From Gemmatimonadales bacterium (GTDB lineage: Bacteria; Gemmatimonadota; Gemmatimonadetes; Gemmatimonadales; GWC2-71-9): a stretch of DNA of 64,000 nucleotides. The stretch's first letter is position 1. Every line of letters begins with the position of its first letter. The stretch lies in NCBI GenBank assembly GCA_035943095.1, contig DASZCN010000011.1, forward strand, positions 1,775 through 65,774, written 5' to 3'. The notes beneath the pieces were generated by a model. It made no database searches. It saw nothing but the letters and a program-made list of their open reading frames with translations, and had not been told where the DNA came from. A program made the position numbers and the translations under genes. Positions 1-64,000 of this stretch are shown here, piece by piece.

Positions 1-1211
1 CGGTAGAACGGTGCCGTCTCCTCGATGGGCTGAAACAGCTCGAAGAATTGCCACAGCGCCCAGATGACGAGTGCGGTCTCGTCCTCCTGAATGGGGAGCA
101 CGGGTTTGCCGTCGCGCACGTAGCCGTGCCAGGAGGAAGCGAGGGTTCCATCGGGATTGTATTTGTGCCGGAGGTACCCGAGCGGCGAGATGACCTTCGC
201 GCAAAATTCCAGGAATTTCTCGGGTGCCCCAACGTGTCCGCCTCGCATCAAGGCGGCGGCGACCAGGGCGCCGTCGCGCGGCCACATGTAGGAGTAGGTG
301 TCGCGGGCGAACTGAATGATGTCCGTATCGTTGGCGGCGGTGATCGCGCCCTCATGGTCGATCTGCGAACGGATGATCAGCAGGCTTTGGCTATACCGCT
401 GAGCCACGAGCTCGGGCACCTGGTCGAGACCGCGCCGGTCTTTCCGCACCCACAGCCGCCAGTAGTTGCGCGTCCGGCGAAGCAGCTCGCCAGGCGACTT
501 GTCGCGGACGACCTTGTCGATCGTGGCGACTTCGCGGAAGTCCCGGCCTGCCGCCATCCAGTAGTCCGCCTCCGCGGAACCGCGCGCCGGCACGGTGAGG
601 GACAGGCCGAGCGTGGAGTCCACGGATCCTTGCGCGATCGGATTGCCCTGCAGCTCACCGTCCTCGGCGTCGCGCCAGGTCCCCTCGGCGCCGGCGACCT
701 CCTTCGTCCCGCACGCGTAGCGCCGCACACCGATCTCCCCGCCTACGGCACAGTTCATCAGGAAATAGCGGTCGTCCTTATAGTGGATCAGCGCCTCTGT
801 CTCGGGGGAGTAGAGCGCCGTGTCGCCCACCTCGTACCCCCGGATGTGGAAATCGTGATGGAAGAACAACCGGATCTCGCGCGCCCGGTCGAGCAGGTTG
901 GTCACCTGGATATGCCGAATCAGGACATTCTCGAAGAAATCCACCGCGTCGTGACAGAGGAGCTCGATACCCAACGCCTCGTTGCGGGCGCGCACCTCGG
1001 TGACCATCGAGTCGACGACGTAGCGCCGGTCGAGCGCCCAGTCCGAACCGATCCAGCTGAACTTGCCGGCGGTCCAGACGCCGAATCGGAAGACATGCCC
1101 GGTGGCGTGGTTTTCCTTGCCCACGTGCGGGTAGTAGATGTCGCGGATCAGATAGTCGCGGCCGAATGCCACGAGCAACCGCCCGTTCGACAGCGGCAGG
1201 TCACGAGGCAT
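1..1211 (-). CDS. Glycoside hydrolase family 15 (glucoamylase/glucodextranase-like), first ~403 codons; C-terminus runs off the left edge
   Basis: Absent from the ORF track because there is no stop in the window. My minus-strand translation from ATG 1209..1211 reads MPRDLPLSNGRLLVAFGRDYLIRDIYYPHVGKENH...RSQIDHEGAITAANDTDIIQFARDTYSYMWPRDGALVAAAL...LPIQEDETALVIWALWQFF. This is a typical GH15 N-domain plus the start of the (alpha/alpha)6 domain. The listed 48..1322(+) ORF is its antisense shadow. Confidence 0.75.
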   Translation of the reverse strand, partial: MPRDLPLSNGRLLVAFGRDYLIRDIYYPHVGKENHATGHVFRFGVWTAGKFSWIGSDWALDRRYVVDSMVTEVRARNEALGIELLCHDAVDFFENVLIRHIQVTNLLDRAREIRLFFHHDFHIRGYEVGDTALYSPETEALIHYKDDRYFLMNCAVGGEIGVRRYACGTKEVAGAEGTWRDAEDGELQGNPIAQGSVDSTLGLSLTVPARGSAEADYWMAAGRDFREVATIDKVVRDKSPGELLRRTRNYWRLWVRKDRRGLDQVPELVAQRYSQSLLIIRSQIDHEGAITAANDTDIIQFARDTYSYMWPRDGALVAAALMRGGHVGAPEKFLEFCAKVISPLGYLRHKYNPDGTLASSWHGYVRDGKPVLPIQEDETALVIWALWQFFELFQPIEETAPFY

Positions 1212-1217
1212 GAGAGC

Positions 1218-1556
1218 TCACTCTGCGCACGAAACTATTCCCTCGATGACGTAGTAGAAAAAGCCGCCCGATTCACCGGCCGAAAAGATCGGCACGATGT
1301 GGGGATGACTGAGGTTCGATGAGAGGTCCACCTCGCGGATGAACCGCTCACGGAGCAGCCGGGTCGAGACCTCGGGGTCCAGCACCTTGATCGCCACACG
1401 GCGATGCGGGTGCTGCTCCACGGCGAGGTACACCCGCGCCATGCCGCCGGTGCCGATTTCCCGTTCGACGTCGTAGCGGGGGGCGAGGCTCTCACGAAGA
1501 GCGTCGAGCACATCGAGCATCATGGCCAACTTAGCGGCCCCCACGCCCGGCGCCAA
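1218..1556 (-). pseudogene. Truncated Hanks-type Ser/Thr kinase, N-lobe only (112 codons)
   Basis: Contains the Gly-loop IGTGGMARVY, the VAIK lysine, RERFIREV (alphaC) and the hinge FFYYV. It then diverges (IEGIVSCAE) and stops, with no HRD loop, DFG or APE. It parallels the N-terminus of the intact kinase at 61620..64000 (VAIKVL..FLREI..HPHI.P..YYVMPYVEGESL). Confidence 0.6.
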
Positions 1557-1608
1557 GCGAGCGATCCCACTCTAGCGAACCGAGGACCGCGCCGTTCAAT
1601 TAACGCGA

Positions 1609-2679
1609 ATGGAGCGAATCTGGAAGTCGCCGTTCGTGCGGCTCGTGGCGTATTACGTGCTCCTCAGCCTGGTGACGCTGCTGCTCGTCACGCTGTTCCC
1701 GCAGATACGCGACCTGTTCGAAAAATTTCAAGCGCTCTCGCCCGTCCATGTCGCCGGCGGAAAGAGCAAGGCGATCGAGGAGGCCGCGAGCGCCCCGGGC
1801 CCCGGGAGCTTGGGCGCCACCGCGCTCGCCGTCATCACCCTGTTCTCGATGGTCGGGGCGCTGGCGCTGATGCTGCCAACCGCGTGGGTGTACATGACCA
1901 CTAAGCAGCAGCGCGGCTACGATCAGTCCGTCGTTCAGACGGTGATCGTCTTGCCGATGACCGTGTCGGGCACGCTCATCCTCGTCCAAAACAGCCTCGC
2001 GCTCGCCTTCGCCCTGGGCGGGATCGTGGCCGCGATCCGGTTCCGCAACACGCTGAAAGACACGAAGGACGTGGTATACATCTACCTCGCCCTCGGCGTA
2101 GGCCTCGCGGCCGGCGTCTACGTTCCCGTGGTCGCCGCCGTGATGTCGCTGGTCTTCAACCTGACCGTGCTGGCGCTTTGGAAGCTCAATGTCGGCAACA
2201 TTTACGCCGATCAGGGTGTGCTGCTGCCGGCGCTGCCACCGGCCGAGGGGTTGCTGGGCCCGCGTCGACGCCCGTCCGCACAACTGGCCGTCGGTGACCC
2301 GCAGCTGCTCGCCGCTCTGGCGCCCAACGAGCTCGAAGAAGTGGCGGACCGCGCGGCTCGGCTGCAGGCGTACATCATGGCGCGTGCGGACGATAAGAAG
2401 GGCGAGCGCTTCAACGGCATGCTGCTCGTACACACGACTGAACCGGAGACGGCCCAGCGCGCGGTCGAACAGCTCCTCGAGACCGAGACCGTCCGCTGGC
2501 GCCTCGCCGAGATACTCCCGGCCGGGAGCGGGCGCTCGACGCTCGAATACCTGCTGCGCCTCAAGGAAGGGATCCTCGCGGCGTCCGTGCTCCATGCGTT
2601 GAAAAGCAGGGGCTCGCCACCGATCGATGCCGCTGAGTACCGCTCCCTACGGGGGTTAAAGAGGAGTAAAGGCGAATGA
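1609..2679 (+). CDS. DUF4956-like multi-pass membrane protein with a ~150-aa soluble C-terminal domain
   Basis: Several hydrophobic helices. The core LALAFALGGIVAAIRFRNTLKDTKDVVYIYLALGVGLAAGV resembles the DUF4956 signature (..IRYRT..YLF..G..G) as I remember it. The stop overlaps the next start (ATGA at 2676..2679). Confidence 0.55.
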   Translation: MERIWKSPFVRLVAYYVLLSLVTLLLVTLFPQIRDLFEKFQALSPVHVAGGKSKAIEEAASAPGPGSLGATALAVITLFSMVGALALMLPTAWVYMTTKQQRGYDQSVVQTVIVLPMTVSGTLILVQNSLALAFALGGIVAAIRFRNTLKDTKDVVYIYLALGVGLAAGVYVPVVAAVMSLVFNLTVLALWKLNVGNIYADQGVLLPALPPAEGLLGPRRRPSAQLAVGDPQLLAALAPNELEEVADRAARLQAYIMARADDKKGERFNGMLLVHTTEPETAQRAVEQLLETETVRWRLAEILPAGSGRSTLEYLLRLKEGILAASVLHALKSRGSPPIDAAEYRSLRGLKRSKGE

Positions 2680-5261
2680 GATCGAACGCGCAGCGGCTGG
2701 TCGCGGCCCTGACGCTGTTGATCGGCGTCGAAGAGCCACGCGCTCTCAGCGCACAGACGACCCCCGCACAACCAGTCCGGGACACGGCCGCCCGCAGCGT
2801 GGAAATTGTGGCGGGGCAGCACTACGCGGCCGGGTGGTTTCACCGTTTAATGCTGGGCGCTCACTATCGCGACCTCTGGACCACGCCGTTCCGAGTCGAC
2901 GCGCTCGACCTCGCGACATACGCGGGCGGGCTCACGCCCAGCCAATGCGGCGGCCGCCGCGAGACCAAGTCGCTCCGGCTGGTCGGGCCGAACGGGCGCG
3001 CATACGTGTTCCGCTCGGTCGACAAAGACCCCACTCTGGCTCTGCCCCCGAACCTGCGCGCGACCTTCGTGCGCGACCTCATCCAGGACCAGATCAGCTC
3101 GGCTCACCCGGGCGCTCCCTTAGTGGTGGCGCCGCTGCTCGACGCGGCTCGCATCATGAATGCGGAGCCGCACGTCTACGTGTTGGCCGACGACCGCCGC
3201 CTCGCGGGGTTCGCCTGTGCCAAGCCTGGTACCCTCGGCATGATCGAAGAGCGTCCCACCGTGGGACCGGACAACGAAATGGCGTGGGCAGGTGCGGCGG
3301 ACTTGGCGACCACGAAGAAGTTGTTCGAGCACCTCGAGCACGATCCCAAGAATCGCGTCGATTCTCGGGCATACCTCGCGGCCCGCCTGATGGACGTCTT
3401 TATCGGCGACTGGGACCGCCATCAGGACCAGTGGCGCTGGGCGCGGTTCGACTCCGCGGGGCTTCGCTGGTGGCGCCCGATCCCGCGCGACCGCGACCAG
3501 GCGTTCGCGCGTCTCGACGGCGTGCTCGTGTGGCTCACGGGCTTTTATTTTCCGCAGCTCGTCGGCTTCGACGACGACTATCCGAGCATCTGGCGTCTCA
3601 CGTTCGCGGGAGAAGTGCCGGACCGGAGACTGCTCGAGGATCTCGAGAAGCCCGTGTGGGACTCGGTGGCGCGGACCCTTCAGGGCCGAGTGACGGACTC
3701 GGTGATCGATGCGGCGGTCCGCCGCCTTCCACCGGAGTACTACCGGAAAAACGGCGTCACCCTCACTCGCGCGTTACGGCGCCGACGGGACCACCTGCCG
3801 CAAATCAGCGATCGCTATTACGCGCTGCTCGCCCAGGTGGTGGAAGTCCACGGCACCGACCAGTCAGACCTGGCCGAGATCGAACGCCTCCCCGGCGGGC
3901 GCGTGGCCGTCCGCTTGTCCCCACGCGCCGGAGGAGCACCGTTCTACCAGCGGACATTCAACAGACATGAGACGGACGAGATTCGCGTGTTCCTCCACGG
4001 CGGCGATGATCGAGCAGTCGTCCGCGGGTCCGACGGATCCGGGCCACTCGTCCTCGTGATCGGCGGCGACGGCGCCGACGAGCTCGTGGACTCCACGCGT
4101 GCGGGGCGCACGCGGTTTTACGACGACGGCCCGCAGGACCGATTCATCACGCCGCGCGGCACGCCGATAGACCGCTCGCACTACGTTGAACCTCCCGTGG
4201 ACACCTCTACACTGGGCGTCCCGCGAGACTGGGGCTCACGCTGGATGCCGCTAACCTGGGCTGGATACACGCCGGATCTCGGCCTCTTCGTCGGGGCGGG
4301 CGCCGACGGCACGGGCTACGACTTCCGCCGGCTGCCATATAACTCGCACGTACGAATCCGCGCCGGCTACGCGACTACCGCCCAAACGGGCCGGGCCGAG
4401 TTCAACGGCGAGTTTCGCGGCCTCGTGCCGCCGGTTACCGTGACACTGCGCGTTCGGGCGTCGGGAATCGATATCCTGCGGTTCTATGGCTTCGGCAATG
4501 AGACAGTGGATACCGGTTCCAGTGATTTCTATAAGGTGAAGCAACAGCAGTACCTGGTCGCGCCCGCGCTGCGATTCTCGCTTTCGCGGTCCGCTACGCT
4601 CTCCGTCGGTCCGTTATTCAAGTTCGCGCACACGAATCTCGAATCGGGCACGCTCATCAACACGCTTCGGCCCTACGGCGTGAGGGATCTGGCCCAGGTC
4701 GGTGGTGCCGCGTCATTTGAGGTGGACACGCGGGACCGGCCGACCGCCGCCACGCGCGGCATCTCGTTTGACCTCGGTGGAAGTTTCTATCCCCAGGCGC
4801 TGGGTCTGAACTCGTCGCTAGGCGAGGCGCACGGGGACGCGGCCACGTACCTGACGCTCCGCGCCCCGCTGAAACCGACACTCGCCGTGCGCGTCGCGGG
4901 GCGAAAAGTGTGGAGCTCGCTTCCGCTCCCATTCGAGGAAGCGGCGTACATCGGCGGCGCGACCACGGTGCGTGGGTTTGTGGACCACCGGTTCCTGGGC
5001 GACGCCGCCACCTACGGGAATGTCGAGCTGCGACTCTCGCTCGCCCGATTCTTCCTCCTCGTCCCTGGCGAGCTCGGGGTGTTCGGCCTCGGCGACGCGG
5101 GCCGGGTGTATTTCTCGGGCCAAACGTCGGACCGCTGGCACGCCGCTGCTGGCGGCGGGCTCTGGATGTCGTTTTTGAGTCGCGCCAATACCTTGTCCGT
5201 GGCCGCGGCGCACAGCATCGAGGGAACGCGGGTGTACGTCAAGACCGGGTTCGCCTTCTAG
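2676..5261 (+). CDS. Outer-membrane protein: signal peptide, uncharacterised N-terminal GDWDRH domain, C-terminal Omp85/bacterial surface antigen beta-barrel
   Basis: Signal peptide MRSNAQRLVAALTLLIGVEEPRALSAQ. Motif DVFIGDWDRHQDQWRW at 3405..3440. The C-terminus (..AYIGGATTVRGF..GNVELR..VFGLGDAGRVY....GGGLW...VYVKTGFAF) is typical of Omp85-type barrels ending in an aromatic residue. Confidence 0.65.
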   Translation: MRSNAQRLVAALTLLIGVEEPRALSAQTTPAQPVRDTAARSVEIVAGQHYAAGWFHRLMLGAHYRDLWTTPFRVDALDLATYAGGLTPSQCGGRRETKSLRLVGPNGRAYVFRSVDKDPTLALPPNLRATFVRDLIQDQISSAHPGAPLVVAPLLDAARIMNAEPHVYVLADDRRLAGFACAKPGTLGMIEERPTVGPDNEMAWAGAADLATTKKLFEHLEHDPKNRVDSRAYLAARLMDVFIGDWDRHQDQWRWARFDSAGLRWWRPIPRDRDQAFARLDGVLVWLTGFYFPQLVGFDDDYPSIWRLTFAGEVPDRRLLEDLEKPVWDSVARTLQGRVTDSVIDAAVRRLPPEYYRKNGVTLTRALRRRRDHLPQISDRYYALLAQVVEVHGTDQSDLAEIERLPGGRVAVRLSPRAGGAPFYQRTFNRHETDEIRVFLHGGDDRAVVRGSDGSGPLVLVIGGDGADELVDSTRAGRTRFYDDGPQDRFITPRGTPIDRSHYVEPPVDTSTLGVPRDWGSRWMPLTWAGYTPDLGLFVGAGADGTGYDFRRLPYNSHVRIRAGYATTAQTGRAEFNGEFRGLVPPVTVTLRVRASGIDILRFYGFGNETVDTGSSDFYKVKQQQYLVAPALRFSLSRSATLSVGPLFKFAHTNLESGTLINTLRPYGVRDLAQVGGAASFEVDTRDRPTAATRGISFDLGGSFYPQALGLNSSLGEAHGDAATYLTLRAPLKPTLAVRVAGRKVWSSLPLPFEEAAYIGGATTVRGFVDHRFLGDAATYGNVELRLSLARFFLLVPGELGVFGLGDAGRVYFSGQTSDRWHAAAGGGLWMSFLSRANTLSVAAAHSIEGTRVYVKTGFAF

Positions 5262-5263
5262 CG

Positions 5264-8200
5264 ATGCAGGCCGAGTGGAAGGCGGATGTTCCGACGCTGG
5301 ACCTGCTCAACCGGATGGTGTCGGATCCGCTCCCCCTCGACCTCCGCTCCGGCAGGGTGGAACCGTTTTTCCAGCGCGACATCTACTTCGACTCGGCCGA
5401 CTGGACGTTGCGCCGGCGGGGCGTCAGCTGCCGGTTTCGCATCGGCGTAGACGATCGGCGCATCCTCACGCTGCGCACGGGTGATCGGTGGGAGGATGGC
5501 GCTCTGTTCGCACCTCCGCAGCGGTTCGAGGCAGAGGTGCCCGAGCTCGAGGGTGAACAAGCCCTGGCGGGTACGTCCGACCCGGCGCGCCGCCTGCGAG
5601 CCCTGATCGAGCCCGGGCAACTGCTCCCCCGCATCCAGTTCGAGACGGAGCGCCGGGTCCGTCGATCGAAGCCGGCCTGGTTCTTCAGGGCGCGCCACGA
5701 GATCCTCTACGACGTCGTGACGGTGCGGAGTCACCATCTCGCGCAAAAGTTTCAGGAGCTCAAACTCCGCCAAGTCGTTAACGGGCGGCCCGCATTAGAC
5801 CGGCTCGCTCAAGCGTTTCAGCAACGATACGGTTTGCGCACGCTGCTCGTGGGGAAGCAGGAGCGTGCGGAGAAGCTGCTGCGTGAGCTCGAAGCGGACG
5901 GCTTGGCGGACGTCACGCGGCGCGGTCGCGAGGTCGCCGTGATCGTGCTCCAGGCCGGCGCCGTCGCGATGATCGTCGAGTCCGACTCGCTCACGCTGCC
6001 GATTCGCCGGGGATCCGGCGAAGAGGGTTGCCGAGACGTGTTGCGCGCATCGTTCGGCAGCGCGGACGGCCAGGTGCGCCTCCTGGGCACGGCCCCGGCA
6101 GGCCTGACGCGCCCCCTGCTCGAGGTCTGGGAGGTGCGCCGCGCGGCCGGAGCCCCGGATTCGACTGCGGCGGGACAACTCCAATGGTTACCTGTGGAGG
6201 AGGTCCTTGCTGCTGCCGGGTCCCCCGGGCTGCGCGACCCGCGGACCCTGGCCGCTTTGACGGTCGCCGCGCGATCGGAAGCGTTCACCGGCGCCGCCCC
6301 CGCCGTCCAGGCGCCGGCGCGAGCGACGGAACGTCGCATTCGACTGTCCGATGTCGCGCTCCGGCCGCCGGTCGCCGATCTCAACCGGCTCGGTCCGGAG
6401 CATTTCCTGAACAGCGACCTGAGCCTGCTCCACTTCAACGCGCGCGTCCTGGCGCTCGCGGAAGACGTGAGCGTACCGTTGCTCGCCCGGCTCCGCTTTT
6501 TGGCGATCGTCAGCGCCAATCTCGACGAGTTCTTCATGGTCCGGGTAACGACCTTGAAGCGGGCGGTGGCAGAGGGCGCGATCGGGCCCGGTGATGATGG
6601 CCTGGCCGCCGAGGAGGCCCTGCACGTCATCGGAATCCGGGTTCGGGCGCTGCTGGAGCGTCAGGCGCGTTGTTTCGCCGACGCATGCCGTCCAGCGCTC
6701 GCGGCACACGACGTCCGCATTTTTTCGTGGACAGAGCTGTCCCAGGCGCACCAGGAGCGCCTGGGGCGCTATTTCATGGAGGAGATCTTCCCGTTCATCT
6801 CCCCGCAAGCCATGACCCGCGCGCCGGGTCACCCGTTCCCCCTGATCCCCAACCTGCGCCTTTCCCTCGCGGTCCTGGTGCGCGATCTCGGAGGCGGACC
6901 GACGCACTTCGCCTATGTGAAAGTTCCGGACGATCGACCGCGGTTCGTTCCGCTCGAGGACGGCTCCGGTTTCGTCGCCCTCGAGGAGATCATCCGCGCA
7001 AACCTCCGACCGGTTTACTCGGGCCGGATCGTCGACGCGGCCTATGCGTTCCGTGTGACCCGGGGCGCGGATTTGGAGCTCGACGAGCAGCACGCCTCGA
7101 GCTTGATGCAGATCATCGAAGAGGAGACGAAGCGGCGACCGTATGGCGCCGCCGTGCGTGTCGAGGTGGAGCGCGACATGCCCCAGGCGGTCCGGGAGCT
7201 GCTCCTCCGGGAGCTGCAGTTCGAGGACACGGCTCCCGCCGGCTCCCTAGGCCCGAGCGACCTCTACGTCGCGCCAGGCCTCGTGGATTTCGCAGGTCTG
7301 CGTGACCTCGCCCGCCTGCCCCTTCCCGCGCTCGACTATCCACCGCATCGCGGCGCGTCGCCCATCGAGCCGGCACGCTCGATCTTCACGGTCCTCACCG
7401 AGCGTGACGTCCTCGTCCACCACCCGTACGACGATTTCGAGGCGACCGTTCAGCGATTCGTGCTCGAGGCGGCGGACGACCCGGACGTCGTCGCCATCAA
7501 GCAGACGCTGTATCGCGCCGGAGGGCGCTCGGAGATCGTCGATGCCCTCGTCCGCGCGGCGGGGCGCGGGAAAGAGGTGTTCGTGTTCGTGGAGCTGAAA
7601 GCGCGCTTTGACGAGGAACGCAACATCGAGTGGGCCCGGAAGCTCGAGCAGGCCGGTATCCGGGTCGTGTACGGGCTGGTCGAGCTCAAGACCCACGCCA
7701 AGACGGCCCTCGTCGTACGGCGCGAGGCTGGCGGGATTCGGCGCTACGTCCACGTCGGGACGGGCAATTACAACGCCGCGACCGCGGCGACCTACACGGA
7801 CCTGGGGCTACTGACGGCGGACCCCGACCTCGGTGCCGACCTGAACGACTTGTTCAACGAGCTTTCCGGGTCATCTCGGCCGCCCCAGACCGCGTTCCGA
7901 CGGATTCTCGTATCGCCCACGTTCCTCACCAAGCGTCTCCTCGAGCTCATCGCGCGTGAAGCGGACCACGCGCGGGCGGGCCGCGATGCCCGCATTCGCG
8001 CGAAGATCAACGGGCTCGCCGACTCCGAGATCATCGAGGCGTTGTACCGGGCGTCGCAGGCGGGGGTCGATATCGCGCTCGTGGTCCGGGGCGTCTGCAC
8101 GCTCCGCCCCGGCGTCGTGGGGCTGTCGGAGCGGATCCGCGTCACGAGCGTCATGGGACGCTTCCTCGAGCATGGCCGCATCTACCATTTCGCGAATGGC

Positions 8201-8455
8201 GGCGAGCCGGAGTACTACATCGGCTCCGCAGACTGGCGCCCGCGCAACCTCCGACAGCGCGTCGAGGTGGTGGCGCCGGTCCTAGACCCTGGAAGCCGCG
8301 CCAAGCTCGACGGCATCCTCGACTTGCAGCTCGCCGACCCGACAGCGTGGGACTTGGAGTCGGATGGAACCTATCGGCGCCGCGCGCCCGAGTCGGGGGC
8401 GGATCGGCGGACCTCACAAGAGCGGTTGCTCGCGCTGACCAGTGCGATCACTTGA
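5264..8455 (+). CDS. ppk: Polyphosphate kinase 1 with a ~378-aa N-terminal CYTH/TTM-like plus Nudix-like extension
   Basis: PPK1 homology runs from about 6398 (EHFLNSDLSLLHFNARVLALAED..LRFLAIVSANLDEFFMVRV) through KTHAKTALVVRRE to the C-terminal PLD-like domains. The N-terminus (QAEWK..FFQRDIYFDSADWTLRRRGVSCRFRI..) looks CYTH-like. I chose ATG 5264, in frame with track ORF 4910, because 4910..5263 overlaps the previous gene. Confidence 0.85.
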   Translation: MQAEWKADVPTLDLLNRMVSDPLPLDLRSGRVEPFFQRDIYFDSADWTLRRRGVSCRFRIGVDDRRILTLRTGDRWEDGALFAPPQRFEAEVPELEGEQALAGTSDPARRLRALIEPGQLLPRIQFETERRVRRSKPAWFFRARHEILYDVVTVRSHHLAQKFQELKLRQVVNGRPALDRLAQAFQQRYGLRTLLVGKQERAEKLLRELEADGLADVTRRGREVAVIVLQAGAVAMIVESDSLTLPIRRGSGEEGCRDVLRASFGSADGQVRLLGTAPAGLTRPLLEVWEVRRAAGAPDSTAAGQLQWLPVEEVLAAAGSPGLRDPRTLAALTVAARSEAFTGAAPAVQAPARATERRIRLSDVALRPPVADLNRLGPEHFLNSDLSLLHFNARVLALAEDVSVPLLARLRFLAIVSANLDEFFMVRVTTLKRAVAEGAIGPGDDGLAAEEALHVIGIRVRALLERQARCFADACRPALAAHDVRIFSWTELSQAHQERLGRYFMEEIFPFISPQAMTRAPGHPFPLIPNLRLSLAVLVRDLGGGPTHFAYVKVPDDRPRFVPLEDGSGFVALEEIIRANLRPVYSGRIVDAAYAFRVTRGADLELDEQHASSLMQIIEEETKRRPYGAAVRVEVERDMPQAVRELLLRELQFEDTAPAGSLGPSDLYVAPGLVDFAGLRDLARLPLPALDYPPHRGASPIEPARSIFTVLTERDVLVHHPYDDFEATVQRFVLEAADDPDVVAIKQTLYRAGGRSEIVDALVRAAGRGKEVFVFVELKARFDEERNIEWARKLEQAGIRVVYGLVELKTHAKTALVVRREAGGIRRYVHVGTGNYNAATAATYTDLGLLTADPDLGADLNDLFNELSGSSRPPQTAFRRILVSPTFLTKRLLELIAREADHARAGRDARIRAKINGLADSEIIEALYRASQAGVDIALVVRGVCTLRPGVVGLSERIRVTSVMGRFLEHGRIYHFANGGEPEYYIGSADWRPRNLRQRVEVVAPVLDPGSRAKLDGILDLQLADPTAWDLESDGTYRRRAPESGADRRTSQERLLALTSAIT

Positions 8456-9062
8456 AATAGTCGTCGGAGGCGCGACGCTCGGCGTCATCGGGTTGCTCGC
8501 CGGCCCCTCCTTGAGCGCCCAGGCGTGTCGGGAGCCTCACTACCGCTGGACGGCGAAGGTCGACACTTCAGGGGTGGCCGTCCCTCCGCAGCCGACATCG
8601 GTGGCAGCCATGCTCGCGACGTGGGCACCTCCGTTGCTCGCGTCGCGCGATGATTGTGCGCCGCGCGCCGAGCGCGAGCTGCGGACGTACGCGCTCCTCG
8701 CCTGGGTGCGACGGGTCGACAAATACAAGGACGACGAAGATTGGCACGTCGAGCTGACTGATCGGGCCGACACTCCGCCCGACTCGTGTATCGTCGCCGA
8801 GATACCCCATCCGCGCTATAGCGGGCGCTACGCCCTCGCGCGATCAGCCCTCGACTCGTTGATCGCGGGCCGCCGGCTCGGGAAGGGTGGCATCCTCCGC
8901 CGGCCGGTCCAGGCGCGCGTCATGGGGCTGGCCTTTTTCGATGGCCAGCATCGCCGCGGTGGTCGGCGCAGCGAACGGATCGACGGAGGGCACGGCCGCT
9001 GCAACGCCTCCGTGCGGGCCCTGTGGGAGATTCACCCGGTGTACCGCATCGGCTCTCCCTGA
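8442..9062 (+). CDS. Hypothetical secreted protein
   Basis: GTG start. N-terminal hydrophobic stretch GATLGVIGLLAGPSLSAQA resembles a signal peptide. I recognise no family. Confidence 0.4.
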   Translation: MRSLEIVVGGATLGVIGLLAGPSLSAQACREPHYRWTAKVDTSGVAVPPQPTSVAAMLATWAPPLLASRDDCAPRAERELRTYALLAWVRRVDKYKDDEDWHVELTDRADTPPDSCIVAEIPHPRYSGRYALARSALDSLIAGRRLGKGGILRRPVQARVMGLAFFDGQHRRGGRRSERIDGGHGRCNASVRALWEIHPVYRIGSP

Positions 9063-10591
9063 GCCCGTGCCACTCGATTTCTCCCGCCCTGCTTCGCGCG
9101 GTAGAGTGCCGCGTCCGCGACGACCCGCAGGTTCTCCACGGTGCTGACGGTGTCGGGGTAGCCCGCCACTCCGCACGAGATCGTGAGCGGGTAGGCTGCG
9201 CCGTCCCAGCGCCAAGCGGTCGACTCGACGGTCGCGCGGATTCGCTCCGCGACCTCCAGTCCCGACTCGATCGGGGTGTGCGGCATCCAGATCGCGAACT
9301 CTTCACCGCCGATTCGCGCCACGAGATCCTTGTCCCGCACGGCTTCTTCGAGGATTCGGGCGACGTGCCGCAGGGCCCCGTCGCCGGCCGCATGCCCCAA
9401 CGTGTCGTTCAGCTTCTTGAAGTGGTCCAGGTCCGCGTAGATGAGCGTCGCGATCAGGGGTTGCTTGCTCTCGTGGAGACTGAGGACTCGCTCCAGCTCC
9501 CGCAGATTGCGCAACCCGGTGAGGGGATCCTTCACCGCCCGCTGCTCCGCTTCGTGGAGCGCACGCGCCGCGGCTAACCGCGACCCCAGCTCCGCAACCA
9601 GGCGCTGGAGCTGATCGGCCGAAGGCGTGCCGGCCGGGAAGGGCGGCCCCATGACTACGAGCGCCCCGATCGCGAAGTGTCCGTCGAGTAGGGGATACGC
9701 GGTGCCCGCGCGGTCGCGGCGTCGCCGGTCCGGCAGCGCGCCGCCGAACACATCCTCCGACCCCTGCGAGGCGACGGGCACGCGCGCGCCGATCGCGCGC
9801 AGCGCGGGAGCGTCGGGCGTGAGGGTCAGCCCTTCAAGCCTGCCGTCCACCCGCTTGGACACCGCCACGACGCGTGCCTCGGCGCTAGCGGGGCCGAAGC
9901 CCTGGAGGATGATCGCGGAGCCGCGCTCGGTCAGTTGCTGGGCTAACGCCACGCCCGCCCTGACAATTCCTTCGAGGCTTTGCGCTCCCCCGGTCATAGC
10001 GGCGAGCTGCTTCACCACAAACTGGGCTGGTTGATCGGTAGCCTGCTGTTGCCGCAGGAGCCGCATGCTCGCGACCAGGCGGCGCAGCTCCTCGGTCGCG
10101 CTCTCCGCGGCGCTCGCCGGCGGGTCCACCGCGGGTAGCAGCAACCCCGCGCCCCACGGGAAGTCCCCGACGGCCACGTAGGTGCCCGCCGGATCGCGCG
10201 CCACATGGACCCGCCCGTCTATCGAGGCGAGCTGCACGAGGGCGGCCCCTCGTTGCCGGGCCGCCTGATCTAACGCGTCTCCCCCCCGCCCCCCCCGCCC
10301 CACCGTTTCGAGGTCGCCCTCCTCGAGACCGACGATCCAGCCGGCGCGGGCCCCGTAGGACCGGCACAAGAGGTCAAGCACGTGCTCGAAGTCCGACGGG
10401 CGACTGAGCGGCGCGTCCGCGAGCCAGGCGCGAACGATGGGCGGCAGCGCGAGGCCGATGGCGACAAGAAAGCCGCCGAGCGCGGCGACCAGAGCCCACA
10501 CGTTGGCGGAGAGGACAGCGGGGACGACGGCGGCCAGGCCGAGCACCGCGAGAAGGCGCCCGACCCAAACCCCCGCGGGGGGGAGCTTCAT
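9032..10591 (-). CDS. Membrane-anchored sensor diguanylate cyclase (GGDEF)
   Basis: C-terminal GGDEF domain: DLDHFKKLNDTLGHAAGDGALRHV..ARIGGEEFAIWM..AALYRAKQGGRNRV. The N-terminus has two hydrophobic helices. Start set at ATG 10591 (MKLPPAGVWVGRLL), which overlaps the larB stop as ATGA. Confidence 0.85.
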   Translation of the reverse strand: MKLPPAGVWVGRLLAVLGLAAVVPAVLSANVWALVAALGGFLVAIGLALPPIVRAWLADAPLSRPSDFEHVLDLLCRSYGARAGWIVGLEEGDLETVGRGGRGGDALDQAARQRGAALVQLASIDGRVHVARDPAGTYVAVGDFPWGAGLLLPAVDPPASAAESATEELRRLVASMRLLRQQQATDQPAQFVVKQLAAMTGGAQSLEGIVRAGVALAQQLTERGSAIILQGFGPASAEARVVAVSKRVDGRLEGLTLTPDAPALRAIGARVPVASQGSEDVFGGALPDRRRRDRAGTAYPLLDGHFAIGALVVMGPPFPAGTPSADQLQRLVAELGSRLAAARALHEAEQRAVKDPLTGLRNLRELERVLSLHESKQPLIATLIYADLDHFKKLNDTLGHAAGDGALRHVARILEEAVRDKDLVARIGGEEFAIWMPHTPIESGLEVAERIRATVESTAWRWDGAAYPLTISCGVAGYPDTVSTVENLRVVADAALYRAKQGGRNRVARAQGEPMRYTG

Positions 10592-11274
10592 GAATGATTG
10601 ATGCGACTCGCGGCGGCGGCGGCGCCGAACCCGTTGTCGATGTTGACGACCGTGATACCCGCCACACACGAGTTGAGCATGGCAAGCAGGGCCGCGATGC
10701 CGCCGAACGACGCGCCGTACCCCACGCTGGTCGGGACCGCGATCACGGGTACGGCGACGAGGCCGCCGACCACGCTCGGCAATGCGCCTTCCATCCCCGC
10801 AACGACGATAATGACGGCGGCACTGCGCAGCGCGTCGGTCTGGGTGAGGATGCGGTGGATCCCCGCGACCCCGACGTCGGTGAGCCGGGCGACCGCGTTC
10901 CCGAACGCGCGGGCTGTCAGGGCCGCCTCCTCGGCGACGGGGAGATCGCTCGTGCCAGCCGTGACGACGAGAATCGTCCCCCGCCCCGTCGGCGCGGGCT
11001 CGGGATCGGCCGGAAGGTAGACGACGCGACCAGGCTCATTCACCTCCGCGCGCGGGAACCGCGCCACCAGCGCCTGACGGTGGACCGGCTCCACCCGCGT
11101 CGCGAGAAAGCTTCCGCCTCGGGCCTCGAGCCGTTCGGCGATGCCCACCACCTGCTCGGGTGTCTTGCCCTGACAGAAAATCACCTCCTGGTGCCCCTGG
11201 GTGACGGGCCGGAGGTGATCGATAGACGCGAACGGGAGGCGCTCGACGAGCCGCCCCAGGTCCTCGAAATTCAC
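10588..11274 (-). CDS. larB: LarB-type nickel-pincer cofactor biosynthesis protein (AIR-carboxylase-like)
   Basis: ..ILVVTAGTSDLPVAEEA..IIVVAGMEGALPSVVGGLV..PVIAVPTSVGYGASFGGIAALLAMLNSC.. is typical of the LarB/PurE-like family. Confidence 0.75.
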   Translation of the reverse strand: MNFEDLGRLVERLPFASIDHLRPVTQGHQEVIFCQGKTPEQVVGIAERLEARGGSFLATRVEPVHRQALVARFPRAEVNEPGRVVYLPADPEPAPTGRGTILVVTAGTSDLPVAEEAALTARAFGNAVARLTDVGVAGIHRILTQTDALRSAAVIIVVAGMEGALPSVVGGLVAVPVIAVPTSVGYGASFGGIAALLAMLNSCVAGITVVNIDNGFGAAAAASRINHS

Positions 11275-12296
11275 GCGGCCTGCTCCACGGCGTCCCCGGC
11301 GAGGTAGGCGGTGAAGATCGCCTCGGCCTGCTGCATCGACTCGATCTGAAAGAGTCGCTCGCGCAGCTGAGACGCTCCCGGCACGCCTTTGGTGTACCAG
11401 CCGAAGTGTTTGCGAAACTCGAGGGCGGTCTTCCGCGTGTCTCCCTGGAGGCGGAGCGCGAGGCGCGCATGCTCGAGCGCCGTCGCAAACCGCTCGTTCG
11501 GTCGGGGATCGGGTCGCATCGGCCGCCCGGCGAGCAGGTCGCGCGCTTGCGCGAAGATCCAGGGGTTACCAAACGAGCCCCGCGCGATCATGACGCCGGC
11601 ACACCGGGTGTGGGCGCGCATGGCCACGACGTCCGTCGCGGTCGTGACGTCGCCGTTGCCGATGACGGGGATGTCCAGGGCCTCCACGACCCGAGCGATC
11701 TCATCCCAGTTCGCCTTGCCGGCGAACATCTGCGTCCGAGTGCGCGCATGGAGGGTGAGCGCCCGCGCCCCCGCCTCACGGCAGCGCGCGGCGATAGTCA
11801 CGGGATCACGCTGTGCATCGTCCCAGCCGCTGCGGATCTTGACGGTCACGGGCAGGTGCGTCCCACTTTGCACCGCGCGAATGATGCGTTGCACCAACCC
11901 GAGGTCCTTCAGGCATCCGGACCCCCCGTTGTTCTTCACGACCTTCTTCACGGGACAGCCGAAATTGATGTCGATGAAATCGGGCTCGCAGACCTCCGTG
12001 ACCATCTCCGCCGCCCGGGCCATGACCGTGGCGTCCGCGCCATAGAGCTGGATCCCGATCGGGCGCTCTGCTTCCTCGAACCGCATGTCCTGAAACAGGT
12101 GCGCGAGGCCGCGGGCCACGCCGACGGCCGAGATGAACTCGGACACGACGACGTCGGCGCCGAACCGTCGGGCGATGAGCCGGAAGGGTGATTCCGACAC
12201 GCCCGCCATGGGGGCGAGGAAGAGGGGGAATTCGTGCCCGGTCGGATACGGGAAGTCCATGTCACACAACGTAATGACGCGTTGCGCCGCGAGCAA
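11271..12296 (-). CDS. dus: tRNA-dihydrouridine synthase
   Basis: FLAPMAGVSESPFRLIARRFGADVVVSEF..INFGCPVKKVVKNNGGSGCL..VTVKIRSGWD. The start may instead be ATG 12260 (MDFPYPTG). Confidence 0.85.
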   Translation of the reverse strand: MLAAQRVITLCDMDFPYPTGHEFPLFLAPMAGVSESPFRLIARRFGADVVVSEFISAVGVARGLAHLFQDMRFEEAERPIGIQLYGADATVMARAAEMVTEVCEPDFIDINFGCPVKKVVKNNGGSGCLKDLGLVQRIIRAVQSGTHLPVTVKIRSGWDDAQRDPVTIAARCREAGARALTLHARTRTQMFAGKANWDEIARVVEALDIPVIGNGDVTTATDVVAMRAHTRCAGVMIARGSFGNPWIFAQARDLLAGRPMRPDPRPNERFATALEHARLALRLQGDTRKTALEFRKHFGWYTKGVPGASQLRERLFQIESMQQAEAIFTAYLAGDAVEQAA

Positions 12297-12340
12297 CCAG
12301 CCGTTAGGTTTCGCCGCCGTTTCGACTGGAGCGACTCGAC

Positions 12341-12793
12341 GTGCGCTTGCGCGACTTCTTCGCCGACGATGCGATCAACCTGCACCTGCAAAGCGCGACC
12401 AAAGACGACGTTTTAAAGGAGCTCGTCGGTCTCCTCAAGCTCGACGACAAGTCCGAGCAAACGCTCGTCAAGATGTTGAAGCGTCGCGAAACGCTCGGCT
12501 CGACCGGAATCGGCCAGAACATCGCCATCCCGCACTCGCGAGCCCTCGCGGTGAGCCAGCTCCGGGTCGCCTTCGGGCGGAAGCTCGAAGGCATCGACTT
12601 CAACGCCATCGACGGCAAGCCGGTCAATTATTTTTTCCTGATCGTCGCGCCTCCCCTCGAGGTCTCCAACCAGTACCTGCCGGTCCTCGGCAAGATCGCC
12701 CAGTTCGCGAAGGAGCCCGATGTACCGACGAAGCTGGCGCGCATCGGGACGGCGCTCGAGTTCCTCAAGCTGCTGGAAGACAAGAACATCTAG
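12341..12793 (+). CDS. ptsN: PTS EIIA-Ntr-like (PtsN family) regulatory protein
   Basis: 150 aa with ..RETLGSTGIGQNIAIPHSR.., the active-site His context of EIIA(Fru/Ntr) proteins. Confidence 0.7.
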   Translation: MRLRDFFADDAINLHLQSATKDDVLKELVGLLKLDDKSEQTLVKMLKRRETLGSTGIGQNIAIPHSRALAVSQLRVAFGRKLEGIDFNAIDGKPVNYFFLIVAPPLEVSNQYLPVLGKIAQFAKEPDVPTKLARIGTALEFLKLLEDKNI

Positions 12794-12826
12794 CGACGTC
12801 GTACGACGCTACGTCGCTACGTTTTA
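12792..12826 (+). terminator. Hairpin plus T-run just after the ptsN stop
   Basis: AGCGACGT (12792..12799) pairs with ACGTCGCT (12811..12818), followed by ACGTTTTAT. Confidence 0.4.
12798..12816. repeat. Left arm of a 19-bp imperfect inverted repeat flanking the four-helix-bundle gene
   Basis: GTCGTACGACGCTACGTCG matches the reverse complement of 13273..13291 (GTTGTACGACGCTACGTTG) at 17 of 19 positions. Confidence 0.7.
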
Positions 12827-12902
12827 TCGTGGCGTTCATTTTCGATCGTCAGTGCAGCGGAATGGTTCTGGCTGACGCCTGGGGTGTGCTTAGGATGGCC
12901 CC

Positions 12903-13280
12903 ATGGGGGACTTCCGTGAGTTGCGGGCTTGGCGCGAGGCCAAGAACCTGGTTCTGCTTTCCAGCAAGGCGATCAGGAAGCTTCCGTCGGATGAACGGTT
13001 CGCGTTGGGAGTTCAGTGGAGACGCGCAGCATACAGCGTCGCACTCAACATCGCGGAAGGAGCGAGCAGGCGCGGACCTCGGGAGTTTCGTCGCTACCTC
13101 GACATAGCACGAGGCTCGCTGCATGAACTGGAGGGGATCCTGGAGCTGGTCGAGCTGCTAGAGTACCTCCCCTGCGAAGAGCTCTTACTGCTTGCTGTCG
13201 CCCGGGACAACTGCGCTAGACTCGTGTACGGGTTGTTGCGGAAGATGGCACAGCCGCCAGAAAGGAGTTCTACAACGTAG
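12903..13280 (+). CDS. Four-helix-bundle protein (23S rRNA intervening-sequence protein family)
   Basis: FRELRAWREAKNLVLLSSKAIRKLPSDERFALGVQWRRAAYSVALNIAEGASRRGPREFRRYLDIARGSLHELEGIL is the hallmark of this family. G+C is locally lower (35/60 in one hand-counted line). Confidence 0.8.
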   Translation: MGDFRELRAWREAKNLVLLSSKAIRKLPSDERFALGVQWRRAAYSVALNIAEGASRRGPREFRRYLDIARGSLHELEGILELVELLEYLPCEELLLLAVARDNCARLVYGLLRKMAQPPERSSTT

Positions 13281-13291
13281 CGTCGTACAAC
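13273..13291. repeat. Right arm of the 19-bp imperfect inverted repeat
   Basis: CAACGTAGCGTCGTACAAC. It spans the stop codon of the four-helix-bundle gene and ends 6 nt before the guaA stop. Confidence 0.7.
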
Positions 13292-13296
13292 ACTAG

Positions 13297-14871
13297 TTAC
13301 TCCCATTCAATCGTCGCCGGTGGCTTGGAACTCACATCATAGACTACCCGGTTTACGCCCTTCACTTCGTTGATGATGCGACTTGAGATGCGTCCCAGTA
13401 CGTCGGGCGCGAACGGAAACCAATCCGCCGTCATCCCATCACGACTCGTCACCGCTCGGAGGGCCACGACGTAGTCGTACGTGCGCCCGTCCCCCATCAC
13501 CCCTACCGACTTGATCGGCAGCAGCACCGCGAACGCCTGCCAAATCTGATCGTACAAGCCGGCCGCCCGGATCTCTTCGATGTAAATCGCGTCCACGCGG
13601 CGGAGCAGATCGAGCCGATCTCGCGTCACCGGGCCGAGCACGCGGATCGCGAGCCCGGGGCCCGGGAAGGGATGGCGCCCCACGATCTCTTCGGGCAGCC
13701 CGAGCTCCCGCCCGACCTGCCGGACCTCGTCCTTGAACAGCTCACGAAGCGGCTCGATGAGCTTCCACGGGAGATTGGGTCGTAGGCCGCCCACGTTGTG
13801 ATGCGTCTTGATGGTGACGGACGGGCCGCCGCGCGGCGACATCGACTCGATGACATCCGGATAGAGTGTCCCCTGCACCAGGAACTGCACGTCTTCCCCG
13901 CCCCCCCCGCCGCCGACGTTCCGCGCCGCGTCCTCGAACACGTCGATGAAGGCGTGCCCGATCCGGCGGCGCTTCTCCTCTGGGTCGTCGACGCCGGCGA
14001 GAGCATCGAGAAAGCGCGCCTCCGCGTCGACCACCCGCAGGTCCATGCCTAGGTGGGCCCGGAAGGTGCGCTCCACCTGCTCCCGCTCATTGAGACGCAG
14101 CAATCCATGGTCCACGAAGATGCAGGTGAGCCGCTCGCCGATGGCACGGTGCACGAGGGCCGCCGCCACGGCAGAGTCCACGCCTCCCGACAGGCCGCAG
14201 ATCGCCCGGCTCTTCGGGCCCACGAGCTGCCGGATGCGGGTGATCTCGTGCTCGATGAAGTGGCCCGGCGTCCAATCGGGCGTGCAGCCGCAGATCTCGA
14301 ACAGGAAGTTGTGGAGGATCTCGCCACCGCGCGGCGTGTGAGCCACCTCGGGGTGGAACAAGACCCCGAAAATGGGTCGCGATTCGTGCTGGAAGCCGGC
14401 CACGGGCGCGTTGAGGCTCGAGGCGGTCACGCGGAACTGCGGCGGCGGCTGCTCGATCCGATCACCGTGGCTCGCCCACACCGTGATGCATCCTTGCGGC
14501 TCGAATCCCGCGAACAGGGTTCCCGGGCTCGCATCCCGGACCGTGACGTCGGCCCGCCCGTACTCGCGCTCGCGCGACGGCTTGACCCTCCCGCCCGCCA
14601 AGTGCGCGACGAGCTGCATGCCGTAGCAGATCGCAAGGATCGGGGTGCCCAGCTCGAGCAGCTTGGGGTCGGCGGTCGGCGCGTCGCGATCGAACACCGA
14701 GTTCGGACCGCCGGACAGGATCACTCCCTTGGGAGCGAACTCCCGGATGAAGGCGAGATCCGTCCCGCGCGCCGCCGGGTGGATCTCGCAGTAGACGTGC
14801 GCCTCGCGCACCCGCCGCGCGATGAGCTGGGTGAACTGCGAGCCGTAGTCGAGGATCAGAATGCGGTTCAC
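13297..14871 (-). CDS. guaA: GMP synthase (glutamine-hydrolysing)
   Basis: [53 protein letters not shown]. Confidence 0.95.
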
Positions 14872-16163
14872 GCCTGGTACCAGGTCGTGGGCTCGAGAAT
14901 TTCGCCGCGTAACAGGTCGTCCTGGGTCTCGCGCTGCCGCGCGATGTAGTAGCGGTTCCCCTCGACCAGGACTTCCGGGGGCCGCGGTCGCTGGTTGTAG
15001 GTCGAGCTCATCACGAAGCCATACGCGCCCGTGCCGAGTACTGCCAGATATTCACCGGGCTCGACCGTGGGAAGCTTACGATCGAGCGCCAGGAAGTCTC
15101 CCGACTCGCAGATCGGGCCCACGACGTTGACCAGCTCCTCCGGACGCGTCCCGCCACGGTCCTTGAGCGGGACGATCTCATGATGGGCATTGTAGTGGCT
15201 GGGCCGCACGAAGTCCGTCATGCCAGCGTCCACTACCACGAATTCCTTGCCGCCGGCGTGTTTGCGGTAGAGCACCTTGGTGACGAGGACGCCCGCGTTC
15301 GCGACGAGGTAGCGCCCTGGCTCGCACACGAGCGCCAGTCCCGCCTGCGTGATGGGGGGTGCCACGGCGTCCGCAAACGCCTGCGGGCTCGGCGCCTTCT
15401 CGTTGTGATACTTGACGCCCAGTCCGCCCCCGACGTCGAGCGCCTCGACGGTCGTGATCCCCGAGGCGCGCAGGGCCGTCACCAGCTCCAAGAGCTTGAT
15501 CGTGCCGCGGTGATACGGCTCCACGTCGGTGATCTGCGAGCCCAGGTGCATCGCGAGGCCGCGCAGCGTGAACAGGGGCTCCGCCGCCACGCGCTGGGCC
15601 ACGCTCACGACTTCGTCGTACGGCACACCGAACTTCGCGGTCTTCTCACCGGTCTTGGTGTACGGGTGCGTCTCGGTCGCGACATCCGGGTTGACGCGAA
15701 TGCCCACGCTGGCGCGCTTCTTCAATCGGTGCGCGACGGCGATCACCGCGTCGAGCTCAGCCGGCGACTCGATGTTCAGGAATCCCACGCCGACCCGAAT
15801 CGCCTCCTCGAGCTCGAGGGCGGTCTTACCGACGCCCGAGAAGACGATGGAAGCCGCGTCGAACCCCGCGGCCAGGGCCCGCCGCAGCTCGCCGACTGAC
15901 ACGATGTCCGCGCCGGCGCCCACGGCCTTGAGCACCCGGAGCACGCCGATGTTGCCGTTGGCCTTCACCGAGTAGCAGATCCGGTGAGCGACGCCCTTGA
16001 GAGCGTCGTGGAGGGCATGGTATTGCGCGCGGATCAGGTTGGCGCTGTAGACGTACGTCGGCGTACCCACCCGCTCCGCGATGGCTCGGAGCAGGGCGGG
16101 ATCGAACGCGAGTACGCCCGCACCTGCATGGCTACGTTGTAGCTGCGGCTGGACTTCCGTCAC
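14868..16163 (-). CDS. lysA: Diaminopimelate decarboxylase
   Basis: ..[46 protein letters not shown]... The track start 16316 would overlap the upstream gene by ~136 nt. I chose GTG 16163, which is preceded by GGGGGGAGAG. Confidence 0.88.
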
Positions 16164-16180
16164 CTCTCCCCCCGCTGCGA

Positions 16181-18544
16181 CTAGTATGTGGAAGTGATCA
16201 ACACTCGGCTCTTCCTCCCATCCATACGAATGCCGGAAGGCGAAGGATTGGTCGGTCTGCCGTTGAGAAAATACTTGGTGTTGGGCGAAGCTTTCTCTCT
16301 TAAAACGAAGTGCCACCCGGTCTCTTTGGCTGCAATATCGTAGATGACCCCTTTTCCCGTTCTGGTACGCGAAAAGGAAATAAGGTTGGTGCCGACCGGG
16401 AGGTCCTCGATCTTGATGTTCTCCCAGCCCGCAGGAAGGTGGGGCTCGAACACGATCGTCTTATTCACCGCGTCCGGTCGGACGCCGAAAACATGCTGGA
16501 TCAATGGCAACACGATGCCGTAGCTGGTCCAAGCGATCGTGAAGCAACCATAGTCCGGCATCATTTCCGATATCGAGCCCGGCGATACGCGGTTGAAGGT
16601 TTGAACGATCCTGTCCACATACCACATCGCTTCGTCGGTACGCCCATAATTGCCTTCGGCAACGGCTTGCACGCCGGTCGAGATCGTCATCATCGCCTGT
16701 CTTTCGACGGCGGAGAGATAGGGGCCGTATGCTCCGGTGTTCTCGCGCCGGATCTTGTCCAAAAGCCCGATCGCTCGCGCCCCCGGAGCGATGCCGGTTT
16801 CCATCGGCGTTGCGATAACCCAGTTCTTGTTGGTGATCCAGCCCCTGTCTCCCTCCGGCATCGCGGAGAATTCCGCCTTCAGCCGTTCGTAACGCGCAAT
16901 CAAGTCTTTGTCTCTCTGGGTCATCTTGTCCGCCCCCTTGAGACCTATCTGCTTGATCGCCCCTTCGGCGGCGCTGACCGCCTGCGATCTGCTTCCGTAG
17001 AAATCCGCGTATGTACTGTCCTGTTCAATCCAGAATCGTTGATTAATCCTTTCTTTTAAGTCTGAAGCCAGTGTCCGGTATCGGTCTTTCGCACCCGTGT
17101 CGTTCAATACTTCGGCGATGCGCGCCGCAGCCTCCAGAGCCTGCTGCGTATAGGCCGCGACATCGATCAGCTCGGCGTTCAAACCATAAACTTCCATGAT
17201 CCCGTAACCTTCGGGGAACAGGTCCTTGTTCTGGTCCATCTCGCCCAGGAGCCAATCGATACCCATCTTCATGGCGGGATACATCTCTCGCGCAAAATCC
17301 CGATCCCCCGTCCACTCGAATACCTTGCCGACCGTCAGGACGAACTGCGCGGTCTCCTGGGTATTCCCTGGATTCGTCACCGCTCCGTCGGTTGTTATCT
17401 CATGCACGATCCGGCCGTTCGCGTTCACCTTGTTCGACTGGTTCCGTAGCAGCCGGAGCGTCTGCTTGGCCAGGTCGAAATCGCCGGTCGTCGTGAGCGC
17501 TTGCAGGGAGTACGTCTCGGTGCCGAACCACCAGGGATATTCCATGAAGCCGCCGCTCTCACCGCGGCCGATTCCGGGAACGTCCCTGACCAGCCACTCC
17601 ATGTTGATCCTGCTCCAGTTATAGACTTCTTGCAGGTGCCGGTCCGGGATGCTTATGCGGGCCCGGTTGATGATCGAGCCATAGTGCGCCACCTTCTCCG
17701 CGAGGAGGGTGACATGGTGCTCCGCCAGATAGTCGTAGACCGCTACGGCGTCGCGCTGGCTGGTGGTCGAGCCTGCGACGACGAAGGTCAGGGTGGAGGT
17801 GGCATGGGCGCCGACTGTGACCGTGTGACTGGACGCGGCCGTGACGCGCTGCTCGATTGGCCGTGCATCGGTGGAAGACACCGCACCCCAGACGCAAAAC
17901 CAAGGGTTATCGCTGTCTCTGGCGATGAAGACACCCTTGTTGGGACGCCATTCGACGACATCTTGACCATCCCGGATGCCGAGACGATCGGCATACCAGC
18001 CGGGGCGCAGGTCCGTTTTGACGGACCATTCCAAGCGCAACCGTCGCGCACGATCTGACGCGTTCGTGAAACGGTACTGGACGATCAGGCCCTGGTGGTG
18101 ATCCGGACTGAACTGAAAGCGGTCGATATCCATATCGTCCAGCACCCGGCCATACCTGAAGAGGTTGCCATACGGATAAGCCACCATCTCCGCGCTTTCT
18201 GAAAGCAGAATTTCCGTATTGGTAGCCACATCCACAATCCGCGCCTGGAACCCGTCGATGAGCTTGATCGGCGGCAGCCACAACCCACCCATTTCACCCG
18301 GTAGGTGCTGACCCATGTCAGGGAAATTTCCATCCTGCGTGCCGATCAGGTATGTCCGGTCACCTGCGGTCACATAGGGTTGCTGCTTGTTTCGCCCCTG
18401 ATTGCTGATGCCGGCGAGGATGGGCGCCGCATAGTCGCTCATGGTCGGCGCCAAAGGAACCGACGCACCCGGCGAGCGTTGCGCAGCGCCGGGCTCGACT
18501 GTGAGGGCGGCCATGAGAACAAGCGTCACAAGTGTGGCAAGCAC
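16181..18544 (-). CDS. Secreted (alpha/alpha)6-barrel glycoside-hydrolase-like protein (glycogen-debranching/GDE_C-like)
   Basis: Signal peptide MLATLVTLVLMAALTVEPGAAQ. The central region YPWWFGTETYSLQALTTTGDFDLAKQTLRLLRNQS..GRIVHEITTDG..NTQETAQFV..DLFPEGYGIMEVYG resembles GDE_C-type barrels. The family assignment is tentative. G+C is visibly lower than the flanks. Confidence 0.5.
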   Translation of the reverse strand: MLATLVTLVLMAALTVEPGAAQRSPGASVPLAPTMSDYAAPILAGISNQGRNKQQPYVTAGDRTYLIGTQDGNFPDMGQHLPGEMGGLWLPPIKLIDGFQARIVDVATNTEILLSESAEMVAYPYGNLFRYGRVLDDMDIDRFQFSPDHHQGLIVQYRFTNASDRARRLRLEWSVKTDLRPGWYADRLGIRDGQDVVEWRPNKGVFIARDSDNPWFCVWGAVSSTDARPIEQRVTAASSHTVTVGAHATSTLTFVVAGSTTSQRDAVAVYDYLAEHHVTLLAEKVAHYGSIINRARISIPDRHLQEVYNWSRINMEWLVRDVPGIGRGESGGFMEYPWWFGTETYSLQALTTTGDFDLAKQTLRLLRNQSNKVNANGRIVHEITTDGAVTNPGNTQETAQFVLTVGKVFEWTGDRDFAREMYPAMKMGIDWLLGEMDQNKDLFPEGYGIMEVYGLNAELIDVAAYTQQALEAAARIAEVLNDTGAKDRYRTLASDLKERINQRFWIEQDSTYADFYGSRSQAVSAAEGAIKQIGLKGADKMTQRDKDLIARYERLKAEFSAMPEGDRGWITNKNWVIATPMETGIAPGARAIGLLDKIRRENTGAYGPYLSAVERQAMMTISTGVQAVAEGNYGRTDEAMWYVDRIVQTFNRVSPGSISEMMPDYGCFTIAWTSYGIVLPLIQHVFGVRPDAVNKTIVFEPHLPAGWENIKIEDLPVGTNLISFSRTRTGKGVIYDIAAKETGWHFVLREKASPNTKYFLNGRPTNPSPSGIRMDGRKSRVLITSTY

Positions 18545-18559
18545 TGGTGTTTTCCTCGA

Positions 18560-20053
18560 CTAGTACGCCTGTGCCCACACTGCTTCCGCGATGCTCGGCT
18601 TGCCGCACCACATGCACGTCCGGGGCGGCTCCGGTGAGCGGAACTCCGGATCGGGGAGCACGCGCACGGTTGCCGCCGTTTCCTGCTTGATCTCCGCCTC
18701 GCACACGGCGGAGCCGCAGAAGCCGCCGTACGCGAAGCCGCCCCCCGCCTTCATGAATTCGATGAACTGCGCTCTGGTGGCGCCGCGGATCGAATGCGCC
18801 TCGCGCCGCTCTTTCGCCGCTTTGAATAGCGCGGTTTGAATCTCCTCGAGCGCCGTGCTGACGGCGCCGGCGATGCCCTCGAGCTTCGCCGGGACCTTCC
18901 CGCCGGTGCGCCGGGCGGTCATGACCTGGCCGGCGGCGATGTCGCGCGGTCCGATCTCCAGTCGCAATGGCACGCCCTTGGCTTCCCATTCGAAATACTT
19001 GGCCCCGGGCTTCAAGTTCTCGCGGAGGTCGAGCTCGACCCGAACGTCCGCCTTCACCAGCTCGGCCTTTACCTGACCCCCGACAGCTGACACCTGAGAC
19101 CTTTCTTCATCCGATTTCCAGATCGGCACGATGACCACCTGCACCGGCGCCAGCTTGGGTGGGGCCACGAGGCCGTTGTCGTCCGAATGCGTCATGACCA
19201 GACCGCCGATCATGCGCGTGGTCACACCCCACGACGTGTTCCAGACGTAGTCGAGGCCCCCGGCTGCCGTCTGGTATTGCACGTTGAACGCGCGCGCGAA
19301 GTTTTGCCCCAGGTTGTGGGACGTGCCCGCCTGCAATGCCTTGTTGTCCTGCATCAACGCTTCGAGCGCATAGGTCCGAAGCGCCCCGGCGAACTTTTCA
19401 CTGTCCGTTTTTCGGCCCGTAATCACCGGCATCGCCATCCAGTCTTCCTGGAACTTGCGATACACGTCGAGCATCTGACGTGCCTCCGCCTCCGCCTCGG
19501 CCTCCGTCGCGTGCGCGGTGTGCCCCTCCTGCCACAGAAATTCCGTGGTGCGCAGGAACAGCCGCGTACGGAGCTCCCATCGCACGATATTGCACCACTG
19601 GTTCATGAGCAGCGGCAGGTCCCGGTAGCTCTGGATCCATTTCGCGAACATGGCGTAGATGATCGTTTCCGACGTCGGCCGGATCACGAGCGGCTCCTCG
19701 AGGGCCGACTCCGGGTCCACCATGACCGCCTGCGCGCCACTCTTGCCGGTCGCTTTGAGCCGGGTGTGGGTCACGAGCGCCACTTCTTTCGCGAACCCTT
19801 CCACGTGCTCCGCTTCCTTCGCGAGGAAGCTCATCGGGATGAACAGGGGGAAATAGGCGTTCTGGTGCCCCGTCGCCCGGAACATGTCGTCCAGGGCCCG
19901 CTGCATCAGCTCCCAGATCCGATAGCCGTGCGGCCGAATCACCATGCAGCCGCGCACCGGAGAGTAGTCCGCGAGCTCGGCGTGCATGATGACGTCGTTG
20001 TACCACTCGCTGTAATCCTTGGCTCGTGGCGTGATTTTCTGGGCTTGGGCCAT
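18560..20053 (-). CDS. proS: Prolyl-tRNA synthetase (archaeal/eukaryote-like short type)
   Basis: MAQAQKITPRAKDYSEWYNDVIMHAELADYSPVRGCMVIRPHGYRIWE.. Confidence 0.95.
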   Translation of the reverse strand: MAQAQKITPRAKDYSEWYNDVIMHAELADYSPVRGCMVIRPHGYRIWELMQRALDDMFRATGHQNAYFPLFIPMSFLAKEAEHVEGFAKEVALVTHTRLKATGKSGAQAVMVDPESALEEPLVIRPTSETIIYAMFAKWIQSYRDLPLLMNQWCNIVRWELRTRLFLRTTEFLWQEGHTAHATEAEAEAEARQMLDVYRKFQEDWMAMPVITGRKTDSEKFAGALRTYALEALMQDNKALQAGTSHNLGQNFARAFNVQYQTAAGGLDYVWNTSWGVTTRMIGGLVMTHSDDNGLVAPPKLAPVQVVIVPIWKSDEERSQVSAVGGQVKAELVKADVRVELDLRENLKPGAKYFEWEAKGVPLRLEIGPRDIAAGQVMTARRTGGKVPAKLEGIAGAVSTALEEIQTALFKAAKERREAHSIRGATRAQFIEFMKAGGGFAYGGFCGSAVCEAEIKQETAATVRVLPDPEFRSPEPPRTCMWCGKPSIAEAVWAQAY

Positions 20054-21336
20054 TATTTGAGCACGCCCTTGCGCACTTTCGCGAGCGGCACCTTGCGCTG
20101 TCTTCCGGTCGTCAAGTCTCGAACCACCGCCACTTTCGCCTTTCGCTCGTCGGGGCCTACGATCACCGCCCGCGCCGCTCCGTGGGCGGCCGCGAGCTCC
20201 AGCTGCTTCCGGATCGGGGCGTGCCGGAGCGCGTACTCCACCGCGACGCCCCGATCACGCAGCTCGTGCGCGAGCTTGAGCACGAACTCGACGTCCTCGC
20301 CGCTCACCGCTATCAAAAAGGCGTCGAGTTGACTCGGCGCCTCGGTGGCCTTGCCCGTTTCCTTCAGTAGTTCGCCGAGGACGACGTCTCCCATGCCGAA
20401 GCCGACACACGGTAAATCTATCCCCGCGATCTCCTTGATGAGGTTGTCGTAGCGGCCGCCGCCGCAGATTGCCCGGAGCGACTGCTTCGCGTCGAACAGC
20501 TCGAACACGATGCCCGTGTAATAGGCCAGCCCTCTTACGATCCGTAGATCGATATCGACGAATTCCTCGAGCCCCATGCCCTCCAAACGACGCACGGACT
20601 CCATCAGGGGCTCCGCGCTGGGCGAGCTCCGGAGTCGCGCCTCGGGGCGGCCTTCGGAATCGCCCAGCGCGTGCAGGAATGCATGGACGCCATCCCGTTG
20701 TTGGAGCGACGCGGGTAGCACGCCGGCCAACTGACGCTCGGTCGCGGCCGGGTCGCGCTCCCACTTGTCCAGGGCGGCAAGAACGGCTGGGATCTGATCC
20801 TCGTGAACGCTGTATCGCTGCGCCAGCTCCGCGGTGAGAATCCGCCGGTCCGACACCCGAAGGCGCACGTCTTTCGGACCCAGGCCAAAGGCACGAGCGA
20901 TGTCGATCACCGCCGCCATGATTTCGGCATCGGCCGCCGGGCCCGCCTCGCCGATGATGTCCATGTTGAGCTGAAAATGCTCCCGGAGCCGCCCCCGCTG
21001 CTGTCGCTCGTATCGGAAGAGCTGGGGGATCGAGAACCAGCGGATCGGCTTTTTGAGAGCCTGCGCCCGCGCACCCACCATGCGGGCCAGGCTGGGCGTC
21101 ATCTCCGGGCGCAGTGCGACGCGGCGATCGCCCTTGTCGGCGAATTCGTACAGCTGGCCGGCGATTTCCTCCCCGCTCTTGGCCGTGTACAGCTCTAGGG
21201 GCTCGAGCGGTGGGCCGTCGTATTCCTGGAACCCATAGCGCCGGGCGACGTCACGCCACACGGTGAAGATCGAGGTGCGGAGAGCCAGTTCTTCGGGGTA
21301 GAAATCGCGAAATCCAGGTAAGGCCTGTCCTTGCAT
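20053..21336 (-). CDS. hisS: Histidyl-tRNA synthetase
   Basis: LPGFRDFYPEE..RVALRPEMTPSLARM..RWFSIPQLFRYERQQRGRLREHFQLN.. Confidence 0.95.
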   Translation of the reverse strand: MQGQALPGFRDFYPEELALRTSIFTVWRDVARRYGFQEYDGPPLEPLELYTAKSGEEIAGQLYEFADKGDRRVALRPEMTPSLARMVGARAQALKKPIRWFSIPQLFRYERQQRGRLREHFQLNMDIIGEAGPAADAEIMAAVIDIARAFGLGPKDVRLRVSDRRILTAELAQRYSVHEDQIPAVLAALDKWERDPAATERQLAGVLPASLQQRDGVHAFLHALGDSEGRPEARLRSSPSAEPLMESVRRLEGMGLEEFVDIDLRIVRGLAYYTGIVFELFDAKQSLRAICGGGRYDNLIKEIAGIDLPCVGFGMGDVVLGELLKETGKATEAPSQLDAFLIAVSGEDVEFVLKLAHELRDRGVAVEYALRHAPIRKQLELAAAHGAARAVIVGPDERKAKVAVVRDLTTGRQRKVPLAKVRKGVLK

Positions 21337-21345
21337 CGCGACAAA

Positions 21346-22572
21346 TTAGCCGACCGGCGCGAACCCCGGCAAGCGGGCCAACGCGTCGCCCACGGTGTGA
21401 AACGAGCCCGTCACAATCCTCGTCGCGGCCTGGACCTGTACCCGCTCCAGCGCGCGCCCAAAATCGGGCTCGAATTCATGGATCACCGCCAGGCGCTCGA
21501 GCTCCCGCTCGAGGCGACCCAGGTTCCAACGCCGGCGCTCGGGCGCCGTGTCGGGCATCGTGAAGACGAACCCGTCGACGGCGGGCGCCAGGCTCTCGAT
21601 CATTCCGAGGTAATCCTTGTCGCCCAGCACCCCGACGAGCGCCCGGCGCGGGTGCGGCGGGTCACACTCGCGGATCGTGTCGGCGAGGACCCGCGCGCCA
21701 TCGGGGTTGTGCGCAACGTCGAAGATCCACGGTCCGCGGACGTCGAAGCGCCCCGCCACGTAGGCGCGCGCGAAGCTCGGCGGCCACGCATCGCCCACCG
21801 GTCCGAGGGGCGCCGGGAGCGCGTTCAGCGCCGCGAGGGCGACCCAGGCATTCGCGTGTTGGTGACGGCCTTTGAGTCCGAGCGGGCCGGTGGGCGGGCG
21901 CGCGCCGTCCACGAGGATCACGGGCTGCGCGCCCCGCCGCGCGGCTTCCGCCGCGAGTACCTCGCGCACCGCCGGGTCACGCTCGCCCGTGACGAAGGGA
22001 ACGCCGCGCTTCGCCACACCTGCCTTTTCGCGCGCGATGGACGTGAGCTCCGTTCCCAGGTAGTCCGTATGCTCGCGGGCGATCTTCGTGACGGCCGAGA
22101 CGAGCGGCGTGATCACGTTGGTCGCATCCAGTCGCCCGCCCAGGCCCACTTCGATCACGCCCACGTCCGCGCCGCGGGCGGCGAGATCGGCGAACGCGAT
22201 AGCGGTCGTCGCCTCGAAGAAGCTCGCGTCCAGGCGCTCGATGTGAGGCTGGAGAAACGTGGTCCATTCGGCGAACGCGTCCTCACCGATCGGCACACCG
22301 TCCACGACCATTCGCTCCCGTACGGAAACCAGGTGCGGCGAGGTGTACGCGCCCACTCGCAGCCCGCGCGCCACGAGCTCGGCAGCGATGAAGGCGCAGG
22401 TCGAGCCCTTGCCGTTCGTGCCCGCCACGTGGATGGATGGGAACTGGCGCTCCGGATGACCGAGCGTGTCCAACAGGCCCTCGGTCGGCCCGAGGCTCCA
22501 CTTGATCCGGCTGCCTTGTCGTGCGAAGAGAAAGCGGCAGGCGTCCTCGAAGGACAGCCCGGTCCGGATCAG
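21346..22572 (-). CDS. folC: Folylpolyglutamate synthase/dihydrofolate synthase; 5' end uncertain (no canonical start)
   Basis: P-loop HVAGTNGKGST. The track ORF starts at TTG 22473, but the same frame upstream encodes conserved FolC N-terminal sequence (LSFEDACRFLFARQGSRIKWSLGPTEGLLDTLGHPE). No ATG/GTG/TTG lies upstream in that frame, so I extended to CTG 22570..22572, which overlaps the accD stop. Confidence 0.75.
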   Translation of the reverse strand: MIRTGLSFEDACRFLFARQGSRIKWSLGPTEGLLDTLGHPERQFPSIHVAGTNGKGSTCAFIAAELVARGLRVGAYTSPHLVSVRERMVVDGVPIGEDAFAEWTTFLQPHIERLDASFFEATTAIAFADLAARGADVGVIEVGLGGRLDATNVITPLVSAVTKIAREHTDYLGTELTSIAREKAGVAKRGVPFVTGERDPAVREVLAAEAARRGAQPVILVDGARPPTGPLGLKGRHQHANAWVALAALNALPAPLGPVGDAWPPSFARAYVAGRFDVRGPWIFDVAHNPDGARVLADTIRECDPPHPRRALVGVLGDKDYLGMIESLAPAVDGFVFTMPDTAPERRRWNLGRLERELERLAVIHEFEPDFGRALERVQVQAATRIVTGSFHTVGDALARLPGFAPVG

Positions 22573-23435
22573 TCGGCGGCCTCGGCCGGTTGTCTCCCGG
22601 CCATGTGACGCAGCAGTCGCGCCGTGGTATCGCGTAGCTCGCTCCGCGGCACGACCGCGTCGATCATGCCGTGCTCGAGCAGAAATTCGGCGGTCTGGAA
22701 CCCTTCCGGCAGGTCCTGCCCGATCGTCTGCTTGATCACCCGCGGGCCGGCAAAACCGACCACCGCCCCCGGCTCTACGAGAATCACGTCCCCCTGCATC
22801 GCGTAGGACGCAGACACGCCGCCCGTGGTGGGGTTCGTAAGGATCGAGATGAAGGGCACGCGCGCCGCCCGCAGCCGCGCGATCTCGACCGATGTCTTGG
22901 CCATCTGCATCAGCGACAGGACACCCTCCTGCATACGCGCGCCTCCGGACGCCGAGACGATCGCCAGGGGAACGCGCCGCTCGACGGAGCGCCGTGTGAG
23001 GCGAGCGATCTTCTCGCCCACCACCGACCCCATCGAGCCACCCATGAAGTTGAAGTCCATCACGGCGAGGTCGAGCGGCATCCCGTCCAGGCGCCCATAG
23101 CCGGTCCGGACCGCTTCGAGCGGGCCTGCCTTTCCGATCGCGAGCTCGAGACGCTGTTTGTAGCTCTCGAAGGCGAGCGGATCGGTGGAGCGCAGCTTGC
23201 TGTCCAGCTCGTGCCAGGAGCCCTCATCCACCAGCAAGTCGACGTATTCCTGGGCCGAAATGCGTCGGTGGTGCCCGCAGTTGGGGCAGACATTGAACGC
23301 GCGGACGAACCGGTCCTTGATATCGATGTGGCCGCACTCGTTGCATTTTTCCCAGGCATCGGCTGGAATCTCCAGCTTCACCCGTTCGGACGTGCGCGGC
23401 TTTCGCTCTTTTTTGAACCAGGCCATTCGCGCCAT
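22569..23435 (-). CDS. accD: Acetyl-CoA carboxylase carboxyltransferase beta subunit
   Basis: MA(R)MAWFKKE..WEKCNECGH..CPNCGHH (Zn ribbon)..MDFNFMGGSMGSVVGEK. The track ORF start at 24101 is an artefactual extension. The start is ATG 23435 or 23426. Confidence 0.9.
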   Translation of the reverse strand: MARMAWFKKERKPRTSERVKLEIPADAWEKCNECGHIDIKDRFVRAFNVCPNCGHHRRISAQEYVDLLVDEGSWHELDSKLRSTDPLAFESYKQRLELAIGKAGPLEAVRTGYGRLDGMPLDLAVMDFNFMGGSMGSVVGEKIARLTRRSVERRVPLAIVSASGGARMQEGVLSLMQMAKTSVEIARLRAARVPFISILTNPTTGGVSASYAMQGDVILVEPGAVVGFAGPRVIKQTIGQDLPEGFQTAEFLLEHGMIDAVVPRSELRDTTARLLRHMAGRQPAEAAD

Positions 23436-23506
23436 AGGGGGGACTTGAAGGCGACAATCTGTGAGGGGCCTTTCTCCAGCGCCAGCCCCAATGGCGTAAC
23501 TCATTG

Positions 23507-24754
23507 TCAGAGTTCGGCATACCCTGACTGGCGGGACTCCCAGGCGACGCGAAGTGAGATCCCAACGGCCATGAAGCACGCGAGCAGGAACGAGCCGCCG
23601 TACGAGAAAAACGGGAGAGGAATACCGGTGATCGGCAGCAGATTCACGGTCATCCCGACGTTCTCGAGGATATGCGTGAACAGCATGCCGGTCACGCCGA
23701 ATACGCACAGGCTCGAATAGGGGTCCGTGGCCCGGCGCGCGATGCGAATCAGGATGAAGATCAGGGCACCGAACAGGGCGAGCGCGACGAGCACGCCCAG
23801 AAACCCGAGCTCCTCCCCGACCACAGAGAAGATGAAGTCCGTGAACTGGGCGGGCAGGAATGCGAGGCGCTTCTGGGGCCCGTGGGTGAACCCCTGCCCG
23901 AGGAACCCACCCGACCCGATCGCGATCTTCGACTGGATCACATGCCAACCCGTGGCACGCGGGTCCTCGTGCGGGTTCAGGAACGCGAGCAGCCGGTTCT
24001 GCTGGTAGGGTGCCAACCGTTGCCAGAACGGGACGGCAATCACGCCCATGACGAGGTTGGCGAGCATGACCGCGAGCCCCTCCCACACGTACGGTCGCCA
24101 CCAGATCAAGAGAGCGATCAGCACGAGGATCCAGGCGCCCCAGGCCACCGTAGAAAACGCGAGCACCAGGCCGATCACGGGGGACCCGAGGAGTATCAGG
24201 AGGGACGGCTTGGTGCCGGCCCAGTACAGCATGGCGAACAGGATGGCGACGAAGACCATCGAGCTGCCCAAGTCCGGCTGCTTGAACACGAGGAAGCTCG
24301 GGATGCCGGCGATGACGCAGGGCGGCAACAGGTCGCGCAGGGTGGCGGGGGCCTCACGCCGCCCCGCCAGCCAGCGGGCCAGCATCAGTACGACGGAAAG
24401 CTTCGCGAGCTCAGCCGGCTGTCCCAGTCGGACGCTGCCGACCGCGAGCCAAGACCGTTCGCTCGCCGCCGTCCCGGCTCCAACCCCGGCGAACAGAGTC
24501 CAGATCAGGATGAGGATCCCAATCCCGTACGCGTAAGGCGTGGCCCACTCGAGGAGCCGAGGCGACGTGCGGAACGTCAGCACCGTAGCGATGCCGCCAA
24601 CGGCGAGCCAGATCAGCTGCTTGTGCCAGATCGTCTCGACGAACGTCGGGACATCGGTCTGCCCCGCCGAGTACAGGGTCGCGAGCCCGTACGCGGCGAG
24701 GGCCAGCACAACCGCCACGAGCGGCCTATCGAGTTCCCGGAGCGGGGGCCGCAT
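23507..24754 (-). CDS. rodA: SEDS-family peptidoglycan polymerase RodA
   Basis: ..GQPAELAKLSVVLMLA..KQPDLGSSMVF...PITGIPLPFFSYGGSFLL.. It lies downstream of mrdA. Confidence 0.9.
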   Translation of the reverse strand: MRPPLRELDRPLVAVVLALAAYGLATLYSAGQTDVPTFVETIWHKQLIWLAVGGIATVLTFRTSPRLLEWATPYAYGIGILILIWTLFAGVGAGTAASERSWLAVGSVRLGQPAELAKLSVVLMLARWLAGRREAPATLRDLLPPCVIAGIPSFLVFKQPDLGSSMVFVAILFAMLYWAGTKPSLLILLGSPVIGLVLAFSTVAWGAWILVLIALLIWWRPYVWEGLAVMLANLVMGVIAVPFWQRLAPYQQNRLLAFLNPHEDPRATGWHVIQSKIAIGSGGFLGQGFTHGPQKRLAFLPAQFTDFIFSVVGEELGFLGVLVALALFGALIFILIRIARRATDPYSSLCVFGVTGMLFTHILENVGMTVNLLPITGIPLPFFSYGGSFLLACFMAVGISLRVAWESRQSGYAEL

Positions 24755-26660
24755 GAGCCGTGTGACCGGTGTCGGTGGGTGGCGGTGGAGGCGTCACGCC
24801 GCTGTCCGGGGGCGTGATCGTCGTGTCCTCGGCCGGAGGACCAGGGAGCAGCTGCATGGGGCGCGGAGCGGTGTCCGTGGGCAGCACGATTCGGATGTTG
24901 GACGCGACGGTCGTGTCGACGCCGAGATAGCGCCCGATCACGCGAGTCACGAGCGGGGCGACGTACGGCCCCTCGCGCGCGAATTCGACGATCGCTCCGA
25001 CGACGATCTCGGGCTTCTCGGCCGGGGCAAAACCGATGAACCATCCGTGCGCCGGACCGTGCGGATTCTGGGCGGTGCCGGTCTTCCCGGCAATCGCAAT
25101 GCTGCCCCCGAAGCGCGCCGCGCCTCGAGCCGTCCCACGCTCGACGACGCTGATCATCGCCTGCCGCAGGCCGGCGAGCTGGTCCGGCGCGAGCCCGAGG
25201 GTTAGCGCGGGTCCCGCGGTGGGGCGCACCACGTAGGGCGCGCGGGCGCGGCCGTCGCTCGCGAGCATCTGGTAGAACCGCACCATGTTCACGAGCGTCT
25301 GGGAGTTCTCCCCCTGACCGATGGCCAGGTTGAGCGTGACGGCGGACGTCCAGCGGCGGGGGCCGTACACTCGATCGTAGTAGTCGGTCCCGGTGGGGAA
25401 CAGCGCGGTCTTTTCATCCGGTAAATCGATCCCCGTGGGCGAGCGGAAGCCGAGGGCGGTGGCGTCCTCGAGCAGCGAGGTGAGGCCGAGCTTCAACCCC
25501 AGCTGGTAGAAGTAGACGTCGCAGCTCTGCGCAATCGCATCGGCGAGGGCCAGATCGCCGTGGCCCCTCCCATCCCAGCAACGGAAGAAGCGGTTGCCGT
25601 ACTGCAATCCGCCGCGACAGGGGATCGGCATGTGCGAGTGCAGCGTGACGATGCCGCGCTTGAGCGCCATCGCCGCCACGGCGAGTTTCCAGGTCGACCC
25701 GGGCGGGTACCGTCCCTTGATCGTCCGGTCGAAGAGGGGGTGCGCTTCGCTCTCGTTCAAGCGGCGCCAGTACTCCGGGTCCACGCCCCCAACGAACGCG
25801 TTCGGGTCGTACCCTGGCGCACTGTATAAGGCGAGGATCTCCCCGCTATTCGGGTTCATCGCGAGCACCGCGCCGCGTTGGCCTGCCGGGAAGATCTGAG
25901 CGATGTAACGCTGCAGGTCGAGGTCGATGGTCGTGTGGAGCGGCTTGCCCGGCACCGGCGCGAGGCGCGTGGCCGGTGGAGCCTCCCGGATCACGTGCCC
26001 CAGGGCACTCACTTCCACGAAGCGCACGCCGTCGAAGCCTCGCAGCGAGTCGTCGTACTCGCGCTCGAGACCATCCTTGCCGAGCAGCCCACCCAGCCGC
26101 ACCGCCGCGACGCGCTGTTGCGAGCGCTCGGCCTCGGTGAGCTCACCGACGTATCCCACGAGGTGGGCCGCCAGCGAGCTGTCCGGGTAGTGCCGCTTGG
26201 GCTCGGGCTGGATCAGCAAGCCCGGAAACAGCAGGCGCCGCTCTTCCAGGGCCGAGACCACCTCGAACGTGGCGCTCGGAAGCACCGCGATCGGCAGGTA
26301 GGGCGTCCGGCGATAGCGAGTCAAGACACGCTCGATCGCCTGGCTGTCGAGCTTTACGATCGGCGCCAGACGGCGCAGCGTCGCGCGCAGCGAGTCTTGA
26401 TCCGTCGCCGGCAGGAGCGAGACGGTGTAGCCGGTCACGTTCTCGGCGAGGATCTTGCCGTTCCGGTCGGTGATGATCCCGCGGGGCGCCGGCAGTGGAA
26501 TGGGCCGCAGCCGGTTGGTCTCGGATTGAAGCTGAAACGCGGAGTGCTCGAGGATCTGCGTCCGGAAGAATACGATCACGAGCGCGGCCAGCGCGCCCCA
26601 CACGACTCCGCGCACGACGCGCAGCCGCCGCTCGAGCAGGTGCGGGTGGAACGTGCTCAT
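24726..26660 (-). CDS. mrdA: Penicillin-binding protein 2 (elongasome transpeptidase)
   Basis: MSTFHPHLLERRLRV..RGIITDRNG..PPGSTWKL..SCDVYFY..AGKTGTAQ. Start ATG 26660 overlaps the mreD stop as ATGA. The track start 27239 is an extension. The C-terminal tail is Pro-rich. Confidence 0.9.
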   Translation of the reverse strand: MSTFHPHLLERRLRVVRGVVWGALAALVIVFFRTQILEHSAFQLQSETNRLRPIPLPAPRGIITDRNGKILAENVTGYTVSLLPATDQDSLRATLRRLAPIVKLDSQAIERVLTRYRRTPYLPIAVLPSATFEVVSALEERRLLFPGLLIQPEPKRHYPDSSLAAHLVGYVGELTEAERSQQRVAAVRLGGLLGKDGLEREYDDSLRGFDGVRFVEVSALGHVIREAPPATRLAPVPGKPLHTTIDLDLQRYIAQIFPAGQRGAVLAMNPNSGEILALYSAPGYDPNAFVGGVDPEYWRRLNESEAHPLFDRTIKGRYPPGSTWKLAVAAMALKRGIVTLHSHMPIPCRGGLQYGNRFFRCWDGRGHGDLALADAIAQSCDVYFYQLGLKLGLTSLLEDATALGFRSPTGIDLPDEKTALFPTGTDYYDRVYGPRRWTSAVTLNLAIGQGENSQTLVNMVRFYQMLASDGRARAPYVVRPTAGPALTLGLAPDQLAGLRQAMISVVERGTARGAARFGGSIAIAGKTGTAQNPHGPAHGWFIGFAPAEKPEIVVGAIVEFAREGPYVAPLVTRVIGRYLGVDTTVASNIRIVLPTDTAPRPMQLLPGPPAEDTTITPPDSGVTPPPPPTDTGHTAHAAPAPGTR

Positions 26661-27157
26661 GTCGCGTCGCTCAGGCGGATCGCGAGGTGGCGCCCGAACA
26701 GCCAGAGGACGAGCACGCCCGCCACGGCCGTCGTGAGACTCTGAATCGGCGACCACACGAGCAGCTCCCAGCCCAGCAAGCCGCCCTTGAGCTTCCCGGA
26801 TGCGAGGGCCACCGCCAGGTTGCGGAACCACGTGCCGGCGAAAAAGAGGCACCCATTCACGAACAGGTTCTCCGCGAAGAACACTGCCTTGCTCCAAGAG
26901 GAGAGATACCCCACGAGCGTGTGCGCGAGCGCCCCTGCCCCGAAGGACGCGGGCGTCAACGCGTCGCGCACGAGGCCCACGAGAAAACCGGCAGCCGCGC
27001 TGGGTCCGGGCCGGGCTCGGATCGTATAGATCAGGAGCGCGAGGAGCAGGAAGTCCGGCGCCACCCGGTCGTCCCCGAGCCGGCCGCGCAGCGAGAATTG
27101 CAGCACGACCAGCACGCCGAGGATGACGTAGAAGCGGTACTTGTCGGTCCGCCTCAC
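26657..27157 (-). CDS. mreD: Rod shape-determining protein MreD
   Basis: 166-aa multi-pass membrane protein located between mreC and mrdA. Confidence 0.75.
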   Translation of the reverse strand: MRRTDKYRFYVILGVLVVLQFSLRGRLGDDRVAPDFLLLALLIYTIRARPGPSAAAGFLVGLVRDALTPASFGAGALAHTLVGYLSSWSKAVFFAENLFVNGCLFFAGTWFRNLAVALASGKLKGGLLGWELLVWSPIQSLTTAVAGVLVLWLFGRHLAIRLSDAT

Positions 27158-28047
27158 GGCTTTTCCCCGGTTCCGCTCCCACCGTCCCCGACTCCTCCGC
27201 CGCTCCCGCTGCCCGATTCGAAGACCGAGCGCAGGTCACTGCGGGTGGGCGGCCCGGTGAGGATCATGACGTGGCTCACCGCCGCCGGTTGTACAGCGGG
27301 TCGGATGAGATAGGTCCGCTCCCACCCCTCGGCCTCTGCCGCCACCCCCACGACTGTCCCGATCGGGATGCCACGTGGGAGCACTCCACCCAGTCCCGAC
27401 GTGAGAATCAGGGTTCCATTAGGAACCAACTGTCGATAGGCTACGCCCTGCAGCTCGAGCAGCCAAACCCGCGGTCCCTCGGTACCGTGCGGCGCGACGA
27501 TGCCATACACGCTCCCGTCCGCCGCCATGGCGCTGGCCCGGAAGTCGGGATGCGCCCAGGTGACCACGACGCCCGATTGGGCATCCACCGAGCTCACGAT
27601 GCCGACGAGCCCCTCGGGACTCACGACCGCCGTGAGGGGCTTCACTCCCTGCTTTTTACCGGCCGAGATGATGAACGTGAGGTTACCGCTCGGCTCCGGC
27701 TCGTGCAGGACCTCGGCCGGGATGTAGCCTCCGGAGAGTCGCTGGCCCAGACCCAGGAGGCCTCGGAGGCGGACGTTTTCCCCGCGCAGCTCCGACAGGA
27801 AGGTGGCGGCCAAGGTCGCGGAATCGCGCTGCGCCACCACGATCTGATAGCGCAACAGCGACGCGGAGAGGAGCTCGGTCTTCTCTTGCAGCGTGAGAAA
27901 CGGGGCCAGCACCGTCTGGCGCAGCCCGCGCGCCAGGGGATCGCGGACGCGCTCGGGCAAACTCATCGCGGCGACCGACAGCAGGACGCACCCGATAAAG
28001 GCGAGCGTATCGGCGCGCGACGCGTAGCGGTCCGCTCCGAGCACCAT
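27154..28047 (-). CDS. mreC: Rod shape-determining protein MreC
   Basis: N-terminal anchor, coiled region (..LRGENVRLRGLLGL..), then ..GLVGIVSSV..GIPIGTV.. The C-terminal tail is Gly/Ser-rich. Confidence 0.85.
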   Translation of the reverse strand: MVLGADRYASRADTLAFIGCVLLSVAAMSLPERVRDPLARGLRQTVLAPFLTLQEKTELLSASLLRYQIVVAQRDSATLAATFLSELRGENVRLRGLLGLGQRLSGGYIPAEVLHEPEPSGNLTFIISAGKKQGVKPLTAVVSPEGLVGIVSSVDAQSGVVVTWAHPDFRASAMAADGSVYGIVAPHGTEGPRVWLLELQGVAYRQLVPNGTLILTSGLGGVLPRGIPIGTVVGVAAEAEGWERTYLIRPAVQPAAVSHVMILTGPPTRSDLRSVFESGSGSGGGVGDGGSGTGEKP

Positions 28048-28051
28048 CGGA

Positions 28052-29095
28052 TCAGGTGGTCAGGACGTTGCGGTATTTCTCCGGGTCGTCGAGGATCCGT
28101 CCGGTCCCCCGCACGACGCAGGTCATCGGGTCCTCGTCGAGGTGGATCGGCAGGCCCGTCTCCTGTTGCAGCAACACGTCCAGGCCGCGGATCAGCGCGC
28201 CCCCGCCCGTCATCACAATCCCGCGGTCCACGATGTCCGACGCCAGCTCCGGCGGCGTGATCTCGAGCGCGCGCCGCACGGCGTCCACGATCTGCTGGAT
28301 CGGCTCCTGCACCGCCTCCCGAATCTCACTCGAGTGCACGCGGACGATCTTCGGGATGCCCGAGACGAGGTCGCGCCCCTTCACCTCCATCTCGCGCTCT
28401 TCCCCGACCGGCGCGGCAGACCCGATCTGAATCTTGATCTGCTCTGCGGTGGGCTCGCCGATCAGGAGGTTGTAATTCTTGCGCATGAACTGCACGATCG
28501 CCTGGTCCAGCTCGTCGCCGCCCGTGCGGATGGACGTGTCCGAGACGATGCCCGACAGGGCGATCACGGCGATCTCCGTCGTGCCGCCGCCGATATCGAT
28601 CACCATGTTGCCGGTCGGCGTCTCGACCGGGAGGCCCACGCCGATCGCGGCAGCCATGGGCTCGGCGACCATGTAGACTTCCTTCGCACCCGCCGACTGC
28701 GCCGAATCCCGCACCGCCCGCTTCTCCACCTCGGTGATGCCGGATGGCACGCACACGATCACCTTGGGCTTCACGCGGAACAGGTGGCGGTCGATGATGG
28801 TCTTCAGGAAGAAACGCAGCATCTTTTCGGTCACGTCGAAGTCGGCGATCACGCCGTCCTTCAGCGGTCGCACCGCGAGGATCCCATCCGGCGTCCGGCC
28901 GAGCATCCGTTTGGCTTCGAGCCCGATGCCCTTGATTTTCCCCGTCGCCTTTTCGATCGCGACGACCGAGGGCTCGTTCAACACGATGCCCTCGCCCTTC
29001 ACGTAGATCAGGGTGTTCGCGGTGCCCAGATCCACGGCGATTTCATTCGCCGGGCTCCAGGCTCCAAGCTTGAAATTCGGCCAGCGTAGGGGCAC
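28052..29095 (-). CDS. mreB: Rod shape-determining actin homologue MreB
   Basis: ..[41 protein letters not shown].. I chose GTG 29095, giving 347 aa. The track ORF start at 30007 is a long artefactual extension. Confidence 0.9.
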
Positions 29096-29181
29096 AGGGG
29101 CACGAAGTCGTTGTGAAAGTGGTCGGGCGGGCGCGCGCGAGCGCCTCAAGCTAATGAAAAGCGTAACTTCAAGCAAGGCTG

Positions 29182-29424
29182 ATGCTTGACGGCTCTTTCG
29201 CCGGCGGCTACCGTTCGCCCATGCGACGCGCGCAGACCCCGTCCGAGATCGCGGTGGTGGACCTTCGGGTGTGCGACCGCTGCGGTCTCTGCCTGCCGTT
29301 GTGCCCGCCCGAAGCGATTCACCTGGAGCTCGCCGATCTGGTAGTGGATCGTGAAGCCTGCACCGGCTGCCGCAAGTGCATCGCTCCATGCCCGGTAGGC
29401 GCGCTGGCGATGGCAGCCGCGTGA
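29182..29424 (+). CDS. 2x[4Fe-4S] ferredoxin
   Basis: Two CxxCxxCxxxCP motifs: [12 protein letters not shown] and [12 protein letters not shown]. The start may be ATG 29221. The stop overlaps the next start as GTGA (29421..29424). Confidence 0.8.
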
Positions 29425-30605
29425 TACGCGACACCGATGTGCTGGTCATTGGTGCGGGTCCGGCCGGCGCCGTCGCCGCGCTTGAAGCGAAGCGCGCCGC
29501 GCCAGCGCTCGATGTGGTGTTGCTCGAGCGCGACGCCCTCGTTGGTTCTCCGGTGCGGTGTGCCGAGGGCGTAGGCGACGCCGGGTTGCACGAGTTCGCG
29601 GACCCGGCTGGGGGGAAGGCACCGTGGGTCGCGCGCAAGATCACCCGCGTGATCTTCCTTGCGCCGGACGACACCGAAGTCAAGGTGGCCGAGCGCGACG
29701 TGGGCTGGATTCTCGATCGCACGCGATTCGACGCGTTTCTGGCCGCACGCGCGGCGAGCGAGGGCGTCGAGGTGCTGGTCGGCACCGAGGCTGCGGGCAT
29801 GGATCGGCTGGCCGATGGTCGTTGGCAGGTACGCCTGCGCGGCGTTCCCGGCGACGACGCCATGCGCGCGCGCATGGTGATCGGCGCGGACGGCGTCGAG
29901 GCCATGGTCGGCCGCTGGGCGGGCCTCGACACCCGCGTACCAGCCCGGGACATGGAGTCGTGCGCGCAATACGTGCTGCGGGGGATCGACTTCGATCCCG
30001 ACGCCATCTACCTGCAGTTCGGGCGTGGCATCGCCCCTGGGGGCTACGCATGGGTCTTCCCCCGCGCACCAGGGGTCGCGAACGTCGGCCTCGGCCTCGT
30101 CGCTCTGAAAGCCGACGGCCGGAACGCCCAGGAATACCTGGATGCCTGGATCGCGCGCCGTTACCCTGGCGCGGAACGGGTCGGCTACACGGTTGGCGGC
30201 GTCATCACGCATACCACGATCAGGCAGACCTACACGGATGGCGTGCTCGTCGCCGGGGACGCCGCGCACATGATCAACCCCCTGTCAGGCGGCGGCATCG
30301 TCAACGCCATGAAGGCCGGCCGTCTGGCGGGCCGCGCCGCAGCGGGCGCGGTCTGCGCGGGGGATACGAGCGCGCCGCGCCTGTCGGCCTACCACAGCGA
30401 CTGGATGAGGCTGCTCGGCGATGACCACCTCAAGTATTACCGCATCAAGCAGGCGCTCGAGGACCTGGACGATGGGTTCTTCAATTCCCTGGCACGGACC
30501 GTGAATGCCATCCCGCGCGAGAAGCGGACCTTGGGTCGGATTTTTGCGCAGGCGCTGGTACGACATCCGCAGCTGATTCCGGTGGCGGCGCGGTTCTTCA
30601 TGTGA
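29421..30605 (+). CDS. Geranylgeranyl reductase family FAD-dependent oxidoreductase
   Basis: [15 protein letters not shown] (FAD dinucleotide fold)..[44 protein letters not shown].. GTG 29421 is in frame with track ORF 29376. Confidence 0.8.
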
Positions 30606-30609
30606 AACA

Positions 30610-30677
30610 GGGAGAGGGGAAGAGGGAGAGGTACCTTTGGGTGCATCGGAGGGTACCGCTCCCCGCTCCCTGCTCCC
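30610..30677 (+). promoter_or_regulatory. Long imperfect hairpin (26-nt purine-rich arm, 16-nt loop, 26-nt pyrimidine-rich arm) between the reductase stop and the fabI RBS
   Basis: GGGAGAGGGGAAGAGGGAGAGGTACC (30610..30635) pairs with GGTACCGCTCCCCGCTCCCTGCTCCC (30652..30677). By hand pairing I get 20 Watson-Crick pairs plus 1 GU out of 26. Confidence 0.45.
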
Positions 30678-30691
30678 GTTAAGGGAGAGTG

Positions 30692-31594
30692 ATGCTCAGC
30701 ATCGACCTGAGAGGCAAACGAGCACTGGTGGCAGGCGTCGCTGACGACGCCGGGTACGGCTTCGCGATCGCGAAGGCGCTGGCCGAAGCCGGCGCCACCG
30801 TTTGTACGGGCACCTGGCCGCCGGCGCTCAACATCTTCCTCAACCTGCTCGAGCGGGGGAAGATCGACGACTCGCGCCGCATGCCGGACGGCTCCCTGCT
30901 CCAATTCGAGAAGATCTATCCCCTGGACGCCGCGTACGATGCCCTGACGGACGCGCCGGAGGAGATCCGGAGCAACAAGCGCTACAAGGACGTGGGCGAC
31001 TTCTCCGTGGCGGGGCTGGCGCAACGGATGGTACAGGATTTCGGCGATCGACCACTCGATATCGTTGTCCACTCGCTCGCCAACGGGCCTGAAGTGAAGA
31101 AGCCGCTCCTCGAAACGAGCCGCACCGGATACCTCACCGCCGTGAGCGTGAGCGCGTATTCCCTCGTCTCACTGGTGGCGCGCCTCGGTCCCCTCACGCG
31201 CTCGGGCGGGTCCTTCCTCTCCCTCACGTACATGGCGAGCGAGCGCGTGGTCCCGGGCTATGGTGGCGGCATGTCGTCCGCGAAAGCGGCCCTCGAGAGC
31301 GATACGCGCACGCTCGCGTTCGAAGCGGGGCGCAAACACGGCATTCGCGTCAACACGATTTCGGCTGGACCGCTCGCGTCCCGGGCCGCGAGCGCGATCG
31401 GCAAGATCGAGCGGATGGTCGAGTACTACGCGGCGAATGCCCCGCTCACTGAGCCTCTGACCGCTCGGGAAGTAGGCACGACCGCGGCGTTTCTCGCGAG
31501 TCCCCTGGGAAGCGGCATCACAGGGACGACGATCTATGTGGACAAAGGCTACCATGCGATGGGAGCAGCGGTGGCGACGGGGAATGTCCTTTAG
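30692..31594 (+). CDS. fabI: Enoyl-ACP reductase FabI (long, plant/chlamydia-like type)
   Basis: [65 protein letters not shown].. The SD AAGGGAGAG sits directly upstream of ATG 30692. Confidence 0.85.
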
Positions 31595-32418
31595 ACCGGC
31601 GTCCGGTGCGGCGATACCCGGGCACCGGACACCAGGGACCGGACACCTTGCATCATGCTCGTCCCCACTGCGCACCGGTTCGCCGCGTGTGCCACAAGCC
31701 TCCCCAGCGTCCCCAGTGAGTCGGGTCGCAGGCCCAGCGGAACCTCTCCCACGTCCCAGGCGTACACCGGCACGCGAGACAGATTGAGGAGCGATCCGTT
31801 CCCACAGACACCACCGAAGCCCAGCTCATAGCCCGCCGCGCGCGCCGCTGCCTCGACCTCCGCATCCCGGGCCCCGAACGGATAAGCCACCGCTCGCCCC
31901 GCTCCCGTCCCCAGCCTGCGGATCAGCGTCTCGCGCGATCGCTCGAGCTCCGCGGCCCTCTCGCCCTCGGCCAACCACGTCAAGCGGGCGTGGGATGCCG
32001 AATGCGACGCGAACTCGAACCCGCGGCTCTGCCACTGAGTGATCGCCTCCCAATCGAGGTGCCTGAGGCGGCGCCACGTGTACCGAACATCCCAGGCGTT
32101 GTCGCGACCGACGAAATCGGTCACGAGAAACGTCACGGCCGTGAACCCCAGGTCGGCAAGGACCGGATAGGCGTGCTCCGCGAGCGAGGCATAGCCGTCG
32201 TCGAAGGAAACGAGGAAGGAGCGTGGCGGAGGGACGGACGACCCGCCCGGCTGGGCTCGGCGAGTGAACTCATTCAGGGTGAGCGTCGTCCACCCCGCGT
32301 TCGCGAGCGCCGTCATCTGGCGTTGGAACACCGCGCCGCGCACCCGCGTGACGCCGAGCTCGAGCGGCCCGCCGACCCTGTGGTAGCACAGAACCGGAGG
32401 CCTGGCCGCGCGCGTCAC
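31591..32418 (-). CDS. Polysaccharide deacetylase (NodB-fold) family protein
   Basis: [46 protein letters not shown] 32418 overlaps the upstream stop as GTGA. Confidence 0.75.
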
Positions 32419-33242
32419 GCCAGGTCCCCGCCCGCGGACGGCCACACCCCGTTCGCCAAGGCCGCCGACGCGTCGGCGCAGCGCGACGCGGGCTCGGGGT
32501 CGCGACACCGCCGGCCCAGCTCGGCGAGCCAGGGAGGCACCGAGCGCATCTCCTCGGGCGAGCCCGCTCCATCGACCGGCGGCCGCCCCGTCAACATCTC
32601 GTGCAGAATCACACCCACGGCGAACACATCGTCGCGTGCCCCCACGCCGGCGGCGCCATTCCGGCGCTCGGGTGCGAGGTACTCCGTGGTGCAGAGAGCC
32701 TCCACGATGGCGCCGTAGGCTTTTCCGCGAACGCTCGCGTCGAGCGAGCGTTCCACGGTGCTGAAGATGCCGGTGTCGGCGACCAGAACCTGTCCGTCCG
32801 CCAGGAGGACATGCTCGGGCTTCAGGTCGCCGTGGGCCACGCCCGCCGCGTGGGCATGCGCGAGCGCCGCGAGTATTTGGTGGAGGATTTCCACGGCGCG
32901 ACGCAACGGGAGCTCACCTTGCCGAGCCACCCACGCGCGCAGCGTGGTGCCGTGGACGAACGGCCTGGTGTGGTAGACGAACGAGCCGGCACGGCCGCCG
33001 CCACGCGGGACGACGAGCCCGGGATGGGACAAGCGGTCGCCGAGGGCGATGAGGTTCGCGGCGAACCGCGACTCGTCGACACCGAGCGATAACGATGTGG
33101 GCAGGACCTTCACCAGCATCTCCGCCCCGGTGGACTGGTCGAGGGCCACGAACATACGACAGTCTCCGACCGGCCGGACTTCGCGCTCTACCCGGTAGGT
33201 CGGCCCCAGTACCTGCCCCAGCGCCCCGCGGATGTCGGCCAC
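32415..33242 (-). CDS. Stand-alone degenerate Hanks-type kinase domain (possible pseudokinase)
   Basis: Kinase fold is recognisable (..MLVKVL..HGDLKPEHVLL..VADTG..EYLAPER..DVFAVGVILHEMLTGRPP). There is no Gly-rich loop, HRD is replaced by HGD, and the catalytic-loop Asn is His (32811..32834). GTG 33242 chosen (MADIRGALGQVLGPTYRVEREV). Confidence 0.6.
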   Translation of the reverse strand: MADIRGALGQVLGPTYRVEREVRPVGDCRMFVALDQSTGAEMLVKVLPTSLSLGVDESRFAANLIALGDRLSHPGLVVPRGGGRAGSFVYHTRPFVHGTTLRAWVARQGELPLRRAVEILHQILAALAHAHAAGVAHGDLKPEHVLLADGQVLVADTGIFSTVERSLDASVRGKAYGAIVEALCTTEYLAPERRNGAAGVGARDDVFAVGVILHEMLTGRPPVDGAGSPEEMRSVPPWLAELGRRCRDPEPASRCADASAALANGVWPSAGGDLA

Positions 33243-33306
33243 GCACCAATACCTCGGCGACGGACGTTCGAAGCGTAACGCGAGAGGCCTTGGCTCGCTA
33301 CGGACG

Positions 33307-33762
33307 TTAGGCGCCCGTACTCCCGAATCCGCCCTGCCCTCGCTCGGTCGGCGGCAGCTCACTGACCTCCTCGAGCTCCACGGCCTCGACCCGTTGAAAT
33401 ACCAGCTGGGCGATCCGCATGCCCCACTCCACCGCCACGGGCTCGGTGCCGAGGTTGATCATGGCGACCAGAAGTTCACCGCGGTAGTCCGAGTCGATGG
33501 TCGCAGGTGTGTTGGGGAGGGTCAGGCCGTGCTTCAACGCAAGGCCGGAACGGGGGCGAACCTGCGCTTCGTACCCCGGCGGGATGGCGAGCGCGAGCCC
33601 CGTCCGAACCAGACGACGCTCGAGGGGCTGAAGCGTGAAGTCCTGGTCGGCGCTGGCCAGGTCGTAGCCGGCGGCGCCGGCGGATTGTCTGGTCGGGAGA
33701 GGCAGGCCGTCGTGGTGCGGCAGTCGCAGGACCCGGACCACAGGCGGCCGCCTGACCATCAC
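33307..33762 (-). CDS. dut: dUTP diphosphatase
   Basis: ..[43 protein letters not shown]. Confidence 0.92.
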
Positions 33763-33763
33763 A

Positions 33764-34876
33764 TCACACCAGGGTCTTCGGGTCCGCGGAGGGAAGTCCG
33801 AACGTCTCGGCGACCGCGGGATAGACCACTTTCCCCTCGATCACGTTGAGGCCCAGGAACAGAGCGGGGTCCTCTTTACAGGCCTGCTTCCAGCCAGTGC
33901 GCGCCAGGCGCTTGGCGTAGGGAAACGTCGCGTTGGTGAGGCCGAGCGTCGAGGTGCGGGGGACCCCTCCGGGCATGTTGGCCACGGCATAATGAATGAT
34001 GCCGTCCACCACGTACACGGGATTCTCGTGCGTCGTGGGTTTGCTCGTCTCGATGCACCCTCCCTGATCGACGGCCACGTCGACGATCACGGAACCAGGC
34101 TTCATGAGCTTCAGATCGTCGCGCCGTACCAGCTTCGGCGCCTTCGCTCCGGGGAGCAACACGGCGCCGATCACGAGGTCGGCTCGCCGGAGCTGCTCCA
34201 TGAGGTTGTGGCGGTTCGAGTAGAGGAGATCGACGTTGGAGGGGAGTACATCGGCGAGGTAGCGCAGGCGGTCGAGCGAGAGATCGAGCAGCGTCACGCG
34301 CGCGCCCAGGCCGGCGGCCATCTTCGCCGCGTTCGCGCCGACCACGCCGCCGCCGATGATCAGCACCTCGGCGGGAAGGACACCGGGGACGCCTCCCAAC
34401 AGAATGCCGCTTCCCCCGTACACCTTCTCCAGGTACTTGGCGCCCTCTTGCACCGCCATCCGCCCGGCCACCTCGCTCATCGGGGTGAGCAGCGGCAGCT
34501 CCCCCGAGCCGAGCTGCACCGTCTCGTAGGCGATCGCGATGATGCCCGACTTGATGACCGCCCGCGTGAGCGGCTCCGACGCGGCGAAGTGGAAGTACGT
34601 GAACACGACCTGGCCCTTGCGCATGCACGGCCACTCGGGCTCGATCGGCTCCTTGACCTTGACGATCATGTCCGCCTTGGCCCACACCTCGCCCGCCTTC
34701 GTCACCAGGGTAGCGCCGGCCGCGCGGTACGCGTCGTCTCCGAAGCCCGATCCAACCCCCGCACCCTGCTCGATCAGCACGCTGTGGCCATCGCTCACCA
34801 GCGACTCCGCTCCCGCGGGCACGAGGGCCACGCGGTTCTCCGCCGTCTTGATTTCCTTGGGCACGCCGACGATCAT
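33764..34876 (-). CDS. ald: Alanine dehydrogenase
   Basis: [36 protein letters not shown].. Strong SD (GGGGAGAAGG) before ATG 34876. The track start 35029 is an extension. Confidence 0.9.
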
Positions 34877-34886
34877 GCCTTCTCCC

Positions 34887-36155
34887 CTAGCTTTTACTCT
34901 CGGGCCCGAGCCACACAACTGTCTGGCGCTCCGGCGCGAAGAATTCCGCCGCGACCGCCGCGACCTCGTCTTCCGTAAGCTCCCCAACCGTCGCCAGCAC
35001 CTGATCGAGGCTCTGGTATGGCTCGCCATGAACGGGGAAAGCGGCCAAACGATACATCCGCGCCGACGGACTCTCCAGAGACAACATCAGCTGGCCACGG
35101 GTCTGCTGCTTTGCGGCGGCGAGTGCCTCGCCCCGCAGGCCCTCGCGGGCGAGCTTGCCGTATTCCTCGCGAATCGCCGCTTCGGCCTGGGACGCCGTCT
35201 TGGGTTGCGTGCCGACGTACACACCGGTTACACCGACCTGCCGGTAGAAACTGGTAAACGCGTAGATCCCGTAGGCCAGGCCTAGCTCTTCACGGATCCG
35301 CTGAAACAACCGGCTGGACATCCCGCCGCCGAAGACGTTCGCCAGCACGAGCAAGGCGTACTTCCGGCGATCGGCGTACGGCACCGAATCGGTCGCGAAC
35401 ACGATGTGGGTCTGCGCGGTGTCCTTCTGGTGACGAGCCGCCGTCCCGCGAATGGCAGTGGGAGGGGGTGCCGTGGCCGTCGTCCCTAGCCGGTTGCGGG
35501 ATGCGGGTTCGAACCAGCCGTGCTGCTCGAGCCCTTGGAGCAGCTCCTCGTGGGCCAGATTGCCCGCCGCGGCAATGACGCAGTTGGCCGGAAAGTAGGC
35601 TCCGGCATGCAGCTGCTTGAGATCGTCAGTCGAGAGCGCGCTGACCGTGTCGCGCGTGCCGAGAATGGAGTAACCGTATGGATGCTTGGGCCAGAGGGCC
35701 TGGTAGGAGAAATCGAAGACCTGGTCGTCCGGCGTGTCCTCGACCGTGTTGATCTCCTCGAGTACGACGTTCCGCTCGAGCTCCAGGTCCCCCGCCCGGA
35801 GCACCGGGTTGCGGACGAGGTCGGTCAGCACGTCGAGCGCCTGCGGGAGGTCGGTGTCCAAGACTCGGGCCTGGAACGCGGTGGTATCGCGAGAGGTATA
35901 CGCGTCGAGTGAACCGCCGCGGGCCTCGAGCGCGAGCGCGATCTGTTGCGCCGTACGCCGCTCGGTGCCCTTGAATACCATGTGCTCGAGCAGGTGGGAT
36001 ACGCCCATCTTGGGGCGGGGCTCGTTCGCGCTGGCGCTCCGCACCCAAATCCCCACCGCCACCGAGCGCACGCTGGGCACTCGCTCCGAGAGCACGATCA
36101 CACCGCTCGGCGCGGTGGTCTGAAAGATCTCCCGGTCGAGCCGGACCGTCTCCAT
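34887..36155 (-). CDS. M16-family zinc peptidase (insulinase-like)
   Basis: HxxEH motif in GVSHLLEHMVFKGTERR. It sits downstream of pnp, as in many bacteria. Confidence 0.85.
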   Translation of the reverse strand: METVRLDREIFQTTAPSGVIVLSERVPSVRSVAVGIWVRSASANEPRPKMGVSHLLEHMVFKGTERRTAQQIALALEARGGSLDAYTSRDTTAFQARVLDTDLPQALDVLTDLVRNPVLRAGDLELERNVVLEEINTVEDTPDDQVFDFSYQALWPKHPYGYSILGTRDTVSALSTDDLKQLHAGAYFPANCVIAAAGNLAHEELLQGLEQHGWFEPASRNRLGTTATAPPPTAIRGTAARHQKDTAQTHIVFATDSVPYADRRKYALLVLANVFGGGMSSRLFQRIREELGLAYGIYAFTSFYRQVGVTGVYVGTQPKTASQAEAAIREEYGKLAREGLRGEALAAAKQQTRGQLMLSLESPSARMYRLAAFPVHGEPYQSLDQVLATVGELTEDEVAAVAAEFFAPERQTVVWLGPESKS

Positions 36156-38251
36156 CAGTGGGAGCGCGCGGGCTCCGGCTTCTCCAGGAGCGCTTTCCTC
36201 GACAACCGCATGCGACCGCGCTCGTCCACCTCGAGCAGTTTCACGCGAACGTGGTCGCCTTTCTTCACGACGTCCTCGGTGCGCTCGGTGCGGCCGTGCT
36301 GCAGCTCGGAGATGTGGAGCAGCCCCTCCACGCCCGGCAGGATCTCGATGAATGCGCCGAACGCAGTAGTGCTCTTTACCACGCCCTCGTAGATCTTGCC
36401 GACCTCAGGCTCCTGCACCAACCCCTGGACCATGTCGCGCGCCCGCTCGCCACCCTCGCCCACCGCGGAGATCGTCACGAGCCCGTTGTCGTCCACGTTG
36501 ATCTCGGCGCCGGTCTGCTCCTGTATCGCCCGGATGGTCTTGCCCTTGGGCCCAATCAGGTCGCCGATCTTGTCCGGCCGGATCTGGATCGTGATGATGC
36601 GCGGCGCGTACTTGGACAGCTGCGAGCGGGGCTTCGGAATCGCCTGGTCCATGATGTCGAGGATATGCAACCGGGCCCGCTTCGCTTTCTCGAGCGCCTC
36701 GGTGATGATCTTGAAGTCGAGTCCGGCGATCTTGATGTCCATCTGGATCGAGGTGACGCCCTCACGGGTACCGGCGACCTTGAAGTCCATGTCGCCCAGG
36801 TGATCCTCGGTGCCGAGAATGTCCGTGAGCACCGCCACGCGGTCGCCTTCCTTAATCAGCCCCATGGCGATCCCGGCACACGCCCCCGTCATCGGCACGC
36901 CGGCGTCGAACAACGCCAGCGAGCCGCCGCATACGGTCGCCATGGACGACGAGCCGTTCGATTCCAGGATGTCCGAGACGATCCGGATCGTGTAGGGGAA
37001 CTGGTCGTAGGGCGGGAGCAGCGCCTGCAGCGCGCGCTCGGCCAACGCGCCATGCCCCACCTCGCGGCGGGACGTGCCGCGAATCGGCCGCACTTCCCCG
37101 GTCGAGAACGGCGGGAAGTTGTAGTGCAGCATGAACGACTTGGACGTCTCCTGCGCGACGTCGATCGAGTCGATCCGCTGCTCGTCGGACACCGTGCCGA
37201 GGGTCGCCGATACCAGCGCCTGCGTCTGCCCGCGGGTGAACAGGGCGGAGCCGTGCGTGCGTGGCAGGACGCCCACCTCGCAGCTGATGGGTCGGACGGT
37301 GTCCAGGTCGCGGCCGTCAACGCGCTCCGCGTGCGTGAGCACCTGCTCGCGCATCGTGCGGTATTCGATGTCCTCGATCACGTTCGCGACGTCTTTCACG
37401 TTGTCGGGGAACTCGGCCGCGAGCTGCTCCTGGATCGTGGCCTTCAGCGCCCCGAGGGCCTGCGCCCGCTCCGCCTTCTCGGGCAGGTTGAGCGCTTCCG
37501 TGACTCGCGCCTCCGCCAGGGCCTTCACACGGTCGACCAGCTCCGTCGGGGGTTCGACTTTGGTCCACTCCATCTTGGGCTGACGCATCTCGGCCACGAG
37601 CTCCTGCGCCGCGTCCAGCAGCTCGCGAATGCCCTTCTGCGCCACCTCGAGCCCTTTCACGATTTCGGCCTCCGTGAGCTCGAGCGCCCCGCCCTCCACC
37701 ATCACGATCGAATCCTTCGAGCCGGACACGACCATGTCCACGTCGGAGAATTCGAGCTGCTGGAACGTGGGATTCAAGATCCAGGCGCCCTCGACCCGGC
37801 CCACCCGCACCGCGGCGATCGGGCCGTTCCATGGCACCTTGGACATCGTCAACGCGGCCGAGGCGGCCGTCAGACCCAGGACGTCGGCGTCGTTCTCCTG
37901 ATCCGCCGAGAGCACGTACACGAATACCTGGACCTCGTTCTTGAACCCTTCGGGGAAGAGCGGCCGGACCGAGCGATCGATCACCCGCGCCGCGAGGATC
38001 TCCTCGTCCGACGGCCGGCCTTCACGCTTCAAAAAGCCGCCGGGGATCTTGCCGGCGGCGTAGGCCTTCTCGCGGTATTCGACGGTCAGTGGAAAGAACG
38101 GGAGGGTCGAGACGTTGTCCGACACCGTCACCGTGGCGAGCACGACCGTCTCCCCGAACTGCACGAGGCAGGAGCCCGCGGCCTGTTTGGCCAGGCGGCC
38201 TGCCTCGAGCTTCAGGGCGCGGCCCGCGAAGTTGCGTTCGACGTGTTTCAC
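36155..38251 (-). CDS. pnp: Polyribonucleotide nucleotidyltransferase (PNPase)
   Basis: Two RNase PH domains, then KH (..IGPKGKTIR..) and S1 (..[20 protein letters not shown]..) domains. The 818-aa plus-strand ORF here is an antisense shadow. Confidence 0.95.
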
Positions 38252-38286
38252 CAGATTGCCTGTCTAGAGCACAAAGAAATGCGCGA

Positions 38287-38313
38287 GGCGCCCCGGTGCT
38301 CTTCCGGGGCGCC
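38287..38313 (-). terminator. Perfect 10-bp GC hairpin in the rpsO-pnp spacer (terminator/processing stem)
   Basis: GGCGCCCCGG (38287..38296), 7-nt loop, CCGGGGCGCC (38304..38313). On the minus strand it is followed by a U-containing stretch (..CGCAUUUCUUUGUG). Confidence 0.5.
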
Positions 38314-38332
38314 CAACGCGACGCCAGCGGTG

Positions 38333-38590
38333 TCAATGGCGGAGACCGAGCTCGTCGATGAGCTGCCGATACCGCTCCAGGTCGGCGCGCTTCAGGTACT
38401 CGAGCAGGCGGCGGCGCTGCGAAACCATCTTGAGCAGCCCGCGCTGGCCGTGAAAGTCCTTGGCGTGCACCCGGAAGTGATCGGTGAGGCTGTTGATCCG
38501 CTCGGTGAGCAGCGCGATCTGGACCGGGGCCGACCCCGTGTCGCCCTCGTGCTGCCCGTACTTCCTGACCGGCGTCGTCTTGTCGTACAT
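38333..38590 (-). CDS. rpsO: 30S ribosomal protein S15
   Basis: ..[51 protein letters not shown].. Confidence 0.95.
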
Positions 38591-38660
38591 CTGTTCCAGT
38601 TCCCTAATTGTTGAGAGCGCAGTAACTTAGACCGCCAATACTGGTTTGTAAAGCCCTCGT

Positions 38661-39575
38661 GTGACGAACGCGCCCCCCCCGCCCTCCCCGCCCCCGGCAC
38701 CCCCGGGGCCCACCGACCTCGTTGGCCGTACCGTCGGCCCCTACGACATCGAGCGTCTGCTTGGCGAGGGCGGATTCGCGTGGGTATTTGCGGGTCGCGA
38801 GCTGGACGGCAGCCCGGTCGCGGTCAAGGTGTTGATGCCGCGCTACGCCGGCGATCCCCAGTTCGAGAAACGGTTCCGCAACGAGGCCGAGACTAGTGCG
38901 CAACTGCGCCACCCCAACATCATCCGCATCCGGTTCGTGGCGCGCTCCGGGAGCTACGTGTACTTCGGGATGGACCTGTGCATCGACTCGCTCGCCGCGC
39001 GGCTCGCCCGCGAGGGCCCGCTCCCCGAAGTCGACATCGTCCGCATCGCGGGGAACGTGGCGCGAGGACTCGCCTTCGCCCACGGGCAGGGTTTCATCCA
39101 CCGCGATCTCAAGCCCGGCAACATCCTGCTCCACTCGGACGGCAGCGCCGTCATCTCGGATTTCGGCATCGCGCGCGCCCTGTCGGGCTACGTCGCCTCG
39201 ACCGGCGTGAACATGACCATCGGGACCCCGCAGTACCTTTCGCCCGAGCAGGCGCAGGGTCGACCGCTCGATCAACGCGTGGATTTCTACGCCCTGGGCG
39301 TGACCCTCTACAAGGCGGCGACGGGGGAAGTGCCGTTCGCCTCCATGGACTGGTTCGAGCTCGCGCGGATGCACGTGGAGGACGCGCCACCGTCGCTCCG
39401 CAAGAAACGGCCGGAACTCTCGAAACGCTTCGAGCGCGTCGTGATGAAATGCCTCGCGAAGCACCCTGACGACCGGTACCCCGATGCCACGGCTCTGCTT
39501 GTCGATCTCGCCGCGGTGGACGGGCGCGTGCCCGAGCCGCGGTGGTCTCGGTGGCAACGCTGGTGGTCAGGCTGA
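38661..39575 (+). CDS. Ser/Thr protein kinase, catalytic domain only, with a Pro-rich N-terminus and a Trp/Arg-rich C-terminal tail
   Basis: GEGGFAWVF..VAVKVL..HRDLKPGNILL..DFGIA..GTPQYLSPEQ. It ends ..RWSRWQRWWSG. Confidence 0.85.
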   Translation: MTNAPPPPSPPPAPPGPTDLVGRTVGPYDIERLLGEGGFAWVFAGRELDGSPVAVKVLMPRYAGDPQFEKRFRNEAETSAQLRHPNIIRIRFVARSGSYVYFGMDLCIDSLAARLAREGPLPEVDIVRIAGNVARGLAFAHGQGFIHRDLKPGNILLHSDGSAVISDFGIARALSGYVASTGVNMTIGTPQYLSPEQAQGRPLDQRVDFYALGVTLYKAATGEVPFASMDWFELARMHVEDAPPSLRKKRPELSKRFERVVMKCLAKHPDDRYPDATALLVDLAAVDGRVPEPRWSRWQRWWSG

Positions 39576-39977
39576 GGGGCTGAGCAGCCGCTGGATCGCT
39601 CCGACAATCCGCGCGAGCACACCCGGCGCGGGCGCCTGGGCCGGTGGAGTGGAAATCACACCCGTCGTCCGGTGGCTCTCGAGGTAGGCCTCGACCGCGC
39701 GCCGGAGCTCCTGCTCGTGCTGTTGGGGAAACGAGCGCTCCGCGAGGCGGATGTCGAAGCCCTGCCCGCCCCCGCCGACGCCGCCGAGCTCCACGATCCC
39801 CGGCGAGGCCCGATCGATGATCTCGATCAACGGACCCAACCCGTCCCGGGTCCCCGGGGTGTCGTTCCGTCCGTAATACGCCGTCGCGATCGTGATCACG
39901 AGGCGTTCCGCTTTCAGGCGTCCCGCGACGTAGTCTTGGAGCGTCTCTCTAATGCGGGAGGATTCGGAGGACATCAT
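39567..39977 (-). CDS. Hypothetical protein (last gene of the dxr-rseP array)
   Basis: 136-aa ORF overlapping the rseP 3' end by 29 nt and converging on the kinase gene with a 9-nt overlap. I recognise no family. Confidence 0.4.
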   Translation of the reverse strand: MMSSESSRIRETLQDYVAGRLKAERLVITIATAYYGRNDTPGTRDGLGPLIEIIDRASPGIVELGGVGGGGQGFDIRLAERSFPQQHEQELRRAVEAYLESHRTTGVISTPPAQAPAPGVLARIVGAIQRLLSPSA

Positions 39978-41310
39978 TGGTGATCGCGAGGATCATGATC
40001 GCCAGGAGGATCACGAAACCAGCCTGGCTCAACCTCATGCGGAGCTCGACCGACAGCGGCTTGCGGCGGACCGCTTCCGCAATGAGAAACATCAGCTGGC
40101 CGCCATCGAGTAGCGGGATCGGTAAGAGGTTCAGGATCGCCAGATTGACGGAAAACAACGCGAGGAAGGTGAGGAACCAGTCCAGGCCGAGCCGCACCAC
40201 CTGGCCGGAGATCTGGCCCACCGTGATGATGCTGCCCACTTCACGCACCGACGTCTGATGGAGGACGAGCCCCTTCAAGAAACCGAGGACGTTCAGCAGT
40301 TGACCCCAGGTTTCCTGGAGCCCGGAGATAGCCGCCTGGCCCAGAGGCTCGCGCACATGGATCGTCGGAGGATCCTGACCGGCTCCGATCGCACCGTACA
40401 CATGAGGACGAGGTGACGCCGTGTCGGTCTCGGTCTTCGCTTCCGGCACGACCGTCACCTCCAGACGCCTCCCGTCGCGTAACACCCCGAAGCGGAGCGG
40501 CTTCCCGGGGCTCCGCCAGACGGTGTGGAGCACGTCGCTCCAGGAGCGCAGCGTGTCGGCGTCGACGCGGCGGAGGAGGTCTCCCGGCTTCAAGCCCGCC
40601 CGGATGGCCGGTCGGCCAGGCTCGAGAATACCGAGCCGTGGAGGGTCGAGACGCACGAGCGCCTGGGCCAGCGCCTCGCGCGTGGCCAGCCCATTGTCCG
40701 ACAACTGCACGACGATCGGCTCCGTACGGCCCGCGACCTCGATCGCGAGATGCGAGGAGCCTCTCAGCAGGTGATCGAGCAGCACGTTCCACGAACGGAT
40801 GGTGTCGCCGCTCACTCGCACGATTTGATCGCCGAACTTGAGGCTCGCGAGCCCTTCCGCCCCCGCCGGCAAACGACTCACGTTCACCGAGTCGATCCGC
40901 GTGCTGGCAAGCTCCGGCGATCCCGCTGTCGCGGCGATGCCCGTGTAGACGAGAAACGCGAACACCACGTTCATGGTCACGCCCGCCAAGATCACGATCA
41001 TGCGCTTCCACACCGGCTGGCGGTCGAAGGCGCGCGCGGGGTCGATCGGGACATCCGACTTGCCGCCTTCGAGGGACCCCGTCATCCCTTCGTCCTCGAG
41101 CCCCGCCATCTTCACGTATCCACCCAGGGGGATGCGCGAGATCCAGTAGTCGGTCTCCCCGCGCCGCCAGCTCAGGATCGGGCGGCCGAAGCCGAGCGAA
41201 AAGCGCAACACCTGGATGCCGAGAGTCTTGGCGGCGATGAAATGCCCCATTTCGTGGACGAAAATCAGGACCGCCAGGACGACGATGACCGCGCCGAGAC
41301 TTATGAGCAC
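39949..41310 (-). CDS. rseP: RIP (site-2) zinc metalloprotease RseP
   Basis: VLISLGAVIVVLAVLIFVHEMGHFIAAK (HExxH), PDZ-like middle region, ..NLLPIPLLDGG.. GTG 41310 overlaps the dxr 3' end. The track start 41988 is an extension. Confidence 0.85.
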   Translation of the reverse strand: MLISLGAVIVVLAVLIFVHEMGHFIAAKTLGIQVLRFSLGFGRPILSWRRGETDYWISRIPLGGYVKMAGLEDEGMTGSLEGGKSDVPIDPARAFDRQPVWKRMIVILAGVTMNVVFAFLVYTGIAATAGSPELASTRIDSVNVSRLPAGAEGLASLKFGDQIVRVSGDTIRSWNVLLDHLLRGSSHLAIEVAGRTEPIVVQLSDNGLATREALAQALVRLDPPRLGILEPGRPAIRAGLKPGDLLRRVDADTLRSWSDVLHTVWRSPGKPLRFGVLRDGRRLEVTVVPEAKTETDTASPRPHVYGAIGAGQDPPTIHVREPLGQAAISGLQETWGQLLNVLGFLKGLVLHQTSVREVGSIITVGQISGQVVRLGLDWFLTFLALFSVNLAILNLLPIPLLDGGQLMFLIAEAVRRKPLSVELRMRLSQAGFVILLAIMILAITNDVLRILPH

Positions 41311-42428
41311 GCGGCCTCCCGCGCGAGGCGACGGGCCTCGGCATCGGCGGCCAGCACGGCGTCGAGCGATCCGGCATCTGTGGGGTGGTGTCCGTCCAAC
41401 ACCCGTGCCACTGTGTCCGCAATGCGGCCGAATCGGATCCGTCCGTCCAGAAACAGCCCGACCGCCACTTCGTTCGCCGCGTTGAACGCGGTGGGCGCGG
41501 TCCCACCCGCCGCGGCCGCCGCCCGCCCCAAGCCGTACGCCGGGTACAGAGCGGCGTGCACGGGCTCGAAGGTGAGCGTCCCCGCGGCCACCGGATCGAA
41601 CCGACGGGCACCGGCGTCGGGCACCCGGTCGGGGTGCGTGAGCGCATACAGAATCGGCAGCTCCATCGTGGGAAAGCCGACCTGGGCGAGGACGGACCCG
41701 TCCACGAACTCGACGAACGCGTGCACCACGGACTGCGGATGGACCACGACCTCGACGGCCTGGTACGGTAGCCCGAACAGGAAGTGGGCCTCGATCACTT
41801 CGAGCGCCTTGTTCACCAGCGTCGCGGAATCGACCGTGATCTTCTTCCCCATCTTCCAGGTGGGATGACGCAGCGCCTCGTCCACGGTGGCGTCTGCCAC
41901 CCGCTCCGGGGGCCAGGTCCGGAACGGGCCGCCGGACGCGGTGAGGATGAGCCGCGCCAGCTCGGTGGGGCGACGACCCGTAATGCACTGCAACACGGCG
42001 CTATGCTCGGAGTCGACCGGGACGATTTCACCGCCGCCCCGGCGCGCCGCCCGGGTGACGAGCTCGCCCGCCATGACGAGCGTTTCCTTGTTCGCGAGCG
42101 CGACGCGCTTCCCCGCCTCGAGCGCCGCAAGCGTCGCCTCGAGGCCCGCCGCACCGACGATACCGTTGAGCACGATGTCCACGTCCGGCCGGGTCGCCGC
42201 TTCGACGAGGCAGGCGGCCCCGTTTCCCCGCCCCCCGTCCGCCTTCGCCGAGTTCACGAGACCGACGTATCCGGGCTGCCACTCCGCGGCCTGGCGTTCG
42301 AGCAGCTCAGCGTTGGAGTACGCCGTCAGCGCCGCCACGCGGAACCGCTCCCGCTGGCGCGCCAGCACCTGCAGCGCGGAGCATCCGATCGACCCCGTGG
42401 AGCCGAGGATCGCGACGCCGACGCTCAT
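41301..42428 (-). CDS. dxr: 1-deoxy-D-xylulose-5-phosphate reductoisomerase
   Basis: MSVGVAILGSTGSIGCSALQV..ALANKETLV..PVDSEHSA..HPTWKMGKKITVDSATL.. ATG 42428 overlaps the cdsA stop as ATGA. Confidence 0.95.
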   Translation of the reverse strand: MSVGVAILGSTGSIGCSALQVLARQRERFRVAALTAYSNAELLERQAAEWQPGYVGLVNSAKADGGRGNGAACLVEAATRPDVDIVLNGIVGAAGLEATLAALEAGKRVALANKETLVMAGELVTRAARRGGGEIVPVDSEHSAVLQCITGRRPTELARLILTASGGPFRTWPPERVADATVDEALRHPTWKMGKKITVDSATLVNKALEVIEAHFLFGLPYQAVEVVVHPQSVVHAFVEFVDGSVLAQVGFPTMELPILYALTHPDRVPDAGARRFDPVAAGTLTFEPVHAALYPAYGLGRAAAAAGGTAPTAFNAANEVAVGLFLDGRIRFGRIADTVARVLDGHHPTDAGSLDAVLAADAEARRLAREAACS

Positions 42429-43279
42429 GCCAGACCAAAGACCCGCAGCAGCCCTGCGGTGATGGGGAGAACGAAGTACAGCGAGTCGAGCCGGTCGAGT
42501 ACGCCGCCGTGACCGGGAATGAGCGACGATGAGTCCTTCACGCCGACCTCCCGCTTGAACAGGGATTCGGCCACGTCGCCGACCTGGGCCACGATCGCGA
42601 CCACCAGCCCCAAGGTGACGAGCTGTCCGACGCTGAGGCGCACAGCCACCCGTTCGAGCACCAGGGACCCGTACACCAACGCCGCCCCGAGCCCGCCCAC
42701 GACCCCCGCGATAGCTCCGGCCCAAGTCTTTCGGGGGGACAGGACCGGAGCGAGTTTCGGGCCTCCCACCAGGGCGCCGCCCGCCATGGCGCAGGTGTCG
42801 CACACCCAGGTGATCGCGAGCGGCAGGACCGCGAGCGCCACCGAGCCGCGCGGGTGCGCGTCCACGTGTGGGCCGTGGCGGATCGCCACGATGAAGGAGA
42901 GCAGGGCCGACGCGTACAGGGCGCCGAACACCGTGACCGCGACAGCCGTAAGCGGGTGATGGTCCGGCCCACGGGCCGCCGCCACGACGAGCGCGATGAT
43001 CAGCCAGATCGCGCCCGCGTACACGACGGGCTCCCAATCCGCAGAAGTCTTCACCCAGTAAGTGGCGAGCGGTCCCAGCGCCGCGGCGATGAACCCGACC
43101 CACTCGAGGGCTTCGATCCCCTGCCGGCGCGCGAGGTCGTACACCTCGCGCGTGCCGAGGACACCCAGAATGGCCAGCATACCGGCGAGCCACCATCCCC
43201 CTACCGCCAGGAGGGCGAGCGTGCCCGCGATCGCCGGCACAGCCACCCCGATGCGTACGAGCAGGCTGCGGGAGATCAC
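42425..43279 (-). CDS. cdsA: Phosphatidate cytidylyltransferase
   Basis: ..SPRKTWAGAIAG..GDVAESLFKREVGVKDSSSLIPGHGGVLDRLDS.. GTG 43279 overlaps the uppS stop as GTGA. Confidence 0.85.
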   Translation of the reverse strand: MISRSLLVRIGVAVPAIAGTLALLAVGGWWLAGMLAILGVLGTREVYDLARRQGIEALEWVGFIAAALGPLATYWVKTSADWEPVVYAGAIWLIIALVVAAARGPDHHPLTAVAVTVFGALYASALLSFIVAIRHGPHVDAHPRGSVALAVLPLAITWVCDTCAMAGGALVGGPKLAPVLSPRKTWAGAIAGVVGGLGAALVYGSLVLERVAVRLSVGQLVTLGLVVAIVAQVGDVAESLFKREVGVKDSSSLIPGHGGVLDRLDSLYFVLPITAGLLRVFGLA

Positions 43280-44016
43280 GCGGTGACTTTGCCGAACCGG
43301 CGATCGCGCCGCTGATAGTCGAGAATCGCCTGGAACAGCTCCCGGCGCGTCATGTCCGGCCACAGGACGGGCGTAATGTAGAGCTCGGTGTAGGCCAGCT
43401 GCCAGAGTAGAAAGTTGGAGAGCCGGTACTCGCCCGACGTGCGGATGAGGAGGTCGGGATCGCTCCACGGCGCGGTGTACAGGCGCTCGCGCACGGCGTC
43501 CTCGTCGATGTCCTCGAGCCGCTTGACGCCCTTCAGGACCTCCTCGGCCAGGAGCCGCGCGGCGCGCGCCAGCTCCGCCCGCGAGGAATACGAGACGCAC
43601 AGGTTGAGCGCGAGGCGCCCTCCGCTGCTTGTCTCACGCTCGATCCTCTCGACGGCCGCCCGCGCTCTGGGGGCGAGCCGCGTGCGGTCTCCCAGTACGT
43701 GAACCGCCACGCCCTGTCCCGCGAGCTCTGCTACCTCACCCGCGATGTATTCCTCCAGCAGCTGCATGAGCGCGGAGATTTCGGTGACCGGCCGCTGCCA
43801 ATTCTCTTCGGAGAAGGCGAACAGCGTGAGCACCTCCACGCCCGCCTCGATGGCGCCTTCTACCGCCTCGCGCACCGCCTTCATGCCGGCACGGTGACCG
43901 AGGGGCCGTGGCAGGCTGCGCTCACGCGCCCAGCGACCGTTGCCGTCCATGATCACCGCGATGTGGCGCGGGACGGCCCCGTTGACGCGGATCTGAGCGA
44001 GCAGATCGTCCGCCAT
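43276..44016 (-). CDS. uppS: Undecaprenyl-diphosphate synthase
   Basis: HIAVIMDGNGRWA..LTLFAFSEENWQRP..RTSGEYRLSNFLLWQLAYTELY.. Confidence 0.95.
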   Translation of the reverse strand: MADDLLAQIRVNGAVPRHIAVIMDGNGRWARERSLPRPLGHRAGMKAVREAVEGAIEAGVEVLTLFAFSEENWQRPVTEISALMQLLEEYIAGEVAELAGQGVAVHVLGDRTRLAPRARAAVERIERETSSGGRLALNLCVSYSSRAELARAARLLAEEVLKGVKRLEDIDEDAVRERLYTAPWSDPDLLIRTSGEYRLSNFLLWQLAYTELYITPVLWPDMTRRELFQAILDYQRRDRRFGKVTA

Positions 44017-44017
44017 G

Positions 44018-44578
44018 CTAGACCTCCATGATCTCCGCTTCTTTGCCCTTCACCGCTTCGTCCACGAGCTTCAGGTGCTCGTCGTGCAGCTTCTGGACGT
44101 CCTTCTCGGTGTGCTTCTTCTCGTCGTCGGACACATGCTCGGTCTTCTTGATACGGCCAATGGCTTCGGAGCGGGCGTGGCGGACCGCCACGCGGCCTTC
44201 CTCGGCGAACTTGTGGATCACCTTGACGAGCTCCCGGCGCCGCTCTTCCGTGAGCGGCGGAAGGGGGATCCGGATGATGTTGCCGTCGTTCGATGGGGTG
44301 AGACCGAGGTCGGACGCGAGAATCGCCTTCTCGATAGCCTTCAAGACCGATTTGTCCCACGGCTGGATGGTGAGGAGCTTCGGTTCCGGTGCGGCGACGC
44401 TCGCCACCTGATTGAGCGGCATCTCGCTGCCGTAGGCGTCGACCCGCACAAGATCGAGAAGCGCAGTCGTGGCCTTGCCCGTGCGGACGGTCGAGAATTC
44501 CCGCTTCACGGCATCCACGGCCTTGTCCATCGCCTGCTTGGCCTGCTTGACGTGTTCCGCCAGGGGGGAGGAGGTCAT
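44018..44578 (-). CDS. frr: Ribosome recycling factor
   Basis: ..[47 protein letters not shown].. Confidence 0.95.
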
Positions 44579-45309
44579 TGCACGATCGTGCCGACGCGCT
44601 CGCCCGCCAATACCCTCGCTGTCGCGCCGGGCTGGTTGATGTTGAAGACGACGATGGGAAGCTTGTTCTCTTTACACAGGCCGAACGCGTTCGCGTCCAT
44701 CACGGCATACCCCTTCACGAGCGCCTGCTGAAACGACAGCTCCGCAAGGAACTTGGCCTTGGGCTCCTTCTTCGGGTCCGCCGTGTAGACGCCGTCCACG
44801 TTGGTGGCCTTGAGCAGCACCTTGGCCTCGATCTCGAGTGCGCGGAGGACCGCGGCCGTATCTGTGGAAAAATACGGGTTTCCCGTCCCCCCGGCGAAAA
44901 TGACCATCCGTCCCTTTTCGAGATGGCGCAGGGCGCGGCGCCGGATGTAGGGCTCTGCGAGCTCCTCCATCCGAATCGCCGACATGACGCGCGTGTCGAC
45001 GCCCTTCTTCTCCAGTATGTCTTGGAGGGCGAGGGCGTTGATCACGGTCGCGAGCATTCCCATGTAATCCGCCGAGACGCGGTCCATGCCCTGCTCGCTC
45101 GCCGCCGTGCCGCGCAGGATGTTGCCGCCGCCTACCACGAGGCCAAGCTGCACTCCCACGCTCGCGACGCGTTTCAGCTCGTCGGCAAGATGATCGATGA
45201 ATCCGAAGTCAATTCCCCCGCCCGCGCCTCGCTCACCCGCGAACGCCTCACCCGAGATCTTGAGTAGGGCGCGTGGGTACGCGAGGGTGGGACGGGGGGC
45301 AGTCGCCAC
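44575..45309 (-). CDS. pyrH: UMP kinase
   Basis: ..[56 protein letters not shown].. Confidence 0.95.
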
Positions 45310-45918
45310 TCAACCTTCCCCGACCCGCAACCTGGCGAACCGGCCCACGTCGATTTTCTCGCCCGTCTTGGCGGACAACTCTTTCACCAGCTCGCCCACG
45401 GTGCGCTTGTCGTCCTTCACAAATTTCTGCTCGAGCAGCACGTTATCCTCGTAGAACTTTTTCATCATGCCGTCCACAATCTTGCCACGGATATTTTCGG
45501 GCTTCTTTTGCTCGGCCACCTGCGCCTCATAGACACCGCGCTCCCGCGCGACAGTCTCGGGCGGCAGGTCTTCGACGTGGACCGCCAGCGGCTTCGACGC
45601 CGCAATGTGGATGGCCAGCTCGCGCGCCAGGGCCTTGAACTCCTCGGTACGCGCCACGAAGTCCGTCTCGCAGTTGAGCTCGACCAGCGCCGCGGTCTTG
45701 CCGTCGTGATGCACGTAGTGGCCGATCACGCCCTCGGACGCGACGCGCTCCGCGCGCGTGTCGGCCTTGGCCGCGCCCATTTTGCGGAGCTCGTCGACGG
45801 CCTTCTCCAGGTCGCCGCCGGTCTGCTCCAGAGCCTTCTTGCAAGCCATCATGCCGGCGCCGGTGCGGGCTCGGAGCTCCGCGACGAGCTTCGCCGGGAT
45901 CTCTTTCACAGTCGTCAT
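45310..45918 (-). CDS. tsf: Elongation factor Ts (short form)
   Basis: ..LVAELRARTGAGMMACKKALEQTGGDLEKAVDELRKMG..LVELNCETDFVA.. Confidence 0.9.
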   Translation of the reverse strand: MTTVKEIPAKLVAELRARTGAGMMACKKALEQTGGDLEKAVDELRKMGAAKADTRAERVASEGVIGHYVHHDGKTAALVELNCETDFVARTEEFKALARELAIHIAASKPLAVHVEDLPPETVARERGVYEAQVAEQKKPENIRGKIVDGMMKKFYEDNVLLEQKFVKDDKRTVGELVKELSAKTGEKIDVGRFARLRVGEG

Positions 45919-45935
45919 CCCTCCTCACTCCTCAT

Positions 45936-45975
45936 GAAAACGCCGCCCTCGCGCCGGTGGGCTCGAAGGGCGGCG
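45936..45975 (-). terminator. Hairpin plus U-run between rpsB and tsf (attenuator/partial terminator)
   Basis: CGCCGCCCT (45941..45949) pairs with AGGGCGGCG (45967..45975). On the minus strand it is followed by UUUUC and then the tsf SD GAGGAGGG. Confidence 0.4.
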
Positions 45976-46027
45976 GTCGGTTGTCCACCGGGCGACGCGC
46001 CCGGTGTGGGGCGACACGCCCCGCGGC

Positions 46028-46909
46028 TTAGCCCTCGCCCGCGCCGCTCGACTCCGCGGGCGCCGGCGTTTCGTCGGTCTTGAGCCGCGCCGCGATGGCT
46101 TCCGGCTTGGGCCGCCGCTTGCGCCGCGCCGGCTTCTTCTTCTTATCTCCCTCGGCCTCCGCTTCGATGCCCGTCTCGGTGGAGTAGGTCACGCCCTCCC
46201 CCTCCTCCGCCGGCTCGCGCAGCGGCATCTGTCGCCGCGCCTCGCCGATCACATCGGAGATCGCCGCGGCGATCAACGACACCGCCCGGATCGCATCGTC
46301 GTTCCCGGGGATCGGCACGTCGATCAGGTCCGGATCCGCGTTCGTGTCCACGATCGCGACAACGGGGATGCCGAGCTTGTTCGCTTCTGCGACCGCGATG
46401 CGCTCCTTCTTCGAGTCGATGATGAACAGGGCGCCCGGCAGGCGGTTCATGTTCTTGATCCCCGAGAGATATTTCTCGAGCTTGACCCGCTCACGGTCGA
46501 AGAGCAGCTGCTCCTTTTTCGTGTAGTTCTCGAACTCGCCCTCGGCCGTACCCTGCTCGAGCTCTTTCAGACGCTTGATCTGCCGTTTGATCGTCTGGAA
46601 GTTCGTCAGCGTGCCGCCGAGCCAGCGCTCGGTGACGTAGTAGGCGCCGCAGCGCTGCGCCTCGGCCTGGATGATGTTCTTGAGCTGCTTCTTGGTGCAG
46701 ACGAACAGGATGCCTTCACCCTTCAAGACCACACCACGCAGCAGCTCTTGCGCCTCCTGGATCTGCCGGAGTGTCTTCTGAAGATCGATGATGTAGATCC
46801 CCGATCGCTCGGCGAAGATGAACCGGCGCATCTTGGGATTCCAGCGGCGCGTCTGATGGCCGAAATGGACGCCCGCTTCCAGCAGGTCCTGCAACTCAGG
46901 CTGCGCCAT
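46028..46909 (-). CDS. rpsB: 30S ribosomal protein S2 with a charged C-terminal extension
   Basis: MAQPELQDLLEAGVHFGHQTRRWNPKMRRFIFAERSGIYIIDLQKT.. ATG 46909. The track start 46981 is an extension. Confidence 0.95.
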   Translation of the reverse strand: MAQPELQDLLEAGVHFGHQTRRWNPKMRRFIFAERSGIYIIDLQKTLRQIQEAQELLRGVVLKGEGILFVCTKKQLKNIIQAEAQRCGAYYVTERWLGGTLTNFQTIKRQIKRLKELEQGTAEGEFENYTKKEQLLFDRERVKLEKYLSGIKNMNRLPGALFIIDSKKERIAVAEANKLGIPVVAIVDTNADPDLIDVPIPGNDDAIRAVSLIAAAISDVIGEARRQMPLREPAEEGEGVTYSTETGIEAEAEGDKKKKPARRKRRPKPEAIAARLKTDETPAPAESSGAGEG

Positions 46910-47005
46910 GCACTCCCTCTCGTGGGTTCGATCCGCCGTCGCCGTCATCTCCGATGCAACCCCTCGAGGGGGACCCGGCACCGGATCGGGCGACGTGTGT
47001 TGTGA

Positions 47006-47052
47006 GTCGTCAGTTGTCAGTTGTCAGGACTGAGGACTGAGGACTGATGACT
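47006..47052. repeat. Heptamer-repeat imperfect palindromic intergenic element, copy A
   Basis: GTCGTCAGTTGTCAGTTGTCAGGACTGAGGACTGAGGACTGATGACT, i.e. (TCAGTTG)n joined to (ACTGAGG)n. It is related to 52461..52497. Confidence 0.6.
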
Positions 47053-47055
47053 CTC

Positions 47056-47463
47056 CTACCGCTTACTGAACTGGAACCGCTTCCGCGCCCCGGCGCGGCC
47101 CGGCTTCTTCCGTTCCACGACTCGTGGATCGCGCGTCAACAGTCCTTGTTCCCGCAACTTCTTGCGATGCCGTTCATCCGCGAGGCACAGGGCCCGCGCG
47201 ATGCCGAGCCGCAGCGCCCCCGCCTGCCCCGTCACGCCGCCGCCCCGCACGAGCGCCCGGACATCGAAGGCACCCAGGGTGTCGGTGGCGGTGAACGGCT
47301 GCTGAATGTGCGACACGAGCGACGGCCGCGGGAAGTAATCCCCCAACGTGCGCCCGTTGATGTTCCACTTCCCGGATCCCGGCGTGAGATACACGCGCGC
47401 CACGCCGACTTTGCGGCGGCCGATGGCGTGCCAGCGCAGCTCCGGTGTGATCGCGGAGCTCAT
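47056..47463 (-). CDS. rpsI: 30S ribosomal protein S9
   Basis: ..GRRKVGVARVYLTPGSG...ALRLGIARAL..RDPRVVERKKPGRAGARKRFQFSKR. ATG 47463 overlaps the rplM stop as ATGA. Confidence 0.95.
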   Translation of the reverse strand: MSSAITPELRWHAIGRRKVGVARVYLTPGSGKWNINGRTLGDYFPRPSLVSHIQQPFTATDTLGAFDVRALVRGGGVTGQAGALRLGIARALCLADERHRKKLREQGLLTRDPRVVERKKPGRAGARKRFQFSKR

Positions 47464-47903
47464 CCGGCCTCCACCAGGCTCAGCGGCTCGGGCTGTTGCG
47501 CCGCGTGGGGATGCTCGGGCCCGGCGTACACCTTGAGCATCTGCTTCACCTTCTGTCGCGACAGGGTCGTCTTCGGCAGCATGCCCCACACCGCCTTTTC
47601 AATCACGCGCTCGGGATGCGACTGGAGCAGGTTCTTGACCGGAGTGAACCGCTCGTGCCCCATGTATCCGGTGTGCCGGAAGTATTGCTTCTGGTCGAGC
47701 TTGCGTCCCGTGAGCTTGACCTTGGACGCGTTCACGACCACCACGCAGTCACCGCTGTTCAGATGCGGTGTGAAGGTGGGCTTGTGCTTGCCGCGGAGGA
47801 TCTGCGCCACCCGGCTCGCCAACCGGCCAAGCGGCTGCCCGGCCGCGTCGACCACGAACCAGCGGTGCGTCACGTCCTCTTTTCGCAGGCTGAACGTCTT
47901 CAT
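47460..47903 (-). CDS. rplM: 50S ribosomal protein L13
   Basis: MKTFSLRKEDVTHRWFVVDAAGQPLGRLASRVAQILRGKHKPTFTPH.. I chose the MKTF start by analogy with E. coli L13. Confidence 0.95.
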   Translation of the reverse strand: MKTFSLRKEDVTHRWFVVDAAGQPLGRLASRVAQILRGKHKPTFTPHLNSGDCVVVVNASKVKLTGRKLDQKQYFRHTGYMGHERFTPVKNLLQSHPERVIEKAVWGMLPKTTLSRQKVKQMLKVYAGPEHPHAAQQPEPLSLVEAG

Positions 47904-48169
47904 CCCCGCCCTTTGCATGGGTCCGGTTTAGCAATAGCCGGGAACAATACCCGGGGCGTAAAGGCCTGTCAACCCTGAGGTTCCATGCCTTTCCGTGTCG
48001 CGTCTTCGCCGCGGGCGGATCGGTGTCGAGGGCTCGCGCCGCGGCACCGTCGCCACGGTCCTGACCCCGAGTCGCCGTGGAACACGTGTGGCATCGCAGT
48101 TGCGCACGCTGACATGACATGAGTCGTTGGCGCAACTCCACCAGACCGTGCCTTCCCAAGGAGGGACTC

Positions 48170-49147
48170 GTGAAAGGATGGCTCCTCGTCGGCACCGCCG
48201 CCGGTTGGCTGGTAGTGGCGTGTACACCCGAGTCGCGTAACCCTACGCAGGCAGCCAACCCCGTGGATCCGGCGGCGTTCCAGCTGCAACACCCGGGCAC
48301 GCACGTCATGCTGCCGCGCGGGCGGGCGCGTCCGGCCGGACCCGTCGTCGCGGCACCGGCCGCAAACAACGGCATCTCCTACCACGGTGGCCCGATCATC
48401 TATGCGCAGAAAGTCGCGGCGATCTACTGGTCGAGCGGGACGATTTACCCGGGCGGGCCGGCTCCCGGCACGACCGGTTCCGGTAGCGCGGACGGGTCGG
48501 TGGTGGGGTTTTTCATGAACCACCTCGGGGGTTCGCCGTACTACAACATCAACACGACGTATGACGACGGCACCGGAACACCGGTGCAGAATAGCGTGAC
48601 GTACACGCAATTCTGGGCGTCCAATACCAACGTGCCCTTGCCCGGGATGATCGTGCCGGATCAGCTCATACAGGCGCAGGTCATCTCAGGGTTCACGACC
48701 GGCAAGTTGACCTATGACCCGAACACCCTGTACGTCGTCTTCTCCGACCAACTCGTCAATCTCGGGGGAGAGTTCGGCATCGTGTACTGCGCCTACCACG
48801 GCAACTTCACGTGGAATGGCAACGATGTGAAGTATGCCGCGATGCCGCACGATATCGACTTTCCGGACTGCAACGCGTTGAACGGGTCCCCGAACAACGA
48901 CCCGGCCGCGGATGCAGAAGTCAATACGCTTGGGCACGAAACGGAAGAGACCAACACCGACGAGGATCTCAACGCGTGGTATGACGCCTCAGGCAACGAG
49001 AACGCGGACAAGTGTGCATGGACCTTCGGTAGCACGTACACGACGGCCAATGGCGCGACAGCGAACATGAACCTCGGGGGCAGGAATTTCCTGATTCAGC
49101 AGAATTGGGTCAACGCCAACGGCGGTAGTTGTAAGCTCAGCTGGTAG
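48170..49147 (+). CDS. Lipoprotein of the EXORDIUM / phosphate-induced protein 1 (PHI-1) family
   Basis: GTG 48170 is preceded by a perfect SD AAGGAGG (48158..48164). Lipobox in MKGWLLVGTAAGWLVVAC. Blocks ISYHGGPII..VAAIYWS, YCAYHG, SPNNDPAADAEVN and NMNLGGRNFLIQQNW..GGSC parallel plant EXO proteins (YHKGALL..NLIWYGKF, CAWPF, APNNDVGLDGMVIN, NGRKYLLPALFDP..C). Confidence 0.6.
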   Translation: MKGWLLVGTAAGWLVVACTPESRNPTQAANPVDPAAFQLQHPGTHVMLPRGRARPAGPVVAAPAANNGISYHGGPIIYAQKVAAIYWSSGTIYPGGPAPGTTGSGSADGSVVGFFMNHLGGSPYYNINTTYDDGTGTPVQNSVTYTQFWASNTNVPLPGMIVPDQLIQAQVISGFTTGKLTYDPNTLYVVFSDQLVNLGGEFGIVYCAYHGNFTWNGNDVKYAAMPHDIDFPDCNALNGSPNNDPAADAEVNTLGHETEETNTDEDLNAWYDASGNENADKCAWTFGSTYTTANGATANMNLGGRNFLIQQNWVNANGGSCKLSW

Positions 49148-49682
49148 ACGACGGGGCATCCGGTGGGGATGGCTCCGCCGCGCTCACGAGCGTCACGAGC
49201 GGCTCGCCTTTTTCCACCGGCTGTCCCACCGTGACGTGGACCTTCTGCACCACGGCCGCCCGCGACGCGCGGAGCTCGTTCTCCATTTTCATCGCCTCCA
49301 CCACGACCAGGCCGGCGCCCGCTTCTACGCGTTGCCCCTCGGCGACCTCGATGCGCACGACGAGCCCGGGCATGGGTGCACGCACGATCCCGTCGGTCAC
49401 GGCCGGCCGGCCACGACCCGTGAGCGCCTCAATCTGATGCGTCCGCTCGTCTAGAGCGGTCACCTCCACCCGCTCTCCGACCACCCCCAGCGTCCAGCGA
49501 CCCAGCTCGTCGCGCGGTTGCACCGCGACGGTCCACGATTCTCCGCCGAGCAAGAGGTGATACAACGGCGTACCGGGTACCGGGGCGAGATTGGTCTCGA
49601 ACGTTTCCCCACCCACGAGGACCCGGGCCCCCTCGACCTCCACCTCGATGGTCTGCGCACCGATGGTCACGAAGTACTTCAC
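49137..49682 (-). CDS. Biotin carboxyl carrier (biotinyl-domain) protein
   Basis: The C-terminal ..GAGLVVVEAMKMENELRA.. carries the AMKM biotinylation motif. GTG 49682 overlaps the upstream stop as GTGA. Confidence 0.8.
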   Translation of the reverse strand: MKYFVTIGAQTIEVEVEGARVLVGGETFETNLAPVPGTPLYHLLLGGESWTVAVQPRDELGRWTLGVVGERVEVTALDERTHQIEALTGRGRPAVTDGIVRAPMPGLVVRIEVAEGQRVEAGAGLVVVEAMKMENELRASRAAVVQKVHVTVGQPVEKGEPLVTLVSAAEPSPPDAPSSTS

Positions 49683-50920
49683 GCTGCCTCCAGCACCGCC
49701 ACCGTCTCGACGTGCGCCGTCTGCGGGAACAGATCGAACGCCCGCACCGCGCTGACTCGGTAGTTCACGCCGAGCCGATAGACGTCTCGCGCGAGGGTGG
49801 CGGGATCGCAGGAGATGTAGACCAGACGGCCCACGGGTTGCGCGGCAAGCCGCAACGTGACGTTCCACGGGAGCCCTGCTCGGGGAGGGTTCACCACCAC
49901 CGCACTCGGCTCGGGCAGCGTCGGCAGGACGTCTTCCGCCTTTCCGGCGATGAACCGCACGGCCGCCGGTACCGCGCGCCGCCGGGCCCAGTCGATCGCC
50001 TTCTCGTCGGCATCGACGCTGACGACGTGTGCCCCCCGGTCGGCGAGCAGCACGGCCGTGTCACCGATGCCCCCAAAGAGGTCCCACACCACCGCCCCCC
50101 GCACGTCGCCGAGCTGCTCTACGCCCCACGCGCGGGCGATCGCCCCCATCTCAGGGTTCACCTGCTCGAACGCCGTCGCCGGGAAGCCCGTGGCCGGACC
50201 CGCCATGACTCGCGCCGCCCCGTCCACGGGCTGCCACCAGCAGATCACATCGGCGCCGCCCGGAAGCGCCGCGCGGAGCGCCGCCGCGTTCCCCCACGGC
50301 TCGCCGGCCGACTCGGCAAGGACATGGCGGCGGCCTTCGCGATCGAGTCGCAGCGTCAACCGGGTCAGTCGGGGCGGCAAGAGCTCGAGGCGCGACCGCA
50401 GCTCGCGCCACAACGCCATCAACCGGAAGTCAGCGATATGACAATCGAGCAGCGGAAAAACCGATGCCGGTCGGTCGAAGGGGTGTAAGCCGACGGTGCG
50501 ACGGTCCGACCGCGGGACCGATTTGACCGCCAGACTGATCTTCGCCCGGTAGCGCCATTCGTCCGCGGCTTCGACGATATCCGGATCTTCGATGTCGAGC
50601 TTGCCCAACCGTCGCAGCGCGTCCCCGACGATGGCTCGCTTCGCCGCCAACTGGCTGTCGTACGAAAGGTGCTGCAACTGGCAGCCCCCGCAGTGGTCCT
50701 GCACGTAGTGAGGACAGGGCGGCGTCACGCGCGTTGTGCCCGGGGCCACCACTTCTGCCAGCTCACCCCGGGCGAACCGCTTGTGCAGCTTCATGCCCTC
50801 GCGCAATCGCACGCGCTCACCCGGAGCCGTGCGGGCCACGAACACCGCACGCCCGTCCGCCAGGCGGCCCACGCCGTCTCCACCCGCCGCGATCGCGGTG
50901 ATGGCCACGACGTCGTTCAT
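49679..50920 (-). CDS. RlmD/RumA-family 23S rRNA (uracil-C5)-methyltransferase
   Basis: TRAM-like N-terminus, Fe-S cysteines CPHYVQDHCGGCQLQH, SAM-methyltransferase core (..VWDLFGGIGDTAV..) and ..LVYISCDPATLARD.. Confidence 0.8.
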   Translation of the reverse strand: MNDVVAITAIAAGGDGVGRLADGRAVFVARTAPGERVRLREGMKLHKRFARGELAEVVAPGTTRVTPPCPHYVQDHCGGCQLQHLSYDSQLAAKRAIVGDALRRLGKLDIEDPDIVEAADEWRYRAKISLAVKSVPRSDRRTVGLHPFDRPASVFPLLDCHIADFRLMALWRELRSRLELLPPRLTRLTLRLDREGRRHVLAESAGEPWGNAAALRAALPGGADVICWWQPVDGAARVMAGPATGFPATAFEQVNPEMGAIARAWGVEQLGDVRGAVVWDLFGGIGDTAVLLADRGAHVVSVDADEKAIDWARRRAVPAAVRFIAGKAEDVLPTLPEPSAVVVNPPRAGLPWNVTLRLAAQPVGRLVYISCDPATLARDVYRLGVNYRVSAVRAFDLFPQTAHVETVAVLEAA

Positions 50921-52452
50921 TGGCTGCCCCCCCCTCCGACCGCCTCGCGGCGCGCGGCGGCGAGCCAGGCCGAGGGCGTGGGGGGGGCCCCCGGGCTACC
51001 CACTGTCGCCGGCGCGCTGGCGGTCGCTCGACGTTCTTCAGCCAGCAGCGCCGCGACCACGGCGAGCGGCCTGACCAAGTCCGGGCGCACGCCGCCGGCC
51101 AGCAGCCGGTCCCCGGCGCGCTCGAGATAGGTGATGTCCAGGTCCCCGCGTACGAACTCCGCGTCGTCCATCACGCGAAGGTGAAACGCCTGGGAGGACG
51201 GGATACCGACGATCACGAGCTCGCGCAGGGCACGCCGCATGCGCTCGAGGGCCACCTGCCGTGTCTCCCCCCACACGATCAGCTTCGCGAGCAATGGGTC
51301 GTAATGGAGCGTGACCTCGTTTCCCGCCTCGATACCTCCGTCCCATCGTACGCCGGGTCCCCCGGGGACCCGCAGGTAGCGCAGGATGCCGGTGGCGGGC
51401 AAGAAGCCGTTGAACGGATCCTCGGACGTGATCCGGCACTCGATGGCGTGGCCACGCGGCTGGAGCGTGCCTGCGTGCACCCGCAGCGGCTGACCCATGG
51501 CTACGCGCAACTGCTCGCGCACGATATCCACCCCGTACACGAGCTCGGTGACCGGATGCTCCACCTGGAGGCGCGTGTTCATCTCCAGGAAGTAGAACTC
51601 GCCGGTTGGCGCGAGGAGGAATTCGATCGTCCCGGCCCCCAGGTAGCCTACCGCGCCGGCCGCGGCTGTCGCGGCATCACTCATGCGCCGACGCAGGGCG
51701 GGCGTGACGGCCAGCGACGGTGCCTCCTCGATGAGCTTCTGGTGGCGACGCTGGATGCTGCACTCGCGCTCGCCCAACGCGACCACCCGACCGAACTGGT
51801 CCGCGAGAATCTGGATCTCGACGTGGCGCGGACGCTCGAGCAGCTTCTCGAGGTACACCTCCCCGGCCCCAAACGCTTTCAGCGCCTCGCTCGCGGCCGC
51901 CTCGAACGCCGATTCGAGCTCGGCTTCCTCGCGCACCAGGCGCATCCCTTTGCCGCCGCCACCGGCGGCGGCCTTGAGCAGGACGGGATATCCCAGGCGC
52001 GCCGCTTCGGAGCGGGCTTGCGCGTGATCGGCGAGCGGTCGGGTGGTGCCGGGGACGATGGGGACTCCGGCCGCCTGCATTCGACGCCGTGCCTCCGTCT
52101 TGTCTCCCATCGCGCGGATCGCGGACGCCTGCGGGCCGACGAACACGAGACCCGCGGCGGCGACGGCCTCGGCGAACGGCGCCCGCTCGGACAGGAAGCC
52201 GTACCCGGGATGGACCGCTTGGCACGCCGTGCGCTGGGCCACGTCCACCAGCTTCGCGATGTCCAGGTAGGACTGCGCCGCGGGCGCCGGCCCGATCGCG
52301 ATAGCGAGGTTCGCTGCCCGCACATGGGGCGAGAGCCGATCGGGATCGGAATACACCGCGACCGCCTCGAGACCCTCCTCGTGGCACGCCCGGATGATCC
52401 GGAGGGCGATCTCGCCGCGGTTCGCGACGAGCACACGCTTGATTTGAGTCAT
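50917..52452 (-). CDS. accC: Biotin carboxylase subunit of an acyl-CoA carboxylase, with a ~60-aa C-terminal extension and no fused BCCP
   Basis: MTQIKRVLVANRGEIALRIIRACHEEG..GGGGKGMRLV..EMNTRLQVEHPVTE.. Confidence 0.9.
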   Translation of the reverse strand: MTQIKRVLVANRGEIALRIIRACHEEGLEAVAVYSDPDRLSPHVRAANLAIAIGPAPAAQSYLDIAKLVDVAQRTACQAVHPGYGFLSERAPFAEAVAAAGLVFVGPQASAIRAMGDKTEARRRMQAAGVPIVPGTTRPLADHAQARSEAARLGYPVLLKAAAGGGGKGMRLVREEAELESAFEAAASEALKAFGAGEVYLEKLLERPRHVEIQILADQFGRVVALGERECSIQRRHQKLIEEAPSLAVTPALRRRMSDAATAAAGAVGYLGAGTIEFLLAPTGEFYFLEMNTRLQVEHPVTELVYGVDIVREQLRVAMGQPLRVHAGTLQPRGHAIECRITSEDPFNGFLPATGILRYLRVPGGPGVRWDGGIEAGNEVTLHYDPLLAKLIVWGETRQVALERMRRALRELVIVGIPSSQAFHLRVMDDAEFVRGDLDITYLERAGDRLLAGGVRPDLVRPLAVVAALLAEERRATASAPATVGSPGAPPTPSAWLAAARREAVGGGGSQ

Positions 52453-52460
52453 CGTGGTCC

Positions 52461-52497
52461 TCAGTTGTCAGTCGTCAGGTACTGATGACCGATGACT
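52461..52497. repeat. Heptamer-repeat imperfect palindromic intergenic element, copy B
   Basis: TCAGTTGTCAGTCGTCAGGTACTGATGACCGATGACT. It fills most of the 48-nt spacer upstream of accC. The accC SD (GAGGA) lies directly next to its promoter-distal end, in the flanking CCTC of the minus-strand run AACTGAGGACCACGATG. Confidence 0.6.
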
Positions 52498-52500
52498 CCC

Positions 52501-53460
52501 TCATCGTCGGCAACTCGCCACCTCGCTCGCCACCTTGAACGTCGCCATCGCCTCGCACAGCCCCGGCGTGGTGCGCGCGGCTCGCGTGTACGCGGCGAGT
52601 GCCGGCTCGGCCCAGGGGTCGTTACCGTCGAGCGCCACGCGCAGCGCGGCGAACACGAAGTCCCGCGGCGGAACGCGGGCGCCCGCGGCGCCGGCTCCTG
52701 CGACCCACAGCAGGGTGCGAGTCTGCCACGCGAGCCGCGGGCGGGTCTCGGGAGGGCGGTCGAACCCCATGCTCACGCATACCGGACGGCGTCGTACCAG
52801 GTCCCGGAGCCACGGGTCGGTGTCGCCCTTTCGCGTGAGCTTCAAGTCGCGCATCAGCCGGCTGCGGAGCGGCGCGTCCTCCCGCCACGTGGCGAGCGGG
52901 AGCACGAGCAGATCGGGCCGCAGATTGCGGGCAAATCGCATATACCAAGCGGCATAGGAATCGGCGCCGCTCGCCGTCATCAGGACCCCGGCCTTCGGGC
53001 AGGCCCGGAGGAGATTTTCTCCCAGCTCTTCCAGCACCGCCGGCAACCGCAGATCGGTCGGCAGGGGCCCGAGTGCCTGCTGCCCGGCCTCGATGCCCGC
53101 CGCTTCCCACGCCGACCAGGACCGCGCGGCCCACGCCCCCACGCGGAGCACTCGAGCACTGTCACCAGCAGCGCTCGCGCCCAACGGCCCGGCGAGCGCC
53201 GCCGCGTGGCTGAGGGCCACATCGGCGGTGTCGAGCATGGCCCGCGCCCACGCGCTGTCCTCCACCGGCCGGTGTCCCGGGCCATGCGCGTCGGCGCCGA
53301 GCTCCAGATATGCGCGGCCCATCAGGAGCCACAGCCTCGCGTCCGTCGAGTCCCGCTCGGCGCGGTCGCGAAGCGCAGCAACGGAGTCCGGCGACCCGCC
53401 CGGCACCGGCGCCTGAAGTAGCGCGGCGAGGGCGAGCGCGCTAGAGAGGAATGTTCCCAT
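52501..53460 (-). CDS. Hypothetical secreted protein (weak resemblance to the soluble part of DUF2723-type proteins)
   Basis: Start set at [18 protein letters not shown] (signal-peptide-like). The segment ..[32 protein letters not shown].. recalls the DNDTFPLWY..RpDV block of DUF2723, but this is from memory only. Confidence 0.35.
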
Positions 53461-54964
53461 GCTTCTTCGAAGGATTCCGATCGCGCTTCGTGGCCAGCGT
53501 GCCAAGCGCGTCGATGAGCATCGGCCTGGTGTCGCGCGGATCAATGATGTCGTCCACATAACCGCGCGCCGCCGCCAGGTACGGGTGGGCGAACTTCTCC
53601 CGGTACTCCTCCTCGCGCGCCTCCGTGGCTTCGTCCTTATAGAGGATTTCGACCGCGCCCTTCGGGCCCATGACCGCGATCTCCGCTGTCGGCCACGCCA
53701 CGTTGTAATCTCCGCGGACGTGCTTCGAATTCATCACGTCGTACGCCCCGCCGTACGCCTTCCGCACGATCACTGTGACCTTCGGCACCGTCGCCTCGCA
53801 GTACGCGAACAGGAGCTTGGCCCCGTGCTTGATGATGCCGCCATGTTCCTGCGCCACGCCGGGCAGGAAGCCGGGCACGTCTTCGAACGTCACCAGCGGG
53901 ATGTTGAACGCGTCGCAGAACCGGATGAATCGCGCGCCTTTGAGGGACGCATTGATGTCGAGCACGCCAGCGAGGACCACGGGCTGATTGGCGATCACGC
54001 CTACCGACCGGCCACCCAGGCGGGCGAATCCGACGAGCAGGTTCCCGGCGAAGTCCCGGTGGATTTCGAGAAACACGCCGTCGTCCACCACCCGCCGGAT
54101 CACGTCGTGCATGTCGTAGGGTTTGGTGGCGCTGTCGGGCACTACCTCGAGCAGCTCCTCATCGCGCCGATCCGATGGATCGTTGGTCGGGCGCACGGGC
54201 GCCGCGTCGAGGTTGTTCGAGGGAAGGAAGGCGAGCAGCGCGCGGATCCCGGCGATGGACTCGAGCTCGGAATCGTGGACGAAATGCGCCACCCCGGACG
54301 TAGCGCCGTGCACGTCCGCCCCGCCCAGGGCTTCGAAGTCCACCTCCTCGTGTGTCACGGTCTTCACCACGCTGGGCCCGGTGACGAACATGTACGAGAT
54401 GCCCCGCACCATGAAGACGAAATCCGTGATCGCCGGGCTGTAGACCGCACCGCCGGCGCAGGGTCCAAGCACCGCGCTGATCTGGGGCACTACGCCGGAG
54501 GCGAGTGTGTTGCGCAGGAAGATGTCGGCGTAGCCGCCGAGCGACACCACCCCCTCCTGGATGCGCGCGCCACCCGAGTCATTCAGGCCGATAATCGGTG
54601 CCCCGGCCTTGAGCGCCAGGTCCATCACCTTGCAGATCTTCTCGGCGTGCGCCTCGGACAGCGAGCCGCCGAATACGGTGAAGTCCTGCGCGAAGACGTA
54701 CGCCAGCCGACCCTCGATCCGCCCGTAGCCCGTGACGACGCCGTCGCCCAGATACTTCTGGTCGGCCAGCCCGAAGTCGGTCGACCGGTGTGTTACGAAC
54801 CGGTCGAGCTCCACGAACGTCCCGGGGTCGAGCAGCACTTCGAGCCGCTCGCGCGCCGTCATCTTGCCCTTCTCGTGCTGCGCCGCGATTCGCTCGGCAC
54901 CGCCGCCCAGCTCGGACTCGGCGCGCTTCTGCTTCAGGAGCTCCAACTTCTCGCGAATAGTCAT
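53441..54964 (-). CDS. Acyl-CoA carboxylase carboxyltransferase (beta) subunit, propionyl-CoA/methylmalonyl-CoA type
   Basis: ..[57 protein letters not shown].. Confidence 0.9.
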
Positions 54965-55033
54965 CAGGCAAAATCTAGAGAGGAGCGAACAGGACAGCTA
55001 CAACGAGACGCACGGACACACGGCGGTGAACAG

Positions 55034-55067
55034 CAAAAAGTGGCCAGGAAGGGCTTTTCCTGACCAC
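55034..55067 (-). terminator. Intrinsic terminator downstream of rpsA, nested inside a larger inverted repeat
   Basis: Minus strand: GTGGTCAGGAA-AAGCCC-TTCCTGGCCAC, followed by TTTTTG. An outer 13-bp perfect inverted repeat is formed by CGGCGGTGAACAG (55021..55033) and CTGTTCACCGCCG (55073..55085). Confidence 0.6.
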
Positions 55068-55090
55068 TCGGACTGTTCACCGCCGTGCGT

Positions 55091-56827
<1,737 letters not shown>

Positions 56828-56911
56828 TCAGTACACCGGTTCGGTTGTGGGTTTGGACGGTGACCCGGGGTACGAGCCGCACCTCAAGCCATGACGCACA
56901 AGAGGCCAAAC

Positions 56912-57613
56912 CTAGCCGGGGAGCCGCTCACGCGCCAGCGCCAGAACCTGTCGCACTTGCTCGTCCAAGCCGATCCGAGTCGTGTCGAGGAGGCGCGCGT
57001 CGGCCGCCGCTTTCATCGGTGCCAGCGGGCGCGTGGCGTCGGCCAAGTCCCGGGCGGCCAGCGCGTCGGTCTCGCGGCGCAGCTCCTCCGGGTCGATGCG
57101 CCCGCCGCGCTGCGCCAGGCGACGCCGGGCCCGCTCTTCAGGGCTGGCCGTCAGGAACACTTTTACCGGGGCGTCCGGAAACACCACCGTCCCGATGTCC
57201 CGGCCGTCCACGACCACGCCGCGGGGATGGCCCAGCACCGCCTCCCGCTGCTGGATGTTCACCCAGTGCCGCACCTCCCGGATCGCTGCCACCTCCGACA
57301 CGCGTCGCGTCACCCGCTCGGAGCGGATGGCCTTCTCGACATCGACGCCCGCCACCTCGGGCCGGAACACATCTTTCACGAGCACGAGCCGCACAGGTAG
57401 CTCCTCGGCGAGCGAGACGATCCTTTGTGGGGACCACTGCTCCCGGCTCCCGGCTCCCTGCTCCCCGATGTTGTCCAGCACGGCGAGCGTCACGGCGCGG
57501 TACAGCGCGCCGGAGTCGAGATGCGCCCAGCCGAGCTGGCGCGCGACGAGCGCCGCCGTCGAGCTCTTGCCGGAGGCGGCCGGGCCGTCGATCGCGATCA
57601 CCCGGAGTGTCAT
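56912..57613 (-). CDS. cmk: Cytidylate kinase
   Basis: MTLRVIAIDGPAASGKSSTAALVARQLGWAHLDSGALYRA.. Confidence 0.9.
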   Translation of the reverse strand: MTLRVIAIDGPAASGKSSTAALVARQLGWAHLDSGALYRAVTLAVLDNIGEQGAGSREQWSPQRIVSLAEELPVRLVLVKDVFRPEVAGVDVEKAIRSERVTRRVSEVAAIREVRHWVNIQQREAVLGHPRGVVVDGRDIGTVVFPDAPVKVFLTASPEERARRRLAQRGGRIDPEELRRETDALAARDLADATRPLAPMKAAADARLLDTTRIGLDEQVRQVLALARERLPG

Positions 57614-58923
57614 GGCTTCGCCCTCCCTCCCCCTCCCCTTCCCCCTCCCCCGATGCGGCGGAGGTCCGTGAAAAAGGTCGGATAACTGATGGAGACGGAG
57701 GTTCGTTCCGAAAGCCGCAGATCCGCCCCAGGGACGGTGCCGAGCACGGCGAACGCCATCGCGAGGCGATGATCCCGGGCCGTGTCCACCCGGCCCCGGG
57801 CCGGCCGCGCGCCGCCACGGACGAACAAGTCGTTGCCACGCGCCTCCGCCTCCGCGCCCACCGCCCGCAGGTTCGCCGCAATGAGCTCGAGCCGGTTGCT
57901 TTCCTTCACCCGCAGCTCGCCCACCTCCCGGAACACGGTCTCACCGGTGGCCCGGCTCGCGAGCGCCGCGAGCACCGGCACTTCGTCCACGAGCGTGGGC
58001 ACCTCCGCGGCGGTCACCTCGGTCCCGCGCAGCGCGGCCGGGCGTGCGACGAGGTCTGCTACCGGCTCGCCACCCTGGTCCCGGAGATTCACTCGCTCCA
58101 CCCGCGCTCCCATCCGGTCCAGCGCCACGAGGAAACCCGTGCGGGTTGGGTTCACGCCGACGTTCTCGATGACCAGCTCCCCCGCTTCGGCAAGCACGGC
58201 GGCGGCGACCAGGAACGCGGCGGAGGAGGCGTCGCCGGGGACGGCAACATGGAATGAGGGAACGACGGAACGGGGATCCGGCTCGTACACGATCGCTCCG
58301 TCCCGCTCGTGCAGCCCCAAGCCGAGGTGCACCAGCAGCCGCTCGGTGTGATCGCGCGAGCGGTACGGCTCCCGAATCGTCACGCCGACGCGACCCGTGA
58401 GGCCCGCGAAGAGCAGCGCACTCTTGATCTGCGCGCTCGCGACGGGCGTCGTGTACGTCAGAGGGCGCAAGCGACCGCCGCGAATGGTGAGCGGGAGCGC
58501 GTCGCCACCCTTTTCGGTGATGTCGGCACCCATGGTGCGGAGCGGCTCGGTCACCCGCCGCATCGGTCGTCGCCGCAGGGAGGCGTCGCCCGAGAGCGTC
58601 GCCCTAAACCGTTGCCCGGCCAGGATACCGAGCATCAGGCGCGCGGTTGTGCCCGAGTTGCCGCAGTTCAACGGGGAGCGGGGAGCGGTGAGCGGGGTGC
58701 CGTGCACCGTGACCGCTGCGCCGATCCTCACCGGCGAGACGTCCACTCCGAGCCGACGGAGCACGCCCGCCGTGCTCTTCACGTCGTCACCCGTGAGCAA
58801 GCCTTCGATCTCGCTTGTACCGCGCGCGAGCCCCGCCAGCATGAGGACGCGGTGGGAGATGCTCTTGTCGCCCGGCGGCCGTACGACGCCGCTCACCCTC
58901 ACGCGTCGATCCTGCGACGCCAC
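57610..58923 (-). CDS. aroA: 3-phosphoshikimate 1-carboxyvinyltransferase (EPSP synthase)
   Basis: ..PGDKSISHRVLMLAGLA..NCGNSGTTARLM..DHRLAMAFAV.. The C-terminal tail is Gly/Arg-rich. Confidence 0.95.
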   Translation of the reverse strand: MASQDRRVRVSGVVRPPGDKSISHRVLMLAGLARGTSEIEGLLTGDDVKSTAGVLRRLGVDVSPVRIGAAVTVHGTPLTAPRSPLNCGNSGTTARLMLGILAGQRFRATLSGDASLRRRPMRRVTEPLRTMGADITEKGGDALPLTIRGGRLRPLTYTTPVASAQIKSALLFAGLTGRVGVTIREPYRSRDHTERLLVHLGLGLHERDGAIVYEPDPRSVVPSFHVAVPGDASSAAFLVAAAVLAEAGELVIENVGVNPTRTGFLVALDRMGARVERVNLRDQGGEPVADLVARPAALRGTEVTAAEVPTLVDEVPVLAALASRATGETVFREVGELRVKESNRLELIAANLRAVGAEAEARGNDLFVRGGARPARGRVDTARDHRLAMAFAVLGTVPGADLRLSERTSVSISYPTFFTDLRRIGGGGRGGGGRAKP

Positions 58924-59741
58924 TCCGCCCCTTGCCCGAGCCAGGCTTCGAGGACTCGGGCGTCGCCCGTTTCGAGCGCGCGCTCGACCTCGCCAAGCGG
59001 CTCCTCCAGGGCGCGGAGCGCGGGGAGCACCTCATCGCGGTTCATGAGCAGGATCTCGCACCAGAGCGCGGCTTCGCTCGCCGCGAGGCGCGTGGTGTCG
59101 CGTGCTCCGGGGCCGTAAGTCGCTCCCGCCGGCACGGTGCGGGCGAGAAAGTGGGCGAGCAGCGAGGCGACCACCTGCGGCAAGTGGCTCGTGAATGCGA
59201 GCTGTCGATCATGCGCGGCCGCGTCGATCACCACGGGGTGAGCCGCGAGCGTCTCTGCCCAGAAGTGGGCTACCTCACGCGCCGCGCCCTCGCCGTCCCG
59301 CGTCGGCGTGACGTAGACGACGGCACCCTGGAACAGGTCGAGCCGCGCGGCCGCAAATCCGTGAGCATGGGTTCCCGCGAGCGGGTGCGCCCCCGCGAAC
59401 CGATCCCCCATCCCGAGCGTCTCGGCGCGGCTGACGATCTGCCGTTTGACGGAGCCGACGTCGGTCACGATCGCCCCCGGACCCGTCTGATCGTGCAGGG
59501 TATCGAGGAGCCCGAGATTGGCAGCGGGCGGCGCCGCGAGCATCAGCAGGTCGGCCGCTCGGGCCACGTCCACGGGTCGGGGTGGCGCGTCGTCGAGCGC
59601 GCCCTGCTGCGCCGCGGCCGCCCGCTCGCCGGGGTCGGGGGACCAGCCGATCACGTTGGGAATCCCCGCGCGCTTCGCCTGCAACGCGACGGAGCCGCCG
59701 ATCGCGCCAAGGCCGATGATGCCGAGGGTATGAGGCCGCAC
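58899..59741 (-). CDS. tyrA: Prephenate dehydrogenase
   Basis: ..LGIIGLGAIGGSVAL..VTDVGSVK..FAGAHPLAGT.. GTG 59741 is the only in-frame start downstream of the preceding gene, and it has no clear SD. Confidence 0.78.
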   Translation of the reverse strand: MRPHTLGIIGLGAIGGSVALQAKRAGIPNVIGWSPDPGERAAAAQQGALDDAPPRPVDVARAADLLMLAAPPAANLGLLDTLHDQTGPGAIVTDVGSVKRQIVSRAETLGMGDRFAGAHPLAGTHAHGFAAARLDLFQGAVVYVTPTRDGEGAAREVAHFWAETLAAHPVVIDAAAHDRQLAFTSHLPQVVASLLAHFLARTVPAGATYGPGARDTTRLAASEAALWCEILLMNRDEVLPALRALEEPLGEVERALETGDARVLEAWLGQGAEWRRRIDA

Positions 59742-59827
59742 GGAATGGAAGGTAGCGGCGCGCGGCGAGGAGGTAAAACGTGAAGGGCGGCCCCCGGAAG
59801 GGCCGCCCTTGTCGGGAGAATCGCCCG

Positions 59828-61456
59828 CTACTCGCTCGACGGCGTGATGAACGTGACGTTCAAATTGTCGAACTCCGCGAAGCCATCGCCCGAGCCTGCG
59901 AACTGCACCGAGTTGATTCCCCCGCGCGTCGAGCACAGGGTCTGGCCGTAGGCATTCGGGTCGGACATCAGCTTCTCCAGCGACGTGCCGTTCGCATCGA
60001 AGGTTTCCAAGAACCCGGTCGCGCCGTCCTGCCTGGCCGTCACCCAGACATCGAGGCATACCCCTGCCGCGGGCCCGGCGAGGTGGGCCACCATCCGCCC
60101 GAAACTGTTCTCGCTGAAGTCCGAAGCCGTCCCTTCTGGACAGACCGTTAGGACATTGTTTCCCGACCCGAAGTTGAACCCTCCGCCCACCACGGGACCG
60201 TTGTCGTTCGCATACGCGTGACTATCTCCGCACACCGCACCCGGCATCGTTCGAGTGAACGTGACGCCCGAGAGCGAGTAGAGCGAGTCGACGATGGTCC
60301 CCGGAGTCACCGCGGCGCCATTCCGGTCCAGGTTGAAATTCATCAGGCCACCGGCGGGCAACACCCACCCCATGCGGCTGAAGCAGCACGTCGAACCGCC
60401 AGCGCCGAGGTGGTACGCGAAGGCGCGTTTGGGCATCACGACTGTCTCCACCTGTCTCACCAGCCACTCGAGGCTACCTCGCCACCCCGCCGTCGCCGCG
60501 GATGAAGCGAAGCCCTCGCACGATACAAAGGGAGCGGGCACGTTAGTGAGCGCGCGGATCAACGGTCCTCCTCCCACCGGTTCCTCGACCTGGAACAGCT
60601 GGATCACATCGTGATCCGGCTCGGCCACGGTGGCGCACACCCCGACGGTGACGTTCGTGGCAAAGGTGGCGGTGGGCTGCGTCGTGAATCGGTAGCACCC
60701 CTCGAACTGCGTATTGCTGAGCGGAATGCAACGCGCGAGCACATCCCCGAGGTTGTCGAGCGGCAGGCCATTTACGGTCGTCACCCGCTCGATCGTCACC
60801 ACGACGGGATTCGCGCTGGCGAGCCAGCCCGCCGGGAACTGCGCACCCGCAAAACCGGTGTTGGTCACCACCGTGGCTCCGCCATTTCCTACAGTTGCTT
60901 CGACGCAATCCGTACAGGTTTGGTCACCGAGAAACGCCCCTTGCTCGATCCGAAACATGATCGGCAGCGTGCGCCCGTCCACGAGCCCGATGTACTGGCC
61001 GGTGTTCACGTTCTTGAGCCCGCTTCCGTTCGCAACGGGGTCCATATCTGCAAAGCCGAGCAACAGGCCGCCAGAGGAGCCGAAGACGCGAATCCGATAG
61101 AACAGATTCACGTTGATCTGCGGCTGGCTCGTGTCCCAGTTGACGTGGTATTGCTCCGGCGCATCGACCACGACTGGACCGGGGTTGATGTGCTGACCAC
61201 CCGCGGCGCAGTCGACCGGGAGAAGCGTCAGGTCTAGCTGGCAGATGTCCACGACCGGTTGGATCTGGGCGTTGAACACGCCTGAGAAAGTCGGCTGCGA
61301 AACCAGGGGCGGGAGGAAGAAGAAATGGGGATTGCCTCGACCAGTGACCCGCCCGTCGAGGAAGTCCGCCGACAAGCCCTTCGGCGCCACCGATTGCTGG
61401 TCACGACATGCGACGAGGACCCCAACGGTGAGAACTGCAACTACGGCGGCCTTCAT
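59828..61456 (-). CDS. Cys-rich lipoprotein of unknown function
   Basis: Lipobox in MKAAVVAVLTVGVLVAC. 542 aa, rich in Gly/Asn/Thr/Val with many Cys. I recognise no family. G+C is lower than in neighbouring genes. Confidence 0.5.
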   Translation of the reverse strand: MKAAVVAVLTVGVLVACRDQQSVAPKGLSADFLDGRVTGRGNPHFFFLPPLVSQPTFSGVFNAQIQPVVDICQLDLTLLPVDCAAGGQHINPGPVVVDAPEQYHVNWDTSQPQINVNLFYRIRVFGSSGGLLLGFADMDPVANGSGLKNVNTGQYIGLVDGRTLPIMFRIEQGAFLGDQTCTDCVEATVGNGGATVVTNTGFAGAQFPAGWLASANPVVVTIERVTTVNGLPLDNLGDVLARCIPLSNTQFEGCYRFTTQPTATFATNVTVGVCATVAEPDHDVIQLFQVEEPVGGGPLIRALTNVPAPFVSCEGFASSAATAGWRGSLEWLVRQVETVVMPKRAFAYHLGAGGSTCCFSRMGWVLPAGGLMNFNLDRNGAAVTPGTIVDSLYSLSGVTFTRTMPGAVCGDSHAYANDNGPVVGGGFNFGSGNNVLTVCPEGTASDFSENSFGRMVAHLAGPAAGVCLDVWVTARQDGATGFLETFDANGTSLEKLMSDPNAYGQTLCSTRGGINSVQFAGSGDGFAEFDNLNVTFITPSSE

Positions 61457-61619
61457 AGCAGCTCCTGATCTGGTAACCGTGGCAAGTTGCAGAAAATGCG
61501 CCCCGCCGCCTCCCAGGGAAGGATGTGTGTAAGAGGAATATCAAGAGCGACTTAGCGAGAGCCTACGAGCCAGGCCAGCTCGGAGGCCTCCGTGCTGTCG
61601 CTCGGCTGCCACACCCTTG

Positions 61620-64000
61620 TCACTTGGCTCCGATCAGAGCCTTGAACCGCGGATCGTCCCGCAGGTCGCGCCACCACCAGCTGATGTCCTTCCCACGCAC
61701 GTGCCCGGGGTTGGCGGCCGAGTAGCGCTGCAGCAGGGCGATCGCCGTGTCACGGTCGCCGAGCAGTGTGCGCTGGTATGCCTCGAGTGCTAGGAGTTCC
61801 TGACCGGGGTCCGCGGCGGGTGTGATGGCGGCCCGTGCTCGAGCCAGCACATGCCGCGCACTGTCTTTGAGGCCCGCTCGGGCGATCACGCCGCCGACAC
61901 GCATGCGAGCCTCGAGCCCTATGTAAGGCCGGAATGCCGACGGCGTGGTGCTATCGAGCAGGGCCACGAGCCGCCACGCCCGCCCTACGTCGGGGTCGCG
62001 CGCCGGCGTCGTCATCAAGAGCAATTGGCACCGCCCCGACCGGTAATCGCTCGGAAAGCGCCGCATCTCCTCATCGCACCAGCGTTCCGCCTGCGAAAAT
62101 TGCTCCAGGTCGAGCGACCCCACAGACAGGCGATACAAGACGTCTCGCGCCACGCTCAGGTACGCATCCTGCTCGTAGGCCCGCCGGGCGGCGAGTACCG
62201 CTGCTGCCACGTCTTCGACTTGATAGTACAGACTGCTGAGCGTGCTGTACGCGCTGGCGAGGCTCGGGTCTGCCTGTACGGCGGCTTCGAGGTCCTGACG
62301 CGCACTTTGGAGCAGCGCCTGGGCCGCCGCGGGATCGGGCGTTGCGCGAAGGGTCCACTGGAAGTAGTGCAACGTCCCACGGAGCTCGAGGGCCCTCCCG
62401 TCAGCCGGCGCCATGTGCAGCGCACGCTCCGCGTGGCCCAGTCCCGTTTTGATCCACCCCATTGCCTCACGGGGGTCGTCCGCGAGTCGGCTTCGCCGGT
62501 ATGCGACGGTTCCGCGGAGGACAATAGGGTCGACCCATTTGTCGTCGGCAGCTTCGGCGAGCCCGGCCAAGGAGTCGGCTTGGTGAAAGTCCACGAACGC
62601 CACGGCTGCCTGCTCGCCCTCGAGGGCGGCTTCAGCGTCCTTGCGGTTCTTCTCCGCTCGTTCCTCGAGCGACCACGCGGCGACATTCCTCGTGCCCATT
62701 TGCTCCGTGCGCAGCCGAACCTCCTCGCCGAGCCGCTCTCGGAGAAACTCCGCCACGCGGGCGCTCAAGCTGTCCCGGATCACCGTGAGCAGGTCTCCCG
62801 CGCGCTGGTCGAAGCTCGCTCGCTTGAAGTCCGCGCCGCTTGCGCCGTCAACGAGACGTACGGTCACGTGCAGCAGCTCCCCGACCCGCTCCACGCTGCC
62901 GGCGACCACCGTGCCCACGGCCAGGGCGCGCGCAATGCTGTCAGCCGAGACCGACGCGCCCCGATACGGGGCCACGCCGTTGCGCGAAATCACGGTCAGC
63001 GGCTGCACCTGGGACAGGTTCGCGATGAGGGCCTCGGTGATGCCGTCCGCGATATAGCCGAGCGAGTGATCGCGGCTCAAATCGTCGAAGTACAGCACCG
63101 CCAGGTGACGGGGATCGAGCCCGCCGCCTGTCGCTCCGCGCCCGGTACGCGCCGCGCGAAAGGCGAGGTAGCCCGCGAGCACCACGACGACCGCCGCGAC
63201 AGGTAGCAGACGCCGCCACGTCGAGAGCGGCCGCTTGATACCGCGTTCCAGCGTGGCCCGTCGATACGCTCCGGTGGCCGCGGACGGCGTGTTCAACGCT
63301 TCCGCGAACAGCGCGGTCGTCGGGTAGCGGTCCGCTGGCACCTTGGAGAGCGCGCGCAGGATCGCGCCTTCCACGGCGTCGGGGATCGTATTGCGCACGA
63401 TGGAAGGAGGAGACACCATGTCCAACGAATGGCGTGCGATGATCGCCTGGGCGGTGGGCCCCGTGAACGGGGGCGCGCCAACCAACATCTCGTAGACCAC
63501 GCAGGCGAGGCTATACTCGTCGCTGCGCCCGTCGACCTCGTCGCTGCCGCCCGCCTGTTCGGGGCTCATGTAGGCGGGGGTCCCGATGAGCGTTCCGGTC
63601 TGCGTGAGGTGTCGTCCGTCCCCCGCCGCCGAGACCGCGCGGGCGATGCCGAAATCGGCCACGACCGCCGAGCCGCCCGACAGCATGATATTCTCGGGTT
63701 TGATGTCGCGGTGTACCACGCCACGGCTGTGGGCATATGCGAGCGCACCGGCGACTTCCGTCGCCACTCGGAGCGCGTCCTCCAGAGACAATTGCTTTTC
63801 GCGGTTAAGCCGATCGCGCAGCGATTCCCCCTCGACGTAGGGCATGACGTAATAGAGGAAGCCGGCCGCCGAGCCTGAGTCATACAAGGGCAGGATATGG
63901 GGATGCTGGAGACGGGCGGCGATCTCGATCTCCCGAAGGAACCGTTCGGCGCCGAGCGCGGCTGCGAGCTCCGAGTGGAGCACTTTGATCGCGACGGGCC
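61620..64000 (-). CDS. Ser/Thr protein kinase with a transmembrane segment and C-terminal TPR-like repeats; N-terminus lies beyond the right edge
   Basis: The window ends inside ..PVAIKVLHSEL.. Then HRDIKPENIML, DFGIA, GTPAYMSPEQ, the hydrophobic LLPVAAVVVVLAGYLAF, and a long helical-repeat C-terminus. Confidence 0.85.
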   Translation of the reverse strand, partial: PVAIKVLHSELAAALGAERFLREIEIAARLQHPHILPLYDSGSAAGFLYYVMPYVEGESLRDRLNREKQLSLEDALRVATEVAGALAYAHSRGVVHRDIKPENIMLSGGSAVVADFGIARAVSAAGDGRHLTQTGTLIGTPAYMSPEQAGGSDEVDGRSDEYSLACVVYEMLVGAPPFTGPTAQAIIARHSLDMVSPPSIVRNTIPDAVEGAILRALSKVPADRYPTTALFAEALNTPSAATGAYRRATLERGIKRPLSTWRRLLPVAAVVVVLAGYLAFRAARTGRGATGGGLDPRHLAVLYFDDLSRDHSLGYIADGITEALIANLSQVQPLTVISRNGVAPYRGASVSADSIARALAVGTVVAGSVERVGELLHVTVRLVDGASGADFKRASFDQRAGDLLTVIRDSLSARVAEFLRERLGEEVRLRTEQMGTRNVAAWSLEERAEKNRKDAEAALEGEQAAVAFVDFHQADSLAGLAEAADDKWVDPIVLRGTVAYRRSRLADDPREAMGWIKTGLGHAERALHMAPADGRALELRGTLHYFQWTLRATPDPAAAQALLQSARQDLEAAVQADPSLASAYSTLSSLYYQVEDVAAAVLAARRAYEQDAYLSVARDVLYRLSVGSLDLEQFSQAERWCDEEMRRFPSDYRSGRCQLLLMTTPARDPDVGRAWRLVALLDSTTPSAFRPYIGLEARMRVGGVIARAGLKDSARHVLARARAAITPAADPGQELLALEAYQRTLLGDRDTAIALLQRYSAANPGHVRGKDISWWWRDLRDDPRFKALIGAK

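Follow-up and report, generated by a model that had tools for sequence, protein, structure and literature searches.

PPK1 is the main polyphosphate (polyP) synthase of bacteria, and to our knowledge its regulation and localization are poorly understood. The founding isolate of the phylum Gemmatimonadota is a polyphosphate accumulator. Among the described systems closest to the locus analyzed here are the CYTH inorganic triphosphatases (PF01928), of which E. coli YgiF illustrates a two-metal mechanism based on the ExExK and ExE motifs, with E4, E6 and E162 forming metal site 2 and E160 belonging to site 1 (Martinez et al. 2015, PMC4641920). Mutation of the Glu at corresponding positions abolishes activity in both YgiF and AtTTM3 (PMC4641920). 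YgiF combines its CYTH domain with a polyP-binding CHAD domain. The fusion partners reported for CYTH domains include HD, exopolyphosphatase, nucleotidyl kinase and CHAD domains, with PPK1 not among them (PMC8233210). The same source provides the definitions of the DxY and RxR motifs used here, and describes AtTTM1 and AtTTM2 of CYTH cluster 7, kinase-fused proteins that retain xRxR and DxY in the absence of ExExK and ExE (PMC8233210).

A second set of relevant systems is formed by the eukaryotic VTC complex (Vtc4) and the bacterial VTC-domain proteins (PF09359), which couple a fold of the TTM superfamily to polyP synthesis and to a membrane component. In Vtc4p, basic residues in place of the acidic patch lead the chain away (PMC4641920). 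The genes of the bacterial VTC-domain proteins adjoin those of DUF4956 and CotH proteins, and the pairing of VTC and DUF4956 genes has been described from Streptococci, Clostridia and Bifidobacteria (bioRxiv 10.1101/768473; PMC12345266). In the open-access PubMed Central and bioRxiv literature, our searches brought up no account of PPK1 fused to a CYTH or a Nudix domain, and nothing relevant on Gemmatimonadetes ppk1 or on CYTH combined with Nudix.

A fusion gene with CYTH-like, Nudix-like and PPK1 regions

The window, i.e., the whole stretch of 64,000 nucleotides that was analyzed, comes from a soil Gemmatimonadota bacterium and contains on its forward (+) strand an ORF of 1063 aa (5264..8455). 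Its ATG start codon at 5264 lies 2 nt past the stop codon of the upstream gene (5259-5261), and on reading the sequence no obvious Shine-Dalgarno element is seen ahead of it. Pfam and NCBIfam domain searches, combined with an AlphaFold2 (AF2) model of aa 1-378 (mean pLDDT 76), divide the protein into a CYTH/TTM-like domain (aa 1-195), a connecting helix, a Nudix-fold domain (aa 222-342), a disordered linker and a PPK1 region (aa 379-1063). The Pfam PPK1 domains begin at aa 381 (nt ~6404) and the NCBIfam PPK1 match at aa 378-381; hence, PPK1 homology starts where the original prediction had placed it, at 6398, and the extension of ~378 aa that it proposed ahead of PPK1 is real. The front module of this PPK1 thus comprises two phosphate-handling domains, both of which are apparently disabled. 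No second copy of PPK1, of the N-terminal module or of DUF4956 was found elsewhere within the window.

A search for the same architecture beyond this genome recovered related fusion loci from Gemmatimonadota only, where they form two paralogous clades that occur together in at least seven assembled genomes (MAGs). Among 80 related loci, all those that extend to the junction show the N-terminal module running into PPK1 without interruption and in the same frame, and an additional canonical PPK1 is present at just one of the 80. Orthologous fusion ORFs of 1030-1085 aa are found in more than 60 Gemmatimonadota genomes, with homologues beginning at the corresponding Met, and the family as a whole has 482 cluster representatives, the full-length ones all being about 1030-1110 aa. 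With dN/dS ratios of 0.11-0.19 and 0.10-0.17, respectively, the CYTH part and PPK1 are under equally strong selection; the Nudix-like part has ratios of 0.17-0.31. Together with the shared start and frame, these ratios show that the N-terminal extension is translated and maintained by strong purifying selection.

The same data bear on the notion that the extension is either an artefact of annotation or assembly or a decaying relic, with the real start near nt 6398 and a non-functional frame ahead of it. The lack of an obvious Shine-Dalgarno element at 5264 and the abundance of long spurious ORFs in GC-rich genomes would favor this notion. However, the same Met, frame and domain order recur in dozens of independent assemblies, dN/dS stays at 0.11-0.31 with invariant residues across both domains, the AF2 model folds confidently and the family extends to the hundreds of cluster representatives noted above. 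We regard the artefact or relic reading as effectively refuted by the conserved start, the frame, the invariant residues and dN/dS.

The CYTH/TTM-like domain

The first 195 residues (5264..5848, + strand) are predicted to form a CYTH/TTM-like beta-barrel, in agreement with the original prediction of a CYTH domain in the first ~210 residues. The Pfam CYTH profile (PF01928) matches aa 26-135 with an E-value of 1e-5, a marginal match that spans profile positions 24-123 of 179 only and scores 23.7 bits with the whole protein and 25.8 bits with the N-terminal fragment, just above the gathering cut-off of 23.2. The AF2 model has eight main strands (residues 4-9, 28-42, 54-60, 66-72, 86-91, 122-136, 144-156 and 159-172), which probably form the 8-stranded tunnel fold expected at the outset. 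In Foldseek searches of the PDB with this model, the top matches were all TTM/CYTH proteins, with YgiF (5a60) in first place (E 3e-9, probability 1.0, target-normalized TM-score about 0.5). In terms of sequence, hhalign of the family against YgiF gave a probability of 8%, and PDB profile searches with two alignments of the N-terminal module returned PPK1 only (alignment A2) or nothing meaningful (alignment A3). As these PDB sequence searches gave no match for the module, its homology is visible only at the level of the fold. Both the CYTH and the Nudix fold assignments derive from a single AF2 model, itself of moderate confidence.

We then read the motifs of the barrel against column statistics from 64 full-length fusion proteins. 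The N-terminal ExExK motif is degenerate (Q2-A-E4-W-K6, 5267..5281, +): the protein starts with M-Q-A-E-W-K, the QxExK variant noted originally, and across the family position 2 varies or is missing, E4 is present in 67% and K/R6 in about 94%, giving the consensus xxEx[KR]. The DxY motif is retained as D39-I-Y41 (5378..5386, +; D39 100%, Y41 95%), as is the basic xRxR motif as C56-R57-F58-R59 (5429..5440, +; R57 92%, R59 98%), where hhalign pairs R57 with YgiF R56, a catalytic residue that also binds substrate. The ExE motif, located by hhalign against YgiF and by the family columns, is likewise degenerate (E165-L-K167, 5756..5764, +). Here E165 is conserved in 97%. At position 167, clade 1 has K/T and clade 2 has V/A/S; R/W/S occur at position 169, and clade 1 displays K167/R169. 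Relative to E158/E160/E162 of YgiF, E165 corresponds to E158 in the ungapped hhalign alignment and to E160 by motif logic, and the site-2 Glu is absent under both registers.

Two of the three Glu of the water-activating metal site 2 are missing in all 64 members, being partly replaced by Lys/Arg in clade 1; the loss of catalytic motifs is therefore a family-wide trait that goes beyond this one sequence. Given that ExExK has become QxExK and ExE has become ExK/T/V/A/S, metal site 2 would be unable to form, to judge from sequence. E165 may remain as the site-1 Glu, and with the near-invariant E165, E4 and E89 (the latter two conserved in 67% each), the barrel could still coordinate one metal. 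The domain as a whole has a pI of 10.3, with 30 Arg in 195 aa.

The connecting helix, the Nudix-fold domain and the linker

The barrel is followed by a connecting helix (aa 196-221, 5849..5926, +; helix 198-220 in the AF2 model) with an invariant R201-A202 pair in the family. Residues 222-342 (5927..6289, +) then adopt a probable, catalytically degenerate Nudix fold, modeled with a pLDDT of mostly 82-90 apart from a weak loop near aa 296-305 (means 65-70, with 300-303 below 50); its C-terminal helix (aa 319-338) is highly conserved in the 64 proteins. Foldseek lists Nudix hydrolases from rank 22 on, namely YmfB/NudJ, Mycobacterium smegmatis MutT1 and ADP-ribose pyrophosphatase (E 2e-5 to 2e-4, target-normalized TM-score 0.52-0.58, rmsd 3.6-4.6 A across some 128 columns); the YmfB match (3dku) has an E-value of 2e-5, a target-normalized TM-score of 0.55 and an rmsd of 4.2 A over 128 columns. 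The likeness to these enzymes lies in the alpha/beta/alpha fold, the E-x7-R spacing and a later W-containing strand, whereas the fusion protein gives no match to Pfam NUDIX (PF00293). When the Nudix-like family was aligned with E. coli MutT and NudJ by hhalign, the E-value was an insignificant 0.19 and the W-strand alone was aligned, as topologically expected.

The original prediction of a Nudix fold with a degenerate box at ~215-340 thus holds up in structural terms. In the remnant (6011..6058, +), identified from the sequence, a manual alignment to E. coli MutT and the family columns, the region reads G250-S-G-E-E-G-C-R-D-V-L-R-A-S-F-G265, i.e., G-x-G-E253...R261 followed by A-S-F-G, with the E253-x7-R261 spacing kept. 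According to the manual alignment, a 3-residue deletion in the Nudix helix removes the equivalents of MutT E53, E56 and E57. In both clades the REUxEE positions are devoid of Glu, and the sequence departs from the GX5EX7REUXEEXGU consensus. Binding rather than hydrolysis is to be expected of the Nudix-like domain, in which it resembles, as a concept only, non-catalytic sensors with a Nudix fold such as NrtR and the NUDT9-H domain of TRPM2.

Residues 343-378 (6290..6397, +) form a disordered, poorly conserved linker, with a pLDDT of 31-37, 6-58% identity to orthologues and a dN/dS that reaches 0.68.

The PPK1 region

The remainder of the protein is an intact PPK1 (6398..8452, +), in which the N, head, C1 and C2 domains are all recognized by Pfam (PF13089, PF02503, PF17941 and PF13090) and TIGR03705 scores 733 bits against a cut-off of 465.85. 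Its identity to the E. coli Ppk is 36.5%. H811 and H830 are the counterparts of H435 and H454 of the E. coli enzyme, and nine further active-site residues of the latter are conserved (N45, R375, S380, R405, F488, P507, R564, H592 and R621); we take the roles of these positions, including the autophosphorylated His and the ATP/polyP ligands, to be those assigned from the E. coli PPK structure. The PPK1 part thus appears to be catalytically intact. While the fusion shares this four-domain organization and active site with E. coli Ppk, it differs in carrying the 378-aa TTM and Nudix-like extension and in residing in an operon with genes for DUF4956, an Omp85-like protein and a secreted protein instead of ppx.

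Hydrolysis versus ligand binding in the N-terminal module

The pairing of a tunnel domain with a polyP-related domain is a feature that the fusion shares with YgiF, the best structural match with its predicted 8-stranded tunnel topology; the differences are the degenerate ExExK and ExE motifs and the marginal sequence similarity. Loss of these motifs does not in itself prove inactivity, because AtTTM2 has pyrophosphatase activity although it too is devoid of ExExK and ExE (PMC8233210). The AtTTM1/2 proteins resemble the fusion in their motif pattern and their linkage to a kinase, but by description they differ in having a uridine-kinase-like domain rather than PPK1, in kingdom, in domain order and in the absence of a Nudix-like domain.

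It is conceivable, albeit unlikely, that phosphohydrolase activity resides in the CYTH-like domain, by itself or jointly with the Nudix-like one, be it that of a tripolyphosphatase, a pyrophosphatase or an exopolyphosphatase. The polymer would then be trimmed, primed or proof-read, or inhibitory PPi/PPPi would be cleared. The retention of the TTM fold, DxY, RxR and the invariant Glu would fit such an activity, as would the precedents of CYTH–exopolyphosphatase and CYTH–CHAD fusions and of AtTTM2 (PMC8233210), and a level of purifying selection equal to that of PPK1. It is opposed by the absence of two of the three site-2 Glu from every one of the 64 proteins, partly in favor of Lys/Arg in clade 1, by the inactivity of the corresponding Glu mutants of YgiF and AtTTM3 (PMC4641920), and by the deletion of the Nudix catalytic glutamates.

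On balance, we lean toward the module being a non-hydrolytic binder of a phosphate chain, and perhaps of a nucleoside-diphosphate-type ligand, that regulates PPK1 and/or docks on DUF4956. The family-wide loss of motifs supports, short of proof, the original suggestion of a binding or regulatory module over an active triphosphatase. Under this proposal, the module would hydrolyze nothing. The CYTH barrel keeps the phosphate-binding framework, comprised of DxY, RxR, many tunnel Arg and one invariant Glu, and its tunnel would bind a phosphate chain, either tripolyphosphate or the end of a polyP, with the Nudix-like pocket perhaps accommodating a nucleoside-diphosphate-type ligand. The two-domain module, joined to PPK1 by a flexible linker, might then regulate PPK1 and/or dock it to DUF4956 at the inner membrane, and the TTM fold would be the element recognized by DUF4956, as may also be the case with the VTC-type TTM proteins of other phyla. 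If this is true, the tandem of TTM tunnel and Nudix fold, both degenerate, would give PPK1 a built-in ligand sensor or adaptor, hinting at a mode of control or localization of polyP synthesis that is new to the literature searched.

Genomic context and the association with DUF4956

The fusion gene belongs to an apparent operon, the first gene of which (1609..2679, +) codes for a DUF4956 inner-membrane protein (PF16316) with 4-5 predicted TM helices and a C-terminal ACT-like domain. It is followed by a gene for an 861-aa outer-membrane protein of the Omp85 superfamily with an uncharacterized N-terminal region of 550 aa (2676..5261, +), which clade-1 loci retain at this position, flanked by DUF4956 and the fusion. 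The genes are tightly packed, with a 4-nt overlap between DUF4956 and Omp85 and a 2-nt gap between Omp85 and the fusion. Of the 27 clade-1 loci, 26 have DUF4956 upstream of the fusion and on its strand. In clade 2 it is found within 1 kb of the fusion in 14 of 37 loci, and about 60% of the loci are without DUF4956 nearby. Moreover, in one lineage (P0069/L039), DUF4956, CYTH, Nudix and PPK1 are encoded as a single ORF of 1317 aa on two independent contigs. The fusion is therefore genetically coupled to the MgtC-like membrane protein DUF4956, and DUF4956 is likely to be its partner; which domain, if any, touches DUF4956 is purely a matter of inference.

In Bacillota and Actinomycetota, for example in gene neighborhoods of Paenibacillus and Nonomuraea, VTC (TTM) genes directly adjoin DUF4956. 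The original prediction saw in the TTM–PPK1 fusion a link between the VTC-type and PPK-type worlds of polyP synthesis. This idea survives in part, in that DUF4956 is a neighbor common to the fusion and to bacterial VTC genes; the module itself has no PF09359 domain. When checked for membership in the VTC-type family, the N-terminal module gave no Pfam match to PF09359 at E <= 1, and hhalign showed no similarity to the Paenibacillus and Nonomuraea VTC proteins (E-values of 0.38 and 0.47). The VTC systems further differ in that the polymerase here is PPK1, the TTM domain of the fusion is without catalytic motifs and DUF4956 is unlike the VTC TM domain.

The AF2 model of DUF4956 is weak in its TM part (pLDDT about 50-70), and Foldseek aligned only the C-terminal ACT/ferredoxin-like domain, with matches that include the MgtC C-domain and none that attains E <= 1e-3. 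A VTC-like channel in DUF4956 is unsupported: Foldseek gave no match to the VTC TM domain and the TM model is poor.

These observations allow us to weigh a more far-reaching scenario, that of an envelope-spanning, VTC-like polyP system. In it, PPK1 would polymerize the chain, the basic TTM tunnel would guide it to DUF4956, and polyP would reach the periplasm or surface with the help of the Omp85-like barrel and secreted proteins, the equivalents in Bacillota and Actinomycetota being VTC, DUF4956 and a secreted CotH kinase. We consider this rather improbable, and extracellular or periplasmic polyP is in this scenario a postulate. It draws on the recurrence in three phyla of a triad of cytoplasmic TTM protein, DUF4956 and a secreted or outer-membrane protein, on the direct fusion of the TM domain to the module in P0069, and on K167/R169 of clade 1, which occupy acidic-patch positions that are basic in Vtc4p as well (PMC4641920). 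On the other hand, DUF4956 resembles MgtC in combining TM and ACT-like domains, and the MgtC proteins are regulators that are not known to be channels; the structural searches with DUF4956 described above are equally unfavorable; and clade 2 has V/A/S rather than a basic residue at position 167, with DUF4956 missing from the vicinity of many of its loci. Similarly speculative, in our view, is the generalization that DUF4956 and a TTM-fold protein constitute an ancient cross-phylum module for membrane-coupled polyP synthesis, and possibly export. The Gemmatimonadota TTM domain would then be a non-catalytic adaptor or chain guide that plugs in PPK1 and, with the outer-membrane barrel and secreted proteins, would create a functional analogue of VTC delivering polyP to the envelope.

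The shared DUF4956 neighbor ties this PPK1 system to the uncharacterized VTC–DUF4956–CotH clusters of other bacteria and offers a first functional lead for DUF4956, with the TTM–DUF4956 pairing becoming directly testable.

Two further genes at these loci encode exported or membrane-associated products. A secreted protein is conserved upstream of the clade-2 fusions; its interpretation as a kinase of the CotH type, or as related to the N-terminal region of the Omp85-like protein in the window, was dropped, with Pfam at E <= 10, PDB profile searches, BLASTP and hhalign against CotH and the Omp85-N family all being blank. In the window, the end of PPK1 overlaps by 14 nt with a gene (8442..9062, +) for a 206-aa protein, for which none of the Pfam and NCBIfam families matched; it has an N-terminal signal/TM segment and is conserved downstream of the fusion in clade-1 loci.

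A conserved N-terminal extension fused to PPK1

The forward-strand frame 4910..8455 contains an ATG at 5264, 2 nt past the TAG (5259-5261) of the upstream gene, which yields a product of 1063 aa. Pfam searches of this product recovered PP_kinase_N (aa 381-486) followed by the PPK1 middle (aa 496-667), C1 (aa 706-872) and C2 (aa 882-1048) domains, and the NCBIfam PPK1 models align from aa 378-381, with TIGR03705 at 733 bits (cut-off 466). These match starts place the onset of PPK1 homology at nt ~6398-6404 with 378 residues ahead of it, bearing out the original prediction of an onset near 6398. The PPK1 phosphohistidine is kept, as are the other active-site residues checked except one. Homologues begin at Met 5264; therefore, the stretch 4910-5263 (+), where the mechanical ORF continues for 118 codons 5' of the true start, across the 3' end of the Omp85-like gene, which is read in another frame, lies outside the protein.

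Scanning 185,579 species genomes gave 94 relatives, and the 80 loci kept all come from Gemmatimonadota/Gemmatimonadales genome assemblies (MAGs). The N-terminal module (aa 1-378) and PPK1 are contiguous in a single frame in each locus whose contig spans the junction, the ORFs measure 1030-1085 aa, and close relatives share the same start Met (MxAEWK...). When 1.84 billion cluster representatives were searched exhaustively with a profile, 482 relatives emerged at E <= 1e-3 (144 at E <= 1e-30); among the 150 matches listed, all full-length members are fusion-sized. Against six orthologues, dN/dS is 0.11-0.19 in the CYTH-like part and 0.10-0.17 in PPK1; the Nudix-like part gives 0.17-0.31 and the linker 0.18-0.68. 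The shared start Met, the contiguous frame, the many relatives and the low dN/dS exclude a mis-called start or a relic: the predicted extension is real, translated and conserved, and we give its being an artefact or relic almost no credence.

The relatives fall into two paralogous clades, whose modules are 55-87% (clade 1) and 30-47% (clade 2) identical to that of the window. At least seven MAGs carry two paralogous fusion genes, each pair combining a clade-1 with a clade-2 member (loci L006 and L045, L012 and L038, L016 and L048, L026 and L058, L013 and L060, L034 and L064, L036 and L080). One locus, L011, also encodes a canonical PPK1 that lacks the extension (12767-15169, -; 47% identity); it lies on the strand opposite to the fusion, 1.7 kb downstream.

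A TTM-like barrel followed by a Nudix-like domain

At the sequence level the relationship of the module to CYTH and Nudix proteins is faint. The Pfam CYTH model (PF01928) matches aa 26-135 at 23.7 and 25.8 bits, barely above its gathering score of 23.2; profile searches of the PDB with the module gave no match; hhalign against YgiF was colinear and weak (probability 8%), and that of the Nudix-like part against MutT and NudJ was insignificant. An AlphaFold2 model of aa 1-378, built with 60 homologues (mean pLDDT 76), opens with a barrel of eight main strands plus short helices (aa 1-195). A long helix (aa 198-220) follows, then an alpha/beta domain (aa 222-342) whose block pLDDT is mostly 82-90 apart from a low-confidence loop near aa 296-305, and finally a disordered tail (aa 343-378; pLDDT 31-37). 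In a Foldseek search of the PDB with this model, ranks 1-21 are TTM/CYTH proteins, namely E. coli YgiF (5a60, E 3e-9), SaTTM, AtTTM3 and thiamine triphosphatase. From rank 22 the matches are Nudix hydrolases, namely YmfB (3dku), M. smegmatis MutT1 and ADP-ribose pyrophosphatase; YmfB aligns at E 2e-5 with a target-normalised TM-score of 0.55 and an rmsd of 4.2 A across 128 columns. As the matches fall into these two groups, they support both fold assignments of the original prediction, a CYTH-like domain and a second, Nudix-like segment. Clade 1 has a 10-residue insertion (aa 76-85 of the window fusion; nt 5489-5518), missing in clade 2, that adds a small hairpin between barrel strands 4 and 5.

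Loss of the catalytic acids and retention of phosphate-binding motifs

In CYTH proteins the ExExK and ExE signatures build the metal sites (in YgiF, E4, E6 and E162 form site 2 and E160 site 1), and the xRxR and DxY motifs bind substrate (PMC4641920; PMC8233210). Across 64 full-length family members, position 2 is variable or absent, E4 is present in 67% and position 6 is K or R in about 94%. D39-x-Y41 (100% and 95%) and R57-x-R59 (92% and 98%) are conserved, R57 aligning with the catalytic R56 of YgiF. E165 is likewise conserved (97%), and its register is ambiguous, corresponding to either E158 or E160 of YgiF. The next inward-facing position, 167, is K/T in clade 1 and V/A/S in clade 2, and position 169 is R/W/S; the site-2 glutamate is missing in both registers, leaving no more than one site-2 ligand out of three. 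With 30 Arg among its 195 aa and a pI of 10.3, the CYTH-like domain is strongly basic. The Nudix-like domain conserves G250, G252, E253 (88%), R257 and R261 and preserves the Nudix-box spacing E-x7-R; the box helix is three residues shorter and the REUxEE glutamates are all missing. An active phosphohydrolase is an unlikely reading of a module in this state, one for which AtTTM2, active without ExExK and ExE, sets a precedent (PMC8233210).

All components have known folds, the enzyme being a PPK1. Reported CYTH fusions involve HD, exopolyphosphatase, nucleotidyl kinase and CHAD domains (PMC8233210); our searches of open-access PubMed Central and bioRxiv found no description of CYTH–PPK1 or Nudix–PPK1 fusions, or of any DUF4956 function. 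Both the architecture and the link to DUF4956 described below would be unexpected to a polyP specialist, and both are directly testable.

Genomic association with DUF4956

The fusion is the third of a series of tightly packed same-strand genes (1609-9062, +) that form an apparent four-gene operon. The first encodes a DUF4956 membrane protein with 4-5 TM helices and a soluble C-terminal domain (1609-2679, +), overlapping by 4 nt the gene for an 861-aa Omp85-superfamily outer-membrane protein (2676-5261, +), which ends 2 nt ahead of the fusion (5264-8455, +). The fusion in turn overlaps by 14 nt the gene for a 206-aa signal-peptide protein with an N-terminal hydrophobic segment (8442-9062, +). 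This order is kept in nearly all clade-1 loci. The Omp85/ShlB barrel match is limited to aa ~557-861 of the second protein, and its N-terminal ~550 aa (FIGDWDRHQDQWRW...RDRDQAF around aa 240-275) matched no family. The 206-aa protein, which has no Pfam or NCBIfam family, is conserved (48-84% identity) 3' of clade-1 fusions.

Of the 27 clade-1 loci with enough flank, 26 have DUF4956 upstream on the same strand; in clade 2 it is present within 1 kb in 14/37 loci, across most subgroups of that clade. In one lineage, a single ORF at locus L039 (2321-6403; protein P0069, 1317 aa) joins DUF4956 (aa 80-183), CYTH (aa 273-380), the Nudix-like domain and PPK1 (aa 638-1300). This triple fusion occurs in two different contigs (29,269 and 10,008 nt; 90% cluster n=4), and seems to miss the ACT-like tail of DUF4956. 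Independently of these loci, a plasmid collection contained only two DUF4956 matches, each directly beside a VTC-domain gene (PF09359, a TTM-type 'polyphosphate polymerase'). VTC-domain genes abut or overlap DUF4956 in Nonomuraea gerenzanensis (L085, 3802-7167), followed by a CotH kinase gene, and in Paenibacillus cellulosilyticus (L086, 4162-5624), followed by a gene for a Cthe_2159 carbohydrate-binding protein, and a cotH/polyP-polymerase/DUF4956 cluster has been reported in Streptococci, Clostridia and Bifidobacteria (10.1101/768473). Together, the Gemmatimonadota loci, the Paenibacillus and Nonomuraea genes and the published clusters make a TTM-fold protein beside DUF4956 a recurrent pair in three phyla. 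In Gemmatimonadota the TTM protein of the pair shares one polypeptide with PPK1. The module is not itself of the VTC family: it gave no PF09359 match in Pfam and no hhalign similarity to the Paenibacillus and Nonomuraea VTC proteins.

The DUF4956 protein of such clusters has been described as combining an MgtC-like TM domain with an ACT domain (PMC12345266). For the C-terminal domain, our AlphaFold2 model of the protein agrees, with a Foldseek match to the MgtC C-domain (2lqj). The envelope proteins encoded in the operons would suit a VTC-like, membrane-coupled machine for polyP synthesis and export; however, DUF4956 is MgtC-like and there is no evidence for a channel, and we consider such a machine improbable. 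The fusion is an intact PPK1 to which a selected tandem of TTM-like and Nudix-like domains, devoid of the catalytic acid sets and retaining phosphate-binding motifs, is attached by a flexible tether, with genetic coupling to DUF4956. The module may serve to bind, not cleave, a phosphate chain, and perhaps also a ligand of nucleotide type, and could regulate PPK1, dock it on the MgtC-like membrane protein, or both. By a modest measure, we lean towards such a binding module that regulates and/or docks PPK1.

Other genes of the fusion loci

In all clade-2 loci, the gene directly upstream of the fusion (e.g., L042 6904-7980 and L074 6964-7986) or, where a DUF4956 gene is present, upstream of that gene encodes a conserved secreted protein, about 340-358 aa long. 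Pfam gave it no match with the threshold relaxed to E <= 10, a sequence search of the PDB was equally negative, and neither CotH nor the N-terminal region of the Omp85-like protein showed detectable similarity to it. Its alignment (A5) displays invariant IGNxD[WF]x6HN and PYDFDxSG motifs and conserved Cys residues. A GGDEF diguanylate-cyclase gene is found near the fusion in the window (9032-10669, -) and ~1.8-5 kb upstream of it in one clade-2 subgroup (L056, L057, L059, L062, L066, L070, L073, L074, L076 and L077). The bifidobacterial cotH/polyP-polymerase/DUF4956 clusters reportedly contain a DGC/PDE gene as well (10.1101/768473), and a connection of the fusion loci to c-di-GMP is possible.

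Follow-up and report, generated by a model that had tools for sequence, protein, structure and literature searches.

The window analysed here, a 64,000-nucleotide stretch of DNA from a Gemmatimonadales bacterium, is part of a 3.44-Mb genome in 148 contigs that is 95% complete, and the close protein relatives of its genes are labelled Gemmatimonadales. On the plus strand it carries a gene for a 2x[4Fe-4S] ferredoxin (29182..29424; 80 residues), recognised from its translation and from matches to the Pfam Fer4 family, followed by a gene for a flavoenzyme of the geranylgeranyl reductase (GGR) family (29421..30605; 394 residues, GTG start), assigned by the family model TIGR02032 and the structure PDB 3oz2. 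Reading of the frames bore out the claim of an earlier note on this DNA that the two genes share the letters GTGA at 29421..29424, the GTG start of GGR occupying 29421-29423 and the TGA stop of the ferredoxin 29422-29424. The ferredoxin possibly starts later, at its second ATG (29221), as some of its orthologues do. On the minus strand lies the divergent neighbour mreB (28052..29089), read from its translation, and beyond it mreC and PBP2, which were identified with Pfam and NCBIfam models. The divergent intergenic region between mreB and the ferredoxin gene (29090..29181, about 92 bp) presumably holds the promoter of the ferredoxin–GGR pair; a sigma-70 consensus scan of 29090-29181 found none. 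Downstream of GGR, a spacer of 86 nt (30606..30691, plus strand) contains a GA-rich/CU-rich hairpin at about 30608-30672 and then the ribosome-binding site of fabI. The hairpin folds at -46.6 kcal/mol (z -4.4; 0/200 shuffles fold as well), and neither a U-tract nor a terminator call was found in the spacer. The gene fabI itself (30692..31594, ATG start) encodes an enoyl-ACP reductase of the PRK06300 type (NF004957, 500.5 bits) and indeed follows the reductase on the same strand, as the earlier note had it.

Profile analysis placed the flavoenzyme well within the GGR family, with 198.5 bits against the TIGR02032 model (cut-off 158.8) and 76 bits against the Pfam model GGR_cat (PF22578; cut-off 27). 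The next best models are those of archaeal digeranylgeranylglycerophospholipid reductases. The model for the Thermoplasmatales enzyme (NF041160) aligns over the full length at 192.5 bits, below its cut-off of 780, and the archaeal equivalog models NF041080 and NF041385 gave 113.7 and 80.9 bits against cut-offs of 580 and 700. As judged by these lineage-specific models, GGR thus belongs to a related clade and is no orthologue of the archaeal enzymes. The closest solved structure is the lipid GGR of Thermoplasma acidophilum (PDB 3oz2; E 4.8e-51, residues 5-362), which shares with it the FAD fold, the Cys47 region and the YxWxFP and GD motifs. Motif definitions were taken from two studies of the family, which describe a catalytic Cys in RCxEG, RxxFD, YxWxFPx7-8GxG, (L/V)xGD, GGG and the FAD-binding GxGxxG (PMC10821996, PMC6309074). 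Alignment of 69 relatives revealed that GxGxxG, R46-C47-x-E49, R100xxF103, D157-G158, PxGYxWxFP(x8)GxG, G279-D280 and GGG at 290-292 are invariant; the single invariant residues include G11, G13, G16, R46, C47, E49, R100, F103, P206, G208, W211, F213, P214, G223, G279, D280 and G290-292. The family models and these motifs agree with the earlier description of a GGR-family flavoenzyme with a GxGxxG FAD fold and GGR blocks.

Other identities for the flavoenzyme were considered and rejected by score. The model for BchP/ChlP (TIGR02023) gave 115 bits against a cut-off of 343.3, that for MenJ (NF045655) 41.1 against 700, and those for FixC 35.7 against 610 (PRK10157) and 48 against 466 (PRK10015); halogenase models were far weaker than the GGR family model. 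The earlier note had proposed an unusual lipid as substrate and had named grouping with BchP in a photosynthesis context, or with halogenases, as what would speak against it. By profile scores GGR groups with none of BchP, MenJ or halogenases, and a search of the 95%-complete genome for a photosynthetic reaction centre (Photo_RC) found no such gene.

The ferredoxin contains two CxxCxxCxxxCP motifs within its 80 residues and scores above the cut-offs of the Pfam Fer4 and dicluster (4Fe-4S) models. In an alignment of 69 orthologues, no substitution occurs at any of the eight Cys or at the second CP, and outside the phylum, where identity falls to 26-38%, every Cys is still kept; archaeal ferredoxins are 33-36% identical to the one in the window. 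In related genomes the ferredoxin gene stands directly upstream of GGR in all ten orthologous loci. A wider scan of species-representative genomes for GGR yielded 80 loci, 70 of which have a small same-strand reading frame with two CxxCxxCxxxC motifs upstream of GGR, whose end lies no more than a few hundred bases from it and mostly within 25; the same 4-nt overlap was seen again in several. The pair occurs in Gemmatimonadota, KSB1, Latescibacterota, Calditrichota, Fidelibacterota, Ignavibacteriota and Cloacimonadota, as well as in four methanogen-type archaea, all of whose loci belong to the 70. Among the ten loci lacking an adjoining ferredoxin, three lie at contig edges and two have a ferredoxin 1-2.5 kb upstream. 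Since the order is kept in 10/10 orthologous and 70/80 distant loci, the arrangement is not due to chance, and the ferredoxin and GGR form a conserved module. A dedicated electron donor, as suggested in the earlier note, would be expected to stay beside its reductase, and this ferredoxin does. We propose that it is an electron-donating partner or subunit of GGR.

The flanking genes behave differently. In the ten orthologous loci, mreB is the divergent neighbour in eight, and fabI lies downstream of GGR in only four, the others having a convergent polysaccharide deacetylase; the wider scan likewise found fabI downstream in a subset of Gemmatimonadales loci. Given this and the strong hairpin between GGR and fabI, fabI was rejected as part of the unit. 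The nearness of cdsA and uppS, 12 kb away, was also set aside as evidence, for they sit in an ordinary pyrH-frr-uppS-cdsA-rseP housekeeping cluster. Both are therefore uninformative about the reductase, and the argument in the earlier note from placement among lipid genes falls. A simple insertion of the pair beside mreB was considered too; five relatives without the pair also lack the deacetylase and fabI upstream of mreB, so that no clean empty site could be made out.

To picture how the two proteins might meet, a model of the complex was predicted with FAD and two clusters included. The ipSAE was 0.93 in three of three runs, whereas the best of three controls gave 0.00; the runs had at least 81% of contacts in common, and the pLDDT of the partner was at least 78. 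In the calibration of the tool, the pass mark was reached by 58/80 solved complexes and 2/110 mismatched pairs, counts that apply only roughly here, as our own alignments and ligands were used. At the modelled interface, the cluster loops of the ferredoxin (residues 32-50 and 65-73) face R46, 159-165 and 257-262 of GGR, and R46 adjoins the catalytic Cys47. The model predicts a tight complex, which is new here, and lends support to a putative binding of the ferredoxin to GGR. The solved FixC–FixX complex (PDB 7koe) is among the PDB matches of GGR, and the model may borrow from it.

This resemblance raises the question whether the pair could be an electron-transfer unit of the FixC/FixX (ETF:quinone oxidoreductase) type, working between ferredoxin and quinone and not as a lipid saturase. 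FixC-family proteins are related to GGR and are encoded alongside a small ferredoxin-like iron–sulfur partner, FixX, and the two FixC models do match weakly. Their scores of 36-48 bits are nevertheless far below their cut-offs and the score of the GGR family model, while GGR invariably keeps its catalytic Cys and, at the lipid site, the YxWxFP motif. Moreover, no ETF (fixAB) genes lie beside the pair in the window, where its neighbours are mreB and fabI (elsewhere the deacetylase), and the ferredoxin, an ordinary 2x[4Fe-4S] protein, has its gene in first place, in contrast to FixC/FixX. We consider such a function highly improbable.

A closer parallel is found in the methanogens. According to papers that cite the original work (Isobe et al. 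2014, J Bacteriol 196:417, via PMC9385802, PMC10821996 and PMC7852524), the GGR of Methanosarcina acetivorans depends on a ferredoxin encoded beside it when it reduces archaeal lipid in E. coli, and synteny of GGR and ferredoxin is common in Euryarchaeota (PMC9385802, PMC10821996). As far as those accounts describe it, the Methanosarcina pair resembles the present one in having a small ferredoxin adjoining an archaeal-type GGR and in its catalytic motifs. At 39-40% identity, the loci of Methanosarcinaceae (Methanolobus) and Methanocellales encode members of this GGR family, and there too a same-strand ferredoxin gene lies upstream. The likeness to the Methanosarcina arrangement that the earlier note had pointed to is thus borne out by a conserved, co-translated ferredoxin partner. 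The present pair, of predicted function, differs from that of Methanosarcina in that its host is a Gemmatimonadales bacterium with fatty-acid synthesis genes and that its genes overlap by 4 nt. The Thermoplasma enzyme (TaGGR) differs in another respect, as it can use NADH in vitro (PMC9385802). Beside the Methanolobus GGR no Tes-like radical SAM gene was found; its flanks hold CofH/MqnC-like radical SAM genes and TrkAH.

If GGR acts on archaeal-type lipids, the enzymes that make such lipids might be encoded in the same genome, and the earlier note had suggested a search for them. It revealed a gene of the GGGP synthase (GGGPS) family (G000:C62:15130-15786; PF01884, 117.5 bits), whose product scores 165.6 against TIGR01768 (cut-off 113.25) and 151.4 against TIGR01769, just below the cut-off of 161.55. 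It is flanked by alaS on one side and by SIS and SDR genes on the other. Four UbiA-family genes are present, among them a heme O synthase, an MqnP/UbiA-like gene and a DGGGPS-like prenyltransferase gene (G000:C109:6334-7155). The best models of the last, PRK12884 and PRK12882, align over the full length at 156 and 152 bits, below their cut-offs of 269 and 296. In seven of eight related loci examined, this gene overlaps the stop codon of an upstream GT4 glycosyltransferase, and this coupling of a DGGGPS-like gene to a glycosyltransferase in Gemmatimonadales is new. The genome also encodes two trans-polyprenyl synthases.

The distribution of these genes follows that of GGR. Among 60 Gemmatimonadota genomes, GGR is found in ten, which represent five genera of one family; PF01884 occurs in exactly these ten and is absent from the remaining 50, and orthologues of the DGGGPS-like UbiA protein (E <= 1e-77) occur in exactly the same ten. 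Another 50 genomes with GGR, from other lineages, were examined; 49 have PF01884 and 48 a DGGGPS-like UbiA protein. In a second phylum, the one that holds Ignavibacteria, PF01884 is present in 25 of 51 genomes overall and in 9/9 carriers of GGR, and no genome among the 51 has GGR without PF01884. As a control, a paralogous GGR gene of this genome (C123) occurs in only 3/60 relatives besides this genome and does not follow the GGR/GGGPS/DGGGPS trio. That GGR implies PF01884 thus recurs across phyla, and the finding that the ferredoxin–GGR pair occurs, in the samples searched, almost only where GGGPS does is also new. The relatives are not independent of one another, and the co-occurrence within Gemmatimonadota may reflect one ancestral gain, that is, few independent events. 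The sets of genes are unlinked: in this genome the pair, the GGGPS-family gene and the DGGGPS-like gene lie apart, and in none of the 80 loci is GGGPS or DGGGPS within 6 kb of GGR.

The earlier note had left the substrate as a polyprenyl or ether-type lipid, a quinone or a hopanoid side chain. Because the pair tracks the GGGPS-like and DGGGPS-like genes exactly, the ether-type lipid is now favoured among these. The other reading to be weighed is that the polyprenyl compound saturated by GGR is a different one, for instance the side chain of menaquinone (in the manner of MenJ), a carotenoid, or a carrier resembling polyprenol or dolichol; common ancestry would then fully account for the link with GGGPS and DGGGPS. 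GGR-family enzymes do reduce many prenylated substrates (PMC6309074, PMC10821996) and are promiscuous in vitro (PMC6309074); a prenyltransferase of the MqnP/UbiA type and two polyprenyl synthases are at hand in the genome, no glycerol-1-phosphate dehydrogenase (G1PDH) was found there, and the pair is physically unlinked to the ether-lipid genes. Against it stand the low scores of the MenJ and BchP/ChlP models and the absence of the pair from 50 of the 60 Gemmatimonadota genomes, in which it tracks GGGPS, whereas heme O synthase and prenyltransferases of the menaquinone type are common housekeeping enzymes; the counts of 49/50 and 9/9 carriers with GGGPS in the wider samples point the same way. 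Saturation of another polyprenyl compound therefore seems unlikely.

When 1.8 billion cluster representatives were searched, a tight group of GGR sequences was followed by a drop to 45% identity or less, the first outgroups being Latescibacterota, Anaerolineae, Cloacimonadota and Delongbacteria. Of the 80 loci, 24 belong to Gemmatimonadota (44-90% identity, all metagenome bins), and those of KSB1, Latescibacterota, Calditrichota, Bacteroidota, Marinimicrobia/Fidelibacterota, Ignavibacteriota and Cloacimonadota are 35-47% identical. The four archaeal loci, at 39-40% identity, come from Methanocellales, Methanolobus and two bins labelled "Halobacteriota/Euryarchaeota". Maximum-likelihood analysis grouped the window with 22 Gemmatimonadota rows and one unlabelled bin in a single clade (SH-aLRT 100), and left the order of two deep Gemmatimonadota rows (L069 and L085) at its base unresolved. 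For the most part the phyla hold together in the tree, and the archaeal sequences form one clade amid the bacterial ones. The two other GGR-family paralogues of the genome (C123 and C75) sit on branches of about 6 substitutions per site. The root is unreliable because the outgroup branches are very long, and nothing is therefore claimed about which way the genes passed between archaea and FCB bacteria.

Gene sets of this kind have been described in FCB bacteria. Gemmatimonadetes are among 12 FCB phyla with orthologues of GGGPS and DGGGPS (Coleman et al. 2019, PMC6431249), Villanueva et al. (2021, PMC7852524) showed that E. coli given the GGGPS and DGGGPS of Cloacimonetes forms archaeol-PG in the unsaturated state, and Cloacimonetes genomes carry Euryarchaeota-like GGRs (PMC7852524). 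The present set is like these in combining GGGPS, a DGGGPS-like enzyme and a Euryarchaeota-like GGR, with G1PDH mostly missing. It differs from them in being confined, among the 60 genomes sampled, to a subclade of one Gemmatimonadales family, in having its genes dispersed where those of Cloacimonadota are adjacent, and in the coupling of its DGGGPS-like gene to the glycosyltransferase. The main texts of PMC7852524 and PMC6431249 do not describe a ferredoxin beside the bacterial GGR; the conservation of the ferredoxin–GGR unit across FCB bacteria is a further new observation here.

Two enzymes of the archaeal pathway were sought and not found in the 95%-complete genome. The sole match to the G1PDH models PF13685 and NF002022 is AroB (TIGR01357, 379 bits), and the sole match resembling CDP-archaeol synthase (CarS) is the bacterial cdsA at 42425-43600 of the window. 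G1PDH is missing from most FCB phyla too (PMC6431249), and the same CarS gap is reported for Cloacimonetes (PMC7852524). For FCB bacteria without G1PDH, Coleman et al. (PMC6431249) raised the idea that such genes serve the uptake, remodelling or breakdown of archaeal lipids from the environment, and not a membrane lipid of the bacterium itself; the lack of a G1PDH match in this genome would fit it. Breakdown, though, offers no evident use for an enzyme that saturates double bonds, and the Cloacimonetes GGGPS and DGGGPS proved synthetic in E. coli; furthermore, the genes are kept in single copy at 74-91% identity within the clade, which is what one expects of a maintained biosynthesis. Scavenging of foreign lipids by GGGPS, DGGGPS and GGR thus appears improbable.

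The evidence taken together, namely family membership, conservation of motifs, pairing of the genes, their co-occurrence with the ether-lipid genes and a high-scoring predicted complex, favours the reading that the pair saturates isoprenoid glycerol ether lipids of the archaeal type in a ferredoxin-dependent manner, to which we assign a probability of roughly 0.7. Several observations weigh on the other side of this saturase reading: the missing G1PDH, the scores of the DGGGPS-like UbiA protein below its cut-offs and of the GGGPS just below that of TIGR01769, the unlinked gene sets, the promiscuity of GGRs, the possible single gain behind the co-occurrence in Gemmatimonadota and the possible borrowing of the complex model from FixC–FixX. 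In the putative model, the ferredoxin would be made together with the flavoenzyme through the overlapping stop and start codons, dock beside the FAD site and hand low-potential electrons to FAD. Subsequently, the reduced flavin and the conserved Cys47 would saturate C=C bonds of geranylgeranyl-type chains. The substrate would most likely be an isoprenoid glycerol ether lipid made by the GGGPS-family and DGGGPS-like enzymes; the flow of electrons, the identity of this substrate, the stereochemistry of its glycerol and the very production of the lipid are inferred. The organism would then produce saturated archaeol-like, possibly glycosylated, lipids beside ordinary fatty-acid lipids. More tentatively, and with the odds somewhat against it, this uncultured clade of soil and groundwater Gemmatimonadales might routinely make saturated, archaeol-like, probably glycosylated diethers, which would give it a mixed archaeal/bacterial membrane, a tightly bound ferredoxin subunit and a source of the glycerol phosphate backbone independent of G1PDH.

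The FCB gene set and the ferredoxin dependence of the methanogen enzyme have already been published, and this locus overturns nothing. Reconstitution of bacterial archaeal-type lipid synthesis may require co-expression of the cognate ferredoxin. At the genome level, the ferredoxin–GGR pair offers a sharp marker of bacteria that proceed from formation of the ether bond to saturation of the chains, and the candidate trait now extends to a common soil phylum. Living bacteria with mixed archaeal/bacterial membranes, if there are any, would be directly relevant to the "lipid divide" and to models of how early membranes evolved.

Downstream of the geranylgeranyl reductase (GGR) gene lies a fabI of the PRK06300 type (window 30692–31594), which scores 500 bits with that model versus about 175 bits or less with the common FabI models. 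Its placement beside GGR is variable among the relatives. Convergent with fabI on the minus strand are genes for a PgaB/IcaB-like polysaccharide deacetylase and a Ser/Thr protein kinase (window 31591–33362), and in relatives without fabI 3′ of GGR the deacetylase gene is the conserved downstream neighbor. RNA folding revealed a long GA-rich/CU-rich hairpin (window 30606–30691; –46.6 kcal/mol, z –4.4) in the spacer that separates the stop codon of GGR from the ribosome-binding site of fabI. This spacer hairpin has no U-tract and could act on fabI translation or transcript stability. Farther along the window, pyrH, frr, uppS, cdsA, (dxr) and rseP form a standard housekeeping cluster on the minus strand (39949–45309), of which cdsA gives a weak CarS-like Pfam match.

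Besides the GGR of the window, the genome encodes two other GGR-family paralogues. One (C123:8868–10070) scores 214 bits on the family model TIGR02032 and is sporadically distributed, in 3 of the 60 Gemmatimonadota relatives; the other (C75:12438–13367) reaches 153 bits, slightly below the 158.8-bit cut-off. Two window-type GGR copies stand in tandem in one genome of the Ignavibacteria-containing phylum (G143:C63:100966–103357).

In the Cloacimonadota genomes, the GGGP-synthase-family gene adjoins the DGGGP-synthase-like gene (G097:C35:25853–27401; G100:C56:4984–6533; G110:C116:6037–7595), whereas in Gemmatimonadales the two are dispersed. In the present genome, a GT4 glycosyltransferase gene overlaps the start of the DGGGP-synthase-like UbiA prenyltransferase gene (C109:5213–7155, corresponding to 377–2319 of locus L026). 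Given that this pairing is conserved in seven of the eight related loci examined, it hints that the proposed archaeal-type ether lipid is glycosylated.
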